Shown one piece after another: positions 1 to 64,000 of a DNA stretch of 64,000 nt. A model generated the notes under the pieces. The model searched no databases and had not been told where the DNA came from. It worked only from the letters and a program-made list of their open reading frames with translations. The position numbers were made by a program, and so were the translations under genes. How positions within the stretch are numbered: the first letter of the stretch is position 1; each line of letters begins with the position of its first letter. Source of the DNA: an uncultured Actinomycetes bacterium (GTDB lineage: Bacteria; Actinomycetota; Thermoleophilia; RBG-16-64-13); NCBI GenBank assembly GCA_963706025.1, contig CAVPLM010000011.1, forward strand, positions 64,055 through 128,054. Reading direction: 5' to 3'.

Positions 1-1325
1 GCGGCCCGGACGGGCTGAGATTCGTCCACGTGTTGGCGACCGGGTCGTAGGCCCAGGTGTCGTCCAAGCCCTCCAAGCTCGAGGATGGGTTCGGGCTACC
101 CGACAACCCTCCGAACATGATCACCCGGCCGCTGGAGGGATCGTAGGCCATGGCCTGAGCGCTACGCGCAGGAGGCAGTGTCCCTTGCGGGCTGAGGTCG
201 GTCCACGTGTTGGCGACCGGGTCATAGGCCCAGGTGTCGTTGAGACGAACACCGAAGTCGTCGAACCCCCCGAACATGATCACCCGGCCGCTGGTGGGGT
301 CGTAGGCCATAGCGTCATCGGCGCGTCCAACGGGTGACTGCCCCGCCGGCGCTGAGCTCGCCCCAGGTGTTGGTCGTGGGATTGTAGACCCAGGTGTCAT
401 TGAGGACCCCACCGATCTCGTCGTTGAAATCTCCTCCGTCGCCGCATGAGCCTCCGAAGAGGAACAGCCGGTGCGTCGACGGATCGTAGGCCATCGAGTG
501 GCAGAAAGCGCCCAGGAGGCAGCGCCCCGGATGGACGGATTCTGGTCCACGTGCTCGCGGCCGGGTCGTAAACCCAGGTGTCATTTGCGTTCGCGGCGGA
601 TAACGAGCCTCCGAACAAGATCACGCGCCCGGTATCGGGATCGTACGCCATCGCGTGCCATGCCCGCGGCTGGGGCAGGGTCCCCTGCGGGTCGAGCTTG
701 GTCCAGAAGTTGTGGCTGGGCGGACTGGACGCATAGATGCCACCGACGGTGGCGGCCGCGATGACCAGAAGCGCCGCGAAGGTGATGGCCCAGGTCCTGC
801 GGTTCCATCTTTTCGGCCTCGCGGCCTTCTCGCCGGCAGAGGCCCCGGTTTCATCGCCGGTTGCGGCAGCCGTCATTCCGTCTTCTGCCGGGCTCTCGAC
901 CGCAGCCCGGGCCCGGTCAGTTGTCCCCGCACGGCGGCCAGGATCTCTCCCTGCTTGCCCTCCACTCCTCCGCGGACTTCCAGCCACTGCCACAGGTTGA
1001 GGTAGTACTCGATCGAGGCACTGGGAACGACGTCGTCTATGTGGAGGGAGAGCACGGGCCGGTCGTAGGCTATCGCCCGTTCGATCTCGCGCAGCACGTA
1101 GGGGGAGCTGTTGGCCGAGGTGGAGAAGATGAGCAGCACAAGGTCCGACGTGCGGATTGCATCGAGAGTCCCGGCAGCCGGGTCTGTCCCCTCCTTCAGG
1201 TCGCGGGGGGCCATCCAACAGCCGATACCCTCTGCCTCGAGCATATCGCAGACGTGGGAGGCGACCTCGCGATCCTCCGCGGCGTGGCTCACGAAGACCT
1301 GATGCGCCAAAGACGCCCCCTTCAC
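1..1325 (-). CDS. TIR domain - TM - Kelch repeat protein, paralog 1 (frameshifted; runs off the window's left edge)
   Basis: ORF 873..1325 is a TIR_2-like domain (QVFVSHA...GIGCWMAPRD...SPYVLREIERA). Another frame continues with a basic patch plus TM (RPKRWNRRTWAITFAALLVIAAATVGGIYA), then Kelch blades MAYDP...FGG...NDTWxYDP down to position 1. Confidence 0.85.
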
Positions 1326-1335
1326 TGCTGTCGGA

Positions 1336-2881
1336 TCACGGAGTATAGACCCAGGTATCTCCTAGGTCACCCTCGGTGCTGGAGAACCCTCCGAACATGA
1401 CCATCTGCCCGCTGGACGGCTCGTAGACCATCGACTGATCTTCCCGGGCGGAAGGCAAGGTTCCCTCCGGGGTGATGTCGCTCCACGTGTTCACCGTGGG
1501 ATCGTAGGCCCAGGTGTCGTTGGACCCGCCTCCGAACATGATCATGAGGCCGCTGGCGGCATCGTAGACGAGGGACATAGCCAGTCTCGCGAAGGGCACC
1601 GCGCCTTCCGGGCTGAGGTCGGTCCAGGTGTTGGCGGCCAGGTCGTAGGCCCAGGTGTCGTTGAAAGTGACCGTGTCTCTGAATCCTCCGAACACGATCA
1701 GCCGGTTGCGCGACCGGGTCGCAGGCCATAGAGTGCAAGGCGCGCGCCGGGGGCAGCGTTCCCGAGGGCTTGAGCTCGGTCCAGGTGTTGGCGGCGGGGT
1801 CATAGGCCCAGGTGTCGTTGAGGAACTCGCACTGTCGGCGCCGTCACCCGACTGCCCCCCGAACATGATCAACCGGCCGCTTGAGGCATCGTAGACCATC
1901 TGGTGACCGGCGCGCGCAGGGGGCAGGGTTCCTGCCGGGCTCAGTTCGGTCCAGGTGTTGGCGGCCGGATAGTAGGCCCAGGTGTCGTTGAAACGAGTCC
2001 CCGCCCCATCGAATCCTCCGAACATGATCAGCCGATGGGTAGCCGGATCGTACGCCATCGCTGGGTTCACGCGCGCTATGGGGAAGCGGCCCCGCGGGTT
2101 TCAGCTCGGTCCAGGTGTTGGCGGCGGGATCGTAGGCCCAGGTGTCGTGGAGGAGATTCGCCCGAGCGGCATCGCTCTTGAGAGTCGGGCCACCGCCGAA
2201 CATGATCATCCTATGGGTGTCGGAATCGTATGCCATCTCGTGGCCGCTGCGCGCCGACGGCGTCCCCTCTGGGTAGAGTTCGGTCCACGTGTTGTGCCCC
2301 ATCAGGCCCGGCGACGCCATGTGGCCGCCGGTATGTGTGGCCGCCCAGGTCCCTCCAGCCGCTGCCGCGGCGACGAGCACGACGGCGGCCGCCGCGAGGA
2401 TCCACCACCGTCGGCGGGCCCAGCGGCGCATCTTGACAGCCTTCCTGGGGACACCGGCCTGCGATTGCCCCGCAGCTTTCGATGCACGGATCGCGTCCCG
2501 CACGGCGGCTACGATCTCCTCTTGCTTCTTCTCGACTTCCGCTGCGGCCTTGAGCTTCTGCCACACGTTCACGTAGTACTCGATGGAGGAGTTGGGCACG
2601 GTGTCGTCCGTGCGCAGGGCGAGCACGGGCCGCTGGTAGGCCACGGCCCGCTCGATCTCGCGAAGCACGTAGGGAGAGGCGTTGGAGAAGGTGGAGAAGA
2701 TCAGGACCACCAGTTGCGAGTTTCGGATCGCATCCATGATGGCCGCGGCGTAGTCCGTGCCCGCTTCGACATCACGGGGGGCCATCCAGCAGACGATGCC
2801 GTCCGCCTCGAGCAGCGCGCAGACGTGGGCGGCCGTGTCGGCATCCTCCGTGGCGTAGCTCACGAAGACCTGATGCGCCAT
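1336..2881 (-). CDS. TIR domain - TM - 6-blade Kelch protein, paralog 2 (frameshifted)
   Basis: ATG at 2881 (MAHQVFVSYAT...SPYVLREIERA), TM after RRWARRRWW, six FGG...DTW blades spread over ORFs 1844..2926 and 1336..2070. Confidence 0.88.
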
Positions 2882-3199
2882 GGACACCTCCGCTGCGTCC
2901 GGACTGCAACCGAGCTCATAACACACAATAGAGCAGCGGCCGTCGACGCGCTAGTGGCGAGTCACAGCCCGCGTCTTACGCCTTCGCAAGAGATAGCGCC
3001 GCGGAGAGGTCGGAAAGGGGACCGTACGATGGGCACCATGATCGGAATCGTCGGAACGCTGGGAACAGTATTCGATCTCCTCCAGGGGCTCTGGGACTCG
3101 TTGGACAGGGCCGGGCTGGGCCAGGACAAGAGGGAGAAGATCATTGGTGACTTCTTGGATCGTTTGAGGCACGGGGAGCGGCTTACCAGGCTGGGACTA

Positions 3200-3407
3200 C
3201 AGTGTCGTCATGCCTAGGACACAAGGGTCATGGGGGAGGAAACCGGCCGGTTGCTTTCGACCATCCTCCCGCGTCTGCGCCATGCTCGAGGGGAACGGCA
3301 TCGGCTGCTGGTCAGCATCGTGCGATGCAACGGCCAGGAAAGACAAGGCGGCCGCGAATCTTCAGGCCCTCCACACCTCGGACCTGGGGACGGCTGGCTC
3401 TCGGTAG
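3200..3407 (+). pseudogene. Degenerate TIR-domain remnant
   Basis: RVCAMLEGNGIGCWSASCDAT...KDKAAANLQALHTSDL resembles the TIR N-terminus of 6188..6889 (RVCTLLEADGIGCWLASRDAT...EDKASATIEAIRRSDL) but is truncated. Confidence 0.65.
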
Positions 3408-3513
3408 CCCGCGCTGTTAGCCGGAGGGGACCTGCAGGACCTTCTCCAGATAGGTCGCAGCCGTGTCAGAATAAGAAGACTTGTGCCACAATCCGTCGCA
3501 TGAGAGGGCCGCT

Positions 3514-4177
3514 ATGACCGATGAAGTCGCCGCCGAGTATCGCTACTGGGCGTTCATCAGCTATAGCAGCAAAGATGAGGCGCACGCCAAGTGGCTTAAC
3601 CACGCAATTGAGACGTTCGGCGTGCCGGCAAAACTCGTCGAGCACAACCACAAGACGCCAACTGGCGAGTCGGCACCTAGAACGGCTCCGTCCGGTCTTT
3701 CGTGATCGTGACGAACTACCTGCATCATCCGATCTGGGTCACACCATCCAAGATGCACTGGTCGCCTCGCGCTATCTGATCGTGGTCTGTTCTCCCAATG
3801 CGGCCACGTCCGTGTGGGTGAACCGGGAGGTGGAGACGTTCGCCGCAATGGGTCGCAGGGAACGCATCTTGGCGTTCATCGTAGATGGCGAGCCCTATAG
3901 TGGTGGTGAGCAGGAATGCTTCCCGCCGGCGCTGAAACAGCAGGAACCCCTCGCGGCTGACGCCCGACGGCTTGGTGATGGCAGGGCGGACGCCCGCTTG
4001 AAGCTCCTTGCCGGGATGCTCGGGGTGGGCTTCGACGCGCTGAAGGACCGCGAACGCCGTCGCCGCATGCGCCGCCTCCAGATCGTGACCGCAGTGGCCA
4101 CTGCATTGGTTCTTGTCTTCGCCATCTTGGCGTACTTCGCATACTCCCAGCGGCAAGGCCCGGGTCCGGTTCATTGA
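3514..4177 (+). CDS. TIR domain protein with C-terminal TM helix (different TIR subfamily; frameshift near 3680; possibly 3'-truncated)
   Basis: YWAFISYSSKD...LRPVFRDRDELPASSDLG...LIVVCSPNAATSVWVNREV, followed by RERRRRMRR and a hydrophobic helix. Confidence 0.8.
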
Positions 4178-4450
4178 CATTGGGGCTCACTCGCCTTATG
4201 ATTCGTGTTGCCACCCCTGGGCTATATGCGCAGGGCGCGAAGCCGCTTCAGGGCGGTTTCGCATTTTTGTGGGGCCATGTTCTATCCTACAGTCTTAAAT
4301 AGCGGCTGTGGAAATCGTTTAACCAGCCGCAGAGATGCGCACTCCGCCTCCGCTGACGTCGCACTCCTGCGGATAGAACAAAGCTGCTGACCTTAGGCCC
4401 GTTCACACCCTCCCCAGGAGCGCAAATCCCCTGATTCTGCCCCCCATCCC

Positions 4451-4523
4451 TTCGGGGTCCGGGCTCGAACCGGGGACACCACAATCATCAGTCATGAACT
4501 CTGCCCGACCGAGCCACCACGTC
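4451..4523 (-). pseudogene. Degenerate tRNA-like sequence (probably tRNA-Phe-derived)
   Basis: Minus strand GACGTGG TG GCTC GGTCGGGCA GAGT T CATGA CTGATGA TTGTG GTGTC CCCGG TTCGAGC CCGGA. D, anticodon and T arms are recognisable, the acceptor stem does not pair, and the 3' half matches the tRNA-Phe fragments at 55883 and 60038. Confidence 0.55.
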
Positions 4524-4600
4524 GCTGGTGGAGGCTGCCCGGTCAGCGGCCTGACGATAAGCGCAACCTACAGTTGACTTACCCGGCTCTGTAGTGTCTT

Positions 4601-6195
4601 ATGGATTCTGTCGCAGTCGTCGGGAGCGAGGTGATGTTCTTGGCGCATCAGGTCTTCTTGAGCCACGCTACGGAGGACCGGGACACGGCCCTCCAAGTCT
4701 GCGCCGCGCTCGAGCCGGAAGGGATCCGCTGCTGGATAGCACCTCGCGACGTGCCGGCGGGCACCGACTACGCCGCCGCTATCCTGGACGGCATCCGGAC
4801 CTCAGACCTTGTACTGCTTATCTTCTCCGCGCATGCCGACGCCTCCCCCTACGTTCTGCGTGAGATCGAGCGAGCCGTGGCATATAAGAGGCCGGTGCTC
4901 GCACTCCGGATAGATGACGCTGCCCTCAGTTCCTCCATCGAGTATTACGTGACCCTGTGGCGGAAGCTCGATGCATCCGCCGGGATCGACACGAAACAGG
5001 CCGAGATCGTGGCCGCCGTGCAGGCCGCGCTGGTCGCTGGGGCGCCCGCTTCAGAATCAGGGTTGAGGGCGGCAAAGCGCTCCCGCCTGCTGGGTGGTTG
5101 GAGTCGGAGGAAGAAGGCCATCGCCCTCGCTGCGGTGGCGACAGCAGTAGTGGCGATCGGCCTCGGTCTGGGGCTCGGCCTTGGTCTCGCCCAGAACCAC
5201 GGGGCCTCGGGAGCCGGCCTGACACCCGGCCAAGTGATCTGGAAGAACCTCCACCCGAAGGAACCGCTGCCTCCCGCGCGGTACCTTTCAGAGATGGTCA
5301 ATGACCCGACCAGCGGACGGCTGATCATGTTCGGTGGGGCCGTGGACACGCCGGAAGGCGGTCGGGAGCTCATCGGCGACACGTGGGCCTACGATCCTTC
5401 GGCCAACACGTGGACCGAGCTTGGCCCCTCGGGTCCCCCTTCTGCCCGTGAGGCCCCGGCAATGGCCTACGACCCGGCTACTCGCAGGGTCATCATGTTC
5501 GGTGGCGGAGAGTCCATCGACGGTACCAGCTCAGCGATACCTGGGCCTACGATCCGGCGGCCAACACCTGGGCGCAACTCAGCCCCGCAGGCCCGGCGCC
5601 GATGGGTCGAAGCGGCCACGTGATGGTCTATGATCCCCCCAGCGGCCGCATACTCATGTGGGGAGGCGCGGGGGGAGAGGGGGTCTTCTTCAATGACCTC
5701 TGGGCTTTCGACGCAACCACGAACACGTGGACCGAGCTCATACCCACAGGAGCTCTGCCTGCGGGGCGCTCCCAAGCGGCCATGGCCTACGATCCGGTCA
5801 CGCGCAGGATGATCCTCTTCGGCGGCTGGGCTGACGAGTCCGCATTCGGCGACACCTGGGCCTACGACCCGGTGGCGAACGCCTGGACCGAGCTCCAGCC
5901 TGGGGGCACGCTGCCGTCTCCGCGCTACGCGCACGAGTTGGTCTGCGACCCCTCGCGCGGGCTCCTCGTAATGTTCGGTGGTGGAGATTTCTCTCGTGAT
6001 TACAACGATACCTGGACCTACGATCCGGCGGCGAACATCTGGACCAGACTCAGCGCTCTTCACGGCGCGGCGCCCTCCCGGCGCGGGGCACACGCGATGG
6101 TCTACGACCCTTCGGGAGGACGGCTGATAGTGTTCGGGGGCGACTCGTCCGCGCACGGCATCCTCAACGACACCTGGGCCTGCACTTTTGAATGA
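4601..6195 (+). CDS. TIR domain - TM - 6-blade Kelch protein, paralog 3 (frameshifted around 5530-5600)
   Basis: HQVFLSHATED...SPYVLREIERA, then RRKK plus TM (AIALAAVATAVVAIGLGLGLGL) and six Kelch blades across ORFs 4601..5623 and 5602..6195. Confidence 0.88.
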
Positions 6196-7750
6196 CATGC
6201 CCGCCGGTAACGTCTTCCTAAGCTACACCGGGCGGGACGAAGAGGCGGCCACGCGGGTCTGCACCCTGCTCGAGGCAGACGGCATCGGGTGCTGGCTGGC
6301 TTCGCGCGACGCGACATCGAGCGAGGACAAGGCGTCCGCGACCATCGAGGCCATCCGCAGATCGGACCTCGTGCTCCTCATCTTCTCCGCTTCTGCGAAC
6401 TCATCGCCCTACGTTCTGCGTGAGATCGAAAGGGCGATCGCGTATGAGCGCCCTGTCCTTTCCATACATCTTGACGACGCCGTTCCCAACCCTTCCCTCG
6501 AGTACTACCTGAACCTGTGGCAATGGCTCGACGCCCCCGGCAGTCTCGAGGAAAGGCGGGAGGAGATCGTCGCGGCGGTTCGCCGGCAGTTGGCAGGCAC
6601 GCCCGGACCGCAACTGTTCGAGCCGGATTCACCGGCTCCGTCTGAGACCACGGAAGAGCCTGAGCCACTGCCGCCCGAGGACGTGCCGCACCCCCGTCGA
6701 CGCCGGCTCAGGACGTGGATCATCGCCTTGGCCTTGGCAGTCTTGGTGGCAGCCGTCAGCCTCGGGCTTATCCTCGGGCTGGGCGTGACGCGAGAAGGGG
6801 ACATCTGGACCGAACTCACCCCAGAGGGCGCCCGCCCGCCGCTCGCGGCGGCCACGACATGGTCCTCGACTCCTCTGCCGGTCTCCTGATAGTCTTCGGG
6901 GGGAAACGGCGCGCGCAGGAGACTTCAACGATACCTGGGCCTACGATCCGCTCGCCAACACCTGGAGCGTCCTTGCCCCGTCGGGCGCACAGCCTGAGGC
7001 ACGGTATGACCACGCGATGGCGTACGATGAGGCCACCGATCAGGTCATCATGTTCGGCGGATACAGCGGCCCCGAGGACGGTACCGGCGACTACTACGAC
7101 GACACCTGGGCGTACGACGCCAAGGCCAACGCCTGGACCAAGCTCGAGCCGTCCGGAGCAGTGCCCCCCGCTCGCGCGTACCACACCATGGCCTACGATC
7201 CGGTGACCCAGCGGACGATCATGTTCGGGGGAGCCGGGACGGAGGACGTCTTCGCCGACACCTGGGCGTACGACGCCAAGGCCAACGCCTGGACCAAGCT
7301 CGAGCCGTCCGGCGCTGTGCCCCCCGCCCGCGCGGGCCATACCATGGCGTATGACCCGGACGTGCATAGAATGATCCTGTTCGGCGGCGGCATAGTTACA
7401 ACTGCAAGACTCGACGACACCTGGGCTTACGATCCCGACCTCAAACACCTGGGTCGACCTCACCCCGGCGGGGAGCCCGCCTGCGGGTCGATTGGGTGCG
7501 GCGATGACCTATGACTCCGCCAGCGACCGAATCGTCATGTTCGGAGGGGACCGACGAAGTGGGCCTCTGCTCCGATACCTGGGCTTACGACTCGAGCAAG
7601 AACCGCTGGACCGAACTGAACTCGGAGACCCATCCCGTCCCGCGCTTCAATCTCTGCATGGCCTACGACCCTTCCACGGAACGCGTCATCATGTTCGGAG
7701 GGACCAGCCCGGGGGGCGCCCGGTCGGATACGTGGGTCTGCACACCATAG
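6188..7750 (+). CDS. TIR domain - TM - 6-blade Kelch protein, paralog 4 (frameshifted)
   Basis: NVFLSYTGRD...SPYVLREIERA, Pro/Glu linker, RRRRLRTW plus TM, and Kelch blades in ORFs 6715.., 7017..7514 and 7511..7750. The start overlaps the stop of paralog 3. Confidence 0.88.
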
Positions 7751-7881
7751 TGGGCGTCGACCGAATGAAGCATCTGAACCTTCGCACCATCTACCCCGGC
7801 CACGGGAAGCCTTTCCCCTGGTCAGAGTTTGCCGCGAAACAGTGACCGGATTGCGGCCCTAGGCTGCTCTTGCGGGCAAGC

Positions 7882-7912
<31 letters not shown>

Positions 7913-8169
7913 TATAGCCTTCCGCAAGAAACCACGAAGTGGCTCCCACCAAGATCTGGGGGGATTCCGAACCCGCGAGGGCGCGAGCGTCAGCGAGACA
8001 GTCCCTTTGGACTGTCGAACAGCGAGCGGTCCGAGCCGAGCCGGACGGCGAGGCAAGGACGGCAGCTTGCGAAGCAAGATGCGCGAATCCCCCCCTCTCC
8101 GCTTCAGAAAGCCAAGAACGGCACGTCCGGCCCGGCCCCAGGTGGCCGGGTTTTCGCGTCTTCGGGGCG

Positions 8170-8447
8170 AGTTCGGGGGCAAGTCGGGGGCAAACTCGAT
8201 AGCAGTCAAGGGACTTGGACGGACGCAAACGGACTACGCAACAGAATGGCGTCCCCTGGAACTCCGTCTTGTGAAATCCGTTGGATTGACGCAGAGTGGA
8301 ACCGGCCTATACTGAATCCATGCGGGGAGTGAGTCACTCTCCCGATTTGTAGCTCGGGGAGGCCGTGAAGACGGGGCCTTGCACGAGTTTCGACCCGCGC
8401 CTCGCTCCGTGCGGACACCGATTCTGCCCGAGGGGGAGGTGCGTCCT
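8170..8447 (+). promoter_or_regulatory. Conserved promoter + structured 5' leader module, copy A
   Basis: GGGGGCAA tandem repeat (8170-8194), TTGACG-N16-TATACT (8286-8313), hairpins and SD GGAGGTG before ATG 8448. A colinear copy lies on the minus strand at 30794-31071. Confidence 0.75.
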
Positions 8448-9482
8448 ATGAAGCCCAAAAGAAGTTTTGTGCTGGGCTTGCGTGTGCAGGTAGCGTCGAG
8501 CGTGGGCAGCCGGAGGAGGCGCATAGCTGGCCTCGCTGCGGTCCTATCGGTGCTAATACTCGTGCCGCTTATTTCGGCCTGTGGCAATCCCAAACTGTCC
8601 TATGTCTTCGTCGACGGCGACCACCAAAAATACAAACTGAGCATGGCTGTCGCCGAAAAGGGTCCGAACGGGGAAACGTTGGGAACGGTCACGCTTGAAG
8701 CCCTGCTGCATATTGATGCCAACATCGACAAACCGCATCGCTGTGCGAGTTTCGTTACGGTTGATTACGAAGACGTGAAGATAAGCACGACTGGCTCCGC
8801 CCAGAGCAGCGGGAACCAAATCCCAACAGCCTACTTCCACTTGTGCGAGGACCGTTTGCTCACTTTCAGCGGGCCAGCGCCGAGAGGTGACAACTATTCC
8901 GTCGAACTTGCGAGGACCGGTCCCAACGGTTCATTAAGCGTCATGCTGCTGAACACGCTGGTCGGCAAGTGCTTCGCACAACCGCGACGCGATTCCCTTC
9001 ACGAGTTGACGACTGGGAACGAGTGGACAACGACGCGGCAGCTTCCGGACGAATTCATGACGTATCTGTACACGGGCAAACGTCCGACTGACGACCAGAA
9101 CAGGGAAACCACGCAGGTAGAGGTGACTGGGCTGACGGGGGAAGGTGCGTTCGCGGAGTTGGCCTGGTCTTCGGTCACTCCCCTTTCGTGGCAGGTCGAC
9201 CGGACTGAAAGGCTTCTGGAGTCGGGCATGGACCCCTCGGAAATCGCTGTTCTTACCGCTGATGAGGGGGAGGCGACCATGGCGATGTCCGGTTCGCACA
9301 ATTGCTCGGGGACCGCCTTCGTTCGAACGTCAGACGGGTGGCCGCAACGAGCATCGATAGACCGGATGACCGTTGACCTCACTTCTTCGTGGGGCTACCC
9401 AGACGATCTCTCGTCGTCCGAGGAGGCTGGGCCAGTGGAAATGATTCTGGAGATTACGGGGTCAATCGAAGCGATTTCCTAG
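8448..9482 (+). CDS. Hypothetical lipoprotein
   Basis: Long ORF with a strong SD, a basic then hydrophobic signal peptide and lipobox ISAC. Confidence 0.7.
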   Translation: MKPKRSFVLGLRVQVASSVGSRRRRIAGLAAVLSVLILVPLISACGNPKLSYVFVDGDHQKYKLSMAVAEKGPNGETLGTVTLEALLHIDANIDKPHRCASFVTVDYEDVKISTTGSAQSSGNQIPTAYFHLCEDRLLTFSGPAPRGDNYSVELARTGPNGSLSVMLLNTLVGKCFAQPRRDSLHELTTGNEWTTTRQLPDEFMTYLYTGKRPTDDQNRETTQVEVTGLTGEGAFAELAWSSVTPLSWQVDRTERLLESGMDPSEIAVLTADEGEATMAMSGSHNCSGTAFVRTSDGWPQRASIDRMTVDLTSSWGYPDDLSSSEEAGPVEMILEITGSIEAIS

Positions 9483-9545
9483 CTGTACCGGAGGGCAGTG
9501 GGGGGGAATGGGTTGTCCACCCAAGAATAGTCAGCGAGCGACAAT

Positions 9546-9576
9546 GACGGAGGTCCTTCGGGGCCTCCGTTCTTTT
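9546..9576 (+). terminator. Intrinsic terminator hairpin (UUCG loop), repeated family
   Basis: GACGGAGGTCC TTCG GGGCCTCCGTT then CTTTT. The same hairpin occurs on the minus strand at 38466-38491 and 43277-43300. Confidence 0.7.
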
Positions 9577-9838
9577 GGCACCGGGCCAGAGATCAGGGGA
9601 CGAAACGCTCGCTAGTTCGCGGCCCGTCTTACTAGGTACGTTTCCTCTCCCCTCTGCGCCATCTTCACGTCCTCGTTGCCTTTGAGCGCCCTTCGTAACC
9701 CGGCCCTTAACGTGGCGGGCTTCGTATGGGCGAAGGTATCCCACTTGTTGTCAGATCTGCAGGTAGAAGAGTGGAACGAGAGTAGAATTCCCTCGTCTAA
9801 GGGCTGAGGGGTGACAGGTTCAAGAGGAGGCGCACTCC

Positions 9839-10831
9839 ATGGTCGTCTCGGGAAGAAAGCTTGGACTCTTGGCGGCAGTTGGGCTTCTTCTCGTTGCACT
9901 TCTCCTAGTTGCCTGTACCAATGCCCCCTCGACCCCCACGACCACCCTCCGAACGAGCACCTCGACCTCCACCTCCGTCTCCAAGACTCCCGGCATCTCC
10001 TCGACCTCCAGCCTCCCGCACATCGGCGAGACACAATCGACCATCCTCATAAGTAGGACAAGCCCGTGGGAGGACTATTACCTAGCACTCCACCGCCTGG
10101 ACGCGCTCCTGCAAGCGGACGACCTACGGATGTCCCAGGTAGCGACGGACATCAACCGTACCGCCCCCGACATACCACAGGCGGTCCACGACGAAATTGG
10201 GAAAATGTTCATCGCGCTCCAGCAAGCGGAGATGACCCTCGACCAGGTACCGGACATTCCCGCTGAGTATCGCGAAGCCCACGACCTACTGCTCCAAGCG
10301 GCCAACCACATGCTCATGAGGATTAACCAGACCGGCGTCGCCGTCCAGGATATCTTGAACAGCGGGGACCCCACATCCGGCAACCCCTACTTCCAAGTGG
10401 CGCGCAACTATCGGGACTACTACCGGCAGACGTTTGCGCAGTACCAAGCCGCACTTCCAGGAGGCCAACCGCCCACCGCCGCGGGCGCACAGGAAGGACC
10501 CACCCCCAGCCCCCCCTCGACCGCCGATACCAGTCCGGAGGCGCGTCTAGTCTCCGACCTCTCCGGTGATGGCTACGCCGCCTACGTGGTGAACCACCTG
10601 AACGAGGGCGGGACGACGGTCATCCTGGTCGGGGTCTGGGTGGACATCTACATCTACGAGAAGACTCAGACCACCTACGATGCCATCTACGAGCATGCCA
10701 TCTCGTCAGCGAAGCAGCATGGGGTTGCCGCCGGTGAAGGAGAGCTGCTTAGGGTTGAGCTGGTAGAGGCGCCACCCGGACAGAAGATAATCGAGTCACG
10801 AGACTTCGACCTCAGTGGCGCTGAGGGGTGA
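9839..10831 (+). CDS. Hypothetical lipoprotein with Thr/Ser-rich linker
   Basis: SD AGGAGG, lipobox LVAC and a TTTLRTSTSTSTS linker. Confidence 0.75.
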   Translation: MVVSGRKLGLLAAVGLLLVALLLVACTNAPSTPTTTLRTSTSTSTSVSKTPGISSTSSLPHIGETQSTILISRTSPWEDYYLALHRLDALLQADDLRMSQVATDINRTAPDIPQAVHDEIGKMFIALQQAEMTLDQVPDIPAEYREAHDLLLQAANHMLMRINQTGVAVQDILNSGDPTSGNPYFQVARNYRDYYRQTFAQYQAALPGGQPPTAAGAQEGPTPSPPSTADTSPEARLVSDLSGDGYAAYVVNHLNEGGTTVILVGVWVDIYIYEKTQTTYDAIYEHAISSAKQHGVAAGEGELLRVELVEAPPGQKIIESRDFDLSGAEG

Positions 10832-10996
10832 GAGAGCCATGAGAGCACCACCTCTCGCGCAACTTTACGATGATAGGGTTGGGCCTCCACCGACTCTTTG
10901 AAGGCGTTTGGAGTCATGCGCACAGTAGACGGCCCTCTGGGACCGAGAGGTGCTACAGGAGCCAAGTGGGAACATGCGAGAAGTGGAGGGAGGGAG

Positions 10997-11443
10997 ATGA
11001 TGGGGCAGATGGCCGAAGACCCTAATGTCCGGACAAGGAGGAAGTGGCCGTTTGTCGTTATAGGTTTGGCCATCCTCGTCGGTTTGGTGGTGGGCGCTTT
11101 CGTGGGCATCGTTGGCTATCGGGCGGTGCTCACCAAAGAGCCTGCCGACATGACCGTCTGGCTTAGTAACCCGGTCACCCCGAATCAAGTCGGTGCGCTA
11201 ACGACGGAGATTGCCTCCTGGCCGGAGGTTACAGATGTTACGTTCGTGAGCGAGCTGGAGCGCTACGACAGGCTGAAGCGCGCAGCTGGAAGCCTTCACC
11301 TCATGGAGTGGATGCACGGCAATCCCTTCTCTCCTTCGTTCGAGGTCACCCTCAGCCAGCCGGTACCAGGTCTGGAAGTCCTCCGGCGCTTGCAGGAGAA
11401 CTTCGAACCCGGACTTGTGGACGGGGTCGGCACAAAGTACTAG
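10997..11443 (+). CDS. Single-TM protein with FtsX extracellular-domain-like region
   Basis: One TM, then MTVWLSNPVT...IASWPEVTDVTFVS...NPFSPSFEVTL, resembling the FtsX ECD. The C-terminal permease helices are absent. Confidence 0.6.
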   Translation: MMGQMAEDPNVRTRRKWPFVVIGLAILVGLVVGAFVGIVGYRAVLTKEPADMTVWLSNPVTPNQVGALTTEIASWPEVTDVTFVSELERYDRLKRAAGSLHLMEWMHGNPFSPSFEVTLSQPVPGLEVLRRLQENFEPGLVDGVGTKY

Positions 11444-11570
11444 TACGACGCCACCGATTGAGGATCCACCCGCGTTCCAACGGCACGAACAGGACGCGCT
11501 GTTTCAGGCACCCGCTGTCGTAGACCCACCACAGAAGGAGAGCCTCTTCCCGCCGGAGACATTGTCTTAG

Positions 11571-11825
11571 CTAGGGGGCCAAGTCTGTCGGTGGCCTTCT
11601 TGGGCGCTCACGTTCCTCCGGTGGGAGGTCTTCCTCGTAGCCGTTGCGCATCTCGTCCTGGGCCACGTCCGGGAACTGGGTGTGCCTGTACGCGCCCACC
11701 TCCATGCGTCTTTTCCGTGAGAAAGCCCTCAGTCTGAAGAAGCCGCTCACCACGAGGAGAACAACGAGAACGGCGACGGCAATCCAAAAGAGCCACATGT
11801 CCCCTCGCCACCAAGATTCCAGCAT
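11571..11825 (-). CDS. Small membrane protein
   Basis: Hydrophobic N-terminal helix, charged tail and GGGAG SD. Confidence 0.5.
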   Translation of the reverse strand: MLESWWRGDMWLFWIAVAVLVVLLVVSGFFRLRAFSRKRRMEVGAYRHTQFPDVAQDEMRNGYEEDLPPEERERPRRPPTDLAP

Positions 11826-12086
11826 GTTCGCTCCCTAGCCTCCCCGATGCCGGTTCAGCTCTTCCTGGTGCGGCACGACTTCTACTATCCAGCATAGCCG
11901 GTTTTCCTACTACCCACTGTCGTCACCCCCACCCAGGGCGGAGCTATGCCCAAAACCAAGAAAAGGAGGACGACCATGCACGTCTGGACCGACAAGGAAA
12001 TTGAACAACTGCTACGAGCCGCTGTCATGGATGAAGACTGTTGGGGATGGTCGACTACCCGCGAACCTTCGTCCAGGCGATACCAC

Positions 12087-12548
12087 TCATGGAGGTGTGA
12101 TTCCTCCCTTGTTGGACTCGTCTCGTGCTCTCATCTGCTGTCGTCTCGGAAGAAGCAAAGACGCAATCCCGATGACCGCCACAAAGGCTGCGGCATACTG
12201 CACATAGGAGCCGGGTACGGAGAAGTCCATCAGTCTGCTAGGAAGTATTGACCGGCTTAGTGAAATACTTAGTGATATATCAATAGCATAAGCGAAAGTG
12301 AAACCGAGCCCAACTACCACGAACACCGATGCAACCAACATATCTCTTTTGAGCCGGAATACCACATACCACGATAGAAGCATCAACGCAATCGACAGAA
12401 TAATGACAGCAAAGGAGGCAAACCATAGATATGGCCTCATATCTGTGGTAAGACCTGCTTCTAGGCGCAGATGCATGAGGACCCGTGAAAGGTAATGGGC
12501 CACAACAAATACACCTACCAAGCCAGCAAATGAAACCAGTTTTGACAT
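12087..12548 (-). CDS. Multi-pass membrane hypothetical protein (low GC)
   Basis: Four hydrophobic segments and SD GGAGG upstream of MSKLVSF. Confidence 0.6.
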   Translation of the reverse strand: MSKLVSFAGLVGVFVVAHYLSRVLMHLRLEAGLTTDMRPYLWFASFAVIILSIALMLLSWYVVFRLKRDMLVASVFVVVGLGFTFAYAIDISLSISLSRSILPSRLMDFSVPGSYVQYAAAFVAVIGIASLLLPRRQQMRARDESNKGGITPP

Positions 12549-12915
12549 GATGCGCCTCCAGGTGCTGTCTGGTGCCACACTGTCCGAAAAGGACATGACA
12601 ATCTTACATCCATGTGCTGTCTCTTCGTCAGAAGCCACTCCCCAACCAAAGTGAGTCTAACCTCCCCGATAGCAGCCATTTCTCGGGCTATCGGGGGATT
12701 GGGACCGGAGGCAAAGACGAGGGCAGTGTCACAGAGGTACCGGAGCCAGTGTCGCCCAGGTATCGGAGCCGCGTCCCGGAGTGCCACACGGCTACCGGAG
12801 CCAATGTGGAAAGTATGTACCGGGACCGCACATCTAGGGCGAAGATACCGAGAAGGCAATGTGATACAACCATTCCTGAAGCTGCTTGCACTATAGGCCG
12901 TTTCGGGGGGCAAAG

Positions 12916-14263
12916 ATGTCGCAGAACGAAGACCGAAGCAGTCCAGACCCGCAGGCGACGCGGGAGACGCGAGGGGCACAGGGACCGCAGGAGGCGCAGG
13001 CCGCCCACGCGCAGACCGCGCAGACCGCGCAGGCGGCGGCCCAGGCCCTGCGCGACCAGTTGGAGCCCTGGCATCGGGCGGTGGCCGACCCCGCCCAGGC
13101 CCAGGAGACCGTGCTCCGCCGGATCCTTCGCGACTATGCGCAGACGGGCTACGGCACTGCCCATGGCGCAGCGGAGGTCGCCGGCGCCGAGGGCATCGCG
13201 GACCCAGCGGGCGGCGATGGCGATCGCCCGAGCGGCGACGGCGGGCCGGCCGGCGGCGCCGCCGGCCGCCGCCCGGATAGCCGCCCTCATCGCCGCGTAC
13301 CGGCGCGCCTTCCCCGTCATGACCTACGACGACTACAAGCCCCTCATCGACGCCGTCATGGCCGGCGAGACCGGCCTGCTCCTGTGCGAGGAGCCGGTGG
13401 GCTGGGCCATCACCCGGGGCACGGTCGAGGGCGAGTCCAAGTTCATCCCCATGACCCCCACCGACCTCCGCATGCGCGTGAGCGCCGGCCGGGCCATGAT
13501 GGCCTACGTGGCCGCCACCAAGCGGCTGGACCTCTTCGCCGGCGTCAACCTCAACCTCAACTTCCCCTCCACTGTGGGCACTGTCCGCGTGGGCGACCGG
13601 GAGCTCGAATACGGCTACAGCTCCGGCATCTACACCAAGCACGTGTCCAAGTTCACGCCCATCCGCTCGGTCCCCGCCCAGGAGGAGATCGACGCGCTCG
13701 GCGGAGGCACCACCCGCGCGACTGGGACGACCGCTTCGAGCTGGCCATCGAGAAATGCCGGGGCGAGAATGTCACGCTGGTCGGGGGAGTCTGCCAGACC
13801 GCCCTCGAGTTCGGGCGCTACCTAAGCCGGCGCCACGGCGTCTATCCCAAGCAGCTCTGGAAGACCCAGATCATGACCCTGGGCAGCACTCCGGGCATCA
13901 ACACCCGGCACGCCGCCCAGCTCAACGCCCTCTACGGGCCGGTGGCCATCCGGGAGATCTACGGCGCCACCGAGGGCATGTTCGGCCAGCAGCGCGACGA
14001 CCAGAAGGCCTGGGTGCCGAACTATGATCTCTTCTTCTTCGAGGTGCTCGACCCGCTCGGGCATCAAGATGCTCCACGAGATGAAGCCCGGCGAGACGGG
14101 CAGCCTGGTCGTCTCGACCCCCATCCTGGCCCGCTACCGCATCGGCGACACCATCCTGGCCCTGCGCCCGCCCTACTTCCGCTGCATCGGCCGGGAGTAC
14201 TGGTGGACGCGCCTCGACTACCACTGGCACGAACTGAGCAGCTTCAACCTGGGACGGCTCTAG
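12916..14263 (+). CDS. GH3 auxin-responsive-family acyl-adenylate ligase-like protein (frameshifted)
   Basis: YRRAFPVMTYDDYKPLID...WAITRGTVEGESKFIPMT...REIYGATEG...LVVSTPILARYRIGD, spread over three frames. Confidence 0.75.
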
Positions 14264-14372
14264 CCGCCAACCAGCGGATCTCAAGACCGCCCAGGCGGAA
14301 GGTGAGGGTCGATGTCATTGTTCCTGGCGTTTTCGACTGCCTGCACCTTTCTGTTCCGCACGATGCCTTCGC

Positions 14373-14436
14373 TTGACTTCCGCCTGCTCCGCTGCTAGAT
14401 TGCCTGCGGCATCTAAATGAGTATCATTCTCATTTA
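14373..14436 (+). promoter_or_regulatory. Sigma70-type promoter and Fur/Zur-type operator
   Basis: TTGACT-N17-TAGATT (14373-14401) followed by the imperfect palindrome TAAATGAGTATCATTCTCATTTA (14414-14436), upstream of a Fur-family gene. Confidence 0.75.
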
Positions 14437-14485
14437 GCCTCGCACAACGTGCCTCACACCCGGCTAACTGACTACTGGAATCGCG

Positions 14486-14962
14486 ATGCTCGATCTGTCC
14501 ACGGTGATCTCGGAGCTCTCCCACCACGGGTTCAAGCAAACCCGCCAGCGCCTCGCGGTGCTCGAGGTGATTGCGGGCGCTCAGGCGCGTATGAGCCCTG
14601 CCCAGGTCCACGAGCAGGCTCGGCAGCTCTGCCCCGACCTGGGACTGGCCACCGTCTACCGCACCCTGGAGATCCTGGACCGGCTGGGGGCCATCCGCCG
14701 CGTGCACATGACGGACAACTGCGAGGGCTTCGCGCCCGCCGGCCTGGGCAAGGGCCATCATGTGGTGTGTGTCAACTGCGGAAGGGTGGCCGAGTTCACC
14801 GGCTGCAACGTGTCGAAACTCGTCCCGATGGCGACGCGGCAGACCGGGTTCCACGTCCAAGAGCACTTCTTGGAACTAATGGGTACCTGTGACGACTGCT
14901 ACCGGGCCGCGGCGGGCATGGCAAACGCGCACGAGGATAGGAGAAGCAGATGCGCGTGCTGA
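14486..14962 (+). CDS. Fur family transcriptional repressor (Zur-like)
   Basis: TRQRLAVLEVI...LATVYRTLEIL...HHVVCVNCG...GTCDDC. Confidence 0.9.
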   Translation: MLDLSTVISELSHHGFKQTRQRLAVLEVIAGAQARMSPAQVHEQARQLCPDLGLATVYRTLEILDRLGAIRRVHMTDNCEGFAPAGLGKGHHVVCVNCGRVAEFTGCNVSKLVPMATRQTGFHVQEHFLELMGTCDDCYRAAAGMANAHEDRRSRCAC

Positions 14963-15954
14963 GGCAGAAGCGGGCTGTCGCAGTCGGCCTGTGGGTGACT
15001 GTCGTGGTCTTGCTGATGAGTGCGATGTGGGCGGCGGGTTGTGGCTCCGACCAGGACGGTGCGCTTGGAACGACCGCAGTTGGCGGAACCTCTCTTAGCG
15101 TACTGGCCGCTGAGACCTTCCTGGCCGACATCGCCCAGAATGTGGCCGGCGACAAGGTGCAGGTGCAGTCCCTCATGCCGGTAGGGGCGGATCCTCACAG
15201 CTTCGAGCCCACCCCGGCCGACGTCGCCCGCGTGGCCGAGTGTAACGTGCTGATCGTGAACGGCGCCGGCTTCGAGGCCTCCTTCAACGAGATTCTCATG
15301 AACGCCGGCGAGCAGGCCCAGTTGATCGAAGCGGCTGCCGGGCTCACGAGCCGCACCGCGCGTGAGGGGGAGGAGGCCGTCGTGCTCGACACCGATCTGG
15401 CCGACGGAGGCCATCACCATGATGAGGGCGACCCCCACTTCTGGCTGGACCCGACCCTTGTGGTGAAATACGTCGAGAACATCCGCGACGGCCTCAGCCA
15501 AGCCGACCCGTCCAACGCAGCCGCCTACGCGGCGAACGCGGCCACGTACATCGCCAAATTGAACGAGTTGGATGCGTGGATCAAGGAGCAGGTGGCCCAG
15601 ATCCCGCCCACGCAACGCCTGCTGGTCACCAACCACGAGAGCTTCGGCTACTTCGCCGATAGGTACGGCTTCAAAGTGGTAGGCACCATCATGCCCAGCG
15701 TGAGCACCGGCTCATCGCCGTCTGCGCAGCAGCTTGCCCGTCTGATCGATACGATAGAGCAGACCGGCGCCCGCGCCGTCTTCCTGGAGACCGGTTCCAA
15801 TCCGCAACTTGCAGAGCAGGTGGCCGCGCAGACCGGAGTCACGGCGGTGACCGAGCTCTACAGCCACTCGGTCACGGAGGCCGGTGGCCCTGCCCCCACC
15901 TACCTGGACATGATGAGAGCCAACACCCAGGCCATAGTCGGGGCCCTGAAGTAG
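14950..15954 (+). CDS. Zn/Mn ABC transporter substrate-binding lipoprotein (ZnuA/TroA family)
   Basis: ADPHSFEP, His-rich HHHDEGDPHFWLDP, VTNHESFGYFA and lipobox AGC. Confidence 0.92.
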   Translation: MRVLRQKRAVAVGLWVTVVVLLMSAMWAAGCGSDQDGALGTTAVGGTSLSVLAAETFLADIAQNVAGDKVQVQSLMPVGADPHSFEPTPADVARVAECNVLIVNGAGFEASFNEILMNAGEQAQLIEAAAGLTSRTAREGEEAVVLDTDLADGGHHHDEGDPHFWLDPTLVVKYVENIRDGLSQADPSNAAAYAANAATYIAKLNELDAWIKEQVAQIPPTQRLLVTNHESFGYFADRYGFKVVGTIMPSVSTGSSPSAQQLARLIDTIEQTGARAVFLETGSNPQLAEQVAAQTGVTAVTELYSHSVTEAGGPAPTYLDMMRANTQAIVGALK

Positions 15955-16045
15955 ACGTCATGGCCCGCTCCGGTCGCAGGCCGGCCGGAAACCCTGTCGG
16001 AGCATGGAGAACAAGTCCGGTCCAGGGCTGCCGGCCGGGCGGCCC

Positions 16046-16534
16046 CTAGCGCCGCGGCACCAGCCGACCGACCAGTATGCCCACCCCGATGGCGATGACC
16101 ACCACCGGTCCGATGACCTCCCAGTTCCCGAACCAGAGGCCGAAACCCACCCCCAGCCAGATGGCGCACCAGATCAAGGAACCGAGTACCGGTCGCCGCC
16201 ACCTGGGAACGACGATCCTGAGCAGGACTTCGGCGAGGAAGATGACTCCGCCTCCCCAGAAGAAGACGGCCCACCCCTGATCTTCCTCTCTGAAGACGTC
16301 TTGGTTCTGCAGCAACAAGGTCACGCCGAACCAGATGATCACAAGCGCCCAAGCAACGAAGCCCAGCGGGTTGCGCCGGTACTTCTCGTCCAGATTTCGG
16401 CCCTTCTCCTGTTTCTTCTCCTGCCCTTTTTCCTGTTGCTTCTCGTCCTGTTTCTCGCCGCGATGCTGCTCTGGTGGCCGCTGCTGTTGCAGCGGCTGGT
16501 TTTGTGGCTGCTGGTCTTGCTGCTCTGGATCCAT
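16046..16534 (-). CDS. Membrane protein with Gln/Glu/Lys-rich N-terminus
   Basis: Four hydrophobic helices and GGAGG SD. Confidence 0.65.
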   Translation of the reverse strand: MDPEQQDQQPQNQPLQQQRPPEQHRGEKQDEKQQEKGQEKKQEKGRNLDEKYRRNPLGFVAWALVIIWFGVTLLLQNQDVFREEDQGWAVFFWGGGVIFLAEVLLRIVVPRWRRPVLGSLIWCAIWLGVGFGLWFGNWEVIGPVVVIAIGVGILVGRLVPRR

Positions 16535-16736
16535 AGTCGCCTCCCAAAACCGGAACTCTGCCACGACGCTTCGATCTCGCGATCACTACCCTTTCGATTC
16601 TACACGGATTGATAGCTTTGTTGAACCGCTCGTCAAGCACCGGCCAAGCGGGTGCTACGCTGTAGTCTGATCGAGATTCGTCAAGGGCTTTTGCGGGGGC
16701 GGAGGCGCGACAGGTGCGTAGATACGAAGCGCGGAG

Positions 16737-17516
16737 GTGGACGTGGGCAGATTGAGAGACAAGGTCGCCATAGTCACCGGCGCGGGCTCGGGGATAGGCC
16801 GGGCAGTCGCGATCGCATTCGCCAAGGAGGGCGCGCGCGTCGTGGTCAACGATCGCCGGCGAGACGGGATGGGCGAAGAGACCGTCGCCTTGATCGAAGC
16901 GGCCGGCGGCGACGCCGTCTACGTCGACGCCGACGTCAGCCGGGAAGCGGAGGTCGAGCGGCTCGTCCAGACGGCGGTCGACACCTACGGGCGACTGGAC
17001 GTCCTGGTGAACAACGCCGGCGTGGCGATATACAAGCCGCTTCAAGAGCTGACCGAGCAGGACTTCGACCTCGTGGTCGCCGTCAATCAGAAGGGGACCT
17101 TCTTCGGGACCAAGCACGCCGTCCCGGCGATGATCGCGGCCGGAGGAGGATCGATCATAAACACGGCTTCCATCGCCGCGGACCACGGCCAGCACGGCTC
17201 CTTCGTCTACGGCGCCACCAAAGGGGCGATCCTGTCGATGACCAGGATCGCCGCTGCCGAACTGGCGCAGTTCAACATCCGCGTGAACGCCGTCCAGCCC
17301 GGTGTGATCAAGACGGGCATGGCCGCCGCCGGCGGCGAGCACAGGGCCCGGGTGATGGAGCGGTGCGCCCGGGAGACCCCGCTGGGGAATCGGATAGGGA
17401 CTACCGAGGAGTGCGCGCCTCTCTACGTCTTCCTGGCGTCGGACGAATCCAGCTTCATCACGGGTCAGAAGATGGCGGTGGACGGCGGCATCCTTGCCGA
17501 GAGCCACATCATATGA
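16737..17516 (+). CDS. SDR family oxidoreductase
   Basis: TGAGSGIG, NNAG and YGATK motifs. Confidence 0.93.
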   Translation: MDVGRLRDKVAIVTGAGSGIGRAVAIAFAKEGARVVVNDRRRDGMGEETVALIEAAGGDAVYVDADVSREAEVERLVQTAVDTYGRLDVLVNNAGVAIYKPLQELTEQDFDLVVAVNQKGTFFGTKHAVPAMIAAGGGSIINTASIAADHGQHGSFVYGATKGAILSMTRIAAAELAQFNIRVNAVQPGVIKTGMAAAGGEHRARVMERCARETPLGNRIGTTEECAPLYVFLASDESSFITGQKMAVDGGILAESHII

Positions 17517-17587
17517 CCCGCGCCGGCGGAGACCTGGTCTAGCGGAGACCTGCCCCAGGGGATCCCCGCCCTTGGCGGATCCCCGCC

Positions 17588-18349
17588 CTAGGAGATCCCG
17601 AGGATCTTGTGTATCTGGAGCGACAGGCGCCACTCTGGATGGTCCATGACGAGCGCGATGGCCCGCCTGCACGACTCCTGGTAGGGGCCGGCGTCCCCCC
17701 CACCCCTCCCGGCCACTCCCCCCGCCCCGGCCATCCCGGCCACCGCTCCTTCCCCGGACGCGGGCTGCAGAAAGACGACGGCGCCCGGGTGCGACGCGGC
17801 CAGCCGCTCCGCGGTGGCCGCGTCCAGGTGGTCGTCGACCACCAGCTTGAGTTCGTCCACGGACCCGGCCCACTGCGAAGCGACGAAGTAGTCCGGCGGC
17901 TTGGGGCTGATCACGACCCAGTCGAAGGCGCATCGGGCGTCGGTAGCCCCGCTCGAGGCCGCGCCGGCGCCTTCCCAGGCGACGGTCGGCCCTTCGCGCG
18001 GGACGAGGGGCGCCGGCGGGTTCACGGTCCCATTGGTCTCCAAGTGCACCCGAATTCCCCACCTGTGCGCCTCGGCCACAAGCTCTCCCACAACATCAAC
18101 TTGAAGTAGAGGTTCACCTCCGGTGAGGCAGAGGCGCGGCAGATGAACCCGGCGAAGGATCTCGGCGACCTCCAGCTCTTCACCGGCGCCACGGTCCCAG
18201 CTGCCGGGCGTGTCGCACCAGGCCACACACCCCAGTCCCAGCTCCGGACCGTTACATCCGGACAGGCGGACGAAGGTCATGGGAGTGCCGGTCCAGTAGC
18301 CCTCACCCTGGAGCGAGTCGAAGATCTCCAATGTTCGCAGGGTGGTCAT
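17588..18349 (-). CDS. queE: 7-carboxy-7-deazaguanine synthase (radical SAM)
   Basis: EIFDSLQGEG...FVRLSGC...WCDT, LTGGEP, LETNG, SPK, WRLSLQIHK; operon with queD/C/F. Confidence 0.92.
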   Translation of the reverse strand: MTTLRTLEIFDSLQGEGYWTGTPMTFVRLSGCNGPELGLGCVAWCDTPGSWDRGAGEELEVAEILRRVHLPRLCLTGGEPLLQVDVVGELVAEAHRWGIRVHLETNGTVNPPAPLVPREGPTVAWEGAGAASSGATDARCAFDWVVISPKPPDYFVASQWAGSVDELKLVVDDHLDAATAERLAASHPGAVVFLQPASGEGAVAGMAGAGGVAGRGGGDAGPYQESCRRAIALVMDHPEWRLSLQIHKILGIS

Positions 18350-18403
18350 CGCGGCAGGGTGGTCATCGCGGCAGGGGCATCGATATCGCCGTCTGCCTGC
18401 CTG

Positions 18404-18766
18404 TCAGGCAGTGACTTCCACGTACGTGTTCGGCCCCTCGGCCAGACGCACCCGCACCACCGGTAGACCGGCATCCTGCAGGCGGCCGAAGACCCAGGCC
18501 GCCACGGCCTCCACCGTGGGCACGAAATCGAAGAGCTCATTGAGGAGCTGGTGATCGAGGTGGTCGATGATCAGTTCGTCAACCCGTTGCCGAAGGTCGG
18601 CGAAATCCATGACCATCCCCGCCGCGGGGCCAAACTGCTGAGGCTTGCCCTCCACCGTCACTTCCAGGCCATAGGTGTGGCCGTGCAAACGGCAGCATTT
18701 GCCCTCGTGCTCGGGCAGCCGGTGGGCAGCGGCGAAAGTGGCGGCAACTGTGATGGTGGTCTTCAC
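18404..18766 (-). CDS. queD: 6-carboxy-5,6,7,8-tetrahydropterin synthase
   Basis: FAAAHRLPEHEGKCCRLHGHTY...GMVMDF...LDHQLLNE. Confidence 0.92.
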   Translation of the reverse strand: MKTTITVAATFAAAHRLPEHEGKCCRLHGHTYGLEVTVEGKPQQFGPAAGMVMDFADLRQRVDELIIDHLDHQLLNELFDFVPTVEAVAAWVFGRLQDAGLPVVRVRLAEGPNTYVEVTA

Positions 18767-18783
18767 GACGGAGCCGGGAGTCC

Positions 18784-19657
18784 TCAGCTGCCTGCGCGAG
18801 GATTCGCCGCGCCTTGGTCGGTTGCCGCGCCGTGGTCGGTCGGCGCGACTTCGTCGACCGCCGCGCCCCCGCCGGCCGTTGGGCCCCCGCCGGCCGTCGC
18901 GCCTTCGCCGTGGCCACCGGCCTGCTGCTCGTAGGGGATGGGGTCGACGGCACCGGCGCTTCTGAAGGCAGCCAGCCTTGCCTGGCACGTATCGCACACG
19001 CCACAGGCCGGCCGGCGGCCCTGGTAGCAGGAGTGGGTCAGCTCGTAAGGGACGCCGTGGTCCAGGCCCCAACGGATGATGTCGGCCTTAGACCAGTGGA
19101 CGAACGGCGCCTGCACCCGCAGTTCGTACTGCGTGCCCAGCAGCACCGCCTCGTCGGCGGCCGCCACGAACTCGGGCCGGCAGTCGGGGTAGCCGGTGTG
19201 GTCGTCGTGATGGACTCCCAACCACAAGACCCCGGGGCCGAAGGCGTCCTGGAGACTGGCCATGTGCGCCAGGAAGAGCAGGTTCCGCGCCGGCACGTAC
19301 GACGGCGCCACCCCACTGATGCCCGCGAGATCGCGTCCCTCGGGCAGGGCCACTTCGGCGTCGGTGAGCGCCGAACCGTGGATGGGAGCAAGCTCGATCA
19401 GGAAATGCTCCATCCCGAACGCCGCAGCCACCGTCCGGGCGGCCTCCAACTCGACGACGTGCTTCTGACCGTAGAGGAAGGTGTAGGCCTTGACCGGTTC
19501 CCCCGGATGCTGCTCCCTTATCCAAGCGGCGAGCGTTGTCGAATCCAGACCGCCGCTAAGGAGCAGGCAGTGCGTCGACTGTCGCGGGCGCCGGCGCGGG
19601 CGCCGAAGCCAGCCGCGGTCCGGGCGCGGGCGCCGCGCCGGCCGCCCGCTCGCTCAT
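18784..19657 (-). CDS. queC: 7-cyano-7-deazaguanine synthase (frameshift near the 5' end)
   Basis: LLSGGLDSTT, YGQKH, YVPARN, YPDCRPEF, THSCY...CGVCDTC. ATG 19657 overlaps the queF stop. Confidence 0.92.
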
Positions 19658-20064
19658 GTCCTCTCCCGGCAACCGTGCTCGGCTCGCACCACGGTCTTGA
19701 TGTTGCCGCGCACGCTGAAATCGGCGGTGACCCGCATCCAGCGGGGTTGGAGAAGCGTCACGAGATCGTCCAGGATTTGATTGGCAGCCGCCTCGTGTGA
19801 GATATGGCGATCCCGGTAGCCGTTGATGTACAGCTTGAGGGATCTCAGCTCCACGATCCACTCGGCCGGCTGGTAGCGGATCTTGATCAGGGCGAAATCG
19901 GGGAAGCCCGAACGAGGGCAGAGACAGGTGAACTCCGGGATGTCCAGCGAGATGAGGTAGGCCCTCTCTGGGTGCGGATTGGGCCACGGCTCGAGCTTGT
20001 TCTCGCGGATCGCGATGGTGCCGTAGAGCTCGCTCGGCGCTTGCTTGTCAGGGCCGTTTTCCAT
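19654..20064 (-). CDS. queF: NADPH-dependent preQ0 reductase (type I QueF)
   Basis: PEFTCLCPRSGFPDF, ELRSLKLY, SHE, RGNI. Confidence 0.93.
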   Translation of the reverse strand: MENGPDKQAPSELYGTIAIRENKLEPWPNPHPERAYLISLDIPEFTCLCPRSGFPDFALIKIRYQPAEWIVELRSLKLYINGYRDRHISHEAAANQILDDLVTLLQPRWMRVTADFSVRGNIKTVVRAEHGCRERT

Positions 20065-20228
20065 GCCGGCAAGTATACCGTGCTGATATAGTGGCGACGG
20101 TTTCAGTGATGGCACGGGGAGAGACGAATGCAAGACCTCATTTTCGACAGGCGCCGACTCCGGCGCAACTACGGCGCGACCACGAAGGTTCGCCCCATCC
20201 ACGCCGGATCGCCGGCGCTGGTGGCCCG

Positions 20229-20993
20229 ATGAGACGCGGCGGCCGGCGCTGGCTCGTGTTTCTGGGCATTGGGCTGGTGCTCCTGTCGGCCATACTCTTG
20301 AGCATCAACTTCCTCGTCTTCAGGGACGCGCGCAACATCTTCTTCTATCTGGTGTTGGATCTGGCCTTCATTCCCCTGGAAGTCCTCATCGTGGGCCTGG
20401 TCATCGAGCGGCTCATCTCGTTACGCGAAAAGCGCGCCCTTGCGCACAAGCTCAACATGGTGATCGGCGCTTTCTTCAGCGAGTTGGGCACGCCTCTGCT
20501 CGCCGAGCTATTGCCCGCGATGTGTCAGGCGCCCGAGATCAAGGAGCGGCTCCATGTGAAAGCATCCTGGAAAAGGGAGGATTTCGCCCGAGCCTCGCAG
20601 TATGCCCGCGACCTGAAGTGCGACCCTGACTTGAGCCGTATCGATCGAGATGCGCTCAAGGCTCATCTTCTGGAGCAACGCCAGTTCGTGCTCCGCCTGC
20701 TGGAGAACCCCAATCTCATGGAGCACGAGCGCTTCACCGACCTGCTATGGGCCGTGCTCCACGTGGAGGAGGAGTTGGAGGCGCGGGACTCGCTCACGGA
20801 CCTCTCCCCCGCGGACGAAGCTCACCTACAGTTGGACGTTCGCCGAGCCTACAACGCGCTGCTGGCGGAGTGGCTGCTGTACGTGGAGCACCTGAAGGCC
20901 GACTATCCCTACCTGTTCTCGCTGGTCGTGCGCATGCACCCGTTCCAGGAGGCGCCCGACCCGGTGGTGACCGACCAGCCGGCGTCCACCTAG
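20229..20993 (+). CDS. Conserved hypothetical protein with two N-terminal TM helices
   Basis: Long high-GC3 ORF with two hydrophobic segments then a helical soluble domain. Confidence 0.7.
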   Translation: MRRGGRRWLVFLGIGLVLLSAILLSINFLVFRDARNIFFYLVLDLAFIPLEVLIVGLVIERLISLREKRALAHKLNMVIGAFFSELGTPLLAELLPAMCQAPEIKERLHVKASWKREDFARASQYARDLKCDPDLSRIDRDALKAHLLEQRQFVLRLLENPNLMEHERFTDLLWAVLHVEEELEARDSLTDLSPADEAHLQLDVRRAYNALLAEWLLYVEHLKADYPYLFSLVVRMHPFQEAPDPVVTDQPAST

Positions 20994-21019
20994 GCGGCGT
21001 CAACCTAGGGAGCGTCCAC

Positions 21020-22162
21020 CTAGGCGGCGTCCGACTCCCGGCTGCGCCGTGAGGGTTGGCTGCCGGCTGTGAGCAGCTTGACGGTGCCTTTTGCGCGCTC
21101 CTGATAGTTGGCCACGATCCGGCCTCGGACATCACCCAGCAGTTGCTCGTGGGCCTCGAGCACGTACGCGGTGACCTGAGGCCTGGCCATGATCATGAAG
21201 CGACGCAGTTCGTCCTGCATATTCACACGCATCTGGCCCGTGGGGTTGACGAGGCGGTCGAATACTCCCCCCAGAGCCGCCCCGGCCGCCGCCCCCACGA
21301 TAGGCAACGCAAGCCCGCTCGACGCCGCGCTGCCAACGAACAACCCGGCCATACCCAGAGCGGCGGTGGTGCGCCGTCCCCGGCGCAGCGCCACCTCAGT
21401 CTGGAACTGAGCGCCCTGCTCGATCTGAAACGGGACCACGCTCAAGGGTTCCACTTTCTCCCGCGCTTTGCGCCTCCTGCGTACCCACCACCAGTAGGTT
21501 AGGAAGGACGCGATCGCGGCGAGGACCAGCACCGCCACAGAGACCCACCGGCGGACCGGCCCGCCCCATCCAATGACGGCGGTAAGGGCTGCGGCCACGG
21601 CCACCAGTATCACGAAGACCTCCCAGAATCGCCTTCGCCAGGCGAAGCGGCGGAGTTCACTCCGGTACATCTCGTCGAAAACCGCCTGGGTACTCTCGAC
21701 GTACCAACTCTCGTAGCTCTGCAGGATTGAATCGCATCTTGTATTGCATCTAATGAATAGCGCACTAATAGTTGCATCCCAGGACATCCGGAACTTGGTG
21801 CTGAACTGGCGCAGCTCACTCCGAGAGGCCGACTGTATGTAGCTCATCATCCGGGTCTCGAAGGCCCCCAGTTGAGCAAGGGTCTCGGCTTCGGCCCAGC
21901 GCTGGTGCTCCCGGAACTCCCCGACGATACTGTCGATGACGGCACGGAGGTCGCTGGGGATGGGGATGTCGTCCTCGGGTGGACCCTCTTTGAGGAAGGC
22001 GGAGAGGATCTCATAGGCAGCTCGGATCCTTATGAACGCGGCCGCCTCGCCCCCCCGATCCGGATGGGCCTCTGAGACCAGCCGCCGGTAGGCCGCCTTG
22101 ACCTGGGCAGCCGTGGCATCTCGGGGCAGGCCCAGGACCTGGTATGCCTCTTGTAGCGTCAC
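21020..22162 (-). CDS. J-domain (DnaJ-like) membrane protein
   Basis: N-terminal AYQVLGL...VKAAYRRL...HPDRGG and internal TM helices. Confidence 0.85.
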   Translation of the reverse strand: MTLQEAYQVLGLPRDATAAQVKAAYRRLVSEAHPDRGGEAAAFIRIRAAYEILSAFLKEGPPEDDIPIPSDLRAVIDSIVGEFREHQRWAEAETLAQLGAFETRMMSYIQSASRSELRQFSTKFRMSWDATISALFIRCNTRCDSILQSYESWYVESTQAVFDEMYRSELRRFAWRRRFWEVFVILVAVAAALTAVIGWGGPVRRWVSVAVLVLAAIASFLTYWWWVRRRRKAREKVEPLSVVPFQIEQGAQFQTEVALRRGRRTTAALGMAGLFVGSAASSGLALPIVGAAAGAALGGVFDRLVNPTGQMRVNMQDELRRFMIMARPQVTAYVLEAHEQLLGDVRGRIVANYQERAKGTVKLLTAGSQPSRRSRESDAA

Positions 22163-22293
22163 GGCAACATGATAACAGGGGGTTCGGAACGCCTAACAGG
22201 CTGCTGAAGAGTGACGCTTCGCCACCGGACTGCGATGGGTATCGCGCCGCCCAGTGCTTTCCGGTGGCCGGGGCTTCGTTTTTCGGCAGCCTT

Positions 22294-23148
22294 CTAGAGC
22301 GGGTCCGCCGAGAACGTGTCCCCCAGGGAGAAATCCCCTGTCTCGTAACCCAGCTTGAACCAGCGGGAGCGTTGCTCCGACGTCCCGTGGGTGAAGGAGT
22401 CGGGCACCACGTAGCCCTGGGATCGCATCTGGATCCTGTCGTCGCCGATGGCGCTGGCGGCGTTCAGGGCCTCGTCGATATCCCCGGGCTCGAGGACCCC
22501 GATCACGTTCTGGGCATAATGGGCCCACATCCCGGCGAAGAAATCGGCCTGCAGCTCCAGCCGTACCGATAGATCGTTCGCCTCCTCCTCGCTCACCCGC
22601 TGCTGGGCGGCGGTCACCTGGTCCAGGATGCCCAACTGGTTCTGAACGTGATGCCCCACTTCGTGGGCGATCACGTAGGCCTGAGCGAAATCACCGGGTG
22701 CCTGGAAACGATTGCTCAATTCCTCGAAGAAGCTGAGATCGATATAGACCCTCTCGTCGGCGGGAGAATAGAACGGCCCCGTGGCCGAGGTGGCGAACCC
22801 GGAACCGGTCTGCGTGCTATCCGAGAAGAGCACGAGGGCAGGCGCCTCGTAGACCCGGTTCAGTTCCGTGAACTGCTGGGCCCAGAGGTCCTCGGTGTCG
22901 GCCAGGACTACCGAGACGAACTGCTTCATCTCATCGTTGGCAGGCGCCACGGTGGACGCCGGTGAACCAGGTATCTGCGAGCCCTGGTTTTGCTCGAGGA
23001 TCGTCCCTGGGTCGCCCCCCAGGAAGAGGACGACGAGGGCGATTATCACCGCGCCGATGCCACCCCCGACTCCAAGTCCGACCTTGCCGCGGCTGACGCC
23101 GCGCCGGTCCTCAACGTTACTGCTTTGTCGCCTTCCGACCCAACGCAT
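22294..23148 (-). CDS. Neutral zinc metallopeptidase (YpfJ family)
   Basis: MRW.GRRQSSNVEDRRG, GPFYSP, AHEVGHHVQ, ELQADFFAG, PDSFTHG. Confidence 0.92.
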   Translation of the reverse strand: MRWVGRRQSSNVEDRRGVSRGKVGLGVGGGIGAVIIALVVLFLGGDPGTILEQNQGSQIPGSPASTVAPANDEMKQFVSVVLADTEDLWAQQFTELNRVYEAPALVLFSDSTQTGSGFATSATGPFYSPADERVYIDLSFFEELSNRFQAPGDFAQAYVIAHEVGHHVQNQLGILDQVTAAQQRVSEEEANDLSVRLELQADFFAGMWAHYAQNVIGVLEPGDIDEALNAASAIGDDRIQMRSQGYVVPDSFTHGTSEQRSRWFKLGYETGDFSLGDTFSADPL

Positions 23149-23456
23149 GCGGTCCTCCTACCCGATGCCCGGGTCTCGCCGGTGCCGGGGTCGCGCTTCC
23201 TAACACCCAGATGATACCTTCGTCGGGCAGGAGCGAAACCGCGGACGAAAGCGCGCCGCTTCCGCGAGAGCGGCTCTCGATGAGGGTCGCGATGAAGTCC
23301 GCCGAGAGACGGCAGCGGCAAGCCTTGTTGCTGCAGGCTCCAGGGGTTGATATTGTGGGCCTGCCTCGGGCGGACCGGGTCGTCGCCATCACGACGCCCC
23401 GCCGTCATAGCTTCGTCGCCGTCTGATCGACCGGCAATCGTCCTCGACCCAGTGAG

Positions 23457-25010
23457 GTGACAGTGACCGTAACCGACACGGCCATCTCGAGCCCCGGCGC
23501 CCGGCGCGCGCTTGCCACACTGAGCGGCATCCTTTTTCTGACCTTCCTGGACACGACCATCATGAGCGTCGCGCTCCTGAATCTGCAGGAGACCCTTCAC
23601 TCCACCGTCTCGCAGATGCAATGGATCGTCAACGCGTACGCGCTGATGTTCGCCAGCCTCATGCTGGCCTTCGGCTCTTTGGGAGACCGTCTAGGTCGAA
23701 AGCGCGTCATGCTTGGAGGGGTGGTCGTCTTCATAGCGGGCTCCCTTCTTGGAGCCCTAGCTCCCAACACGGGAACGCTTATCGCCGCCCGAGGGATCAT
23801 GGGCATCGGGGCGGCTGCCTGTGAGCCGGGTACGCTGTCCATCCTGCGCCAGCTCTATCCCGATCGCGCGGCGAGGGCCCGGGCTCTTGGGGCCTGGGCC
23901 GCCATCGCCGGGCTTGCCCTCGCGATGGGGCCGGTGATCGGCGGGATCTTGGTGGGCCTCAGTGGCTGGCCGGCCATCTTCTGGTTCAACGTCGCCGCCG
24001 GGGTGCTGGCCCTCGTCGCCGCGCAACGCACGGTCCCGGAGAGCTCCGACCCCGAGAAGGGCCGTTTCGACTTCGCCGGGTTCATACTCGGACCGACCGC
24101 TCTCGCCACGATCGTCTTCGCCATCATCGTCGGTGAGACCGCAGGATACGTGTCGGCCCCGGTCTTGGCCCTCTTCGCGATCGGCGCCGTCGCGGGGGGC
24201 CTGTTCGTATTTGTCGAGCAGCGCAGCCAGGCGCCCATGCTGAAAGTCGACTACTTCAAGAAACCCGCATTCTCGGGATCGTTGTTCGTCGCCTTCGCGG
24301 CGTACTTCGGAGTGTTCTCCATCTTCTTCTTGACCGCGCTCTACCTGCAGATCGTGATCGGTTACACGGCTTTACGCATCGCCACGCTGTTCGTCCCCAT
24401 GGCGCTCGCGATGATCATAGCCTCGGCCTTCGCAGGCGCTTGGGTGGCCCGTTCCGGGCCTCGCCTGCCCGTCGCGGTCGGCTGTTTCGCCGCGGGGGTG
24501 GGCGTGTTGTTCACCGAACTGGCCCTGGCCGGCGAGGTCACCTTCACGCCCCTCATCCTGTCCCTCACTCTGACCGGCGCGGGCTTCGGCATCGCCGTGG
24601 TGCCGATCACCTCTGTGGCGCTGTCGGTGATCCCGGCCAGGCACTCGGGCATGGCGGCCTCCGCCACCACTACCAGCCGTGAGGTCGGTACCGTCATCGG
24701 GGTGGCGGCGCTCGGGTCGCTCTTCAACACCAGGCTGATCGACTTCCTCACCGAGCGCCTCATCCAACTGGAGGTGCCCCCGGAGTTCCGCGATATCGTG
24801 ATCGACGCCGTCCTGACCGGGCAGTTCGCCACCGGCGCCGAAGAAGCGGAAAGAATATACGGCCCCATCGTCGCCAAGGTGGTCGACGCCTCGTACGATG
24901 CCGTCCGAAGCGGGGTGAGTTTCGCGCTCCTGGTGGCCGGCTGTGTGATCCTCTTATCGGGGCTGGTAGCCTGGCTTACCTTCTCCCCGCGGCGAATGGA
25001 ATTGGAGTGA
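23457..25010 (+). CDS. MFS drug:H+ antiporter (DHA2 family)
   Basis: LDTTIM, WIVNAY, GSLGDRLGRKR, about 14 TM segments. Confidence 0.92.
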   Translation: MTVTVTDTAISSPGARRALATLSGILFLTFLDTTIMSVALLNLQETLHSTVSQMQWIVNAYALMFASLMLAFGSLGDRLGRKRVMLGGVVVFIAGSLLGALAPNTGTLIAARGIMGIGAAACEPGTLSILRQLYPDRAARARALGAWAAIAGLALAMGPVIGGILVGLSGWPAIFWFNVAAGVLALVAAQRTVPESSDPEKGRFDFAGFILGPTALATIVFAIIVGETAGYVSAPVLALFAIGAVAGGLFVFVEQRSQAPMLKVDYFKKPAFSGSLFVAFAAYFGVFSIFFLTALYLQIVIGYTALRIATLFVPMALAMIIASAFAGAWVARSGPRLPVAVGCFAAGVGVLFTELALAGEVTFTPLILSLTLTGAGFGIAVVPITSVALSVIPARHSGMAASATTTSREVGTVIGVAALGSLFNTRLIDFLTERLIQLEVPPEFRDIVIDAVLTGQFATGAEEAERIYGPIVAKVVDASYDAVRSGVSFALLVAGCVILLSGLVAWLTFSPRRMELE

Positions 25011-25050
25011 TGGGCAGCAGCTGCAGCAACGGGCGGCACAGACCCGAGCG

Positions 25051-26811
25051 GTGAGCGCAGCCCCGAAGCCAGAGCCGGCGCCGGGACCGCCTGCCGGACC
25101 CACAAGCGTATGGAAATGGCTGCCGGGGCTACAGACCGCCCGGACGTACGAGCTTGGCTACCTGCGCAACGACCTCGTGGCAGGCCTCGTGTTGTCGGCG
25201 CTGCTGGTGCCGGCGGGCATGGGCTACGCGGAGGCTTCTGGTCTGCCCGCCATCTATGGGCTCTATGCGACCATCGTGCCGTTGCTCGCGTACGCCCTCT
25301 TCGGCCCGTCGCGCATCCTGGTGCTGGGTCCCGATTCCTCCCTCGCTCCCCTTATCGCGGCCGCCATAATCCCGCTGGCGGCGGGAGACGAGGCCCGAGC
25401 CGTCGCGCTCGCCGGCGCCCTCGCCCTGTTCACCGGCCTGGTATGCATCGTGGCCGGACTGGCCCGTTTCGGCTTCATCGCCGACCTACTCTCGAAGCCC
25501 GTGCGCTACGGCTACATCAACGGCATCGCCCTCACGGTGCTGGTCGGGCAATTGCCGAAGTTGTTCGGCTTCTCGGTGGAGTCCGATCAGCTGCCCGGGC
25601 GGATCGGAGAGTTCATCCAGGGCCTACTGCAGGGCGAGAGCAACACCGCGGCTACGCTCATCGGCTTGGCCAGCCTGGCCGTCATCCTGGCCTGCAGGCG
25701 ATGGGCCCCCCGCGCCCCAGGCGTCCTCATCGCAGTCGCGCTCTCGACCGTGGCCGTAGGCGCGCTCGAACTCGCCGAGTCGGGCGTGTCGGTGGTCGGG
25801 GAGATACCCGCCGGCCTGCCCGCGTTCCAGCTCCCTTCGATCGGCCTCTCCGACGTGGGCCCGTTGCTTGCGGCCGCCCTGGGTATTTTCCTGGTCGCGT
25901 TCGCCGACACCAGTGTGCTATCCCGAACGTTCGCCATCCGCGGCGGTTACCGAGTAGACCCAGACCGAGAGGTCATCGGGCTGGGGGTGGCCAACGCCGC
26001 AGCCGGACTCTTCCAGGGCTTCCCGGTCAGCAGCAGCTCCTCGCGTACACCGGTGGCCGAGTCGGCTGGTGCGAAGACCCAGATGACCGGCGTGGTCGGT
26101 GCGGCGGTCATCGCGGTGCTGCTGTTGTTCGCCCCCACCCTGCTCAAGAACCTGCCCACGGCCGCTCTGGCGGCCGTGGTCATATCAGCGGCGATCAGCA
26201 TAGCCGAGATCGCCGGGGTGCGGAGGCTCTATCGAGAACGTCGCTCGGAGTTCATCCTGTCGATAGTGACCTTTCTGGCGGTGGCTCTGCTCGGCGTCCT
26301 GCCGGGCATGGCGGTGGCGGTTGTCCTCTCGCTTCTCAACTTCGTGCGCCGGGCCTGGCGCCCGCACGACGCCGTCCTCGGGGCGGCGGAGGGCGTTGCG
26401 GGCTTCCACGATGTGACCCGCTACACCGGCGCGCGCCAGATCCCGGGCCTGCTCATCTACCGGTTCGACGCCCCCCTCTTCTTCGCCAATGCCGAACGGT
26501 TCGGAGAGAGGGTCCGCGAGATCACAGCGGCCTCGGACACCCCGGTCCGGTGGGTGGTCGTCGAGGCCGAACCGATCACCGATGTCGACACCACGGCTGC
26601 CGACATGCTGCTGGAGTTGCACAAGGATCTGGAGGCCAGCGGGGTGTGCCTGGCATTCGCCGAGCTCAAGGACCCGGTCAAAGACCGGCTCAACCGTTAC
26701 GGGCTCACCGACCGCATCGGCCACCAGCACTTCTTCCCCACCATAGACGTGGCCGTCGAGACCTACCTCAGGGAAGCCGCGAGGCAGCGGGTAGACGAGC
26801 CCCAGGGCTAA
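25051..26811 (+). CDS. SulP family anion transporter with STAS domain
   Basis: DLVAGLVL...PAGMGYA...GLY, SSSRT and C-terminal YRFDAPLFFANA STAS. Confidence 0.93.
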   Translation: MSAAPKPEPAPGPPAGPTSVWKWLPGLQTARTYELGYLRNDLVAGLVLSALLVPAGMGYAEASGLPAIYGLYATIVPLLAYALFGPSRILVLGPDSSLAPLIAAAIIPLAAGDEARAVALAGALALFTGLVCIVAGLARFGFIADLLSKPVRYGYINGIALTVLVGQLPKLFGFSVESDQLPGRIGEFIQGLLQGESNTAATLIGLASLAVILACRRWAPRAPGVLIAVALSTVAVGALELAESGVSVVGEIPAGLPAFQLPSIGLSDVGPLLAAALGIFLVAFADTSVLSRTFAIRGGYRVDPDREVIGLGVANAAAGLFQGFPVSSSSSRTPVAESAGAKTQMTGVVGAAVIAVLLLFAPTLLKNLPTAALAAVVISAAISIAEIAGVRRLYRERRSEFILSIVTFLAVALLGVLPGMAVAVVLSLLNFVRRAWRPHDAVLGAAEGVAGFHDVTRYTGARQIPGLLIYRFDAPLFFANAERFGERVREITAASDTPVRWVVVEAEPITDVDTTAADMLLELHKDLEASGVCLAFAELKDPVKDRLNRYGLTDRIGHQHFFPTIDVAVETYLREAARQRVDEPQG

Positions 26812-26883
26812 CGGGACAGGCGCCGTCGCACGGGACTGGGCGAGGCTCCCGTCCGATCATCTCGGTAGAGACGCTAAATCACT

Positions 26884-27906
26884 TCACGCGTCAAGTCTCA
26901 GAAGCGTCGTGACGTTACCTGCGAATATCATCTGCTTTTCTGCGTCAGGGATATCCATCGCCTCGATAGCGCTGATAGTTTGGGAATAACTTCTCATACC
27001 AAACGTGGCATCTCCCAATGGCATGTCTGCTCCGAACAGGAGATGCTCGGCTCCCCAGAAACTATACGCCAACATTAGGGCAGGAGTATTACCGTGAATA
27101 GCGGTATCGTTGTAAAACATCTTGTAGTATTCGATGGGAGGCTTTTTCAAACCCTGCAAGTAGTCCCCATAGTCGTGATATTTCGAACCTAGCTGACCAT
27201 AATGTTGTACTATTCTTTGCTCAAAGAACGAAACCATTCCCCCACCGTGGTGTGTGACCAGCTTCAACTCGGGGAATCTCTCGAAAAGCCCACTGAACAC
27301 GATACGTGTCATCGCGGCCGTCGTCTCATACGGCCAACCGAACGTGCTGGCGATGGCGTACTTGGATTCGGTCTCACCTGGATATTCTGGATAGTCGTTG
27401 CCCCGCCAAGGATGGATGTATATCGGTAGGTCGTAGGCCGCCATCTTCTCGAACAACGGCAGGAATTCAGGTGCGTCCAGGGGTCTACCGTTGATATTGC
27501 TATGCACATAGATCCCCTTGAATCCCAGCTCTTTGATCGCCCGGTCGCTCTCTTCTATCGCCGCCTCGACGTCATTCATCGGAAGAAGCGCGATCGCAGC
27601 CACAAACCTTTCGGGGTATTTGCTCACCAATTCGGCCATCTCATCGTTAGCCAATCTGGCCAACTCCACTGCTCGTCCGGGATCCGCGAAGACCTCGAGG
27701 GGTGGGACCGGCCCAACGGTCAACACCTGGGCAATGGGTCCGAAGGCGTCCATCACCTTGAATCTCGCCTCCATGTCGAAAAGAGGCGGAGTACGCCCCA
27801 ATATCTGCTTGTAGAATCCGGGAAACTCCCTCCGAAGGGCCTCCGTGTACTTCGGCGGAGAGATGTGAGAATACCCGTCGATCTTCACTGCAGCCGTATC
27901 GCTCAT
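26884..27906 (-). CDS. Amidohydrolase family 2 protein (decarboxylase/hydratase-like)
   Basis: IDGYSH, PIYIHP, FGWPYET, THHGGG, YNDTA, FGADMP. Lower GC than its neighbours. Confidence 0.88.
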   Translation of the reverse strand: MSDTAAVKIDGYSHISPPKYTEALRREFPGFYKQILGRTPPLFDMEARFKVMDAFGPIAQVLTVGPVPPLEVFADPGRAVELARLANDEMAELVSKYPERFVAAIALLPMNDVEAAIEESDRAIKELGFKGIYVHSNINGRPLDAPEFLPLFEKMAAYDLPIYIHPWRGNDYPEYPGETESKYAIASTFGWPYETTAAMTRIVFSGLFERFPELKLVTHHGGGMVSFFEQRIVQHYGQLGSKYHDYGDYLQGLKKPPIEYYKMFYNDTAIHGNTPALMLAYSFWGAEHLLFGADMPLGDATFGMRSYSQTISAIEAMDIPDAEKQMIFAGNVTTLLRLDA

Positions 27907-28061
27907 CGCCGAATCCCCCCAAGTCATCCTGATTCGTTCCGGACGCCGTCGGCGCGCCCTGCCTTGCTCTCGGCAGCGGAGGCACACCAACGGAGGCATA
28001 CGAATAGTACTGGAAGAAAGGACCCCGCGTGACCGGCTTCAGCAAGGGGCGCCGCGCCGGC

Positions 28062-29132
28062 CTATGCCAGGACGAAAGCCATGCCTTGAGTGTAGAAGTG
28101 ATCCCCGGCGGCATTCCGCCCCGTCATGGGCTGGGTGACCCGCACCTCCTGGATCACCCGCACGGGACCGGCAGCCGCGAGTGAGCGGACGACATAGTCG
28201 CGCTCGGCATCGATATCCGGATCGATGTGGTGGATGGGCAAGGGGAAGAGGCGCCCCATCCCCACTCCTGCGTCGTAGGAGGCCGTGGCCGCCCACACCT
28301 GCGTGCCTTCACAGGTGAAGTCGGTGAGCCACCAGCGGGCATGATGCCGACGGCGTGAGGAGCCTCCCTCATCGGTCCTCTGAAAAGCCACGTCGTGCAG
28401 CTTCCCCTCGAGAAAGACGGGGAGCACAGGGGCGCAAGGATAGGGTCGGTTGAGCACCCCGCAGGCGAATGCGCGCAGGGCGCTGCGCGGGGTGATCCGG
28501 TCGGCCGCACACCACCCGGCCGCCGCGAACACCTCGAGCAGATCGGCGCCACTGCCCAGGAAGATCAGGCTCACCGGAGCCTGCGTGGCCCCACTCATCT
28601 TTGCCGAAAACCGCGGAAGCAGGCCGAGATGATCGTGGTGGATGCCAAGACGCCCCGCGCCACGCGTGACCGGCCAGAGCGGCCGCGGCACGTGCGCGAC
28701 CTTGATGGCGGCATGAACCGCGTCGGCCTGCGCTCCTCTCAGGAAGACTCCCACCGCGACACACGATGCCCCGAAGGTCATGACGGCTCTGACCAGTCGC
28801 GTCCGAGGGACCTTCTCGGCCTTGTTGATAGTCTCGTGGGCCCAGGTGAGAAAGAGCACCGAGAGAAGCGCGATGGCCAACCCCGACAGGAACAGCATCT
28901 GCCGGCCTTCTGCATCGCTGAGTGCCGCCCGCAGGCCGGGATAGGCAGCGGCCAAGGCGCCAAGCATGGCGAAACGAGCCAACCAGATGGGCCAACGCCG
29001 AACGGCGACCGGCTCGAGACCCGCCTGCGCTCGCACCGGAGTCGGCTTGGTGGTCAGAATATGCAAAAGCCCCTGAGCGGGGCTGGGGATGAGTTTTTGG
29101 CACAGGACTCCTTGTCGGAGCAAGGATACCAT
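28062..29132 (-). CDS. LssY C-terminal domain membrane protein
   Basis: N-terminal TMs then PVSLIFLG...FAAAGW...DVAFQR...RHHARWW...HHIDPDIDAERDY. Start uncertain. Confidence 0.75.
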   Translation of the reverse strand: MVSLLRQGVLCQKLIPSPAQGLLHILTTKPTPVRAQAGLEPVAVRRWPIWLARFAMLGALAAAYPGLRAALSDAEGRQMLFLSGLAIALLSVLFLTWAHETINKAEKVPRTRLVRAVMTFGASCVAVGVFLRGAQADAVHAAIKVAHVPRPLWPVTRGAGRLGIHHDHLGLLPRFSAKMSGATQAPVSLIFLGSGADLLEVFAAAGWCAADRITPRSALRAFACGVLNRPYPCAPVLPVFLEGKLHDVAFQRTDEGGSSRRRHHARWWLTDFTCEGTQVWAATASYDAGVGMGRLFPLPIHHIDPDIDAERDYVVRSLAAAGPVRVIQEVRVTQPMTGRNAAGDHFYTQGMAFVLA

Positions 29133-29163
29133 CCAGGGACCACCCGCGGTAGCAGGATGGTCC

Positions 29164-29341
29164 CCGCACGGCAGGCTCCCGTCGGCGAGTGGAAGCCCGA
29201 TCGAGCCCGCCGAGTGCCCGCGTCGGCCTCTCAGTCTAGGTCCTCAGCTATCACCAGACGTGCAGATCAAGGGCGCCAGGCAGAACCGTCCCACCAGGTG
29301 TGTAAGAGGCCGTTGTCGGTCCCGCGCGCGAAGACATGGAT
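29164..29341 (+). repeat. About 180-bp direct repeat, second copy at about 33142-33319
   Basis: Near-identical sequence from CCGCACGGCAGGCTCCCGTCGGC to GCGCGCGAAGACATGGAT at both loci. Confidence 0.85.
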
Positions 29342-30793
29342 GCGGTCAGGCGCCAAGGAGACGGCGTCGGGATCGGAGGTGATGACCCCGCCCAGGTTCT
29401 CCCAGCTTGACCAGGTTCCGCCGCTATATGACTTGTGCCACAGGGAATACGGCCGGACCGCGCACGAACACGTCGAGGCGGCCGATCGCCCCAAGAAGCC
29501 GCTCCCGGACCGGAGGAGAGGATTCCGCCCAGGTTCTCCCACTCTGACCAAGCGCTGCCGTTCCACGACATGTGCAGAGAGGCCGTTGTCGGTCCCGCGC
29601 GCGAAGACATCGATACGGTCGGGCCCCCAGGAAACGGCGGCGGGATCGGAGGTCAAGACTCCGCCCAGGTTCTCCCAGCCGGACCAGGACCAGTTGCTCG
29701 AAGATTCGCTGGTGCCGCTGCCGATGTTATGCCACAGGGCATTGTCGGTTCCGCGCGCGAACACGTCGACGCGGGTGGTGGTCATCATGGCCACCGCCGG
29801 GCCGGAGGTGAACGTCCCCCCCAGACTGTGAGACGCCGACCAGTTGTTCTTCCACCCCTTGTACCAGATGGCATTGTCGGTGCCGCGCCAGAAGACACCG
29901 CCCCAGACGGGACCTCGGGCCGCGGTCGCAGGATCGGAGTTGAGGACTTCTCCAACACTGGATCCCACGTGGTACCAGGTTCCGTCCTCCTGCCTCCGTC
30001 AACCAAAGGGCATCGTCGGCACCGCGGGCGAACAAGATGAGCGCGCCGCTACCCTCGGCCGGTTGTGCTCGCACACTCCCGGACCGGAGGTGAACTCTCC
30101 GCCCAGGTTCTCGAAGTGCCCGGGACCTCCGCCCTGCAAAAAGATGAGGTTGTAGAGCAGTTGGGCGCATTCCCCCCGGCTGGCGTTGGCATATGCGTTC
30201 CAGCTGTAGGAGAGGCCGTCCAGGCCGTCCAGCAGGTGATTGAACTCGGCCTTCCTGATGTTGGCCCCATGGGTGGAGTCGGAATAGTTGAGAACCCCTA
30301 CCCAATCAGCCGGGGGAGTCTCAAGATCAGCCCCACCGGCTCTCACCACCATGGTTATCACTTGTTGCCGGGTGATCTGGTTGAAGGGCCGGAAGGTATT
30401 GTCTGGATAGCCCGTGGTGAGACCGGTTCGCGCCGCGACCGCGATGTAGTTATCAGGGTAGAGCGGATCCACGGAGTCGGCGGGCAAGACATCCTTGAAG
30501 GTGCAGACGTCGGCTTCTGTCGTCTGGAAGCCCATGGTAAGGACGATCATCTTGGCGAACTGCTGCCGCTTGACCAGATCCTCCGGTCCGAAGTTGCCGT
30601 TCGCATATCCGCCGATGATGCTCCGCGCGGAGAGCTCGGTGATGGCCGATGCGTAAGGGTGGTTGGAAGGAACGTCAGGAAAGGCAGAAGCAGCAGAGGC
30701 AGGCAGGGCAAGAACGAAGCCCATCCCGAGCAGGAGTACTATCAGCGCCATTCGCAGTCTGAGCGGCGACACGGGGCTTGGCGTGGCTCTCAT
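29267..30793 (-). CDS. SLH-domain surface protein with C-terminal PLL-like/DUF346 lectin-type beta-propeller (frameshifted)
   Basis: Signal peptide, FPDVPSNHPY...GGYANGNFGP...RQQFAKMIV (SLH), then repeats WENLGGxxTSxPxAVSW..DRIDVFARGTDN. Confidence 0.82.
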
Positions 30794-31071
30794 GGAACGC
30801 ACCTCCTCCTCGGGCAGGATCGATGCCCGCACGGGGCGATGCGCCGGTGTCAACTCCAGCGAAGCCCCGTCTCCAAGGTTTCCCCGAGCTATGAATGGGG
30901 GGAGTTCCTCACTCCCCGTATAGGTTCAGTATAGGCCGGTTCCACTCTGGGTCAATCGAAACGGATGTCGATAGGTCGAGCCGTAGGAAGAGGATCCTGG
31001 TATCCGGTGTCTTCCCGTCCGTCCGCGTCCGTTCCTTATCGTCGACTTTGCCCCCGACTTGCCCCCGAACT
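30794..31071 (-). promoter_or_regulatory. Conserved promoter + structured 5' leader module, copy B
   Basis: Reverse complement contains AGTTCGGGGGCAAGTCGGGGGCAAA, TTGACC-N16-TATACT, the same hairpins and SD at the same spacings as copy A. Confidence 0.75.
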
Positions 31072-31157
31072 AGCCCGAAATGCCCGAAAACCGGGCATTC
31101 TGGGGTGGGACCATTCGCCCCCATTGCGCGTGAACTCGCCGCGGACAATCCGTCGAA

Positions 31158-31185
31158 TTGACAGCGTATTGGGCCAGCCTATACT
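31158..31185 (+). promoter_or_regulatory. Sigma70-type promoter
   Basis: TTGACA-N16-TATACT upstream of 31264. Confidence 0.65.
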
Positions 31186-31263
31186 TAGCCTAGGCGAGAT
31201 AGAGCCTTCTCGTGGCCTCTGCCGAGCGACGCACTGTATCTCCAGTTTGGGAGGAGGTCGAAC

Positions 31264-33009
31264 GTGAAGCGGGCTAGAGTTGTCACACTGCTTGTGGCGA
31301 TCGCACTAGTGCTCCTGGGTGCCGGCGCCACGCTAGCTGCATCTGAGACCTTCATCATCGTTCAGATCACCGTCAACACCGTCACCGACCACCCTCCGAA
31401 GGTTTCAGGGGACCGCATAGTATGGACCGCCGCTCAAGGGGCGGATGGGGGATCTGACTGGGAAGTCTTCACCTGTACTCCGGCGACCGGCACTGTACAG
31501 CTGACCGAGAACAGCGACACGGATACCTACGAAGAGGTCTCGGGAGACCGAGTCGTCTGGTGCGGCAAGGGAGGAACCGATGGCGGCACCGATGATGAGA
31601 TCTTCACCTGGACTCCAGCGACCGGCATCGTTCAGCTGACGACCAATGACGACGATGACTTCGATCCGAAGCTCTCTGGAGACCGGATCGTGTGGTGTGT
31701 CAAGGAGGCTGACGGTTATGGCGATATCCTCACCTGGACCCCCCAGGGCGGCACGGTTTGGATCACCGGAAGCAAAGAACTGGGAGACCACAATCCGGCC
31801 GTCTCCGGCGACCGCGTGGTGTGGGAGGGGCAGGCCGGCCCCGGGGACATGAAGGATAGGGAGATTTACACCTGGACACCCGGCGGTGGCGTAGTCCGCA
31901 TTACCAGAAACGGCACTGACGACATCTTCGCCAGTGTCTCCGGCGACCGAGTGGTGTGGTGCGGTGACGTCCCACTAGACCTCGAGGGCGGTCTCCACAG
32001 GGGCGAGGTTTTCACCTGGACGCCTACGGGCGGCATCGTCCAGATCACGCGCTCCACCGACTATTGGTATTGGCCCCAGGTGTCCGGCGACCGTGTCGTG
32101 TGGAGTGCGCTTACAGGGATCTACACATGGACTCCCGCGGAGGGCGTTCTCCAGATCATCACTAACGACGAGTTCAAGTATGTAAACGCGTACGTCTCGG
32201 ATGATCGCGTCGTGTGGCAAAGCGAGAGCGTCGAGCCCAGCAAGAACGAGATCTTCACCTGGACACTCGCCTCGGGTACCGTGCAGATTACCAACAACAA
32301 CACCGCCGAGTACTACCCGCAGGTATCTGGCGACCGCATCGTTTGGCAGGGGCCCAGAGGCAGCGATGGTGGGTACGACTCCGAGATCTTCACTGCGACC
32401 CTGTTGCCCGAAGGACCGGCCTTCCCCGACGTACAACCCACGCACCCCTATCGTACTGCCATCAATGGAATGGCCTCCCGAGGCATCGTCGGGGGATACG
32501 CCAACGGTAATTTCGGTCCGGACGACCTGGTCATGCGTCAGCAGTTCGCCAAGATGATCGTGGGTACCTTGGGGCTCGCCGCGGCCGAGGAAGATTGGGA
32601 GGACGCCAGCAAGCCCTTCCGTGATCTGGAAGCGGACAATTTGACCAGCCTCTATCCCCATGAGTACGTGGCCTTGTGTGCCCGTAACAACATCACCAAG
32701 GGCACGATAGATCCCACCAAGTTCGCGCCCTACGACAACATCATCCGCGCTCAAGTGATCACGATGGTTGTGCGGGCCGCAGATAACCTCCGGGCAGGCA
32801 CGCTCCAACCCGTGCCCGCCGGCTGGACCGGGGTCCTTCCGGTGGGTGATCCCACGCACGGCGGCAATATCGCAAAGGCGGAGCACAGCGGCTTGCTGGT
32901 CGGCATCGTTGGACCCAGCGGCACTCTGTCCGGTTGGGATACCTACGGCAAAGCCACCCGGGGAGAGGTCGCGCAGATTCTCTGGAACCTGCTGGGGCTC
33001 ATGAACTGA
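31264..33009 (+). CDS. Secreted beta-propeller repeat protein with C-terminal SLH module
   Basis: Signal peptide, about 8 repeats of PxVSGDRVVW...EIFTWTP..G.VQIT, then FPDVQPTHPY...GGYANGNFGP...RQQFAKMIV. Confidence 0.88.
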   Translation: MKRARVVTLLVAIALVLLGAGATLAASETFIIVQITVNTVTDHPPKVSGDRIVWTAAQGADGGSDWEVFTCTPATGTVQLTENSDTDTYEEVSGDRVVWCGKGGTDGGTDDEIFTWTPATGIVQLTTNDDDDFDPKLSGDRIVWCVKEADGYGDILTWTPQGGTVWITGSKELGDHNPAVSGDRVVWEGQAGPGDMKDREIYTWTPGGGVVRITRNGTDDIFASVSGDRVVWCGDVPLDLEGGLHRGEVFTWTPTGGIVQITRSTDYWYWPQVSGDRVVWSALTGIYTWTPAEGVLQIITNDEFKYVNAYVSDDRVVWQSESVEPSKNEIFTWTLASGTVQITNNNTAEYYPQVSGDRIVWQGPRGSDGGYDSEIFTATLLPEGPAFPDVQPTHPYRTAINGMASRGIVGGYANGNFGPDDLVMRQQFAKMIVGTLGLAAAEEDWEDASKPFRDLEADNLTSLYPHEYVALCARNNITKGTIDPTKFAPYDNIIRAQVITMVVRAADNLRAGTLQPVPAGWTGVLPVGDPTHGGNIAKAEHSGLLVGIVGPSGTLSGWDTYGKATRGEVAQILWNLLGLMN

Positions 33010-33504
33010 GGAGCGACCGAGGGCGGTATTCGACCAAAGCGAGCGAATGGGGAGTGCTCGGAGAGGAGACATATCTGATGCGGACGCCCGGATAATGAGT
33101 CCGCACGCGCTGGCCGGGCAGAGGCGAAGTCTTTAGGATCGCCGCACGGCAGGCTCCCGTCGGCAACCAGCAGCCCGATCGAGCCCGCCGAGTGCCCGCG
33201 TCGGCCTCTCAGTCTAGGTCCTCAGCTATCACCACACGTGAAGATCAAGGGCGCCAGACAGAACCGTCCCACCAGGTGTGCAAGAGGCCGTTGTCGGTCC
33301 CGCGCGCGAAGACATGGATTGATCTGCCACTCGTGTTACACCTCGTCTGGGGACGCTACCCCGCTTCTACTCTGGGTCAATACGAGGAGACAGGCCCCTG
33401 ACGGCGGAGCTTCATTCTGAAACGAGTTCTAAGAAGGAGGGGAGCAAGAGCCGATACTAGGGGAGAGTGCGCAAGTCGCCGGAAGATGTGATGGGGGCCT
33501 ACAT

Positions 33505-33777
33505 ATGATGAATCTATACGAGTGGCGCGAAATGATGCGGGAACGCTCGCGCAGGCGAATGGTCGAGCGTCTCGAGTTTCCAGAGCGTGATGAAACGGAC
33601 CAAAGGCGTCTGCTCATCGAGACGCTCAGAGAGTGGTGCGTCATCGACGAGGACGAGTATCAGGAACGGAAACGTGCCCTTGCGGATAGCGGGGCCCCCA
33701 GTGGCCGAGCTTGGGAGCTACGCGCGGAGGCTCGCGCTCACGATAGACGCAGCCGACGCCGAGGGCCCCGGCCATAA
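33505..33777 (+). CDS. Small hypothetical protein (SHOCT-like motif)
   Basis: LIETLREWCVIDEDEYQERKRAL resembles a SHOCT helix pair. Confidence 0.4.
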   Translation: MMNLYEWREMMRERSRRRMVERLEFPERDETDQRRLLIETLREWCVIDEDEYQERKRALADSGAPSGRAWELRAEARAHDRRSRRRGPRP

Positions 33778-33954
33778 GAACTGGTTTCAGAATGAAGCTC
33801 CGCCGTCAGGGACGCGCTGGGCACGCAAAAGGCAAGGACGCAAAGAGCGTGAATAGCGGCGCTATTCACGCGACTGAGGACGACGCATTGTGCCGCTCAG
33901 CGTGCTCTAGGCGGCCGCGGCTTCATTTTGAAACCAGTTGTAAGCGACCGGGGC

Positions 33955-34455
33955 CTATGCCACCGCGAAGTGGACGATCACTCCGATCATCCACACGGAT
34001 CCAGCGAGAGCCACCATCCCGAACTCGACCAGCATGCCCAGGCCGGTCGCCTTGAGCGCCTCGACGCTGGATCTGAGAGCCGACCGGAAGTCTCCCCCTC
34101 GCACATACTCGCTCACGAATAGGCCGGCAGCGAAGCCGACGAACAGGCCGAAAACGGGGATCACGAACATCCCGACGATGCCGGCCAACACCGCCACCAG
34201 GATAGAACGCCGTGGAATCTTCTCCTGCTTGAGCTTACGGCCGGTCAGCAGGGCACTGGCCGACCAGCCCACGCAGACCAGTACGGCTCCGATGCCTGCG
34301 GCGATCCACGACGCGGCCGAACTGAGGACCCACCCCCACGCGATCAGCGTGACGAGGGCGATCGGGCTGCCGGGCAGCAAAGGGTACACCGTTCCGAACA
34401 CGGCGACGGCGAGAAGAACGCCCGCGACAACGGTGACGATGATATCGGTAGTCAT
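33955..34455 (-). CDS. DUF456 family membrane protein
   Basis: GTVYPLLPG...GIVGMFVIPVFGLFVGFAAGLFVSEY. Confidence 0.8.
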   Translation of the reverse strand: MTTDIIVTVVAGVLLAVAVFGTVYPLLPGSPIALVTLIAWGWVLSSAASWIAAGIGAVLVCVGWSASALLTGRKLKQEKIPRRSILVAVLAGIVGMFVIPVFGLFVGFAAGLFVSEYVRGGDFRSALRSSVEALKATGLGMLVEFGMVALAGSVWMIGVIVHFAVA

Positions 34456-34673
34456 ACTGCTACTGGAGTCTCCTTCTCCCGGATGAAAAGGAGCCCACTT
34501 CCGAGGCCCCCGTCATCGTAGTCGACCCAACCACATTTGAACACCGTTGCGCGGCTGCAAGTCCGGCCGGTCGCCCGGCATACGTGACCATGTCCAGGCC
34601 TATACTAGGATAGTACCGACACTGTCGTGAGAGAATGGGCCGTCCGCACGCAGGCCCAGAAGGAGCGAGGGTC

Positions 34674-35634
<961 letters not shown>

Positions 35635-35642
<8 letters not shown>

Positions 35643-36825
35643 GTTCCGTCTCATAGCCCGCCAGGAGTACCTCAAGAACGTCCGCCGACGCAGCTTCCTG
35701 CTGGCCACCTTTGCCGTGCCCCTTATGATCATCGCCATGATGGGGGTGAGCATCTTCGCAGGTGAGCGCAGCGGAGGCGACGCGGCTACCCTCGGCTACG
35801 TAGATCAGAGCGGCGTGCTCACAGCCGGACGAGACGATCCGGGGTTCACGCCGTTCTCCACGATCGAGGCCGCGAGAGCCGACCTGGAAGCCGGGAAGTT
35901 ACGCGGTTTCTACGTGATCTCTTCGGACTACCTGGCTTCCGGGAAGGCGCAACTCTTCTACTGGGACCGCCCGCCCTCTCTCCAGTTGCAGGAAAGCTTC
36001 GACTCGTTTCTCAAGGCCAACCTGGTCGGCGGACTCGAGCCCGCCGTCGCCGAACGGGCCCTCGATGGCCCCTCCGACTTCGTGGTCCGCTCGGCCGACG
36101 GAAGCCGGGAGACGGACTTTCAGGGCATCACCCGCATCATCCTCCCCTTCGCCCTCGGCCTCTTTATCTCCTTCGCCCTGATGAGCGCGGCGAGCTACCT
36201 CTTGCGGGCGGTCGCGGACGAGAAGGAAAGCCGCACGATAGAGATCATGACCACTTCGGTCTCGCCGCAGCAGCTCATCGCGGGCAAGTCGGTGGGCCTT
36301 GTGGCTGTAGCCCTCACACAGGTATTCCTGTGGGCGCTGGTGGTGCTGGTGGGGCTGGCGGTGGCCTCGAACTTCGTGGACTCCCTTGGCGGGCTGGAGG
36401 TCTCGTGGAGTCTGGTCATGATACTTGCGGTCTATTTCGTGCCCTTGTTCACTCTGGCGGCCGCGATGGTGGTCATTCTCGGCGTCGCGGTGACCGATAC
36501 CCGTCAAGGCCAGCAGATGGCGGGGGCCATCAGCATTCTCTTCCTGCTTCCCTTGTTCTTCTCGCCTCTTCTCGGCAGCGACCCCGACGGACCGCTGATG
36601 GTCGCGCTCACCCTGTTCCCCACGACCTCGCTGCTGACCATCGCCATCCGCTGGGGCGCCACGGTCGTGCCCCTCTGGCAGCTCATCCTGGGCTGGGTGA
36701 TCCTAGTCGGCTGCGCAGGCTTCGGTATCTGGGCTGCGCCCAAGGTGTTCCGCCGGGGCATGCTGCGGTACGGACGGCGGATGACCCTGCGTAACGTCTT
36801 TGACGCCGTACGGGCGCGGGGGTGA
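35635..36825 (+). CDS. ABC-2 family permease
   Basis: IARQEYLKNVRRRSF, EKESRTIEIM...GK and six TMs. Confidence 0.9.
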
Positions 36826-36832
36826 GTGCACC

Positions 36833-38363
36833 ATGCGGCAGGTATGGCTGACGGCCAGGTACGAGCTGCGCACCACGCTGGGGCGGCGGTCGTTCTGGCT
36901 CACCACCCTCCTGCTGCCGGCTGCCGTCCTGCTCCTGGTGTTCATCCTTCAACTGTCCTCGCTCGGCGATCAGGATCAGGGGACGCCGATTCCGGGGGCC
37001 GATGCAGGCACGAAGCCGATCGGGTACGTCGACCCGGCCGGTCTGCTCCATACCTCGCCGACCGATCTTCCGCCGGGCATCGTGCGAGAGCTACCGGGAC
37101 GAGCCCCAGGCTCAAGCGGCGCTGGCTCGTGCTGAGATCGACCGCTACTACCTCATCCCGCAGGACTATGTCGAGTCGGGCCGGTTGACCGTGGTCGAGA
37201 ACCGGTATCAGCCCTTGCGGGCCCTGGAAGGTACCGAGCTGATCACCTACGTCATCAACACCGGCATCACCGGTGACGAGAACTTGGCCGCGCTGCTCCT
37301 GGACCCGACCCCGGGGTTGGAGTCGTCGGCCCTGGACCCCGCCGGTGCCAGAGCCCCGGATGATGCCGCGGCGGCCTACCTCCTCCCCTACTTGTTGATG
37401 TTCATGCTCTATCTGGCGTTGGCATTGACCAGCGGCTTCATGCTTCAGAGCGTTTCCAGGGAGAAGGAGAATCGCACGGCCGAGGTCCTCCTCGTGAGCT
37501 TGAGACCGCGAGACCTGATGGTGGGGAAGATCGCCGGTCTTTCGGCTGTGGGCTTGCTGCAAGTGGTGATCTGGCTTGCGGTCTTCTTCGGCGTGCTCGC
37601 CGGGAAGGGGACGTTGGCCGGCGTCGACCTGAACATCGGTGGCGAGGCGGCGGCCCGCGTGATCCCCTGGACGCTCGCCTACTTCCTGCTCGGCTACCTG
37701 ATGTACGCGTCGGTCTATGCCGTGCTCGGCGTGCTTGCGCCCACCGCCCGCGACGCCAATCAGTTCGTGTTTCTCGCCATCATCCCCCTGGTCGCCCCCC
37801 TGCTGTTCATCGGTTCGTTCTCGGATGCCCCCAACGGCACGCTCGCGACTACCCTCAGTCTCTTCCCCCTGACTTCGCCGATCGCCATGGTGGCCAGACT
37901 GGGGGCGACGCTCGTCCCCTGGTGGCAATCGCTGGCCGGCCTGGTGGGCCTGGGCGTCTTCGCCTACCTGTTCGTATTGCTGGCCGGACGGCTGTTCCGT
38001 GCGGAGAACCTTCTTTCGTCGCATGCGCTCACCTGGGGCCGCTTGACCAGGGAGCTACGTCCGCGGGCGGTGCACCCGATGGTGAGTGGAGCCGGGGCGT
38101 CCTCCACGGCGCGGGTCGCGCCTGCGGCGGCCGAACCGCCGGCGAGCGGCCGGGCGACGAACGGCCGGACGACGAGCGGAGCCCCGGGCAGGACGCGAGC
38201 CGCCTTCTCGAAACAGCGCCTGTATCTGATGGCCCTCGTTGCCGCCTTTCTTGTCATCATGGGGGTGAGCGAGCTTGCCAGAGGCGACTCCTCGGGCATC
38301 ATCATCGCGGCCGTGGGGATCCTCGCGGGGGCCCTCGCCTACTGGCGCCACCGGAAGGGCTAG
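36833..38363 (+). CDS. ABC-2 family permease (frameshift near 37090)
   Basis: TARYELRTTLGRRSFW, EKENRTAEVLL...GKIAG and multiple TMs. Confidence 0.85.
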
Positions 38364-38563
38364 CCGGACTCGCCAAACCTGTCCTATGGAAAGCATCACC
38401 GGCTGATGGCGCCCCTCCAGCGACCAAGCCTGAGGGCCGGCGAAGGGGGCAAAGCCACACACAGGAACGGAGGCCCCGAAGGACCTCCGTCACTCTGCCC
38501 GTTGTCACTATGCCGCTCGAGGAACCATGAAACACGAGCAACACTCAAGCTACAAAGTAGCGG

Positions 38564-39292
38564 TCATGGCCCTACGTGAACCTGGACGTTGCCGGCGCCA
38601 GTAGGAACCGGGTCACCAGGAGTAACAGCCGGGTCAAACTGTGTCGCATACCAGCCGTGCCAGAAGCCAAGATCCACGACTAGCCAGCTCTGCGTCAGGT
38701 CGGTTGCTCCAGGCCCACCACGGTCGATGAACATGAACCTGTAGGGAATGCTTGGTGGTGGGGGTTCGTTACGAAGGTAAAGCCCTAGCCACGGTGGTAT
38801 TTGTTTGTACTCCGAAATCGGGACGTATACCACGAAGTCGGCTACGGCCGCGCCCCCATAGGGCCACCCTTGTGGACGTTCTCCTAGCTCTGCCGGCCAA
38901 TTATCGTCACTTGCGACATAGAATTCTGCGTTGTCATCGGGGAGTCCATAGTATGCCTCCAACCAACTATCCCACCAGTCAGAGGTGAAGTCTCTGGTCT
39001 TTACCAGGTAGTGAAACCGGACACCAGGTGCTTCATCCGGCCAAAACTCGCGAAGTACCTTTATTAGCACTTCACCTCTGACACTGTCATCTGCAAACTT
39101 CTCTACCTTCGCTGTAAGCCCCCCGTGGGAGTCAGGAAGGTCCGCGCCGTTTGAGTTGTCACCAATATTCACCCAACTCACCGGCTGGTTGGGATTCGCC
39201 GCCTTGCCAAAGGCCGCGGCGGGCAGGATAAGCGCCACTGCGAGCAAGGCTACGGTGAGCACGACCAGAACGAGTGCTTTCTTGGCTTTCAT
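38564..39292 (-). CDS. Secreted hypothetical protein (lower GC)
   Basis: SD AGGAGGAGG and signal peptide MKAKKALVLVVL...; a family terminator follows at 38466-38491. Confidence 0.7.
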   Translation of the reverse strand: MKAKKALVLVVLTVALLAVALILPAAAFGKAANPNQPVSWVNIGDNSNGADLPDSHGGLTAKVEKFADDSVRGEVLIKVLREFWPDEAPGVRFHYLVKTRDFTSDWWDSWLEAYYGLPDDNAEFYVASDDNWPAELGERPQGWPYGGAAVADFVVYVPISEYKQIPPWLGLYLRNEPPPPSIPYRFMFIDRGGPGATDLTQSWLVVDLGFWHGWYATQFDPAVTPGDPVPTGAGNVQVHVGP

Positions 39293-39406
39293 GGGATGCG
39301 TACCTCCTCCTTGGCTCCTTTCGGGGAGCCTCCCTTTTCACAAGAGTGTCACCGCTGGTTCGTTACTCGGTGCACCTTCACACTGTCCTCCTCCCTCTAC
39401 TGCCCG

Positions 39407-40825
39407 TTAGAGGCGACCGCGTAGAGAGTAGCCATCCTCACTACCGAAATAGACCACCCCGTCCGACACGGCCGGGGAGCCAACCGCACCCCCCGCCTGG
39501 AACTTCCATGACTCCACGCCGCTCTGGATGTCCACTGCGTAGAGGTAGCGGTCGTCACTACCGAAAAGGACCACCACGTCTGTGACGGCCGGGGAGGGCC
39601 CGATCCACCACATATCGCCGCCGCCCGTCTTGAACTTCCACTTCTGCTGGCGGGTCTGGAGGTCCACCGCGTGGAGAGAGGCGTCCGCGCTGGTGAAATA
39701 GGCCACCCCGTTCGAGATAGCCGGGGAGGACTCGATCTTCACCCCGAAGCTTGAGCCCGTATTGAACTTCCAAAGCTCCGTGCCGCTTTGGATGTCGAGT
39801 GCATAGAGGTAGGCGTCCGATAGAAGCCCGGGCCCCAGCCCACCAAAGTAGACCACCCCGCCGGAGATGGCCGGGGAGCCAACCGCCGCATCGCCTGTCT
39901 GGAACTTCCACTTCTCCGTGCCGCTCTGGACGTCCACCGCGTAGAGGTAGGTGTCCATGCTGCCAAAGTAGACCACCCCATCGGAGACGGCCGGCAGGCC
40001 GACCGTACCCCCCGTCTGGAACTTCCACTTCTCCGTGCCGCTCTGGATGTCCAGGGCGTAGAGGTAGTTATCAAGACTACCGAAGTAGACCACTCCGTCT
40101 GCGATGGCCGGGGAGCCGACCGCACTTCCCGCCTGGAACTTCCACTTCTCCGTGCCCCTCTGGATGTCCACCGCGTAGAGGTAGGTGTCCTCACTACCGA
40201 AATAGATCACCCCGTCCGAGACGGCCGGGGAGCCAACCCGCCCGCCCGTCTGGAACTTCCACTTCTCCGTGCCGCTCTGGACGTCCACTGCGTAGAGGTA
40301 GGTGTCCTCACTACCGAAATAGATCACCCCGCCCGAGATGACCAGGGAGGAGCTAACCGGACCGCCCGTCTGGAACTTCCATACGAGTTCACCCAGTCGG
40401 CCGACGGTGGTCGTGGGAGTGGCCTGGGTGGTGGTGGTCGGCGCCTCGGTCGTAGCGGTCGCCGACGTGACCGTCGTCTCGTCTGTGATGTACACGATGG
40501 TTGTGCCTTTGCCCAGGTACTTCAAAGCCGCCAGGCTCCCGATGGCTACGGCGGCTACGAGGACGACGGCGAGGGAGGCATAGACTGCGACGCGGAGGCC
40601 GCTCGTCCGCCGACGCGGGGCGGACGCCTTCGGAGCGAACGACCGCTTGTGTTCGCCGGCCGTCGAAACAAGCTCTATCCGAGAGCCACTATCTGCACTT
40701 CTTCCTCGGTCCTTGTCTCCGACCATTCTCGCCTTCAGCATTTCCCATCCCATATCCACATCGACCGAGGGAGAGTTTCTTTCGTAGCTCTCTTGGATCA
40801 CGTCGCCCACTTGAGACTCCTTCAC
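39407..40825 (-). CDS. Putative anti-sigma factor: N-terminal cytoplasmic region, TM, Thr linker, PQQ-like beta-propeller repeats
   Basis: WKFQTGGxVGSPAxSDGVxYFGSxDxYLYAVD repeats (117-bp period); coupled to the ECF sigma stop. Confidence 0.82.
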   Translation of the reverse strand: MKESQVGDVIQESYERNSPSVDVDMGWEMLKARMVGDKDRGRSADSGSRIELVSTAGEHKRSFAPKASAPRRRTSGLRVAVYASLAVVLVAAVAIGSLAALKYLGKGTTIVYITDETTVTSATATTEAPTTTTQATPTTTVGRLGELVWKFQTGGPVSSSLVISGGVIYFGSEDTYLYAVDVQSGTEKWKFQTGGRVGSPAVSDGVIYFGSEDTYLYAVDIQRGTEKWKFQAGSAVGSPAIADGVVYFGSLDNYLYALDIQSGTEKWKFQTGGTVGLPAVSDGVVYFGSMDTYLYAVDVQSGTEKWKFQTGDAAVGSPAISGGVVYFGGLGPGLLSDAYLYALDIQSGTELWKFNTGSSFGVKIESSPAISNGVAYFTSADASLHAVDLQTRQQKWKFKTGGGDMWWIGPSPAVTDVVVLFGSDDRYLYAVDIQSGVESWKFQAGGAVGSPAVSDGVVYFGSEDGYSLRGRL

Positions 40826-41349
40826 GGCTCCACCTCGAGCTTGGCCCCCAACGTTTCCCGGGCGCGGAACAAGTGGCTCTTTATGGCTCCTTCCGAGAGA
40901 CCCATTGCCTGCGCCGTCTCCTTCTGAGAGAACCCGGCTATGTAGTGAAGAGCCGCTGCCTCCCGCCGGCGTCGGGGTAGTTCCCTAAGAGCCTCCACGA
41001 ACTCACGCTCGGGATACCAGGAGACATCATTGCCGCTCGCCGCTTCCATCACCTGGCGATCCCGAAGGCGAGCGAGACGGATGAGTCGACGCCGATAGTC
41101 GCGGCAGCGATTGAGTGCCACCCGGTAGACCCACCCCACTGGATCCTCATATGCCGACACTCGATCCCAATGCAGGTGCAGTTGGAGGAAGGCCTCTTGA
41201 GCGGCGTCAGCCGCCGTCTCGCGATCGAGAGTGATCAGACACAGCGTCTTGACCAACCGGGGATAGTAGAGGCGGAAGAGATTCTCGAGGCTTTGCCGGT
41301 CTCGATCACTCTCAACGTCGTCCCGGTGTACGGCGTCCACCTCTAGCAC
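40822..41349 (-). CDS. ECF RNA polymerase sigma factor
   Basis: AADAAQEAF...WVYRVALN (region 2) and LPRRRREAAALHY...SQKETAQAMGLSEGAIKSHLFRAR (region 4). Confidence 0.92.
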   Translation of the reverse strand: MLEVDAVHRDDVESDRDRQSLENLFRLYYPRLVKTLCLITLDRETAADAAQEAFLQLHLHWDRVSAYEDPVGWVYRVALNRCRDYRRRLIRLARLRDRQVMEAASGNDVSWYPEREFVEALRELPRRRREAAALHYIAGFSQKETAQAMGLSEGAIKSHLFRARETLGAKLEVEP

Positions 41350-41397
41350 GCTCGCTCTCGTCGTTCCTCCTCCGGTGACGAGTTGCTCACATAGAGG

Positions 41398-41426
41398 ACA
41401 CGCCCGGAGGCCACGAAAGGTTTACA
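41398..41426 (-). promoter_or_regulatory. Candidate autoregulatory ECF promoter
   Basis: Minus strand TGTAAACC-N16-CGTGT upstream of the ECF gene, matching the AAC...CGT pattern. Confidence 0.5.
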
Positions 41427-41883
41427 GCAGCGCGAACGGCGCTATCAATCGGTCACTTCATCATGTGTCCGGCAGGGGCGCTTGAACGATCCGCTGAGCG
41501 TCCGATACCAGGTCCAAGATCTGGCGGCGATGATGCCTGGTTTGCATTCGTTTCCTCAGTCATGTTATGGGTTGAGATGCTTGAGGAACTCGAACACCAG
41601 CGTGGTGTAGGCGTTCAGACGGACCATCGGACGGCCTGGAAGGAGTCCCTCGATTATCGCTAGGTTGTCGTTTTCCGTGTGCCAGAAAGACAAGTACTCC
41701 TCGGTCTGAATCCAACCGTCACAGTCGTAGATCTCCCAGTTGGTGGACTCGAAGGCCACGATGGGGGGAATCGATTCCCTCCCGTATAGCCTGAGTATAG
41801 GCCACTTCTACTCTGCGTCAATCGGCGCAAGGGACAGCCCGAAGCGGCCGAGCTTGGCAACGTGAAGAGGTCTGGGAACCGAG

Positions 41884-42084
41884 TCACTTACTCCCCCGCC
41901 AACGGCGGGTAATCCCCGCGCCCCAATCAAGGAGGGCGTATCCCGCGACGAATAGCACAGCGGCGATGGCGAGGGTGATGAATTTGGAGGTGAAGCTACT
42001 CTCGATAGCGTAGTGGGCGATGGCAACACCCGCGCCCGCGAGGAGGAGGATTATCCCCACTATCGTCGCGACGACCTTCCGCAT
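41884..42084 (-). CDS. Small two-TM membrane protein
   Basis: MRKVVATIVGIILLLAGAG... with SD AAGGAG. Confidence 0.6.
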   Translation of the reverse strand: MRKVVATIVGIILLLAGAGVAIAHYAIESSFTSKFITLAIAAVLFVAGYALLDWGAGITRRWRGSK

Positions 42085-42291
42085 CCCCTCTCCTTCATCC
42101 CCTCGATGACGATGGTATCGGCGCCACCCGTGCACCTGCAACTTCTCCACTATAGGACATGTGGCGAAGACAAAGCAGAAGCCCCCGTCGGCCGAGCTTG
42201 GAACTACCGAAGGCGGGGGCTTGCGCACGCAGGAGAACCCCAGGCTGAAGATGAATACCTCACAATGCGTTCTTTGCCGGAGGTCGAGGCC

Positions 42292-42873
42292 GTGAAGAAG
42301 ACCCTGTTGCTTGCGCCTGCTATTGCCGTCATGCTGCTTCTCTCCGGCTGCGCGACCGAGGTGACCACCACAACCACCCCTACGACCAGCCCTACCACCA
42401 CCAGTGCTCCCACCACTGTCACAGCAAGCTCGACCTCCACGACGGCACCCACCACCTCGATGATGGCCACGACCTTCACCGCTGAGCTTTCTGGCGCGGA
42501 GGTCGTTCCCGCGGTCGACACGCCGGCGACCGGATCGGCCACCTTCACAATCGACGCCAGCGGCACGAGGGCCTACTTCAAGCTCACGCTGAGCAACATC
42601 ACTGATGTGATCGCGTCCCGCGTCCACGAGGGCAACCCGGGCACCAACGGTCGAGGCGTGCTCATTCTCTATCCCGGTCCGACCCAAAGCGGCACCTTCA
42701 CCGGAGTGCTCGCCCAAGGCACCTTCAACGGCTCGGTCCTCATCGGATCGCTCGCCGGCAAGACGCTCGCTGATTTCGCGGTCCTGCTTCAGGGAGGCCA
42801 AGCCTACGTGAATGTGGGCACCACCAAGAATCCCCAGGGGGAGATCCGGGGTCAGATTCACGAGGAGATGTAG
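42292..42873 (+). CDS. CHRD domain lipoprotein
   Basis: Lipobox LSGC, Thr linker, FTAELSGAEVVP.V.TPATGSA...AYVNVGT..NPQGEIRGQI. Confidence 0.88.
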   Translation: MKKTLLLAPAIAVMLLLSGCATEVTTTTTPTTSPTTTSAPTTVTASSTSTTAPTTSMMATTFTAELSGAEVVPAVDTPATGSATFTIDASGTRAYFKLTLSNITDVIASRVHEGNPGTNGRGVLILYPGPTQSGTFTGVLAQGTFNGSVLIGSLAGKTLADFAVLLQGGQAYVNVGTTKNPQGEIRGQIHEEM

Positions 42874-42968
42874 TTCTTGTGAGCGGTTAGGCCACCGCCG
42901 GCCAAGCTTGGCAGGTAATACAGAAGCTCCGATCTTCCGATATCAGGGGTAGGAAGAAGGAGGACATC

Positions 42969-43193
42969 ATGCGAGGCTGTCACGACTGCAAGTATGGCCC
43001 ACTGCGCCTTGACAGAGAGTTTCAGTGCGACAGAGCGAGATTGATGTTGCTAGACCCAGCCGAGCCCTGCTGGATAGATCCTATTTGTGTGAACTGGCAA
43101 CCCATGTCGGTAGATGACCCCAGGCGGGTCAAGTCGTACCCGGGAATCCTCTGCGGCACAAAGACTTCGCCGCTGATCAGTCGCAGAGCCTGA
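42969..43193 (+). CDS. Small Cys-rich hypothetical protein
   Basis: SD AAGGAGG, CxxC plus four more Cys. Confidence 0.45.
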   Translation: MRGCHDCKYGPLRLDREFQCDRARLMLLDPAEPCWIDPICVNWQPMSVDDPRRVKSYPGILCGTKTSPLISRRA

Positions 43194-43455
43194 AAGAAGA
43201 AAGCGCCCCCGTCGGCCGAGCGTTGCCGCTGCCGATCGGGGGCTTGCCCTAATGGCAGGCGCGGCGATACGACGGGGCGGGGCCCCGAAGGACCTCCGTC
43301 ACTGTCGAACGAGGCCTCTGTCTAACCTAAGGGCGTCAGACGCCCAAAGGTTCACTGCACCGCCTGGCGCGGCAAGGCCAGTGTGGCAGAAATGCGAAGT
43401 CCGCCCCATTCCCGTCTTCTCACTCGTGAGGCGGTGCGCGGTTGCGAAAGAGCTG

Positions 43456-44568
43456 TCAGCTGCCCGAGCCCCCGACCACAATCAGGTCTTCAGCCACGCG
43501 CCGGATGATGTCCTTACGCGTTTGGATCTGTATGCCGACGTCGCCAATGCCGAAGCGCAGCTCCGTCAGTTCTCCGGCACCTTCCGAATCCACCCATGCC
43601 TGGTCTAGGGGAGCAAGATACTCCTTGCCATAGTCAGGATATTTCTGTGGATCGAGCGTGGTCACCAGGATGTAGTCGCCGGAGCTCGGCTTCCCGTACT
43701 GGAGTTGCACCATCCTCCAATCGGGTGTAGGGACCACCGAGGATAACGGCAGCCCCTGGTACCCGGCAGGCAGGCCGTATACGGGGAACGGGGCATCCTT
43801 CAAACCGGTCTCTCTCGCCTGCCGGTACCCGGCGACAATCGTGTCCATGTTCTTGATGTCCATCCGGTTGAGCAGTTCGGGGGTTGCGTCGATGACGCGC
43901 CGCTCACTCTGCTGGGTCGTCCCTGCCGCCCGGTACTCCTCCCGGACGATCAGATTCGTCAGCGGGTCGACTGTGGCTATCACTTCGACGGTCCCCCCTC
44001 CCTCGGCGATCGAAAGCGTCGTCTTCGCCACAAACGTCTGCCGACCTTCTACGGTCTCGAAGCCGATGACCTTGGCCGTCTTGCCACTCAGGTTGTCGTA
44101 GATACCGACAATCTGCGCGAAGTCCGCGCCCCCGTAGGGAGTCACCTCGAGGTTCATCTCCCCCATCTCGGAATGACCCCCGTCGTCGAAGACCAAGAAG
44201 TCAAAACCCGGATAGGGCGCATTGGGCGAGGTAACCATCTCGCGGAAGCCTTTGTGGTTGTGGGGATCGATCACCAGTCTGAGCGTCTGCTTACCGGAGG
44301 GGTCGAACTCCAGTTCCTCGATGAGCTTGCCGGCCGGGATGGCCGCCGCCGTCATGGAGCGCAGGGTCACGGAATCGCCCACGGGCGGCATTTCCACCAC
44401 CCTCGACGTGGTCTCCGCGCCTCCAGACTCGGCGGTCGCTGCGGAGGTCGATACAAGGGTAGTCGCGGCGGTGTCAACACTGCCACATGCAGACACGGCC
44501 AACGCAAGCGCAAGTAGGACAGCGCTCAGCAACAGAGCCACCTTGGCGACCCCTTCCGATCCCCTCAT
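43456..44568 (-). CDS. Hypothetical lipoprotein
   Basis: Lipobox VSAC and a long coding-like ORF; a family terminator lies at 43277-43300. Confidence 0.7.
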   Translation of the reverse strand: MRGSEGVAKVALLLSAVLLALALAVSACGSVDTAATTLVSTSAATAESGGAETTSRVVEMPPVGDSVTLRSMTAAAIPAGKLIEELEFDPSGKQTLRLVIDPHNHKGFREMVTSPNAPYPGFDFLVFDDGGHSEMGEMNLEVTPYGGADFAQIVGIYDNLSGKTAKVIGFETVEGRQTFVAKTTLSIAEGGGTVEVIATVDPLTNLIVREEYRAAGTTQQSERRVIDATPELLNRMDIKNMDTIVAGYRQARETGLKDAPFPVYGLPAGYQGLPLSSVVPTPDWRMVQLQYGKPSSGDYILVTTLDPQKYPDYGKEYLAPLDQAWVDSEGAGELTELRFGIGDVGIQIQTRKDIIRRVAEDLIVVGGSGS

Positions 44569-44660
44569 CGCTGACTTGTCGACAGAGAACGTGAAAGATG
44601 CTGGAAAGCGGCCGCTTTTCGGGACGGGTTCCTTCGGCGGAGCCAGAGGTCTCGAGAGGG

Positions 44661-45341
44661 TCAGATGCGGCCGTTGCATCTGCCGAGATCCCGCCACTGG
44701 AAGGGTTTCCCGTGACCCGGATAGACCGTCCCAACCTTCAGAGTCTCCAGACGCTCGACGCTTGCCCTGGCCGTCGGGACGTCGTCCATGATCGAACCGA
44801 GTTTCGGCACCTTGCGGTTCTCGAGGAGGTCCCCGCACAGCAGGCTCCCGTCGGCGAGTAGCAGCCCGATCGAGCCCGCCGAGTGCCCGCGAAGCAATAG
44901 CACCTTCGCGCCCACGAGCCCGTATTCGGTAAGGTCGGAGTCTTCGTCGACGAGGAGGTCGGGCTCGAAACGGTCTTCCTGGGGAAAACGGAGCGCCAGC
45001 GAGAGGATCGCCCGCGTTAGGGGATTCGGCCCCTTTCGACCGGAGAACATGTCGCCCTTTTCGGTCATCAGGGCGTCGCCCCCGTGCATCGCGATGGGCG
45101 CACCGAACTTCTCTCGCAGGTACGCGGCACTGCCAATGTGATCGAAATCGCCGTGGGTGATGAGGATGAGCTTGAGCGACGCTCGGTCGCAATCATCGGC
45201 GCAGAGCTTCTTCTCGAGTTTGGCCCGCTGCTTCCTCGTGCCGGTGTCGACGAGCACGAAGCCGCGCTCAGTCGTGATGCGATAGCAGTTGACGCCGAGT
45301 ATTCCTGATCCGAGTGTCAGGGGCGTGACGGTCTGGGACAT
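44661..45341 (-). CDS. MBL-fold metallo-hydrolase
   Basis: LVDTG, THGDFDHIG, GHSAGS, CGD, YPGHG. Confidence 0.9.
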   Translation of the reverse strand: MSQTVTPLTLGSGILGVNCYRITTERGFVLVDTGTRKQRAKLEKKLCADDCDRASLKLILITHGDFDHIGSAAYLREKFGAPIAMHGGDALMTEKGDMFSGRKGPNPLTRAILSLALRFPQEDRFEPDLLVDEDSDLTEYGLVGAKVLLLRGHSAGSIGLLLADGSLLCGDLLENRKVPKLGSIMDDVPTARASVERLETLKVGTVYPGHGKPFQWRDLGRCNGRI

Positions 45342-45471
45342 GGAGCGAGTTGCCCTCCTGGGTCGGTGTGACGCTGTGGTTGCGGTAAGACTCAGACTCA
45401 GACCGATAGTTCCCTCCGAGGACCGAGAAACCTGCTCTCCGGTGGCTGGTGTCCTGGATCCCAGTTCTCAC

Positions 45472-45975
45472 CTACTCTCCGACAAGCTGAAGCTTCTCCG
45501 GCAGGGTGTTTGCCCAGGATTTGACAGCCGCCCAGTCTCTTGTGTCGCTCGCCGGCATGTTCTTGAGAGCGGGGATGAGTTTCCAGCGCAAACCGAGCGT
45601 GTTGGCACCGAACACCTCTACGGCCACGGGGGTGAACCAGGGAAACTTGGCGAGCTCCCGGTCGAGTTGAGCCCGCACCTCCTGCCATTCCTTTTCCTCA
45701 TCGTGAAAGGGGCCGAGGGCAAAGACCGCGGCCGCTCGCCGGCCAAGCGCAGCGCGGTGCCGCTCAAGGAAAGCAAGGGCGTCTTTGTGCCACCGAGACC
45801 TCTGAAGAGGCGCTCCCAGGACGACTGCGCGGTAGGTTTCCAGCGCCCCGACGGCCTTCAAGGGCTGGACGTCCACCGCCATTCCATCTTCACGAAGCGC
45901 CGCCGCCACGGCCTCCGCGACTTCCTGGGTGAAGCCATACCTAGGGGCATAAGCCACAAGGACCGAGGCAGCCAT
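45472..45975 (-). CDS. Flavodoxin domain protein (HemG-like)
   Basis: VLVAYAPRYGFTQEVAEAVA...VVLGAP...DTRDWAAVKSWA. Confidence 0.85.
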   Translation of the reverse strand: MAASVLVAYAPRYGFTQEVAEAVAAALREDGMAVDVQPLKAVGALETYRAVVLGAPLQRSRWHKDALAFLERHRAALGRRAAAVFALGPFHDEEKEWQEVRAQLDRELAKFPWFTPVAVEVFGANTLGLRWKLIPALKNMPASDTRDWAAVKSWANTLPEKLQLVGE

Positions 45976-46131
45976 GCCGGCCTCCTTCCGAGGTGGTCAC
46001 GCGCTCGTTGGATGCGTCCCTATCATGGCACACCCGCCGCTTCGAAAAGGCGGCCTGCGTTAGACGCGCCCCATAGTCTACCTTGAGGAACGATGACCAC
46101 CGACAGTGGGCCGCTAGATCGCATCACGCCT

Positions 46132-46818
46132 CTAGCCGTGCCTCCTTACGAACTCCTCCCATGGAAATGGCTTGCCATGCCCGGGGTAGACCGTACGTAC
46201 GTGCAGCGTTTTCAGCCGCTCAACGCCGGTATTTGCTGCAGCCAGATCGTCGATCCAGACCTGGTTCGGCCCAAAGAAGTTGTAGATGAAGTCTCCGCAG
46301 AACAGCTCGCCGTCGGCAGTCAAGACCCCGATGGAACCCTTCGAATGACCGGGAAGATGGAGCACCTTCGCGTCGAATCCATACTCGGCTAGGCTTTGCC
46401 CGTTCTCCAAGTAGACGTCCGGCGAAAAACAGTCGAAGTTCCCGGACCCAACCAGAGTCATTGCCCTACCCACCAGCATGATCACGCGGCCCATGGCGGT
46501 GACTCGGTCTGGCTTGGCTTTTCTGTTGCAGGACATGTCCCCGCTCTCGACCATGCCGGCATCATCGGGGTGCATGGCGATCGGAGCATCGTATTTCTTC
46601 CGCAGGAACGCCGCGTTGTCGGCATGGTCGGAGTCCCCGTGGGTGAGGACTATGACCTTGAGGTCTCCCGCTCCGCACCCGGCGCTTTGGAGCTCTTTCT
46701 CGAGGGCGGAGCGCTTGGAGGCGACCCCGGTGTCGATGAGGACGAAGCCAGTGTCGCTCTTCACCAGGAAGCAGTTGCTACCCGCGTTGATGATCTTGAT
46801 CGTTGAGGCCACGGACAT
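46132..46818 (-). CDS. MBL-fold metallo-hydrolase
   Basis: LIDTG, THGDSDHA, GHSKGS, CGD, YPGHG. Confidence 0.9.
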   Translation of the reverse strand: MSVASTIKIINAGSNCFLVKSDTGFVLIDTGVASKRSALEKELQSAGCGAGDLKVIVLTHGDSDHADNAAFLRKKYDAPIAMHPDDAGMVESGDMSCNRKAKPDRVTAMGRVIMLVGRAMTLVGSGNFDCFSPDVYLENGQSLAEYGFDAKVLHLPGHSKGSIGVLTADGELFCGDFIYNFFGPNQVWIDDLAAANTGVERLKTLHVRTVYPGHGKPFPWEEFVRRHG

Positions 46819-46862
46819 CGTCCCTCCACCCTCGGAGCGCTCCTCGAACAGGAGATCGGTCT

Positions 46863-47573
46863 CTACGTCTCCGCTTCAGACGCCAGGGAAGTCACCGTCG
46901 ACGGACGAAATCCTCTGACTATCAGCCACACCCCCAAGACCACTTCCTGCACGCCGATGGGGACGTTCAGCACGGTGTTGACGGTGGAGAAGCCGAACTC
47001 CTGGGTGAAACCAGAGTAAAGGGTCGCGACCACAGACAATGCAACCGCAATGAGGCCCCATCCCGACAGCCAGCGCGGGATCAGCCTCGATCTGTACAGC
47101 AGGTAATAGTACATCGCCGCGGCCAGAAGCCAGGGCAGGAGGATCAGGAACCCGTGTACCCAGTCGCGTACCGCCAGCAGTAGGCCGGCTGATGCCTGCA
47201 GGGAGGATGAGTCGGCGGCGCCTGCCGCCACGGCTTCTTGACTCAAGGTGAGCAGCACCAATAGGCTGAGAGTGCCGCCAAGGACGAGTACGCCCTCGAC
47301 CACCCTGCCGGCGACCGATCCAAGGGCCAACGCTCTGTTGTGCTTCCGCAAGACCGGATACAGCGCGATGGCAATGCCCGCGCCGGTTGCGGCCCAAACG
47401 AACTCGATGAGCGCTGTCAGTAATACCCGGTTGTCGTTCGCCGCCAACCTGACGAAATCGACCGGCGTGTCCAGCATCGAGCCCAACGGAACGACGCTCA
47501 GTATGCTTGCAGCCGAGCAGGCGATCAGCAAGACTCCCACGGCTATGGCATTTCCTCTGTATGGCGACCTCAT
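46863..47573 (-). CDS. DUF4386 family membrane protein
   Basis: IAIALYPVLRKHN...RVVEG...YRSRLIPRWLSGWG...WLIVRGF. Confidence 0.85.
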   Translation of the reverse strand: MRSPYRGNAIAVGVLLIACSAASILSVVPLGSMLDTPVDFVRLAANDNRVLLTALIEFVWAATGAGIAIALYPVLRKHNRALALGSVAGRVVEGVLVLGGTLSLLVLLTLSQEAVAAGAADSSSLQASAGLLLAVRDWVHGFLILLPWLLAAAMYYYLLYRSRLIPRWLSGWGLIAVALSVVATLYSGFTQEFGFSTVNTVLNVPIGVQEVVLGVWLIVRGFRPSTVTSLASEAET

Positions 47574-47803
47574 TGCTTCCCACCTTCACTGTTTGGATAC
47601 TGGAACACGTCGTCGAGCGGGACGCCGAACACCCGGGCGATCTTGAAGGCCATCTCGAGAGAGGGCGAGTACCGGCCCTGCTCGATGGCGATAACGGTCT
47701 GGCGGGTGACGCCGATACGATCCCCAAGCTCTGCTTGGGTCATCTCTCCGTGGGCGAAGCGGAGAGACCGGATGGAGTTGGTGACTCTGGTGGGTTTCGT
47801 CAT
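47570..47803 (-). CDS. XRE/Cro HTH transcriptional regulator
   Basis: MTQAELGDRIGVTRQTVIAIEQGRYSPSLEMAFKIARVF. Confidence 0.9.
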   Translation of the reverse strand: MTKPTRVTNSIRSLRFAHGEMTQAELGDRIGVTRQTVIAIEQGRYSPSLEMAFKIARVFGVPLDDVFQYPNSEGGKQ

Positions 47804-48228
47804 CGCTGAAAGCCCCGACGGTAGGCTACGATCTTCGCGATGGCTCCAGTGAACCCCGCGAGGACACATCCCAGGAAGATGGCGTTGGCGATCCAGAAGT
47901 AGTCCGCCTCCACCATGGCCAGTATGAGACCCGCCAACGAGCCCAGACCACCGATGGTCAGGCCGATGCGGTCGCCGAAGCGGGTGATCTCGCGGTCGCG
48001 TTCGTCGGGGGAGCGAACTTCGTCTTTCTGCCAAATGATGGCGAGGATGATGCGGCTCACTATCACCGCCCCGATGGTGATACCGAGAGTCCAGAGCAGG
48101 GGCGTTACGTAGGCCACTTCGGTGATCGGGACGTCCTGAGCGCGCGAGATGATGACGGCCAGGTAGACCAGATAGGTGACGAGCGAGACCACGGCGTAGA
48201 TCCAGGTGTGCTTCTCCTCGGTTGACAT
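47800..48228 (-). CDS. Membrane protein (DUF2178-like)
   Basis: Four TMs with DERDREI; overlaps the XRE start. Confidence 0.7.
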   Translation of the reverse strand: MSTEEKHTWIYAVVSLVTYLVYLAVIISRAQDVPITEVAYVTPLLWTLGITIGAVIVSRIILAIIWQKDEVRSPDERDREITRFGDRIGLTIGGLGSLAGLILAMVEADYFWIANAIFLGCVLAGFTGAIAKIVAYRRGFQR

Positions 48229-48238
48229 GCCGCCCCCA

Positions 48239-48302
48239 TGTAAAGAATTATTGACAACCGCAGTGTATAGCATACATAACATAATGTCAAATACTATTAA
48301 CT
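48239..48302 (-). promoter_or_regulatory. Promoter with two XRE-type operator palindromes
   Basis: Minus strand TTGACA-N17-TACACT, flanked by GTTAATAGTATTTGAC and GTCAATAATTCTTTAC (GTYAA-N6-TTKAC). Confidence 0.7.
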
Positions 48303-48445
48303 TGATTGCCGGGCTGGAGGAGGGGCACACGAGGAGAGAGGCCCCGGTCGAATGGCCGACAGGGGCCTCTCTCCTACTCTCTCCTATTCAGACTGAACCG
48401 GCCGGCCGCGGCTTCGGTCGCGACCTCGCATCGTGTTCTGACGGC

Positions 48446-49297
48446 TCACCCAGCGCGGTGCCCGTTCGTCACCTGTCCGTCCAGCATCTGGAACACGCGG
48501 TCGCAGGTCTTCGCCACTCCGGGATCGTGTGTCACCAGGACGAACGTCGTGCCCGTATCCCGGTTGATCTGGTGCATCATCTCGACGATCTCGGCCGAAC
48601 TGGCCGAATCCAGGTTGCCGGTCGGTTCGTCCCCGAAGATGACTCTGGGGCCGTTAACCAGGGCCCGGGCGATGGCCACCCGTTGCTGCTGACCGCCGGA
48701 AAGCTCGGTGGGCCGGTGCCCTTCCCGGTCGGCGAGCCCCACCTGGGCGAGAGCGCTTCTCGCCAAACCGCGGGCTTCTCGCCTCCCCTTCCCCGCGTAC
48801 TCGGCCGCCAGCATGACGTTCTCGATCGCGGTGAGACTCGGCACCAGGTTGAAGGTCTGGAAGATAAAACCCACCTCGTTCCGCCTCAGTCGGGCAAGAT
48901 CTCGCCGGCTCAGGTTGTCCACCCGGCGCCCATCTAGCCACACCTCTCCGGAGTTCAGGGAATCGAGGCAGCCGAGGATATGTAGCAGTGTGGACTTGCC
49001 GGAGCCCGACGGGCCCATGACCCCGATCATCTCGCCCTCTGCTATTTCGAGCGAGGCGTCCCGCAAGGCGTCGACATAGTTGTCCTCGCCCATGACGTAG
49101 CGCTTGCGGATGTCGATCCCCCGGATGACGGTTTTTCGGCCGGCCCCATTACCGTTCAAGCTCTGGCTGTCGGCCGCTGTGCCGCTCAGGCTGTGGTTGC
49201 CGGCGGCCTTGCCGCTCACGATCTGGCTGCCGATAGTCTTCCGGCCCCCGTTGTGGCCGCCGCGATTCTGTTCGACGAGTGTCTCCAGCGTTTCCAT
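48446..49297 (-). CDS. ABC transporter ATP-binding protein (LolD/MacB family)
   Basis: GPSGSGKST, LSGGQQQRVAIARA, DEPTGNLD. Confidence 0.93.
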   Translation of the reverse strand: METLETLVEQNRGGHNGGRKTIGSQIVSGKAAGNHSLSGTAADSQSLNGNGAGRKTVIRGIDIRKRYVMGEDNYVDALRDASLEIAEGEMIGVMGPSGSGKSTLLHILGCLDSLNSGEVWLDGRRVDNLSRRDLARLRRNEVGFIFQTFNLVPSLTAIENVMLAAEYAGKGRREARGLARSALAQVGLADREGHRPTELSGGQQQRVAIARALVNGPRVIFGDEPTGNLDSASSAEIVEMMHQINRDTGTTFVLVTHDPGVAKTCDRVFQMLDGQVTNGHRAG

Positions 49298-49306
49298 GAA
49301 GTTCTC

Positions 49307-50464
49307 CTATTCGTATCGAAGGGCGAGGACCGGCTGCAGCCGGGCCGCGTGCAGAGAGGGATAGAGTCCGCTCACGAGACCCAGGAATATCGCGAAGACG
49401 ACCGATCCGAGCGCGAGCCTGGGGGTGACAAGGAACAGATCCAGGTTGCGAGGCTCCAGCAGTTTGTCCGTGACGGTCACCGCCAGCCAACCCAGGAACA
49501 ACCCGGTGACTCCTCCGATCAGGCCAATGAAGCCGGACTCAGTAAGGAACTGCCTCACGATCTGGCCGTCGGAGGCGCCTATGGCTTTGCGAACCCCGAT
49601 CTCGCGCGTGCGTTCGTTCACCGACATGGTCATGGTGTTGATCACAGAGAGCCCGCCCACGAAGAGGGCGATGATCGCAATCCCGTAGAGGATGGCGTTG
49701 AAGATGCCCATGGCGCTGGCTATCTGGTCTTGGAAGGCCTTCGGGCCGGTGGCGGTCACCCCGGGGACGGCCTCGTTGATCCGTGCGGCCAGTAGCTCCG
49801 GGTCGGTGCCCGGCGTGGGGTAGACGACGAACCCGGTGACCAGATCCTTCTGGTTCACCTGGCTGCGGACGACCTCGGGCAGGTCCTGCATGAAGACCCG
49901 CTGCGCGTCGGCAAGGGTCATGTAGACCGAGGTGTCCGGAGCGGTCAGCGTCTTGTCGAGTATCCCGACAACCGTGACCTGTTCGCCGCGCACGGTGACA
50001 ACGCCGCCCACCTTCGCCCCGAGCTTGTCCACCAGATCGGACCCCACCACCACGGAGCCGAGGTCTTGCGGGGTTAGCGCCCGTCCCTCGGCGAAGCTCA
50101 TTTTGAAGTTCTCCAACTCCGTGCCGCGCAGGTCGCTGCCCGAGATCATGGGGGGCATGCCAAAGGAGACTGAGGTCTCGGTGTCGAGCAGGGTGTCGAT
50201 GTTGGCCGAGACCTCGGCCACGCCGGGCACGCTCTTGATGGCGTCGTACTTACCCAGAGAGAGCGGTGCGCTCGAGAACAAGGCCGTGCCCGCCGCCCCC
50301 ACCGTGACTTTGTCGGAGTAGTATTCGGTGCCGCCCGAAACCAGCATGTTGATCTTCTCGGCCATGCTCCCCATCACCACCAGCGCCAGCACCCCGATGG
50401 TGATGCCAAAGATGGTCAGGAGCACCCTCAGTTTTCGTCGAAAGACGTTTCTCAAGGTCCGCAT
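49307..50464 (-). CDS. ABC transporter permease (MacB/FtsX family)
   Basis: RKLRVLLTIFGITIGV...NTMTMSVNERTREIGVRKAIGA...PVLALRYE. Confidence 0.92.
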   Translation of the reverse strand: MRTLRNVFRRKLRVLLTIFGITIGVLALVVMGSMAEKINMLVSGGTEYYSDKVTVGAAGTALFSSAPLSLGKYDAIKSVPGVAEVSANIDTLLDTETSVSFGMPPMISGSDLRGTELENFKMSFAEGRALTPQDLGSVVVGSDLVDKLGAKVGGVVTVRGEQVTVVGILDKTLTAPDTSVYMTLADAQRVFMQDLPEVVRSQVNQKDLVTGFVVYPTPGTDPELLAARINEAVPGVTATGPKAFQDQIASAMGIFNAILYGIAIIALFVGGLSVINTMTMSVNERTREIGVRKAIGASDGQIVRQFLTESGFIGLIGGVTGLFLGWLAVTVTDKLLEPRNLDLFLVTPRLALGSVVFAIFLGLVSGLYPSLHAARLQPVLALRYE

Positions 50465-50687
50465 TCGTCTGCCTCCTCCACTGCTTGCCGTTGCTTGGTA
50501 ACCACTCTCGACCAGCACTAACCTGGTGTTGATATTACCTATCTTATATTACGAAGTTAATAGTAGTCAAGAGGGAAATGAGAATCGGAACGTGACGTGC
50601 GCCAGGCTCCGTCACCGCCAGATGGGTCTAGCCGGTCGTTGCTGGTGTGAGCTGTCGGCGAGTGCCGGTCAGCGAAAAGGAGGCGGC

Positions 50688-50948
50688 ATGTCGGCTTCGA
50701 TCCTAGTCGCCTACGCCACCCGCGCTGGCTCCGCTGCGCAAGGTGTACACCCTCGAGTTGGCTACCGGTTGCGGTTCAGGTCCTGGCGGGGGCAGGTTCG
50801 ACCCGGCCACGCTTCGCCCGCCCTACAGTCCGCTCCCGGCCATGAAGAAATGCCGGTATCCGACTTCCGGGACTGGGAAGCAATCGCGACCTGGGTGAAA
50901 GAGCCGGCAGCCAAGTTCCGCCCAGCCCAGCGATCACCGGCAGAATGA
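50688..50948 (+). pseudogene. Internally deleted flavodoxin paralog
   Basis: Keeps MSASILVAYATRAGS and PVSDFRDWEAIATW, matching the ends of 45472..45975; the core is missing. Confidence 0.65.
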
Positions 50949-51032
50949 GCCAGAAAGCAGACGGTAGGCCCGGTTGTCCCTGAAGTCAACCGAAGAACGA
51001 ACTCGATCTCGCTCCAACCTGGCGATGCTGCT

Positions 51033-51470
51033 CTACTTCTTGAGCAGCCCGAATACTTTCCAGACCCCACGGTGGAAGGCGTGGATCGACCCCACAGGCT
51101 GCGCGTACATCAGGACGCACGCCCCATGGATGACCGGAACATCCTTCTCCGCGCACAATTCGAGGGCCTCTTTCGAATCACACCCGCTTTGCAGCCACAA
51201 GCGGGGAATACCGGCCTCAACGGCTTCCCTGACTGCAGCTTCACACTTGCTTCTGGGAACGGCGATTATGGCGCCCTCGACCGCGCCCTTCACATCGTCA
51301 AGCGTCGCTTCGGAGCCCGTGGTGTTCAGATAGACAACGGAGACTTGGTAGCCCTTCGGGGCCAATTCCTCGTTGATCTTGGCGCCCATAACCGGAGTCT
51401 GTGCAGAAAGACGGACAAGCGCGAGATTCTTGTGGCTCAGGAACTCATCGGTCGTCATTGTGGCGGTCAT
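51033..51470 (-). CDS. CoA-binding domain protein
   Basis: VEGAIIAVP...EAVEAGIPRLWLQSG...VIHGACVLMY. Confidence 0.8.
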   Translation of the reverse strand: MTATMTTDEFLSHKNLALVRLSAQTPVMGAKINEELAPKGYQVSVVYLNTTGSEATLDDVKGAVEGAIIAVPRSKCEAAVREAVEAGIPRLWLQSGCDSKEALELCAEKDVPVIHGACVLMYAQPVGSIHAFHRGVWKVFGLLKK

Positions 51471-51839
51471 GGGAAAGAAGCTCCTTTGTGATCGGCTGGC
51501 GGAAGGAGGAGGCCTTGACAGACAGTCGGAATGGTGCCGGAAGGGTTCGCGCGATCAGATTGAAGCATTAGAGGTCGCATCCCCCCGTTTTCTCGACTGA
51601 AGACCACACAGACTGTATATGCCGCTCTAGCGCCCGTCAAGCGCGGCCCTGCGTGAGATAGCTGCGCTCGCCGGGGGGGGCCACCACTGCCCTCGCCCCA
51701 CGCGTTCAGGACCAGTTCAGGTGAGTGGTGCGAGCATATGGCCACGGCATTGCTCAACCCCCCCTCCTGAGCTGTGGCCCCGTCCTGTTCGGTGGTGTCT
51801 AGCGCACCTGGGTTAGACACCACCGACCTCAACCCCACG

Positions 51840-51993
51840 CAGCGGAAACGGGAGCGGCTTGCTGGCGTCGTTTCTCAAATTCTGGGATCACCAGAAGACG
51901 TAACATTCAAAGTGAGAGGACTTGGAATCGACCTTCAGCTTCAGTGGCCAAAGAAAGACATGTCCCCCTTTGTGGAGGTGGCGGGACCCCGGA
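51840..51993 (+). pseudogene. C-terminal remnant of a large serine recombinase-like gene ending in an antisense tRNA-Phe end
   Basis: KRERLAGVVSQILGSPEDVTFKV...VEVAGP parallels 58757..59093, and the VAGP codons are the reverse complement of the tRNA 3' end. Confidence 0.5.
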
Positions 51994-52104
51994 GCGAATC
52001 GGTAGGGGACAGAATTTGCGGCTTTGCATTCATCGGAGGGGTCCACTAGACGAAAGAAGCCCCGCCCTCGGCAGGTGGCAGCTTTTGGCCACCTAAGCAA
52101 ATCC
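51988..52104 (+). repeat. About 115-bp degenerate direct repeat (second copy about 53608-53726) flanking two TA modules
   Basis: GGAGCGAA.CG.T.GGGGACAGAATT.G.GG.TTTGC.TTCATCGG...AAGCCCC.CCC.CGGCAGG...CAAATCC in both copies. Confidence 0.7.
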
Positions 52105-52122
52105 GTGAGAGTCCGCCTTCCC

Positions 52123-52386
52123 CTACTCATAGTGGGTCCACATGCGAAGCACCTTAGCTATCCGCTCCTCGTCCAGAATCTGGTAGACCAGACGATGCTG
52201 AATGTTGATCCGACGGGAATATGCTCCCGACAGGTCGCCGACCAGCTTCTCGAACGGGGGCGGGATCAGATAGGGGTCTTGCTCCAGGATCTCGAGCAAA
52301 GCCTGGGCCTTGGGTTTGAGACCGGCCGCCGCCAGCTTCTTGGCGTCCTTCTGGGCGGCCTTCGTGTAGACGAGCCGCCAACTCAC
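52123..52386 (-). CDS. yoeB: Txe/YoeB family toxin
   Basis: PPFEKLVGDLSGAYSRRINIQHRLVYQ...MWTHYE. Confidence 0.9.
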   Translation of the reverse strand: MSWRLVYTKAAQKDAKKLAAAGLKPKAQALLEILEQDPYLIPPPFEKLVGDLSGAYSRRINIQHRLVYQILDEERIAKVLRMWTHYE

Positions 52387-52625
52387 CAGTCGAGCTGGTC
52401 TTCGAGGTCTTCGACCGGCGTTGCCATACCTTCGAGGATGGACTCCCGCATGCCGGGGATGGAGACGAGATGCAGGGTCTCCTGCACCGCCCGCCAGTCG
52501 TCCTCCCCGACAAGAACGGCATTGCTCCTCTTGCCCGTGATCTGCACCGGCTCGTGCGACTCCGACACATCGTCGATCAGCTTGTAGAGTTGCTTTCGCG
52601 CTTCGGTCGCGCTAATAGTGGTCAT
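52383..52625 (-). CDS. yefM: Phd/YefM family antitoxin
   Basis: ISATEARKQLYKLIDDV...QETLHLVSIPGMRESI; GTAC operator repeats upstream at about 52644-52663. Confidence 0.9.
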   Translation of the reverse strand: MTTISATEARKQLYKLIDDVSESHEPVQITGKRSNAVLVGEDDWRAVQETLHLVSIPGMRESILEGMATPVEDLEDQLDW

Positions 52626-52710
52626 ACCTCTACCTCCAGGTTCTACGTACGGTAAAGCGTACGCTCTGCGCAGGTGAATGTCAACATGGGGACCTTGCAT
52701 GGCGACGCGA

Positions 52711-52798
52711 GCTTCCCCGATCGGGAAATGTCCCCGGTTCAAAGGGGGTCTGAGAACAAAAAGTGCCCATCGCAGGCGAAAAGTGGCGGGACTCGGAC
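52711..52798 (-). repeat. att-like repeat with degenerate tRNA-Phe 3' end
   Basis: TTCCCCGATC.GGAAATGTCCCCGG...TCTGAG...GCAGG...GTGGCGGGAC, shared with 55801-55926 and 59982-60080. Confidence 0.65.
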
Positions 52799-52838
52799 GT
52801 TTACTATCGGCGGACATCGCGTTCATGTTGGTACCCGC

Positions 52839-53198
52839 CTAGTCGGCGCAGAGAGGCTGCCGGGCGCGAGGTCGGCTCTTCTTGCCGGTCGTTGGAACGA
52901 GCTTGATCTCCACCTCGCAGCCAACAGCTTTTGCATATTTCGTGAGAGTCGCCACTGACGGAGAGTGCTTGCCGGCTGCCTCCAGACGCGACACGGCGCT
53001 CTTGGTCGTGCCCATGCAGGCCGCTACCTCCTCCTGCGTAAGACCCGCCTCCAAACGTGCGCCGAGAAGCTCTCGCACGAGTCGGTATTCGTCCTCGAGT
53101 TCGGCGTAGGCTTCGCGAAAGCCCTTGCGCTCAAGCGCGCGCTCGAGGAAGGCCTCATGGTCGTGGGGGACCGGGTTGTAGTCGTTCTTAGCCATCAT
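52839..53198 (-). CDS. XRE HTH antitoxin
   Basis: ARLEAGLTQEEVAACMGTTKSAVSRLE...PSVATLTKYAKAVG; downstream of a RelE-like toxin. Confidence 0.88.
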   Translation of the reverse strand: MMAKNDYNPVPHDHEAFLERALERKGFREAYAELEDEYRLVRELLGARLEAGLTQEEVAACMGTTKSAVSRLEAAGKHSPSVATLTKYAKAVGCEVEIKLVPTTGKKSRPRARQPLCAD

Positions 53199-53514
53199 GT
53201 ACCTCCTTCATCCTACGGCGAGCAATGGCGATGTCAGCCTGGTTCGTCACCTGGGTCTTCTTGATGAATGCATGCAGAACTACGATCTGCCGCCCGACAA
53301 TGAAGCAGTAGAGCGCACGGCCTATGCCTTCCCGTCCTCGGGGCCGAAGCTCGAAGAGGCCGCTTCCCATAGCCCGGCTGTGCGGCATGCGAAGCATCGG
53401 GCCGAACTCCACGAGAAGTTCGACCAGCCGAGCGTAGTCGGCCACAATGTCGACCGGCCACGACTCTATCTCGTCGAGGACCTGCTTGTTGAAATAGTCG
53501 AGGTTGTAGGACAC
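53188..53514 (-). CDS. RelE/ParE (Gp49/HigB-like) toxin
   Basis: LRMPHSRAMGSGLFELRPRGREGIGRALY...LHAFIKKTQ; palindrome AGGTTAGCA-AATC-TGCTAACCT at 53521-53542. Confidence 0.88.
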   Translation of the reverse strand: MSYNLDYFNKQVLDEIESWPVDIVADYARLVELLVEFGPMLRMPHSRAMGSGLFELRPRGREGIGRALYCFIVGRQIVVLHAFIKKTQVTNQADIAIARRRMKEVHDG

Positions 53515-53908
53515 GGGACTAGGTTAGCAAATCTGCTAACCTTCGTCAATCATCGGGCTTGAGATCGCGATCTGCCCGTGGACGTCAGGTCGAATCCTAT
53601 GCTCATGCCCTGGAGCGAACCGATGGGGGACAGAATTCGGGGTTTTGCGTTCATCGGCCGGGTGCGCAGAACGGCGAAAAGCCCCACCCCCGGCAGGCGG
53701 GGGCTATCGGCGACGTGGTCAAATCCTACAGCGCCCATTTGACGGACGGCCCAGATGGATGGCGTTCGAGGAAGTTCTGCCACGACCCGCTCAGGTCCGC
53801 AATCCGAGAACGGTGGCGCTGTCCGGCAGACCAGCGGTCTGGATTCGCGCTCGAGTTCTTGATACGCTGACACCACTCGGTCCATTCGAACAACAGTCGA
53901 GGGAGTCG

Positions 53909-55718
53909 ATGAAGAAGACCTTCACCATCCTGCATACCAACGACATGCACTCGAGCCTCATAGGGATGGGCCCGGCCGCGGACTACACCCCGTTCACGCT
54001 CAACGACGACGCCACCCGCGGCGGGTACGCGCGACTGGCTACCCTGATCGCGAAACGGAAGCAGGCCCGCCAGGATCAGGGCCCCGTGCTGGTCCTCGAC
54101 GTGGGCGACTACAGCATGGGGACCGCGTTCGGCGCTGCCATCCGCGAGACCGGCGGCGAACTGCAACTCCTGTCCCGGATGGGTTACGACGCCACCACCT
54201 TCGGCAACCATGATTTCGACCTCGGGCCCGACGGTCTGGGAAGAGCCATCGGCGTGGCCGCCAAAGCCGGCCGGGTTCCGCCGGTGGTTGCCTCGAATAC
54301 CCGTTTCGCGGAGAGCGACCCGACGTTGATCGACCTCCAGCGCCTGGCCACGGAAGGGGTGATCCGCCGCCACCTCGTGATCGAGCGCGGCGGCATTCGC
54401 TTCGGCCTCTTCGGGCTAATCGGCAAAGAGGCGCAGTTCTACACCACCGGCGCCGGTGCGGTCACGTTTGCGGACGCCATAGAGACCGCCAAGGAGATGG
54501 TGACGGTTCTTCGCGAGACGGAGAAGGTGGACGTGGTCATCTGTCTCAGCCACGGCGGCTTGGAGAAGGGGGAGGACGGACGCTTCAACGACGGCGACGA
54601 CGTACGCTTGGCCCAGGCCGTGCCCGGCATCGACGTGGTGGTTGGCGGTCACAGCCACACCGCCCTGCACGAGGCGATCATCGTCAATGGCCGCACCCCC
54701 GTGGTCCAGGCCGGGAAGGAAAGCGAGAACCTTGGCGAACTGGCGGTCACCTTGGACGGCGGCAAGCTGACGGTCGAGTCCTACCTGCTCCACCCCATCG
54801 ATGACACCATCGCCGGCGACCGAGCCATCGCCAACGAGATCGAAATGCTCAAGAAGACGGTCACCGAGGTCGTGTTCGCGTCCCGCGGATACAGCATCGA
54901 CCAGCCCTTGGCGGTGGCCCCGCAGGACCTACCCAACACGTTCACCGACATCATCGCCAGCACGCCCCTGGCCAACCTTGTCACCGATGCCTTCAGGCAG
55001 CGCCACAAAGGCAGACATCGGTTTCACTGCCAACGGGATGATGCGCGCCGGCCTCAGACGAGGGAACTCGGGCGTGCAAACGGTCTACGATGTGTTCGCT
55101 GTGGCCCCCTCGGGCCGGGGTGGTTGATGAGACGTCCGGCAGCGCCCTGGTGACCGCCTACTTACCGGCCAGGAGCTGAAGAACCTTCTCGAGTTCATGC
55201 TCGTGGACAACCCGGCACATCCGGGCGAGTATTTCCCCCGCGCCTCCGGCATGAGGTTCCATTACGACTCGTCGCGTCCGATGTTCGACGTCGTGACAGC
55301 CATCGAGCTGGGAGACCTCGACCGCGGCTACCGTGCGATCGACATCACCGGGAAGGACGAGCGCCTGTATAGCCTCACGTGTCCCCTCTATTTCGGTGCG
55401 ATAGCCCTGGGCATCCCCAAGTACACCAAAGGCCGCCTGACCTTTGTCCCCAAGAACAAGGACGGTCAGCCCCTCACCTCGAGGGTCGAGGCACTCGAAG
55501 CGCCTCGGCGCGACACGCCCTACCTGCTGCCGCCCCGAGGTACGACGGACAAGGATAGTGTCGCCACCACGACAGAGAAGGGCGCAGTCCGGGAGATCAA
55601 GGAATGGCAGGCGATCATGGACCACCTCCGCAGCCTGCCGGTCGAGGGCCAGAACGAATTGCCCACCATCCCGATCGATGAGCGCGCTGCCGAAGTCCGC
55701 GCGATTAGGGTAGGTTGA
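53909..55718 (+). CDS. Bifunctional metallophosphoesterase / 5'-nucleotidase family protein (frameshifted around 55000-55170)
   Basis: ILHTNDMHS, LDVGD, GNHDFD, LSHGG, GGHSH, plus a C-terminal nucleotidase domain in ORF 55197..55718. Confidence 0.88.
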
Positions 55719-55882
55719 GGGCCTAGTAAACTGGGGAAGGCAACCCGGCCGTCAATCTCGACCAGTCATAGACTCGCAGCTCTCACGGCGCGTTCTGCGC
55801 TTCCCCGATCTAGGAAATGTCCCCGGGTCTGTTCGGTGTCTGAGCAGGAACGTTGCTATTTTGCAGGGCTTTTTCGCCGCTA

Positions 55883-55926
55883 GGTGGCGGGACCCGGACT
55901 TGAACCGGGGACACCATGATTTTCAG
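55883..55926 (-). repeat. tRNA-Phe(GAA) 3' half (att-like)
   Basis: Minus strand CTGAAAA TCATG GTGTC CCCGG TTCAAGT CCGGG TCCCGCC ACC; starts at the anticodon loop with no 5' half. Confidence 0.8.
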
Positions 55927-55977
55927 TGGTGACTGTGCGCCGCCCCATCCAACCGATGAGGGGGGTACCCGGCAGCC

Positions 55978-56184
55978 GTGGATGACCCGGCCACAATGTC
56001 AGCAGAATATCAAATGAGTTCAACAGTAGAATTCTGGTCGATTGGTGGAACAGCCCGGAATGACCTTCTGGAATTGGTTAGTAGAGGATATTTGGCATCG
56101 CAACGTCACGGAAGACGTACGTACGTCTTTTCGCCAGCCGCCAACATCCGGGAGCGGCTTGCCGGCACTAAATATCAATTCTGA
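55978..56184 (+). pseudogene. Winged-helix C-terminal fragment (Fic-family-like), low GC
   Basis: TARNDLLELVSRGYL...GRRTYVF pattern; no N-terminal domain. Confidence 0.45.
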
Positions 56185-56391
56185 AACAGTTTGACATTCC
56201 ATTGATTTTCTGGGACCAGGGCATGGACGCGGGTGCCAAATGCCCTCAGATCTGCCCAGGCCACCTGATGACCGTGCTTGACTAGTCAGACGAAGGAAGC
56301 GCCGCGGAACATCGGACATCTCGCCGGTTCGCCCTCAAGCGCCGGCCTTCGGCTCCCGATAGGAGTGACGTAGAGGGGCCGCCGAGGAGGG

Positions 56392-56933
56392 GTGGTGAGA
56401 CGCATGGTGCGCAAAGTGATCGAGGGACTCTTGATTGCGCTCTTCTGCGCCACTGTCACCACGGCGCTCGCATGCGGGGCTGAACCTGCGCCGCCATCCC
56501 CTACCGTAACCACCACTAATGCCGCGGCCAGCCTCCTTGTCATCCAGGACTATAAGAGTGAGCTAGAGGACTGGGCAACAACCTTTCTTCAAGACGCCGA
56601 TGTTGACGCCTTCGTGGGCCTCCAACATCCCCTGCGCCCCACCGCGGAAGAGCTCAAGAGAGCCAGGGATTTCACGGCATATACACGGCGCATGCTTTCG
56701 GCCTTACGTGAAATCACCCTCCGCCTGAGGTGGCGGCGGCGCACTACCAATACGTTGATTGCGTCGCTGCTGAAATCGGCGCCCTGGACAGACTGCTCCT
56801 GGGCCTAGAATCGGGAAATGAGCGGGACCTAGAGCTCGCCTTCCGAGATGCATCTGCCGCTCGCATCAAAGAGTTGCAGGCACTCAGCGCTCGCAGCCCC
56901 TATCTTGATCTACCGGCCCTGACCCAAAACTGA
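56392..56933 (+). CDS. Hypothetical lipoprotein (frameshifted near 56720)
   Basis: ALACG lipobox; ORFs 56392..56808 and 56730..56933 join into one helical protein. Confidence 0.5.
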
Positions 56934-56991
56934 GACGCGTCTTCACCAGGAGCATGGGGCGACGGCAAGTGTTCTGACTCCCAGAGGCAGA

Positions 56992-58062
56992 TCACTCCGT
57001 CTTGCTCTTTGAGCACGCAGAGAAGTGAGAGTCCCTCCAGGCTGCGCGCCATGTAGGCTTCAAGACTCGGCGGCACCACTGATGGCCTTTGCCCGGCAAA
57101 GCCGGCCGGCCACTTGTCCCTTGGGCCCGCGCCTCGCTAGGAAATGGACCGCTGGGAATGATGCCGAGATCCATGTCCCAGGCGTTTTGCTGCCAGGGAC
57201 TCGTCGGAGAAGAAAGCAGTGACTCATAAGCCTCGCGAATGGCGGCTCCACTTACCTGGGTCTGCTCATAGGACCAGAATTCGCGGCCGATCACGTAGTT
57301 CTCCCCGAGATCGGCCCAGGAGGAAAAGGTCTTCTGCAACATATCGGCCACCGGCATGATGTAATCCCAGGCTTCTTCCTCGGCGAGAAATCCGCAGGCA
57401 TATCCCCAGCGGCATAGTGAGATGAAGCGCGCATAGTCCCAACCGATGAGGCTCTTTCCCCCCAGCTTAGGAGCGTACTCCAGTACCATGTCCACCTGGT
57501 GTTTCGCCTCGGGATCGCTTTCCACCTGGGCCGACAGCAGGGCGAACTCATCCTCATCGAGGCTATCAAGATAAGCCACAAGCTCATCCCAGCCCTGGCG
57601 ATGACCGCCCTCATCGACCCACTGAAGCATGGCCAGCAGGTCCTCTCGGTTACTGATCCCCCACCACTCATCAAGTGACTGTTCAAGCATCCGTACATAG
57701 CCAGGCGTGGCCGGTTGCCCGCCCAGAAGATCGTCTTGATCGCCATTGAAGTGCGTAAGAACCGCAGAGGCGGCAAGGGCCCAGGCATGAGGCGTGCCGG
57801 GCTCAACCGGCTGGGCATTGGTCGCACTGGGCTCAGGAGCGGTGGTCGAGGCCGACCTATCGACCAATCGAGAGGTGATGGTGGCTCTCTGAGTGGTAGT
57901 GGACTTCAGGGAGGGTATGCCTGGAGTCTCAGAGGAAACAGGGGAAGATTCGGAGCCGGAACCCAGGGCCTGCGTCCCGCAGCCCGCGGATGCAAGGAGA
58001 TGCACCAGGAGGACCAGAGCAAACAGGACCACGGCAAACCCGTGCCTGTCCCTTCCTCTCAC
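56992..58062 (-). CDS. DUF1266 domain lipoprotein
   Basis: Lipobox AGC; WWGISNREDL...GGHR...GWDYARFISLCRWGYACGFL..EEAW...FSSW...NYVIGREFW. Confidence 0.8.
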   Translation of the reverse strand: MRGRDRHGFAVVLFALVLLVHLLASAGCGTQALGSGSESSPVSSETPGIPSLKSTTTQRATITSRLVDRSASTTAPEPSATNAQPVEPGTPHAWALAASAVLTHFNGDQDDLLGGQPATPGYVRMLEQSLDEWWGISNREDLLAMLQWVDEGGHRQGWDELVAYLDSLDEDEFALLSAQVESDPEAKHQVDMVLEYAPKLGGKSLIGWDYARFISLCRWGYACGFLAEEEAWDYIMPVADMLQKTFSSWADLGENYVIGREFWSYEQTQVSGAAIREAYESLLSSPTSPWQQNAWDMDLGIIPSGPFPSEARAQGTSGRPALPGKGHQWCRRVLKPTWRAAWRDSHFSACSKSKTE

Positions 58063-58522
58063 TTCCTGCCTCCTCTTCTTTTCTTACGCGGGGAAGGCTC
58101 TAGGTTATGGGGCGGTCCGCTCCGCATTCGAACGGCTCTTCTTGCAGCTACTCGGCTGTGCGCGCCTCGGCCAGTATGTCGACAATAAGCAGCGGCCACT
58201 TGAATTGCGCTGCCCGGAGATTATCGAGTGGCGAGAAGACCGCCAGAGCCGTGGGCGTCAATTCTCTTGGAGGGTTCGTGGACAGCCACACAACCAGTTC
58301 GACATCGAGAATGCTCAGACCATCTTCAGCATCAACCACGACTGTTCGTTTAGCACCCGGGCGGCTTCAGCGGCAGTTCCAGCGACCCGCTCCCGGAGGC
58401 CCCGGACTCGGCTGCCCACACTATGGGATGTTAGTGATGGGCGAGGCAAGCTTGACCCACCCGATTTCGCATCGTGTCTCCGCGCCAGCCGAGCTCGGTA
58501 CCTGGCGAACGGACCAGCCGGA

Positions 58523-58750
58523 ATCGGGCAGGAGGCGGGGTTGCCCCCGCCGTCCTCCTACATCATCCGGTGCGTACGGTTCCGTACACGGCGGTTCATG
58601 AGTCGACGAGAAACGCTCTGCCTCGCGGAGCAGAGACGGAAGACCGAGGCGATCAAAGAAGCGCTTGGATATGTTGTTCATGTGGGAGGGGCCGGAGTTC
58701 CACCAGAGACCGCGGCTGTTGGTGGCTGAGCGCCAGGCCGTCTCCGGAAC
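58523..58750 (-). mobile_element. Group II intron 3' remnant (end of RT/maturase + domains V-VI)
   Basis: Minus strand GAACCGCCGTGTACGGAACCGTACGCAC (DV) and GGAGGACGGCGGGGGCAACCCCGCCTCCTGCCCGAT (DVI, ends AT), preceded by AWRSATNSRGLWWNSGPSHMN...FFDRLGLPSL. Confidence 0.88.
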
Positions 58751-58756
58751 GCGCAA

Positions 58757-59093
58757 ATCTACCGGCAGATCGCGGAGGAGAAGGCGACTATCGAGGGAAA
58801 GACTCGGGTCTCCGAGTGGCGGGCGGCTAAGCGCTACCTACTGGATCTCGATATGGGACAAGCTCTGGGCCGAGGCCACGATCGATGAGCAACGCGAAGT
58901 GCTCAGCATCTTCAGGAGCATCACGGCCACGCCGGAGGGGTTGGCCTTCGAGGTGCCAGACCTGGCCGTGGGCTTCGAGATCGCCCTTCAGACCGGCAGG
59001 TCGGCAGTTGTGGAGGTGGCGGGACCCGGACTTGAACCAAGTACAGCACTTCCGACCCCCTTCCCGACGTCCTTCTCCCTGGTGCTCGTGTAG
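58757..59093 (+). pseudogene. C-terminal remnant of a large serine recombinase-like gene reading into an antisense tRNA-Phe end (59015-59038)
   Basis: LWAEATIDEQREVL..FRSITATPEGLAFEV...VEVAGPGLEP; GGTGGCGGGACCCGGACTTGAACC is the reverse complement of the tRNA 3' end. Confidence 0.6.
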
Positions 59094-59292
59094 TCCACGT
59101 CCTGCAGCAGCGGGGGTGGCGCAACTGGACGGGGACCGGTCTGCCCACATTCCCTTCCGACTGGTGACGGTGGCGGCCTGGTCGAATCTGCCGTGAATCC
59201 CCCGGCATCCCAGCCTAACGGTATACTGTGACGCGACTTGGCGGCCGCTGCGCAACTCGAGTCGGTGAGCTGAACACCCCAGGGGCAGGGAT

Positions 59293-59918
59293 ATGAAACG
59301 GATGCGCCTGCTGGTTCTGATTGTTCTTCTCCTCGGCCTTTCCGCGCTGGTAGTCCCTCGCAGGCTTAGGGACGCCGCCGACACTTCTCCAAGCTCCACC
59401 CTTTCCACCCCGCTGTCCAACACGGGGGACGCCCCCTTGCAACTCTACCCTCGGTTTCGCCCGATGAGCCCGGGACCGGCCTCGGGCAGCGGCAGAGATT
59501 CGTAGCGGTATGGAACCTCGCGAACGGTGGCTACGCGATGATCCGCTACGGTAGCCTGCCGTCACCCGACTGGAGCGCGGAGCTGATTGTCTACGGCCGG
59601 GTCGTGAAAGTCGACCCGCCGCTCTGGAACACCGCCGATGGCCGGCAACCGGATCACGACCAATGGTCCGAGGAGTATGCGCCCGAGATCTATACCACCT
59701 TCTACGTGCAGCTGACCGAGATCAAAGGGACCCCCCGCTTTGGAACACCCGTGGCCATCATGGTCACTAATCACGACAAGTTGCTTGCCGAGGGTGACGA
59801 GGTCCTTGTTTTCGCCGAGTATGCTGGGGATCGCAGGTACGGTATCTGGAAACAGGACGCCTACTTCCTGATCGAGGGGGTCAGAGGGATCTACATGAAG
59901 GTCGGGGGAACACCCTGA
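59293..59918 (+). CDS. Exported hypothetical protein (frameshifted)
   Basis: Signal-like MKRMRLLVLIVLLLGLSAL plus downstream ORF 59538..59918. Confidence 0.45.
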
Positions 59919-60037
59919 ACATCGTGTCAGGGCAACCGTGCCAGTCACCGTGAAGGTGACACGCGCGGCCCCCTAAGCGGCTGTCCCCGGTTCAAGTCGG
60001 GGTTTGCGGAATAAAAAGTGCCCATTTGCAGGGACAA

Positions 60038-60080
60038 GTGGCGGGACCCGGACTTGAACCGGGGACACCACGATTTTCAG
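60038..60080 (-). repeat. tRNA-Phe(GAA) 3' half (att-like) with inverted T-arm copy at 59982-59998
   Basis: Minus strand CTGAAAA TCGTG GTGTC CCCGG TTCAAGT CCGGG TCCCGCC AC; 59982-59998 is the exact reverse complement of 60051-60067. Confidence 0.8.
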
Positions 60081-60407
60081 AAATAGCCACCGGCTTTTGG
60101 GGGTAGCCGATAGTCTAATGGTATCGCATAAATTGACCGTTTGCAGGTGGTTTGTGGTTGTTGCGGTTACAGGCGGTGGCAAGGAGATACCACCGCAAGA
60201 ACCCTCTTGCCGACTTTTTGGTGACAAAGCAGTGACAAGAGCCCCCCTGGCCCCCCTGGCCGAGCTTGGTAGCCGCCAATCGGGGGGCTTGCGTTCAGGG
60301 TAGACGCAGTCGTACGCCGCGGGTAACAGGACTCTGGTTGTACTTCTCAGCGCACGTGTCGATATACGGTCTGGCATAGCTTCCAACACAACGGCAAAGG
60401 GTCTGAG

Positions 60408-60710
60408 ATGGAGACTTCCGAGAAGCTGCGCGAAAACAGAGTGCGACGGAGGGCCACCCGGCAGGGCTTCACCCTATGCAAGTCACGCCGGCGCGATCCC
60501 CACGCCCTCGGCTACGGGGGCTACTGGTTGATCCACGACGAGGCCAATACCCTGATCGTCGGGGAGCATTGGGGCATGAGCCTCGATGACGTGGAAGGCT
60601 GGCTCAACCGCGATAAAGAGCGGGTTACCACCGTCAGCTTCACACCATCGGCGCACCCGACGCGCTGCAAGCCCCGTAGACGCGTCGAGAGCCTCAAGGT
60701 AGTGGCCTAG
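60408..60710 (+). CDS. Small hypothetical protein
   Basis: EKLRENRVRRRATRQGFTLCKSRRRDPHALGYGGYWLI...MSLDDVEGWL; a mobile-element origin is inferred from context only. Confidence 0.55.
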   Translation: METSEKLRENRVRRRATRQGFTLCKSRRRDPHALGYGGYWLIHDEANTLIVGEHWGMSLDDVEGWLNRDKERVTTVSFTPSAHPTRCKPRRRVESLKVVA

Positions 60711-60768
60711 CACCCTCAGTTTGGCCCTTCCTGGCATGGGTCCGGCAGGGACGAGAGTGGGCCCGGCT

Positions 60769-61302
60769 CTACCCATCATCTTGGCTGGTGTTGCGCCACC
60801 TCTCAGCCTCCCGTTTTGCTCGGGCTGCTTGCCCTATGAGTCCAATGGCGCCGGGAAGCAAGAAGATTGTGATGATCAGCCACGACACCTGAAGCCCGAG
60901 TTCATCGCCCGAGGCAGCAAACATGCTGATGAACGCCGCCGGCAAGCAAAAGAAACCCAGCGTCGCCTCCAAGGTAACCCTCCCCTTAGTGCCGGGAGGC
61001 CAGAGAAGCAGTCCTATCAGCCAAAGACACCCGACTCCGGCGATGATGGCTCCTGCTTTCAGGAGTGCCTCTGGTGGACTGACGATAGTGGCCGAAAGCA
61101 CCGTCCCGTAGAAGATGACCAGACCGATGATGACGATGGCCCGTCCCAGAATCCTGAGGGGCCTTTCGAACCTCTTCACACCCCGGGGTCCTTCTGCTGG
61201 CAAGGCTGAATGCTCAGTCCGGCCGCTTTCTTGTCTTGCGTTCATTGGTGGGGTGCGCTGATACGGAGCAAAGTAGCCTTTCCAGGACTTTACCTTGCGC
61301 AC
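60769..61302 (-). CDS. Membrane hypothetical protein
   Basis: Four hydrophobic segments; start uncertain. Confidence 0.55.
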   Translation of the reverse strand: MRKVKSWKGYFAPYQRTPPMNARQESGRTEHSALPAEGPRGVKRFERPLRILGRAIVIIGLVIFYGTVLSATIVSPPEALLKAGAIIAGVGCLWLIGLLLWPPGTKGRVTLEATLGFFCLPAAFISMFAASGDELGLQVSWLIITIFLLPGAIGLIGQAARAKREAERWRNTSQDDG

Positions 61303-61428
61303 CCCGCCGCTTGCTATCTGCGGACATCGCCTTCATGCTGGTGCCCACTCTTAGCCCCATGCCCTTCCCTGCGGCCTACTCCACCATCCCGTCGCGCCGG
61401 CCGCGTGACCCGGGCTAGGACTCGGTCC

Positions 61429-61716
61429 TCACCCGACCGCCACAAGCTGCTCGACCTTTTCTGCCGGGCGGCTGCGGGCCAGATCGTACGCCGACTGCAG
61501 GCTGGTCCAGAACTCAGGGGTGGTGTTGAAGGCCTGAGCAAGCAGCCAGGCGGTCTCAGGGGTGATGCCGCGCTTGCCGCGCACCAGCTCATTGACACGC
61601 TGCACCGACACGCCCAGGTGTGCCGCCAAGGCCACCTGGGACAGCCCCAATGGCGCCAGGAACTCCTGACTGAGCACCACCCCTGGATGGGTGGGGATCC
61701 GATTCTCCGGGATCAT
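61429..61716 (-). CDS. higA: HigA family antitoxin
   Basis: PTHPGVVLSQEFL.PLGLSQ...RVNELVRGKRGITPETAWLL...TTPEFWTSLQ. Confidence 0.92.
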   Translation of the reverse strand: MIPENRIPTHPGVVLSQEFLAPLGLSQVALAAHLGVSVQRVNELVRGKRGITPETAWLLAQAFNTTPEFWTSLQSAYDLARSRPAEKVEQLVAVG

Positions 61717-61729
61717 GGTCGTGCCTTTC

Positions 61730-62023
61730 TCAATCGTGATAGACCATCAGTCGGACGTCTTGAGCATTGTTGCTCTCCCACCTGAACACCACTCGCCACT
61801 GGTCGTTCACCCGGATGGAGTGGAAGCCCGCCAGGTCACCCTTGAGTGCTTCCAGCCGGTTGCCGGGCGGAGATCTGAGGTCAAGTACCGTTGATGCCGC
61901 ATTGAGCATGTCCAGCTTGACCAACGCTGAGCCGACGACATCGCGTGGGATCCGCCGCGCCCGACTGGTGGGGCGGTTGTGGTACAACTCCTCCGTCGCG
62001 CGGTCGCCGAACGAGACGATCAT
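61730..62023 (-). CDS. higB: HigB family toxin (plasmid maintenance system killer)
   Basis: MIVSFGD...LRSPPGNRLEALKGDLAGFHSIRVNDQWRVVFRW. Confidence 0.92.
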   Translation of the reverse strand: MIVSFGDRATEELYHNRPTSRARRIPRDVVGSALVKLDMLNAASTVLDLRSPPGNRLEALKGDLAGFHSIRVNDQWRVVFRWESNNAQDVRLMVYHD

Positions 62024-62437
62024 TTCACCTCCTGCTGACCACCCGCCCAGAATAGCACTAACACGGTTACCGTGTACGTATTAATGGCCAGCCACGCGGA
62101 TCCCGGTTCGAAGGTGGGAACCGACATGAAAACGCTGTGAAGACGAGGTTGGGATCTCAGGTTTCTTGCGCAGGCAGAACCATCCGTAAGAACCGGCGAT
62201 ACGTAGCAGTAGAAAGAGATGGCGATGCCGAGCGCGTGTCCGCCACAAAGACCACCGCCAAACCCAACATGGAGTAGAAGCCCGCGCGATCGCGTTCGCC
62301 AAGGCCCGTCTTTGGTCTGACCCGTGACCAGTTCAGGGGCGGGACCATGTTCCTGATGTTCGACCCTTACATCTTGCCGTCATCCGGCGACGGCATGGCT
62401 TGACTTAAAATCATATGACGTATAGTTGGAGAGACGG

Positions 62438-62695
62438 ATGGCCCTCTTCCGGGTCGAATGCGGTGGAGCGAGGATCGAGATCTGGGAGGTCGACCATGGT
62501 CCTCCTCATTGCCATGTCAGCGGACTGGACAGGGGCGGCACGGTAGTGGTGGACCTCGTCACTCTCAGAGTCACGAAACCCCCCGGCCTGCCGCTTCCCC
62601 CGGCGGTGAGCCGCTGCCTGCGGGACAACCAGTCGACGATGCTCGAGGCTTGGGCGCAGGTGATCAGCTATCCGGATCGGAAGGAGAGCTCATGA
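62438..62695 (+). CDS. DUF4160 family protein (putative toxin)
   Basis: IEIWEVDHGPPHCHV...NQSTMLEAW. Confidence 0.7.
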   Translation: MALFRVECGGARIEIWEVDHGPPHCHVSGLDRGGTVVVDLVTLRVTKPPGLPLPPAVSRCLRDNQSTMLEAWAQVISYPDRKESS

Positions 62696-63222
62696 CCATC
62701 CAGACGGCTCCGGTGCCGCGCGTGCTACCTCGATCGATCCCTGCCGTGTCACCGAGGCGAGATTCGTCGCCGCGGACTCCGTGCTCTACCTCCGATTCGA
62801 GGACGGCCTGGAAAGGGCGGTGCGCTGGGCCGATCTGCCGTTTGCCCGCCGGCTGGGCATCGCCCCGGTCGCCGCCTCAGTCGGCTCGGGAGGAGTCCGT
62901 GACTCTTATCGACCGGACCGGCCGTGAGGTGGACGTGAGCGCGGAGAGCCTGCGGGCCGCTCTCGACGAGGAGTACCGTGCCCGGCTCCTGTCGGCCGAC
63001 GACGACGAGCGAAGGATAGTGGGGGCGAGACTCCGCACGGTGAGGGAGAGCCTGGGCCTGAGCCAGCTGGAAGTGTCGCGCCGGAGCGGCATCGCCCAGG
63101 AGTCGCTCAGCAGGATAGAGATGGGCCGTCGTGACCCGCGCCTCGGGACGCTTCGGAGACTGGCCCGGGGGATGGGGCTGTCGCTCGACCAGCTCATGGA
63201 AAGGCTGTCGGTGGCTCCATAG
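62692..63222 (+). CDS. DUF2442-like domain fused to XRE HTH (putative antitoxin; frameshifted)
   Basis: Alternate frame gives VTEARFVAADSVLYLRFEDG; C-terminal GARLRTVRESLGLSQLEVSRRSGIAQESLSRIEMG. The ATG overlaps the DUF4160 stop. Confidence 0.65.
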   Translation: MTIQTAPVPRVLPRSIPAVSPRRDSSPRTPCSTSDSRTAWKGRCAGPICRLPAGWASPRSPPQSAREESVTLIDRTGREVDVSAESLRAALDEEYRARLLSADDDERRIVGARLRTVRESLGLSQLEVSRRSGIAQESLSRIEMGRRDPRLGTLRRLARGMGLSLDQLMERLSVAP

Positions 63223-63634
63223 ACCGGGCGCGTCATCCCACCCTCTTCGGTATCGCCGCGGTCCCCTGCTCCAGGCGGCCGCTTCTTGGCTGAGACGGTG
63301 CCGTCGCCGTAAGTGCTCATTCCTCGCGGCGTCCGCGCAGGACGCTCGGATCAGGTATAGGCGCCATCTCCCGGCCGGAGTTCGAGGGCTTCTGGGCGAC
63401 CCGCGCCCGCGAAGTACTCCCGTACTCGCTGCGCAGCAACTTCGTCGGAGGTGGTCGAAGCGGTACGGTCTGGACCGCACGCGGCCTGTCCCAAAGAGGA
63501 GGGTCGCGCAGGCAAGGAGCATCACACCCAGGCCTATTGAGCTGCTCCTGTGTAGCCTGCGAGACCAGTCACGAGCAGCCATGCTTGCCCCTCCGTCCGG
63601 TACAGGTCCGGCCCTCAGCTCAGGAGTTCGGACA

Positions 63635-63873
63635 CCCTCCTTGAGCATGGCGTTATCCAGGGAGAGATCGGCCACCAGCTTCTTCAGGCACAGGTTCTCG
63701 GCTTCCAGCTCTTTCGGACGCCTAAGCTCCTTGGTGTTCATACCGGCATACAAGCTCTTCCACCGGTGATAGGTCTTCTCGGATACCGCCAGTTCCTGGC
63801 AGATCTGAGAGACGCTGCGGCCGGCGGCCTGACCGGCTTCCGCATCCCGCAGGAGCCGCACGATCTGCAGCAA
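63635..63873 (-). mobile_element. IS3-family transposase OrfA fragment
   Basis: QIVRLLRDAEAG...VSQICQELAVSEKTYHRWKSLYAGM...KELEAEN..LKKLVADLSLDNAMLKE; no OrfB follows. Confidence 0.8.
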
Positions 63874-64000
63874 GCGGCGCCTGCGCCTGCCGGCCCAGGC
63901 AAGGAGAAGCGCCGGCCCGGCCGCCACCAGGACACCCACCGGCCGGTGGACCGCTTCTGCCGACTGACTCTACCGACCATCGGCCTATTATGGGGCAAGA

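What the first reader, a model, noticed from the sequence alone, without database searches (positions are those of the whole stretch)
1..7750. Cluster of four TIR-TM-Kelch genes: candidate bacterial Toll-like receptor analogues
Seen: four paralogs, two on each strand and transcribed divergently. Each has an N-terminal TIR domain, an Arg/Lys patch directly before one TM helix, and a Kelch propeller (six blades in the three complete copies). All keep the Glu in SPYVLREIERA. Known: bacterial TIR domains are oligomerisation-activated NAD+ hydrolases or signal synthases (Thoeris ThsB, TIR-SAVED, TIR-STING, SPARTA) that use this Glu, and the characterised ones sense cytoplasmic cues. Inference: by the positive-inside rule the TIR is cytoplasmic and the propeller extracellular, giving a repeat-ectodomain/TM/TIR receptor with TLR logic in reverse (type II) orientation. 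It could sense phage, predator or neighbour ligands at the surface. I do not recognise this as a characterised system.
Basis: partly seen in the sequence, partly recalled or inferred. Interest (0 to 1): 0.88.

Follow-up and report, generated by a model that had tools for sequence, protein, structure and literature searches.

The report
Frameshifted TIR–membrane–Kelch receptor-like gene cluster
Four neighbouring genes encode membrane proteins with a TIR signalling domain predicted inside the cell and a Kelch propeller predicted outside, a receptor-like design that is common in related soil bacteria but untested, and every copy in this assembly is interrupted by frameshifts.

Summary
Window 1-7750 carries four paralogs (A and B on the minus strand, C and D on the plus strand). 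Each has an N-terminal TIR_2 domain, a Lys/Arg patch, one TM helix and a six-blade Kelch propeller. All four keep SPYVLREIERA.

No copy is one open frame. I count about 1 (C), 3 (B), 4 (D) and 6-7 (A) frameshifts, 14 of 15 in the Kelch part. rpoB and rpoC are open. Intact fused homologs of 483-579 aa are numerous, often in tandem arrays. The ortholog in a sister MAG has different frameshifts, and dN/dS stays low downstream of the breaks. Assembly error is therefore more likely than old decay, but this is unproven.

Across 70 of 70 intact homologs the charge bias predicts TIR inside and propeller outside. The first Glu of REIER aligns with the Roq1 catalytic E86, but 15 of 70 homologs have Asp or Gln there. 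The same TIR subtype precedes a TM helix and NHL, BNR, Sel1 or FGE-sulfatase domains in other phyla. In some relatives it heads an adjacent cytosolic TIR-cyclase-STAND-TPR protein.

I found no description in print. Function is inferred, not shown.

The parts
1..1310 (-). Paralog A, TIR-TM-Kelch. TIR 915-1310, K/R patch 796-828, TM 730-792, Kelch 1-708. The C-terminal blades continue upstream of the window to about -300 (G000:C11 near 63750). About 6-7 frameshifts.
1336..2881 (-). Paralog B, TIR-TM-Kelch with six blades. K/R patch 2408-2434, TM 2339-2407. Three frameshifts near 2062, 1826 and 1708.
   Evidence: dN/dS against the sister-MAG ortholog is 0.25.
3264..3386 (+). Degenerate remnant of a TIR domain of the same subtype, about 41 aa, 54-59% identical to intact homologs.
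3481..4177 (+). Gene E, a TIR of another subtype (FISYSSKDE ... SVWVNREVE). K/R patch 4043-4081, TM 4082-4144. It ends 11 codons after the TM and has one frameshift inside the TIR. It is a truncated member of the TIR-TM-WD40/TPR family.
4640..6195 (+). Paralog C, TIR-TM-Kelch with six blades. K/R patch 5075-5116, TM 5117-5191. One frameshift near 5529.
   Evidence: A related-strain contig carries a frame-restoring -17 nt variant at 5511-5518.
6203..7750 (+). Paralog D, TIR-TM-Kelch with six blades. K/R patch 6689-6715, TM 6716-6787. Four frameshifts near 6834, 6905, 7434 and 7549.
   Evidence: A related-strain contig carries +4 nt at 6903/6912.
4844..4876 (+). SPYVLREIERA motif of paralog C. 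The same motif lies at 1074-1106(-), 2645-2677(-) and 6404-6436(+). Its first Glu aligns with the Roq1 catalytic E86.

Best explanation
The locus is a tandem/divergent array of paralogous type II single-pass membrane proteins of an uncultured actinobacterial lineage. Each protein has an N-terminal cytoplasmic TIR domain, a disordered linker, a Lys/Arg stop-transfer patch, one TM helix and a C-terminal extracytoplasmic six-blade Kelch propeller whose inter-strand loops are the variable part.

The most likely mechanism is inferred, not shown. The propeller binds an external ligand such as a glycan or protein from the wall, a neighbour or a phage. Binding changes the clustering of the receptor in the membrane. 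Clustering brings the TIR domains together. The assembled TIRs then either cleave NAD+ through the conserved Glu or recruit another TIR protein.

The array is self-contained. The only genes that recur with it are further paralogs and, in some relatives, a cytosolic TIR-cyclase-STAND-TPR protein.

In this assembly all copies are interrupted by frameshifts. I judge these more likely to be consensus errors in a repetitive, strain-variable locus (about 60%) than real inactivation (about 40%, and more likely for copy A).
For: Shown:
- Pfam TIR_2 and Kelch domains.
- 70 intact fused homologs of 483-579 aa.
- Intact tandem copies in relatives: L028 521+524 aa, L031 565+505+492 aa, L029, L027, L030, L032.
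- AF2 model of P0002 at pLDDT 88.8, with TIR 1-132, low-confidence linker, helix 159-172 and propeller 195-513.
- TIR model at pLDDT 86.6. Foldseek top matches are the SPARTA TIR-APAZ, RPS4, SARM1 and BtpA TIRs, with 277 matches at E<=0.001.
- K+R in the 15 residues flanking the TM average 4.9 on the N side and 1.1 on the C side, with N>C in 70 of 70. There is one hydrophobic peak in 65 of 70, and no hydrophobic N-terminus above 1.61.
- The first Glu of REIER aligns with Roq1 residue 86. That residue is the catalytic glutamate according to passages of bioRxiv 10.1101/2020.08.13.246413.
- TIR is the most conserved domain (mean column entropy 1.25 against 1.74 for Kelch). Variability is concentrated in the loop after FGG (entropy 2.4-3.4) and after the conserved Arg.
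- In 11 of 11 loci the only recurring gene family is the paralogs themselves.
- The same TIR subtype is followed by a TM in 20 of 23 loci from other phyla. Of the 10 scanned with Pfam, the C-terminal domains were NHL, Kelch, BNR, FGE-sulfatase or Sel1 (3) in seven, with no C-terminal Pfam match in three. The atlas also lists TIR+PD40 and TIR+LVIVD clusters.

For error rather than decay:
- rpoB (1253 aa) and rpoC (1444 aa) are open.
- 14 of 15 frameshifts lie in the repetitive Kelch part.
- There are no in-frame stops in the well-aligned parts of B, C and D.
- The sister-MAG ortholog of B has four frameshifts, three at positions not shared with the window's B; one pair lies two residues apart in the same loop.
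- dN/dS for B is 0.25 overall, 0.28 downstream of the first break and 0.08 in the TIR.
- Related-strain contigs carry frame-restoring variants at two of the sites.
Against: - No activity, ligand or phenotype is known for any member.
- The catalytic position is Glu in only 55 of 70 homologs, with Asp in 14 and Gln in 1. The residue four positions before it, Trp in Roq1 and oyster TIR-STING in the alignments, is Tyr in 42 of 70 and otherwise Thr, Ala, Gly or Ser. Catalysis may therefore not be the conserved function.
- PADLOC gave only weak TIR-domain hits, best E 1e-9 to a SAVED-TIR model.
- No ThsA-like or other signal-receiving partner recurs.
- Topology rests on charge bias and hydropathy only. 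No dedicated predictor was available.
- Copy A and its sister-MAG ortholog look more decayed: dN/dS is 0.45, and the ortholog's aligned path has two in-frame TGA codons.
- The locus also holds a true TIR remnant, a truncated gene E, and truncated PCC and FtsX genes nearby. Real gene decay therefore does occur here.
- Several related MAGs also have split copies (P0008, P0085, P0086, P0090).
Confidence: 0.5

Rival explanations
1. The array in this genome is a set of real pseudogenes. It would be a decaying, strain-variable island in which the TIR-TM-Kelch genes, gene E and their neighbours are being lost. Nothing functional would be encoded here, whatever the family does elsewhere.
For: - About 15 frameshifts lie in about 6.3 kb while rpoB and rpoC are intact.
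- The spacer holds a genuine TIR remnant and a truncated gene E.
- The PCC gene is cut at a synteny breakpoint at -575, and the FtsX gene is reduced to its extracellular domain with no continuation in any frame.
- Copy A has dN/dS 0.45, and its sister-MAG ortholog has two in-frame TGA codons.
- Split copies also occur in other related MAGs.
Against: - Only indels are seen, and no stops, in the well-aligned parts of B, C and D.
- 14 of 15 breaks lie in the repeat part. By my own hand binomial at 62% of gene length, not a tool call, this has a chance of about 0.008.
- Frameshift positions in B are mostly not shared with the sister MAG: three of its four are at different positions, and one pair lies two residues apart.
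- dN/dS is 0.28 downstream of the first break in B.
- Frame-restoring variants occur in related-strain contigs at 5511-5518 and 6903/6912.
- Intact copies exist in a same-genus genome: G001:C1:4792-6354 has an open frame of 560 aa.
Confidence: 0.3
2. The TIR acts mainly as a homotypic adaptor, not an enzyme. The membrane receptors would signal by TIR-TIR recruitment of a cytosolic TIR-adenylate/guanylate cyclase-STAND(AAA_16)-TPR protein encoded next to them. This would be a TLR-to-adaptor style relay whose output is a cyclic nucleotide or STAND oligomerisation.
For: - A soluble protein of 1216-1701 aa with TIR_2, Guanylate_cyc, AAA_16 and TPR_12 lies beside the array in 6 of the 10 full-length actinobacterial loci (L027, L028, L030, L032, L033, L036, from 4 MAGs).
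- Its TIR carries the identical SPYVLREIERA motif and is 63-66% identical to the neighbouring receptor TIR, which is as close as the paralogs are to each other.
- No TM-like hydrophobic stretch was found in 3 of the 4 examined.
- The catalytic Glu and the residue four positions before it are less conserved in the family than other TIR residues such as E25, C31, W32, S63, S69 and E77.
- TIR+cyclase proteins P0091 and P0093 share 64-65% TIR identity with copy C.
Against: - None is present in this genome. All 6 TIR_2 matches of G000 lie inside the cluster, and the only cyclase-STAND homolog is 28% identical on C26. The genome is 92% complete.
- It is absent from L029, L031, L037 and L042.
- The six loci come from four related MAGs and are not independent.
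- In L074 (TIR-TM-NHL) the adjacent cyclase-STAND genes start with a zinc-ribbon-like segment rather than a TIR.
Confidence: 0.2
3. The role is not sensory. The Kelch propeller would be a wall-facing enzyme or lectin, for example a sugar mutarotase or oxidase-like protein or an adhesin, anchored by the TM helix. The TIR would be a cytoplasmic stabilising or regulatory appendage.
For: - One source names 34 of the 70 aligned homologs 'N-acetylneuraminic acid mutarotase'.
- Bacterial Kelch propellers such as NanM are periplasmic enzymes (recalled, not from a call).
- The propeller framework is strongly conserved.
Against: - Pfam NANM scores 20-27.9 bits on the window's pieces, against a cut-off of 45.
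- The same TIR-TM module is joined to non-enzymatic repeat domains (Sel1, NHL, BNR) in other phyla. This points to a common binding-module logic.
- The variable positions are loops and not a conserved pocket.
- TIR is the most conserved part.
Confidence: 0.1
4. TIR-TM and Kelch are truly separate genes in this lineage. The split would be the native organisation, with the two products acting together.
For: Close relatives have TIR-TM-only gene calls of 223-267 aa: P0008 at 97% identity, P0085 and P0090 at 92%, and P0086.
Against: - The C-terminal tails of P0085, P0086 and P0090 read as out-of-frame Kelch sequence, such as 'DDHVRR' and 'QRHLGLRS'.
- The break points differ between genomes and between copies.
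- There is no start codon or gap structure at the breaks.
- Intact fusions dominate on the contigs that show no breaks.
Confidence: 0.05

Closest known systems
Animal Toll-like receptors (and IL-1R family)
   Same: A repeat-built ectodomain, one TM helix and a cytoplasmic TIR. Multigene families have variable ectodomain surfaces. In some relatives a soluble TIR protein is encoded alongside, which would be formally analogous to a TIR adaptor.
   Different: The orientation is reversed: type II, with an N-terminal TIR and no signal peptide. The ectodomain is a Kelch propeller instead of an LRR solenoid. The TIR keeps the NADase-type Glu. There is no evidence of common descent of the whole architecture, and no ligand or pathway is known.
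Bacterial TIR NADase and signal-synthase systems (Thoeris ThsB, SPARTA TIR-APAZ, TIR-STING, TIR-SAVED, AbTir-type)
   Same: The TIR fold is shared; the best structural matches are SPARTA TIR-APAZ at TM 0.74-0.77. Glu sits at the catalytic position. There are weak profile hits to ThsB and SAVED-TIR models.
   Different: Those systems are soluble and triggered by cytoplasmic cues or second messengers. Here the TIR is tethered to a TM helix and an outside domain. No ThsA, Ago, STING or SAVED partner or domain is present. The catalytic position is Asp or Gln in 15 of 70 homologs.
TIR-TM-WD40/TPR proteins (the family of gene E; annotated only as 'WD40 repeat protein', 'TPR repeat protein' or 'TIR domain-containing protein')
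   Same: [quoted passage not shown] A truncated member sits inside this very cluster. The family is very large: 2041 longer relatives at E<=1e-5 among 7925 candidates scored.
   Different: The TIR subtype differs (FISYS... / SxWVxxE) and the C-terminal repeats are WD40 or TPR. As far as my searches show, this family is also uncharacterised.
NanM-type periplasmic Kelch mutarotases (the source annotation of many homologs)
   Same: A six-blade Kelch propeller located outside the cytoplasm.
   Different: The Pfam NANM score is below its cut-off. These proteins are TM-anchored with a TIR, and no conserved pocket was identified.
Actinobacterial cyclase-STAND(AAA_16)-TPR proteins and TIR-headed STAND/NLR-like conflict proteins (Kaur et al. 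2020, 2021; passages read)
   Same: In relatives the neighbouring protein has exactly this build, with a TIR at the N-terminus. The logic of 'the same N-terminal domain on two neighbouring proteins' resembles the effector-associated-domain principle described in those papers.
   Different: Kelch does not occur in the text of either paper, and no passage shown to me describes membrane receptors that carry the TIR. This window has no such partner.

Membership tests
TIR domain (Pfam TIR_2, PF13676) | Profile match above the curated cut-off (28 bits) | tested here: met
   A 66.5, B 68.6, C 73.1, D 63.8 and gene E 37.9 bits. The AF2 TIR model has pLDDT 86.6 with TIR-fold matches.
Catalytic (NADase-type) TIR | Glu at the position of Roq1 E86 / SARM1-type catalytic Glu | tested here: met
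   The first Glu of REIER aligns with Roq1 residue 86 (E-value 0.027, a weak match). The role of E86 comes from passages read. The Glu is present in all four window copies. In the family it is E in 55 of 70, D in 14 and Q in 1.
Catalytic (NADase-type) TIR | Aromatic residue (Trp) four positions before the Glu, and measurable NAD+ cleavage | tested here: inconclusive
   The residue is Tyr in the window copies. In the family it is Y in 42 of 70 and otherwise T, A, G or S. That a Trp is required is recalled, not tested. Enzyme activity is not testable with these tools.
Thoeris | ThsB-type TIR together with a ThsA (SIR2 or Macro/TM + SLOG) effector gene | tested here: not met
   PADLOC ThsB models give only E 1e-4 to 8e-3. 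No recurring partner gene was found in 11 loci. ThsA families were not searched for by name in G000.
Toll-like receptor | LRR ectodomain, type I topology, C-terminal TIR | tested here: not met
   The ectodomain is Kelch, the TIR is N-terminal, and charge bias predicts N-in. The resemblance is one of logic only.
Kelch beta-propeller | Six Kelch repeats that close into a propeller | tested here: met
   Several Pfam Kelch families score above their cut-offs. Six DTW-anchored blades are seen in B, C, D and the homologs. The AF2 propeller 195-513 has pLDDT mostly above 93.
NanM (N-acetylneuraminate mutarotase, PF24996) | Profile match above the cut-off (45 bits) | tested here: not met
   20-27.9 bits on the window's pieces.
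Type II single-pass membrane protein (N-in, C-out) | No signal peptide, one TM helix, positive charge on the N-terminal flank | tested here: met
   In 70 of 70 homologs K+R is higher on the N flank than the C flank (means 4.9 and 1.1). There is one hydrophobic peak in 65 of 70, and no N-terminal hydrophobic segment above 1.61. This comes from my own hydropathy script, not a trained predictor; experimental topology is not testable here.

The most novel reading that the evidence does not exclude
Bacteria possess true transmembrane pattern receptors built on TIR. This would be a large, multi-phylum class of type II proteins in which an outside propeller or repeat domain (Kelch, NHL, BNR, PD40, LVIVD, Sel1, FGE-sulfatase, WD40/TPR) detects an extracellular cue such as phage, predator, kin or wall damage. 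It would transmit the signal across the membrane by clustering an inside TIR. In some actinobacteria this TIR would relay by TIR-TIR contact to a cytosolic TIR-cyclase-STAND protein, a prokaryotic counterpart of the TLR-to-adaptor relay. Arrays that mix Glu-type and Asp-type TIR paralogs would act as sensor/helper pairs.
Probability: 0.15. Interest if true: 0.9.

Novelty: new variant of a known kind. Interest (0 to 1): 0.55.

Why it matters
All characterised bacterial TIR systems sense events inside the cell. If a TIR is wired to an outside sensor through a single TM helix, the question of whether bacteria perceive threats or neighbours at the surface through TIR signalling becomes directly testable. 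It would also give an independent, reversed-topology solution to the design used by animal Toll-like receptors.

The family is abundant in uncultured soil and sediment Actinomycetota. The wider TIR-TM-repeat class has thousands of members annotated only generically. Intact homologs are therefore available for topology, NADase and ligand assays.

For this particular window the practical message is a warning. The copies are frameshifted and should not be used as they stand.

Tried and rejected
- A GC-phase hidden Markov model meant to count frameshifts genome-wide could not even assign strand correctly in the Kelch region, so I dropped it.
- Long ORFs are no evidence of intact genes in this 64% GC genome. 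The 720 aa ORF at 15900-18062 is a shadow of real genes on the other strand.
- QueC looked truncated by Pfam coverage (profile 41-209), but its N-terminus is in the same frame without a listed start codon. It is not a frameshift.
- Complex prediction on two copies of the TIR domain of copy C gave no verdict (score 0.00, controls not run). It counts neither for nor against self-association.
- Read laying returned only short contigs of related strains. No record spans the stretch, 25 indel rows were not shown, and cover over copies A and B is thin. It cannot settle the frameshifts. I draw no conclusion on habitat from the small word shares.
- The atlas label 'Viruses 50%' for the TIR+Kelch cluster rests on 6 members with a known phylum. 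The viral-contig scan found 26 pattern matches, none of which encodes a relative.
- Rfam found nothing in the window.
- The search of earlier findings held nothing for this genome.
- The glycine-zipper idea for the TM found GxxxGxxxG in only 19 of 70 homologs, so it is not a family feature.
- One search was an empty script.
- Rows left out of alignment A1: of the 120 proteins listed I aligned 70, those of 483-579 aa whose precomputed Pfam list includes TIR_2. The 50 dropped were shorter, fragmentary or lacked TIR or Kelch.

Full report
WHAT IS THERE

The window is G000:C11:64055-128054 of a 3.66 Mb, 30-contig MAG, 92.3% complete and 7.3% contaminated. Its nearest relatives are MAGs labelled uncultured Actinomycetes, Actinomycetota, Thermoleophilia or Gaiellales.

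Positions 1-7750 hold four paralogous genes:
- A, minus strand, starts near 1310 and runs off the window start to about -300.
- B, minus strand, 2881 to 1336.
- C, plus strand, 4640 to 6195.
- D, plus strand, 6203 to 7750.

Each begins with a Pfam TIR_2 domain scoring 63.8-73.1 bits against a cut-off of 28. A linker of 25-70 residues follows, then a Lys/Arg patch, one hydrophobic helix and six Kelch blades. All four carry SPYVLREIERA.

The 1.7 kb between B and C is not empty. It holds a 41-residue remnant of a TIR of the same subtype (3264-3386) and a fifth gene, E (3481-4177). Gene E has a different TIR subtype, an Arg-rich patch and a TM helix, and it stops 11 codons after the helix. All six TIR_2 matches in the genome lie in this cluster.

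THE FRAMESHIFTS

None of the four genes is one open frame. I aligned each to the intact homolog P0002 with a frameshift-aware dynamic programme of my own. I discounted events in the unconserved linker and TM region, where the ORFs are continuous. What remains:
- C: 1, near 5529.
- B: 3, near 2062, 1826, 1708.
- D: 4, near 6834, 6905, 7434, 7549.
- A: 6-7, near 914, 507, 353, -38, -69, -211, -282.

That is about 15 in 6.3 kb, with 14 in the Kelch part. The Kelch part is about 62% of each gene, so a hand binomial gives roughly 0.008 for this skew. Gene E has one more, inside its TIR.

This is not a genome-wide property. rpoB and rpoC sit in open frames of 1253 and 1444 aa.

Evidence that favours consensus error or very recent lesions:
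- The well-aligned parts of B, C and D contain no in-frame stop.
- A sister MAG (L037 = G003:C14) is syntenic from -572 to 2984 at 88.3% DNA identity with 94 gaps. Its ortholog of B has four frameshifts, at protein positions 225, 328, 343 and 354. The window has 269, 345 and 384, so three of the four are not shared and one pair lies two residues apart in the same loop.
- dN/dS between the two B orthologs is 0.25 overall, 0.08 in the TIR and 0.28 downstream of the first break.
- Contigs of related strains in public runs carry -17 nt at 5511-5518 and +4 nt at 6903/6912. Both changes restore the frame at a break in the window.
- A same-genus genome has an uninterrupted copy, G001:C1:4792-6354, in an open frame of 560 aa.

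Evidence that favours real decay:
- The TIR remnant and the truncated gene E.
- A PCC-domain gene cut at the synteny breakpoint at -575.
- An FtsX gene reduced to its extracellular domain.
- dN/dS of 0.45 for copy A, whose sister ortholog also has two in-frame TGA codons.

Several related MAGs with long contigs also show split copies whose tails read as out-of-frame Kelch sequence. Indel errors that survive in repeats are a known weakness of long-read consensus. That statement is recalled, and I do not know how this MAG was made. I put about 60% on error and 40% on real inactivation, with the latter more likely for A.

THE FAMILY

A search with copy C returned 162 proteins at E<=1e-5 among 8000 scored candidates, of which 120 were listed. 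I aligned 70 of these as A1, namely those of 483-579 aa that carry TIR_2; the other 50 listed were shorter or lacked a domain.

Several share a longest-contig length, which suggests tandem arrays. The fetched loci confirm this: L028 has 521+524 aa, L031 has 565+505+492 aa, L029 has 556+837+497 aa, and L027, L030 and L032 are similar.

AlphaFold2 on A1 gives pLDDT 88.8. The model has TIR at 1-132, a low-confidence linker, a helix at 159-172 and a closed propeller at 195-513. The TIR alone gives pLDDT 86.6, and its best Foldseek matches are the TIRs of SPARTA TIR-APAZ (TM 0.74-0.77), RPS4, SARM1 and BtpA.

TOPOLOGY

In 70 of 70 homologs the 15 residues before the helix hold more Lys+Arg than the 15 after it, with means of 4.9 and 1.1. 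65 of 70 have a single hydrophobic peak. No homolog has a hydrophobic N-terminus above 1.61. By the positive-inside rule, which is established knowledge, the TIR is cytoplasmic and the propeller extracytoplasmic. This is a prediction from my own hydropathy script, not from a trained predictor.

ACTIVE SITE

A profile of the TIR region (A2) aligns the first Glu of REIER with residue 86 of Roq1 and with the matching Glu of the oyster TIR-STING protein. Roq1 E86 is called the catalytic glutamate, and its Ala mutant loses the hypersensitive response, in passages of bioRxiv 10.1101/2020.08.13.246413.

All four window copies have this Glu. In the family it is Glu in 55, Asp in 14 and Gln in 1 of 70. 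The residue four positions before it, Trp in the two aligned references, is Tyr in 42 of 70 and otherwise a small residue. Other TIR positions are more constant, namely E25, C31, W32, S63, S69 and E77. Catalysis is therefore plausible but not secure.

Six of the 15 Asp/Gln-type proteins share a longest-contig length with a Glu-type protein. That is only a proxy for the same contig. It is a lead that arrays may pair the two types.

WHAT VARIES

TIR is the most conserved domain, with mean column entropy 1.25; Kelch has 1.74 and the linker 2.66. Within a blade the framework is nearly fixed. The seven residues after FGG (entropy 2.4-3.4) and the four after the conserved Arg (2.3-3.0) are the variable parts. 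In Kelch propellers these loops form one face. That is recalled; I could not read coordinates of the model.

CONTEXT

Across ten full-length loci plus this one, the only gene family that recurs is the paralogs themselves. PADLOC gives only weak TIR-domain hits. The viral-contig scan found no relative.

A second association appeared. In 6 of the 10 actinobacterial loci (L027, L028, L030, L032, L033, L036, from four MAGs) the array is flanked by a protein of 1216-1701 aa with TIR_2, an adenylate/guanylate cyclase domain, AAA_16 and TPR. In 3 of the 4 examined it has no TM-like hydrophobic stretch. Its TIR carries the identical SPYVLREIERA motif and is 63-66% identical to the neighbouring receptor TIR. 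This genome has none.

WIDER CLASS

The same TIR subtype is followed by a hydrophobic helix in 20 of 23 loci from other phyla. Among the 10 of those that I scanned, the C-terminal domain was NHL, Kelch, BNR, FGE-sulfatase, or Sel1 in three; three had no Pfam match. The atlas adds TIR+PD40 and TIR+LVIVD clusters. Gene E belongs to a very large TIR-TM-WD40/TPR family, with 2041 longer relatives at E<=1e-5 among 7925 candidates.

HOW IT MOST LIKELY WORKS

This section is inference. An outside propeller binds a ligand. Receptor clustering brings the inside TIRs together. The TIR assembly then either cleaves NAD+ or recruits a further TIR protein.

Shown: domains, fusion, array structure, conservation pattern.

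Predicted: topology, catalytic competence.

Unknown: ligand, output, biological role.

KNOWN OR NEW

Six full-text searches found no description of TIR-TM-Kelch or of membrane-spanning bacterial TIR receptors. I also read passages of a TIR survey (PMC7075850) and of two comparative-genomics papers (PMC8195603, PMC7159879). Those papers describe TIR fused to STAND NTPases, to other effector contexts and to sensor domains such as NPCBM. Kelch does not occur in either text, and no passage shown to me describes a TM-anchored receptor. Supplements were closed.

I file the finding as a new variant of a known kind: bacterial TIR sensor-effector fusions. It resembles TLRs in logic only. It fails TLR, Thoeris and NanM membership on tested features.

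VERDICT

The instance in this window is broken and of uncertain integrity. The family-level hypothesis is attractive and testable. Interest 0.55.

Noticed in passing
window 3481-4177 (+): A fifth TIR gene of a different subtype, with an Arg-rich patch and a TM helix. It is frameshifted inside the TIR and ends just after the TM. Its relatives are 383-2000 aa TIR-TM-WD40 or TIR-TM-TPR proteins, with 2041 at E<=1e-5.
   Followed up: partly
window 3264-3386 (+): A 41-residue degenerate fragment of a TIR domain of the TIR-Kelch subtype. It is a true gene remnant in the divergent spacer.
   Followed up: partly
L027:2081-5977(-), L030:12941-16591(+), L033:2103-6011(-), L036:245-5350(-): In relatives, large proteins with TIR_2, adenylate/guanylate cyclase, AAA_16 and TPR lie beside the TIR-TM-Kelch arrays. 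Their TIR has the same SPYVLREIERA motif and is 63-66% identical to the receptor TIR. This genome has none.
   Followed up: partly
alignment A1 (70 homologs), position 75 of P0002: 15 of 70 homologs have Asp or Gln instead of the catalytic Glu. 6 of those 15 share a longest-contig length with a Glu-type paralog. This hints at mixed Glu/Asp pairs in one array.
   Followed up: no
G000:C11 about 63480 (window -575); L014:19401-19655: A PCC (DUF296) gene is cut at residue 72, exactly where synteny with the sister MAG locus L037 ends. This is either a rearrangement or an assembly joint right next to copy A.
   Followed up: partly
window 10898-11443 (+): An ORF with only the FtsX extracellular domain. 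No membrane part follows in any frame, so it looks like a truncated gene.
   Followed up: partly
L014:16178-18472 (-), 1.3-3.6 kb upstream of the window: A 764 aa protein with an AAA ATPase domain and a C-terminal RyR domain. Its function is unknown.
   Followed up: no
window 1-64000: No Rfam family reaches its gathering score anywhere in the 64 kb window, tRNA included.
   Followed up: no
window 17588-19449 (-): A queuosine precursor cluster with QueC and a PTPS/QueD-like protein by Pfam, and by eye a QueE-like ORF. QueC has no ATG, GTG or TTG start codon upstream of its conserved SGGxDS motif.
   Followed up: partly
window 8379-9482 (+) and 9839-10831 (+): Two ORFs directly downstream of copy D have hydrophobic N-termini, look lipoprotein-like or secreted by eye, and have no Pfam match.
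   Followed up: no
L029:8438-10951 (+): An 837 aa relative with one TIR, one TM helix and about ten Kelch_4 matches. It is either a double propeller or an in-frame fusion of two copies.
   Followed up: no

Follow-up and report, generated by a model that had tools for sequence, protein, structure and literature searches.

The question raised by this locus is why two genes for unrelated surface proteins share some 330 nt of upstream DNA. Both genes lie in the window, a stretch of 64,000 nucleotides from the genome of an uncultured Actinomycetes bacterium (3.66 Mb in 30 contigs, 64% G+C, 92% complete, 7% contamination), one on the forward strand (copy A) and the other on the reverse strand (copy B). 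Alignment of window segments revealed that positions 8140-8450 (+) and 31100-30790 (-) share a 25-mer, a promoter block and equal spacings. In a pairwise comparison of 8100-8560 (+) with 31140-30680 (-), the 25-mer was identical (8170-8194 (+) and 31071-31047 (-)), the promoter blocks differed in one of 33 bases, and promoter and leader were 81.8% identical over about 170 nt; the likeness fades a few codons inside the genes. In both copies, 91 nt separate the 25-mer from the -35 hexamer and 134 nt separate the -10 hexamer from the ATG (at 8448 and 30793). The initial annotation of this DNA had described all of these features, namely an identical 25-nt repeat, a promoter block of the form TTGACS-N16-TATACT with 32 of 33 nt identical, equal spacings and a weak similarity reaching into the first signal-peptide codons, and is confirmed on each of them; its spacings of 92 and 135 nt differ from the counted values by counting convention. 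Each of the two promoters scored 10/12 in a consensus scan, for which 0.1 promoter-like sites are expected in shuffled sequences. The gene products, a protein of 344 aa with a lipobox for copy A and an SLH protein of 264 aa for copy B, are indeed unrelated; the label 'lectin', which had been given to the latter, is unconfirmed because Pfam gives SLH only.

A 311-nt query taken from the shared region yielded 33 matches in the window's own genome. Split queries recovered the 5' part at 31 places in the same genome and the promoter-leader part at 8-10, each independently of the other. Since the two parts recur 31 times and 8-10 times, respectively, the likeness of copies A and B is not due to chance. 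The shared stretch of about 330 nt consists of two separate repeat families lying side by side and is not a single unit present in two copies; the two unrelated surface-protein genes share upstream DNA because an att-type repeat is joined to a promoter-leader unit. The features of both copies are listed in Table 1.

Table 1. Features of the two copies and of related elements in the window.
Feature	Position	Strand	Basis or remark
tRNA-Ser 3' fragment (variable arm, T arm, acceptor end)	7859..7912	+	sequence; local T-arm matches
Inverted T-arm piece	near 7957-7975		
Second, truncated tRNA-Ser 3' end (last 17 nt)	8085..8101	+	sequence
Conserved att flank, copy A: CTTCAGAA, AGCCAAGAAYGG box, G+C hairpin with TTTT, two GGGGGCAA boxes	8102..8199	+	
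Flank hairpin stem, copy A	8131-8137 with 8144-8150	+	
Spacer with GGACGGACG-type motif	8195..8285	+	
Sigma-70-type promoter TTGACG-16-TATACT, copy A	8286..8313	+	consensus scan; kept in all aligned homologues
5' leader, copy A	8320..8447	+	predicted start near 8320
P1 hairpin of leader, copy A	8324-8344	+	
P2 hairpin of leader, copy A	8352-8388	+	
Alternative pairing P3 of leader, copy A	8371-8377 with 8404-8410	+	
SD GGGGAGGTG, copy A	8433-8441	+	
Gene for putative lipoprotein of 344 aa, lipobox LISAC	8448..9482	+	no Pfam family
Flank, copy B: other small hairpin and T run (31096-31082), then identical 25-mer	31047..31096	-	
Promoter TTGACC-16-TATACT, copy B	30928..30955	-	consensus scan
Leader, copy B	30794..30927	-	model match, 104.1 bits
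Gene for SLH-domain protein of 264 aa, signal peptide	29999..30793	-	Pfam
Third, partial copy: promoter and P1 hairpin only, directly before an ORF of 64 aa	41762..41821	-	

The 25-mer comprises two GGGGGCAA boxes and is part of a repeat of roughly 100-180 nt. Its 31 copies in the window's genome align over a AGCCAAGAAYGG box, a G+C hairpin with a variable stem sequence, a TTTTCGCGTCTTT run and the two GGGGGCAA boxes. Directly upstream, 18 of the 31 copies carry the 3' portion of tRNA-Ser (variable arm, T arm and acceptor), which the other 13 lack, and on contig C7 the flank lies directly behind an intact tRNA-Ser gene. Within the window, the scar that holds copy A stands alone and is composed of a 54-nt tRNA fragment, an inverted T-arm piece, a 17-nt tRNA end and then the flank. 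The 54-nt fragment at 7859-7912 is the same piece of tRNA-Ser that precedes the 18 repeat copies, matches positions 41-73 of the query used on the relatives and represents an att scar without boxes behind it; a search for a whole tRNA at these positions found none. The flank of copy B has neither a tRNA fragment nor a AGCCAAGAA box. In a genome search with a 90-nt spacer query, the spacer of copy A was well kept only with one other locus of this genome (G000, C5:685446-685539). Coverage by metagenome contigs peaks over 7738-8271, which is what a repeat would give. One metagenome contig joins 8199 to 9773, thereby skipping promoter, leader and gene, but was disregarded because just 36 nt fit beyond the joint.

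The flank copies of the window's genome are clustered and co-oriented regardless of the direction of the neighbouring genes. Eleven of them are found on contig C8 (41 to 91 kb), six on C7, four each on C5 and C10, three on C18, one on C3 and two on the window's contig. The arrays start at intact tRNA genes, which encode tRNA-Ser(CGA) on C8 and C7, tRNA-Ser(UGA) on C10 and tRNA-Leu(UAA) on C5. Varied accessory genes form the cargo between the copies, including ECF sigma factors with BNR proteins, a radical-SAM/SPASM enzyme, a P-type ATPase, two-component systems, GNAT acetyltransferases and PIN toxin-antitoxin pairs. No intact integrase was found beside a unit in the window's genome, where integrase fragments or short integrase ORFs are present near four arrays; two integrase genes are located inside an array on contig C6 of the relative G001. 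Units with a tRNA fragment and a flank were detected in at least 11 of the 24 family genomes searched. Judged from its sequence, the 5' repeat marks the att-type border between stacked integrative cassettes, which is a familiar type of structure. PMC5704250 describes how elements accrete in tandem at tRNA att sites and how integrase-less derivatives, the cis-mobilizable elements (CIMEs), arise; the Dehalococcoides ssrA islands (PMC3146451) are a related case. In agreement with that description of CIMEs and accretion, direct repeats of the tRNA 3' end (18 of the 31 copies) bound integrase-less gene packets behind an intact gene, and co-oriented arrays with variable cargo extend from intact tRNA genes. 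Unlike CIMEs, the repeat is long, consisting of a tRNA fragment and about 100 nt of flank with a hairpin and two boxes, and the units, which are short at 0.4-6 kb, are numerous, reaching up to about 18 in succession on one contig of G001 and 14 on one contig of G007.

Two further types of recombination site were compared with the repeat. Integron attC sites are imperfect palindromes with RYYYAAC and GTTRRRY cores and lie beside an intI gene. The interpretation of the flank as attC was rejected, because its GTTCGGG does not fit GTTRRRY and because the repeat contains a tRNA fragment. The arm sites of lambda-type attP are short direct repeats, which are located some tens of bases from the crossover core. 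The GGGGGCAA boxes resemble them in being direct repeats at a spacing of about one helical turn; unlike lambda arm sites, the predicted boxes also occur without a tRNA core, as in copy B and at two loci of G000 (C8:62495 and C8:90637). Most likely, they are arm-type binding sites of the recombination machinery. An early remark that they resemble integrase arm sites thus pointed in the right direction, as the boxes are part of the conserved flank of a putative tRNA-Ser-derived att repeat.

The second family is the promoter-leader unit. Eight full copies in the window's genome keep promoter, leader, GGAGGTG and start codon, and their leaders, counted from the base after the -10 hexamer, measure 134-138 nt before the start codon and 137-141 nt through it. 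Copy A is 79-86% identical to four other copies. BLAST searches detected the unit in the window's genus and in three other genera, and a sequence-only model of the promoter-leader, which was built from 21 copies, finds the leader in 29 of the 61 family genomes and in 10 of the 19 genera, with 1-10 matches per genome. A class-wide sample contained the leader in 9 of its 25 genomes from the family, as against 1 of 125 from other families of the class. Among the matches listed in a pattern scan of public genome contigs, 14 of 80 loci are true leader copies according to the model, and the record titles of these 14 read uncultured Actinomycetes, Actinomycetota, actinobacterium or 'bacterium'. A search of the whole window against Rfam 15, which had been proposed as a check, gave no family match at the gathering score; copy A produced nothing at E values up to 10, and copy B produced chance-level matches only, e.g., Yfr1 with 19.4 bits versus a cut-off of 38. 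Literature searches on motif, promoter-reuse and S-layer topics found no described motif of this kind. Judged by Rfam and the literature search, the promoter-leader is an undescribed, conserved multi-copy 5' region, and to this extent the proposal of an undescribed cis-regulatory RNA by the initial annotation was justified.

To characterize the genes behind the leader, ORFs were called downstream of the 81 leader matches, and those of at least 60 aa (61 ORFs) were clustered by BLASTP, with the first 35 residues omitted from the query. This gave 39 unrelated protein clusters. A simple rule classed the start of 47 of the 61 ORFs as signal-peptide-like, and 16 ORFs possess a lipobox. The exported proteins assigned by Pfam are SLH proteins, propeller lipoproteins of the Kelch, PQQ, WD40, PD40 and RCC1 types and a beta-helix protein, and the cytoplasmic ones are DUF3303 and SRPBCC proteins; many ORFs have no family. 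The 14 ORFs without a signal-peptide-like start, which include those for the DUF3303 and SRPBCC proteins, count against the explanation preferred below. A MKAKK-type start motif is found in 16 ORFs from 13 of the 39 clusters. The leader-driven genes have no metabolic theme and nothing in common apart from export. In one metatranscriptome run, a single contig of 236 nt was found, which lies inside the lipoprotein gene and shows 13 differences; start and leader are outside this contig.

Reuse of upstream DNA is known from putative mobile promoters (PMPs), a concept introduced by Matus-Garcia, Nijveen and van Passel in 2012. In the account of the commentary PMC3575422, PMPs are highly similar upstream sequences (at least 80% identity over at least 50 nt) that precede unrelated genes and are shared between genera; some of them carry RNA motifs, and the commentary leaves their mode of movement open. 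Copies A and B, with 81.8% identity and non-homologous downstream genes from different clusters, agree with this definition, and, as for PMPs, similar upstream DNA precedes unrelated coding sequences within one genome. Unlike PMPs, the unit spans the -35 hexamer, a 134-nt leader and the first signal-peptide codons, and it reaches up to 10 copies per genome, some of them on att-flanked cassettes.

If the whole 330 nt were the end of one mobile element, it would equip captured genes with a promoter, a leader and an export signal. Several observations are consistent with this explanation: the spacing is equal in both window copies, the MKAKK-type start is common to a third of the protein clusters, genes with the leader occur inside att arrays (e.g., on contig C6 of G001), and in composite copies the GGGGGCAA boxes precede the leader match by 120-133 nt. 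However, such composites account for only seven of the 81 leader copies, and all of them belong to G000 and G001, two genomes of one genus; a substitution-only pattern detected six and missed the seventh. The other 74 copies have no boxes in the upstream DNA searched, and the number of composites may be low because this DNA was shorter than 200 nt for 33 of the 81 matches. Furthermore, 26 of the 31 flank copies have no leader behind them, and leader (29 of 61 genomes) and flank differ in their range. The claim of a single 330-nt module is not borne out by these counts, and a one-element end appears unlikely. The composite is a local arrangement in one genus, in which some cassettes have a leader-driven gene as their first feature. 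Both window copies share both parts at equal spacing probably because some cassettes carry the leader unit first behind the flank.

The leader RNA was analysed with an alignment of 68 sequences that was fitted to sequence only. The G.U and A.C counts given here cover every pair assigned to a helix, and the core percentages of P2 inner and P3 refer to the listed sub-helices only. P1 (GGGGAG/CUCCCC) is paired in 88% of the cells (G.U 22, A.C 27), shows two G-C to C-G swaps and begins 10-11 nt downstream of the -10 hexamer, the transcription start being a predicted one. P2 consists of an outer helix (GCUCGG/CGAGY; 90.7% paired, G.U 46, A.C 4) and an inner helix (GGCC/GGCC; core 93.6% paired, G.U 51, A.C 15). 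P3 (ACGGGGC/GCYCCGU) has a core that is 91% paired (G.U 73, A.C 16) and contains compensatory cells at pair 58-95 (CG 21, AU 10). P1 and P3 correspond to the 5' hairpin and the inner stem of the initial annotation, both of which hold across homologues. Its outer stem CUCGGG/CCCGAG is not favoured: it is paired in 80.9% of the cells, A.C mismatches (32 cells) outnumber G.U pairs (12), and the strand CUCGG has a nearer and better partner, CGAG, in P2 outer. P2 inner and P3 share bases and are mutually exclusive, and P2 outer together with P3 would form a pseudoknot. Forced folds favour P2 over P3 by a median of 2.3 kcal/mol, and in 17 of the 53 homologues able to form both states, P2 and P3 are within 3 kcal/mol of each other. 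The minimum-energy folds of copies A (z = -3.2) and B (z = -1.9) take the two different forms. Conservation is concentrated in the promoter, the stems and the SD, with leader positions kept at 90% or more falling on stems and SD; the loops (16-24, 51-58, 75-79 and 97-110) vary.

Changes on both sides of a pair were observed in 18 of 32 pairs in one fold and in 14 of 26 in the other; they concern few cells and exceed column shuffles, but related sequences can exceed every shuffle without any structure, and slid-partner controls reached the same count of both-side changed cells at two slides (37 at -2 and +2). Overall, the covariation that can be read from the alignment is weak. A mutual-information scan of all column pairs revealed no clean helices and was dominated by subfamily signal, and the further candidate helices 67-86, 86-109 and 91-102 were rejected as poorly paired. 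In natural leaders, the SD is predicted to be unpaired with a probability of 0.31, versus 0.26 in controls with shuffled upstream sequence; the natural value is below the shuffle in 23 of 66 cases, and the Wilcoxon test (p = 0.014) points toward a more open SD. A helix that sequesters the SD was also considered and dismissed, as it shows many non-pairs in the fixed register, with P5a being 76.6% paired, P5b containing more A.C than G.U and a thermodynamic test giving no support.

These data bear on the possibility that the leader is a regulatory switch, i.e., a riboswitch, a thermosensor or a protein- or sRNA-responsive element, in which GGGGCC would pair either in P2 or, as a pseudoknot, with the downstream GCYCCGU, thereby setting the translation of the exported protein. 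A switch would account for the retention of both pairings in about 91-94% of the cells with G.U far commoner than A.C, the compensatory cells at pair 58-95, the 17 homologues with two states of similar energy, the minimum-energy folds of copies A and B, which differ in exactly the P2 versus P3 manner, and a conserved CUCC motif that resembles an anti-SD. However, it is the stems that are conserved, whereas loops and junctions vary, the genes lack a common theme apart from export, the SD is no more paired than in shuffles, the covariation beats column shuffles but is matched in its count of both-side changes by the slid controls at two slides, and Rfam contains no match. The two competing, well-kept pairings leave the switch some probability, but it has to be considered improbable. 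A riboswitch in particular is disfavoured because of the variable loops, the mixed gene set and the outcome of the SD test, so that this part of the original proposal was not supported; the leader is most likely a propagated expression leader. Quite improbable, too, is the more specific idea that the leader is a bistable regulatory RNA, which would represent a new sensor class for the exported and surface proteome of the family and would have been spread on att-flanked cassettes.

Alternatively, the blocks downstream of the promoter could act at the DNA level as operators, through which a transcription factor would co-regulate envelope genes. The blocks GCTCGG, GGGGCC, GCACGAG and CCGCGC are conserved beyond the needs of pairing, and a palindrome resembling ATCGA-N8-TCGAT overlaps the -35 hexamer in the copies that follow an att flank, as might be expected of operators. 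The blocks, however, are always located between promoter and SD and in one orientation, and P2 and P3 contain far more G.U than A.C, a strand-specific bias that points to the RNA level; operator sites are very doubtful. An old, functionless duplication of one upstream region that decays uniformly, which had been named at the outset as a counter-explanation, would fit the 82% identity and the scattered differences of the window copies but is highly improbable in view of the same leader being kept in 10 of the 19 family genera, the block-wise instead of uniform conservation (promoter hexamers, stems, SD), the sharp end of the likeness inside the signal peptide and the unrelated downstream genes.

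The explanation preferred here, with a probability of about 0.55, is that an att-flank cassette repeat and a separately propagated, constitutive and stabilising expression leader adjoin in the window copies. According to this model, small integrative cassettes would have been stacked one behind another at tRNA genes, each leaving one copy of a repeat that would comprise the 3' half of tRNA-Ser, a hairpin with a T run and two direct GGGGGCAA boxes; the flank hairpin with its T run probably terminates the tRNA gene. The TTGAC-N16/17-TATACT promoter, the leader of about 134 nt and the first signal-peptide codons would form a separate unit, which may have been propagated by recombination before many unrelated genes, mostly for exported proteins, in an uncultured family of Actinomycetota. 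The leader most likely acts constitutively and would lead to high and steady expression: two hairpins, one within a few bases of the predicted 5' end and a further stable one, would shield the mRNA and also tie up G+C-rich sequence, thereby keeping the strong SD usable.

Long 5' UTRs that stabilise S-layer mRNAs are known, e.g., that of Lactobacillus acidophilus slpA as described in PMC3666127. Like the slpA leader as portrayed there, which belongs to those of abundant surface proteins, the leader studied here combines a strong promoter, a long structured leader and a strong SD, and some of its genes encode SLH proteins. In contrast to slpA, there is no sequence relation, and one leader precedes dozens of unrelated genes, some of them for cytoplasmic proteins. 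By analogy with S-layer 5' UTRs, a role in mRNA stabilisation is favoured. Three findings on the leader count against the preferred explanation: P1 has no excess of G.U over A.C, the primary sequence of the stems is kept more than pairing alone requires, and the well-kept, mutually exclusive P2 inner and P3 with similar energies go beyond the needs of a simple stabiliser.

The leader is an undescribed case of known kinds, namely a propagated promoter with a structured 5' UTR, and is a candidate for a new RNA family entry; it may also be of use as a strong expression part for G+C-rich hosts. The locus further illustrates how two repeat families that overlap may look like one striking 'module' when a single window is viewed. 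For this lineage, which is known from metagenomes only, it provides a testable case of a ready-made expression and export head, consisting of promoter, stable leader, strong SD and signal-peptide start, that spreads to unrelated genes, and in at least one genus this spread is connected with small cassettes that have accumulated at tRNA genes.

The leader, a promoter followed by a structured 5' untranslated stretch of about 134 nt, also occurs as a subtype upstream of DUF3303 genes, which retains the hairpins P1 and P2 (homologues L051, L053, L072, L101 and L118). The 3' half of this subtype differs, as does the Shine-Dalgarno context, which reads GGAGGYUGCC AUG, and the product encoded behind it in at least four genomes is a cytoplasmic DUF3303 protein of 90 amino acids. 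Further promoter and leader pieces are found within the window (see table). The partial third copy leads directly into an ORF of 64 amino acids, which is located upstream of an ECF-sigma-like gene (40822-41349). The divergent promoter-like site precedes a 581-amino-acid SLH gene (31264-33009) and is arranged back to back with copy B, the leader of the 264-amino-acid SLH gene.

Additional features of the window and of contig C8 of the same genome
Feature	Position	Strand	Details
Third, partial promoter-leader copy	41762-41897	-	only promoter and P1 hairpin
Further P1-like fragment	~41880-41897		
Divergent promoter-like site	31158-31185	+	TTGACA-16-TATACT, 11/12
Four neighbouring TIR_2/Kelch-repeat ORFs	4601-7842		340, 197, 233, 165 aa
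Inverted tRNA T arm	7957-7975		one additional base; between both tRNA-Ser fragments
Terminator-like hairpin	9546-9575		ACGGAGGTCC TTCG GGGCCTCCGT + T run; 3' of lipoprotein gene
GGGGGCAA boxes, two copies	C8:62495, C8:90637		no hairpin or tRNA part

The inverted T arm suggests an additional rearrangement at the att scar, which consists of tRNA-Ser 3' fragments and a conserved flank. Immediately upstream of this scar lie the four TIR_2/Kelch ORFs, apparently the pieces of a single TIR-Kelch gene or of two such genes; a tRNA-Ile gene (4451-4522) adjoins these ORFs. A near-identical counterpart of the terminator-like hairpin is present on contig C8 (~46250-46300), upstream of the flank copy C8:46333, and with these two occurrences the hairpin may represent one more small repeat family.

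In two relatives, units of tRNA fragment plus flank form very long co-oriented arrays, with about 18 copies in G001 (contig C6, 1-66572) and 14 copies in G007 (contig C6, 1341883-1369761), spaced 0.5-6 kb apart. The bare GGGGGCAA boxes on C8 each head a duplicated segment adjoining a DUF1295 gene, and judged from these two copies, the boxes can move independently of the hairpin and the tRNA part.
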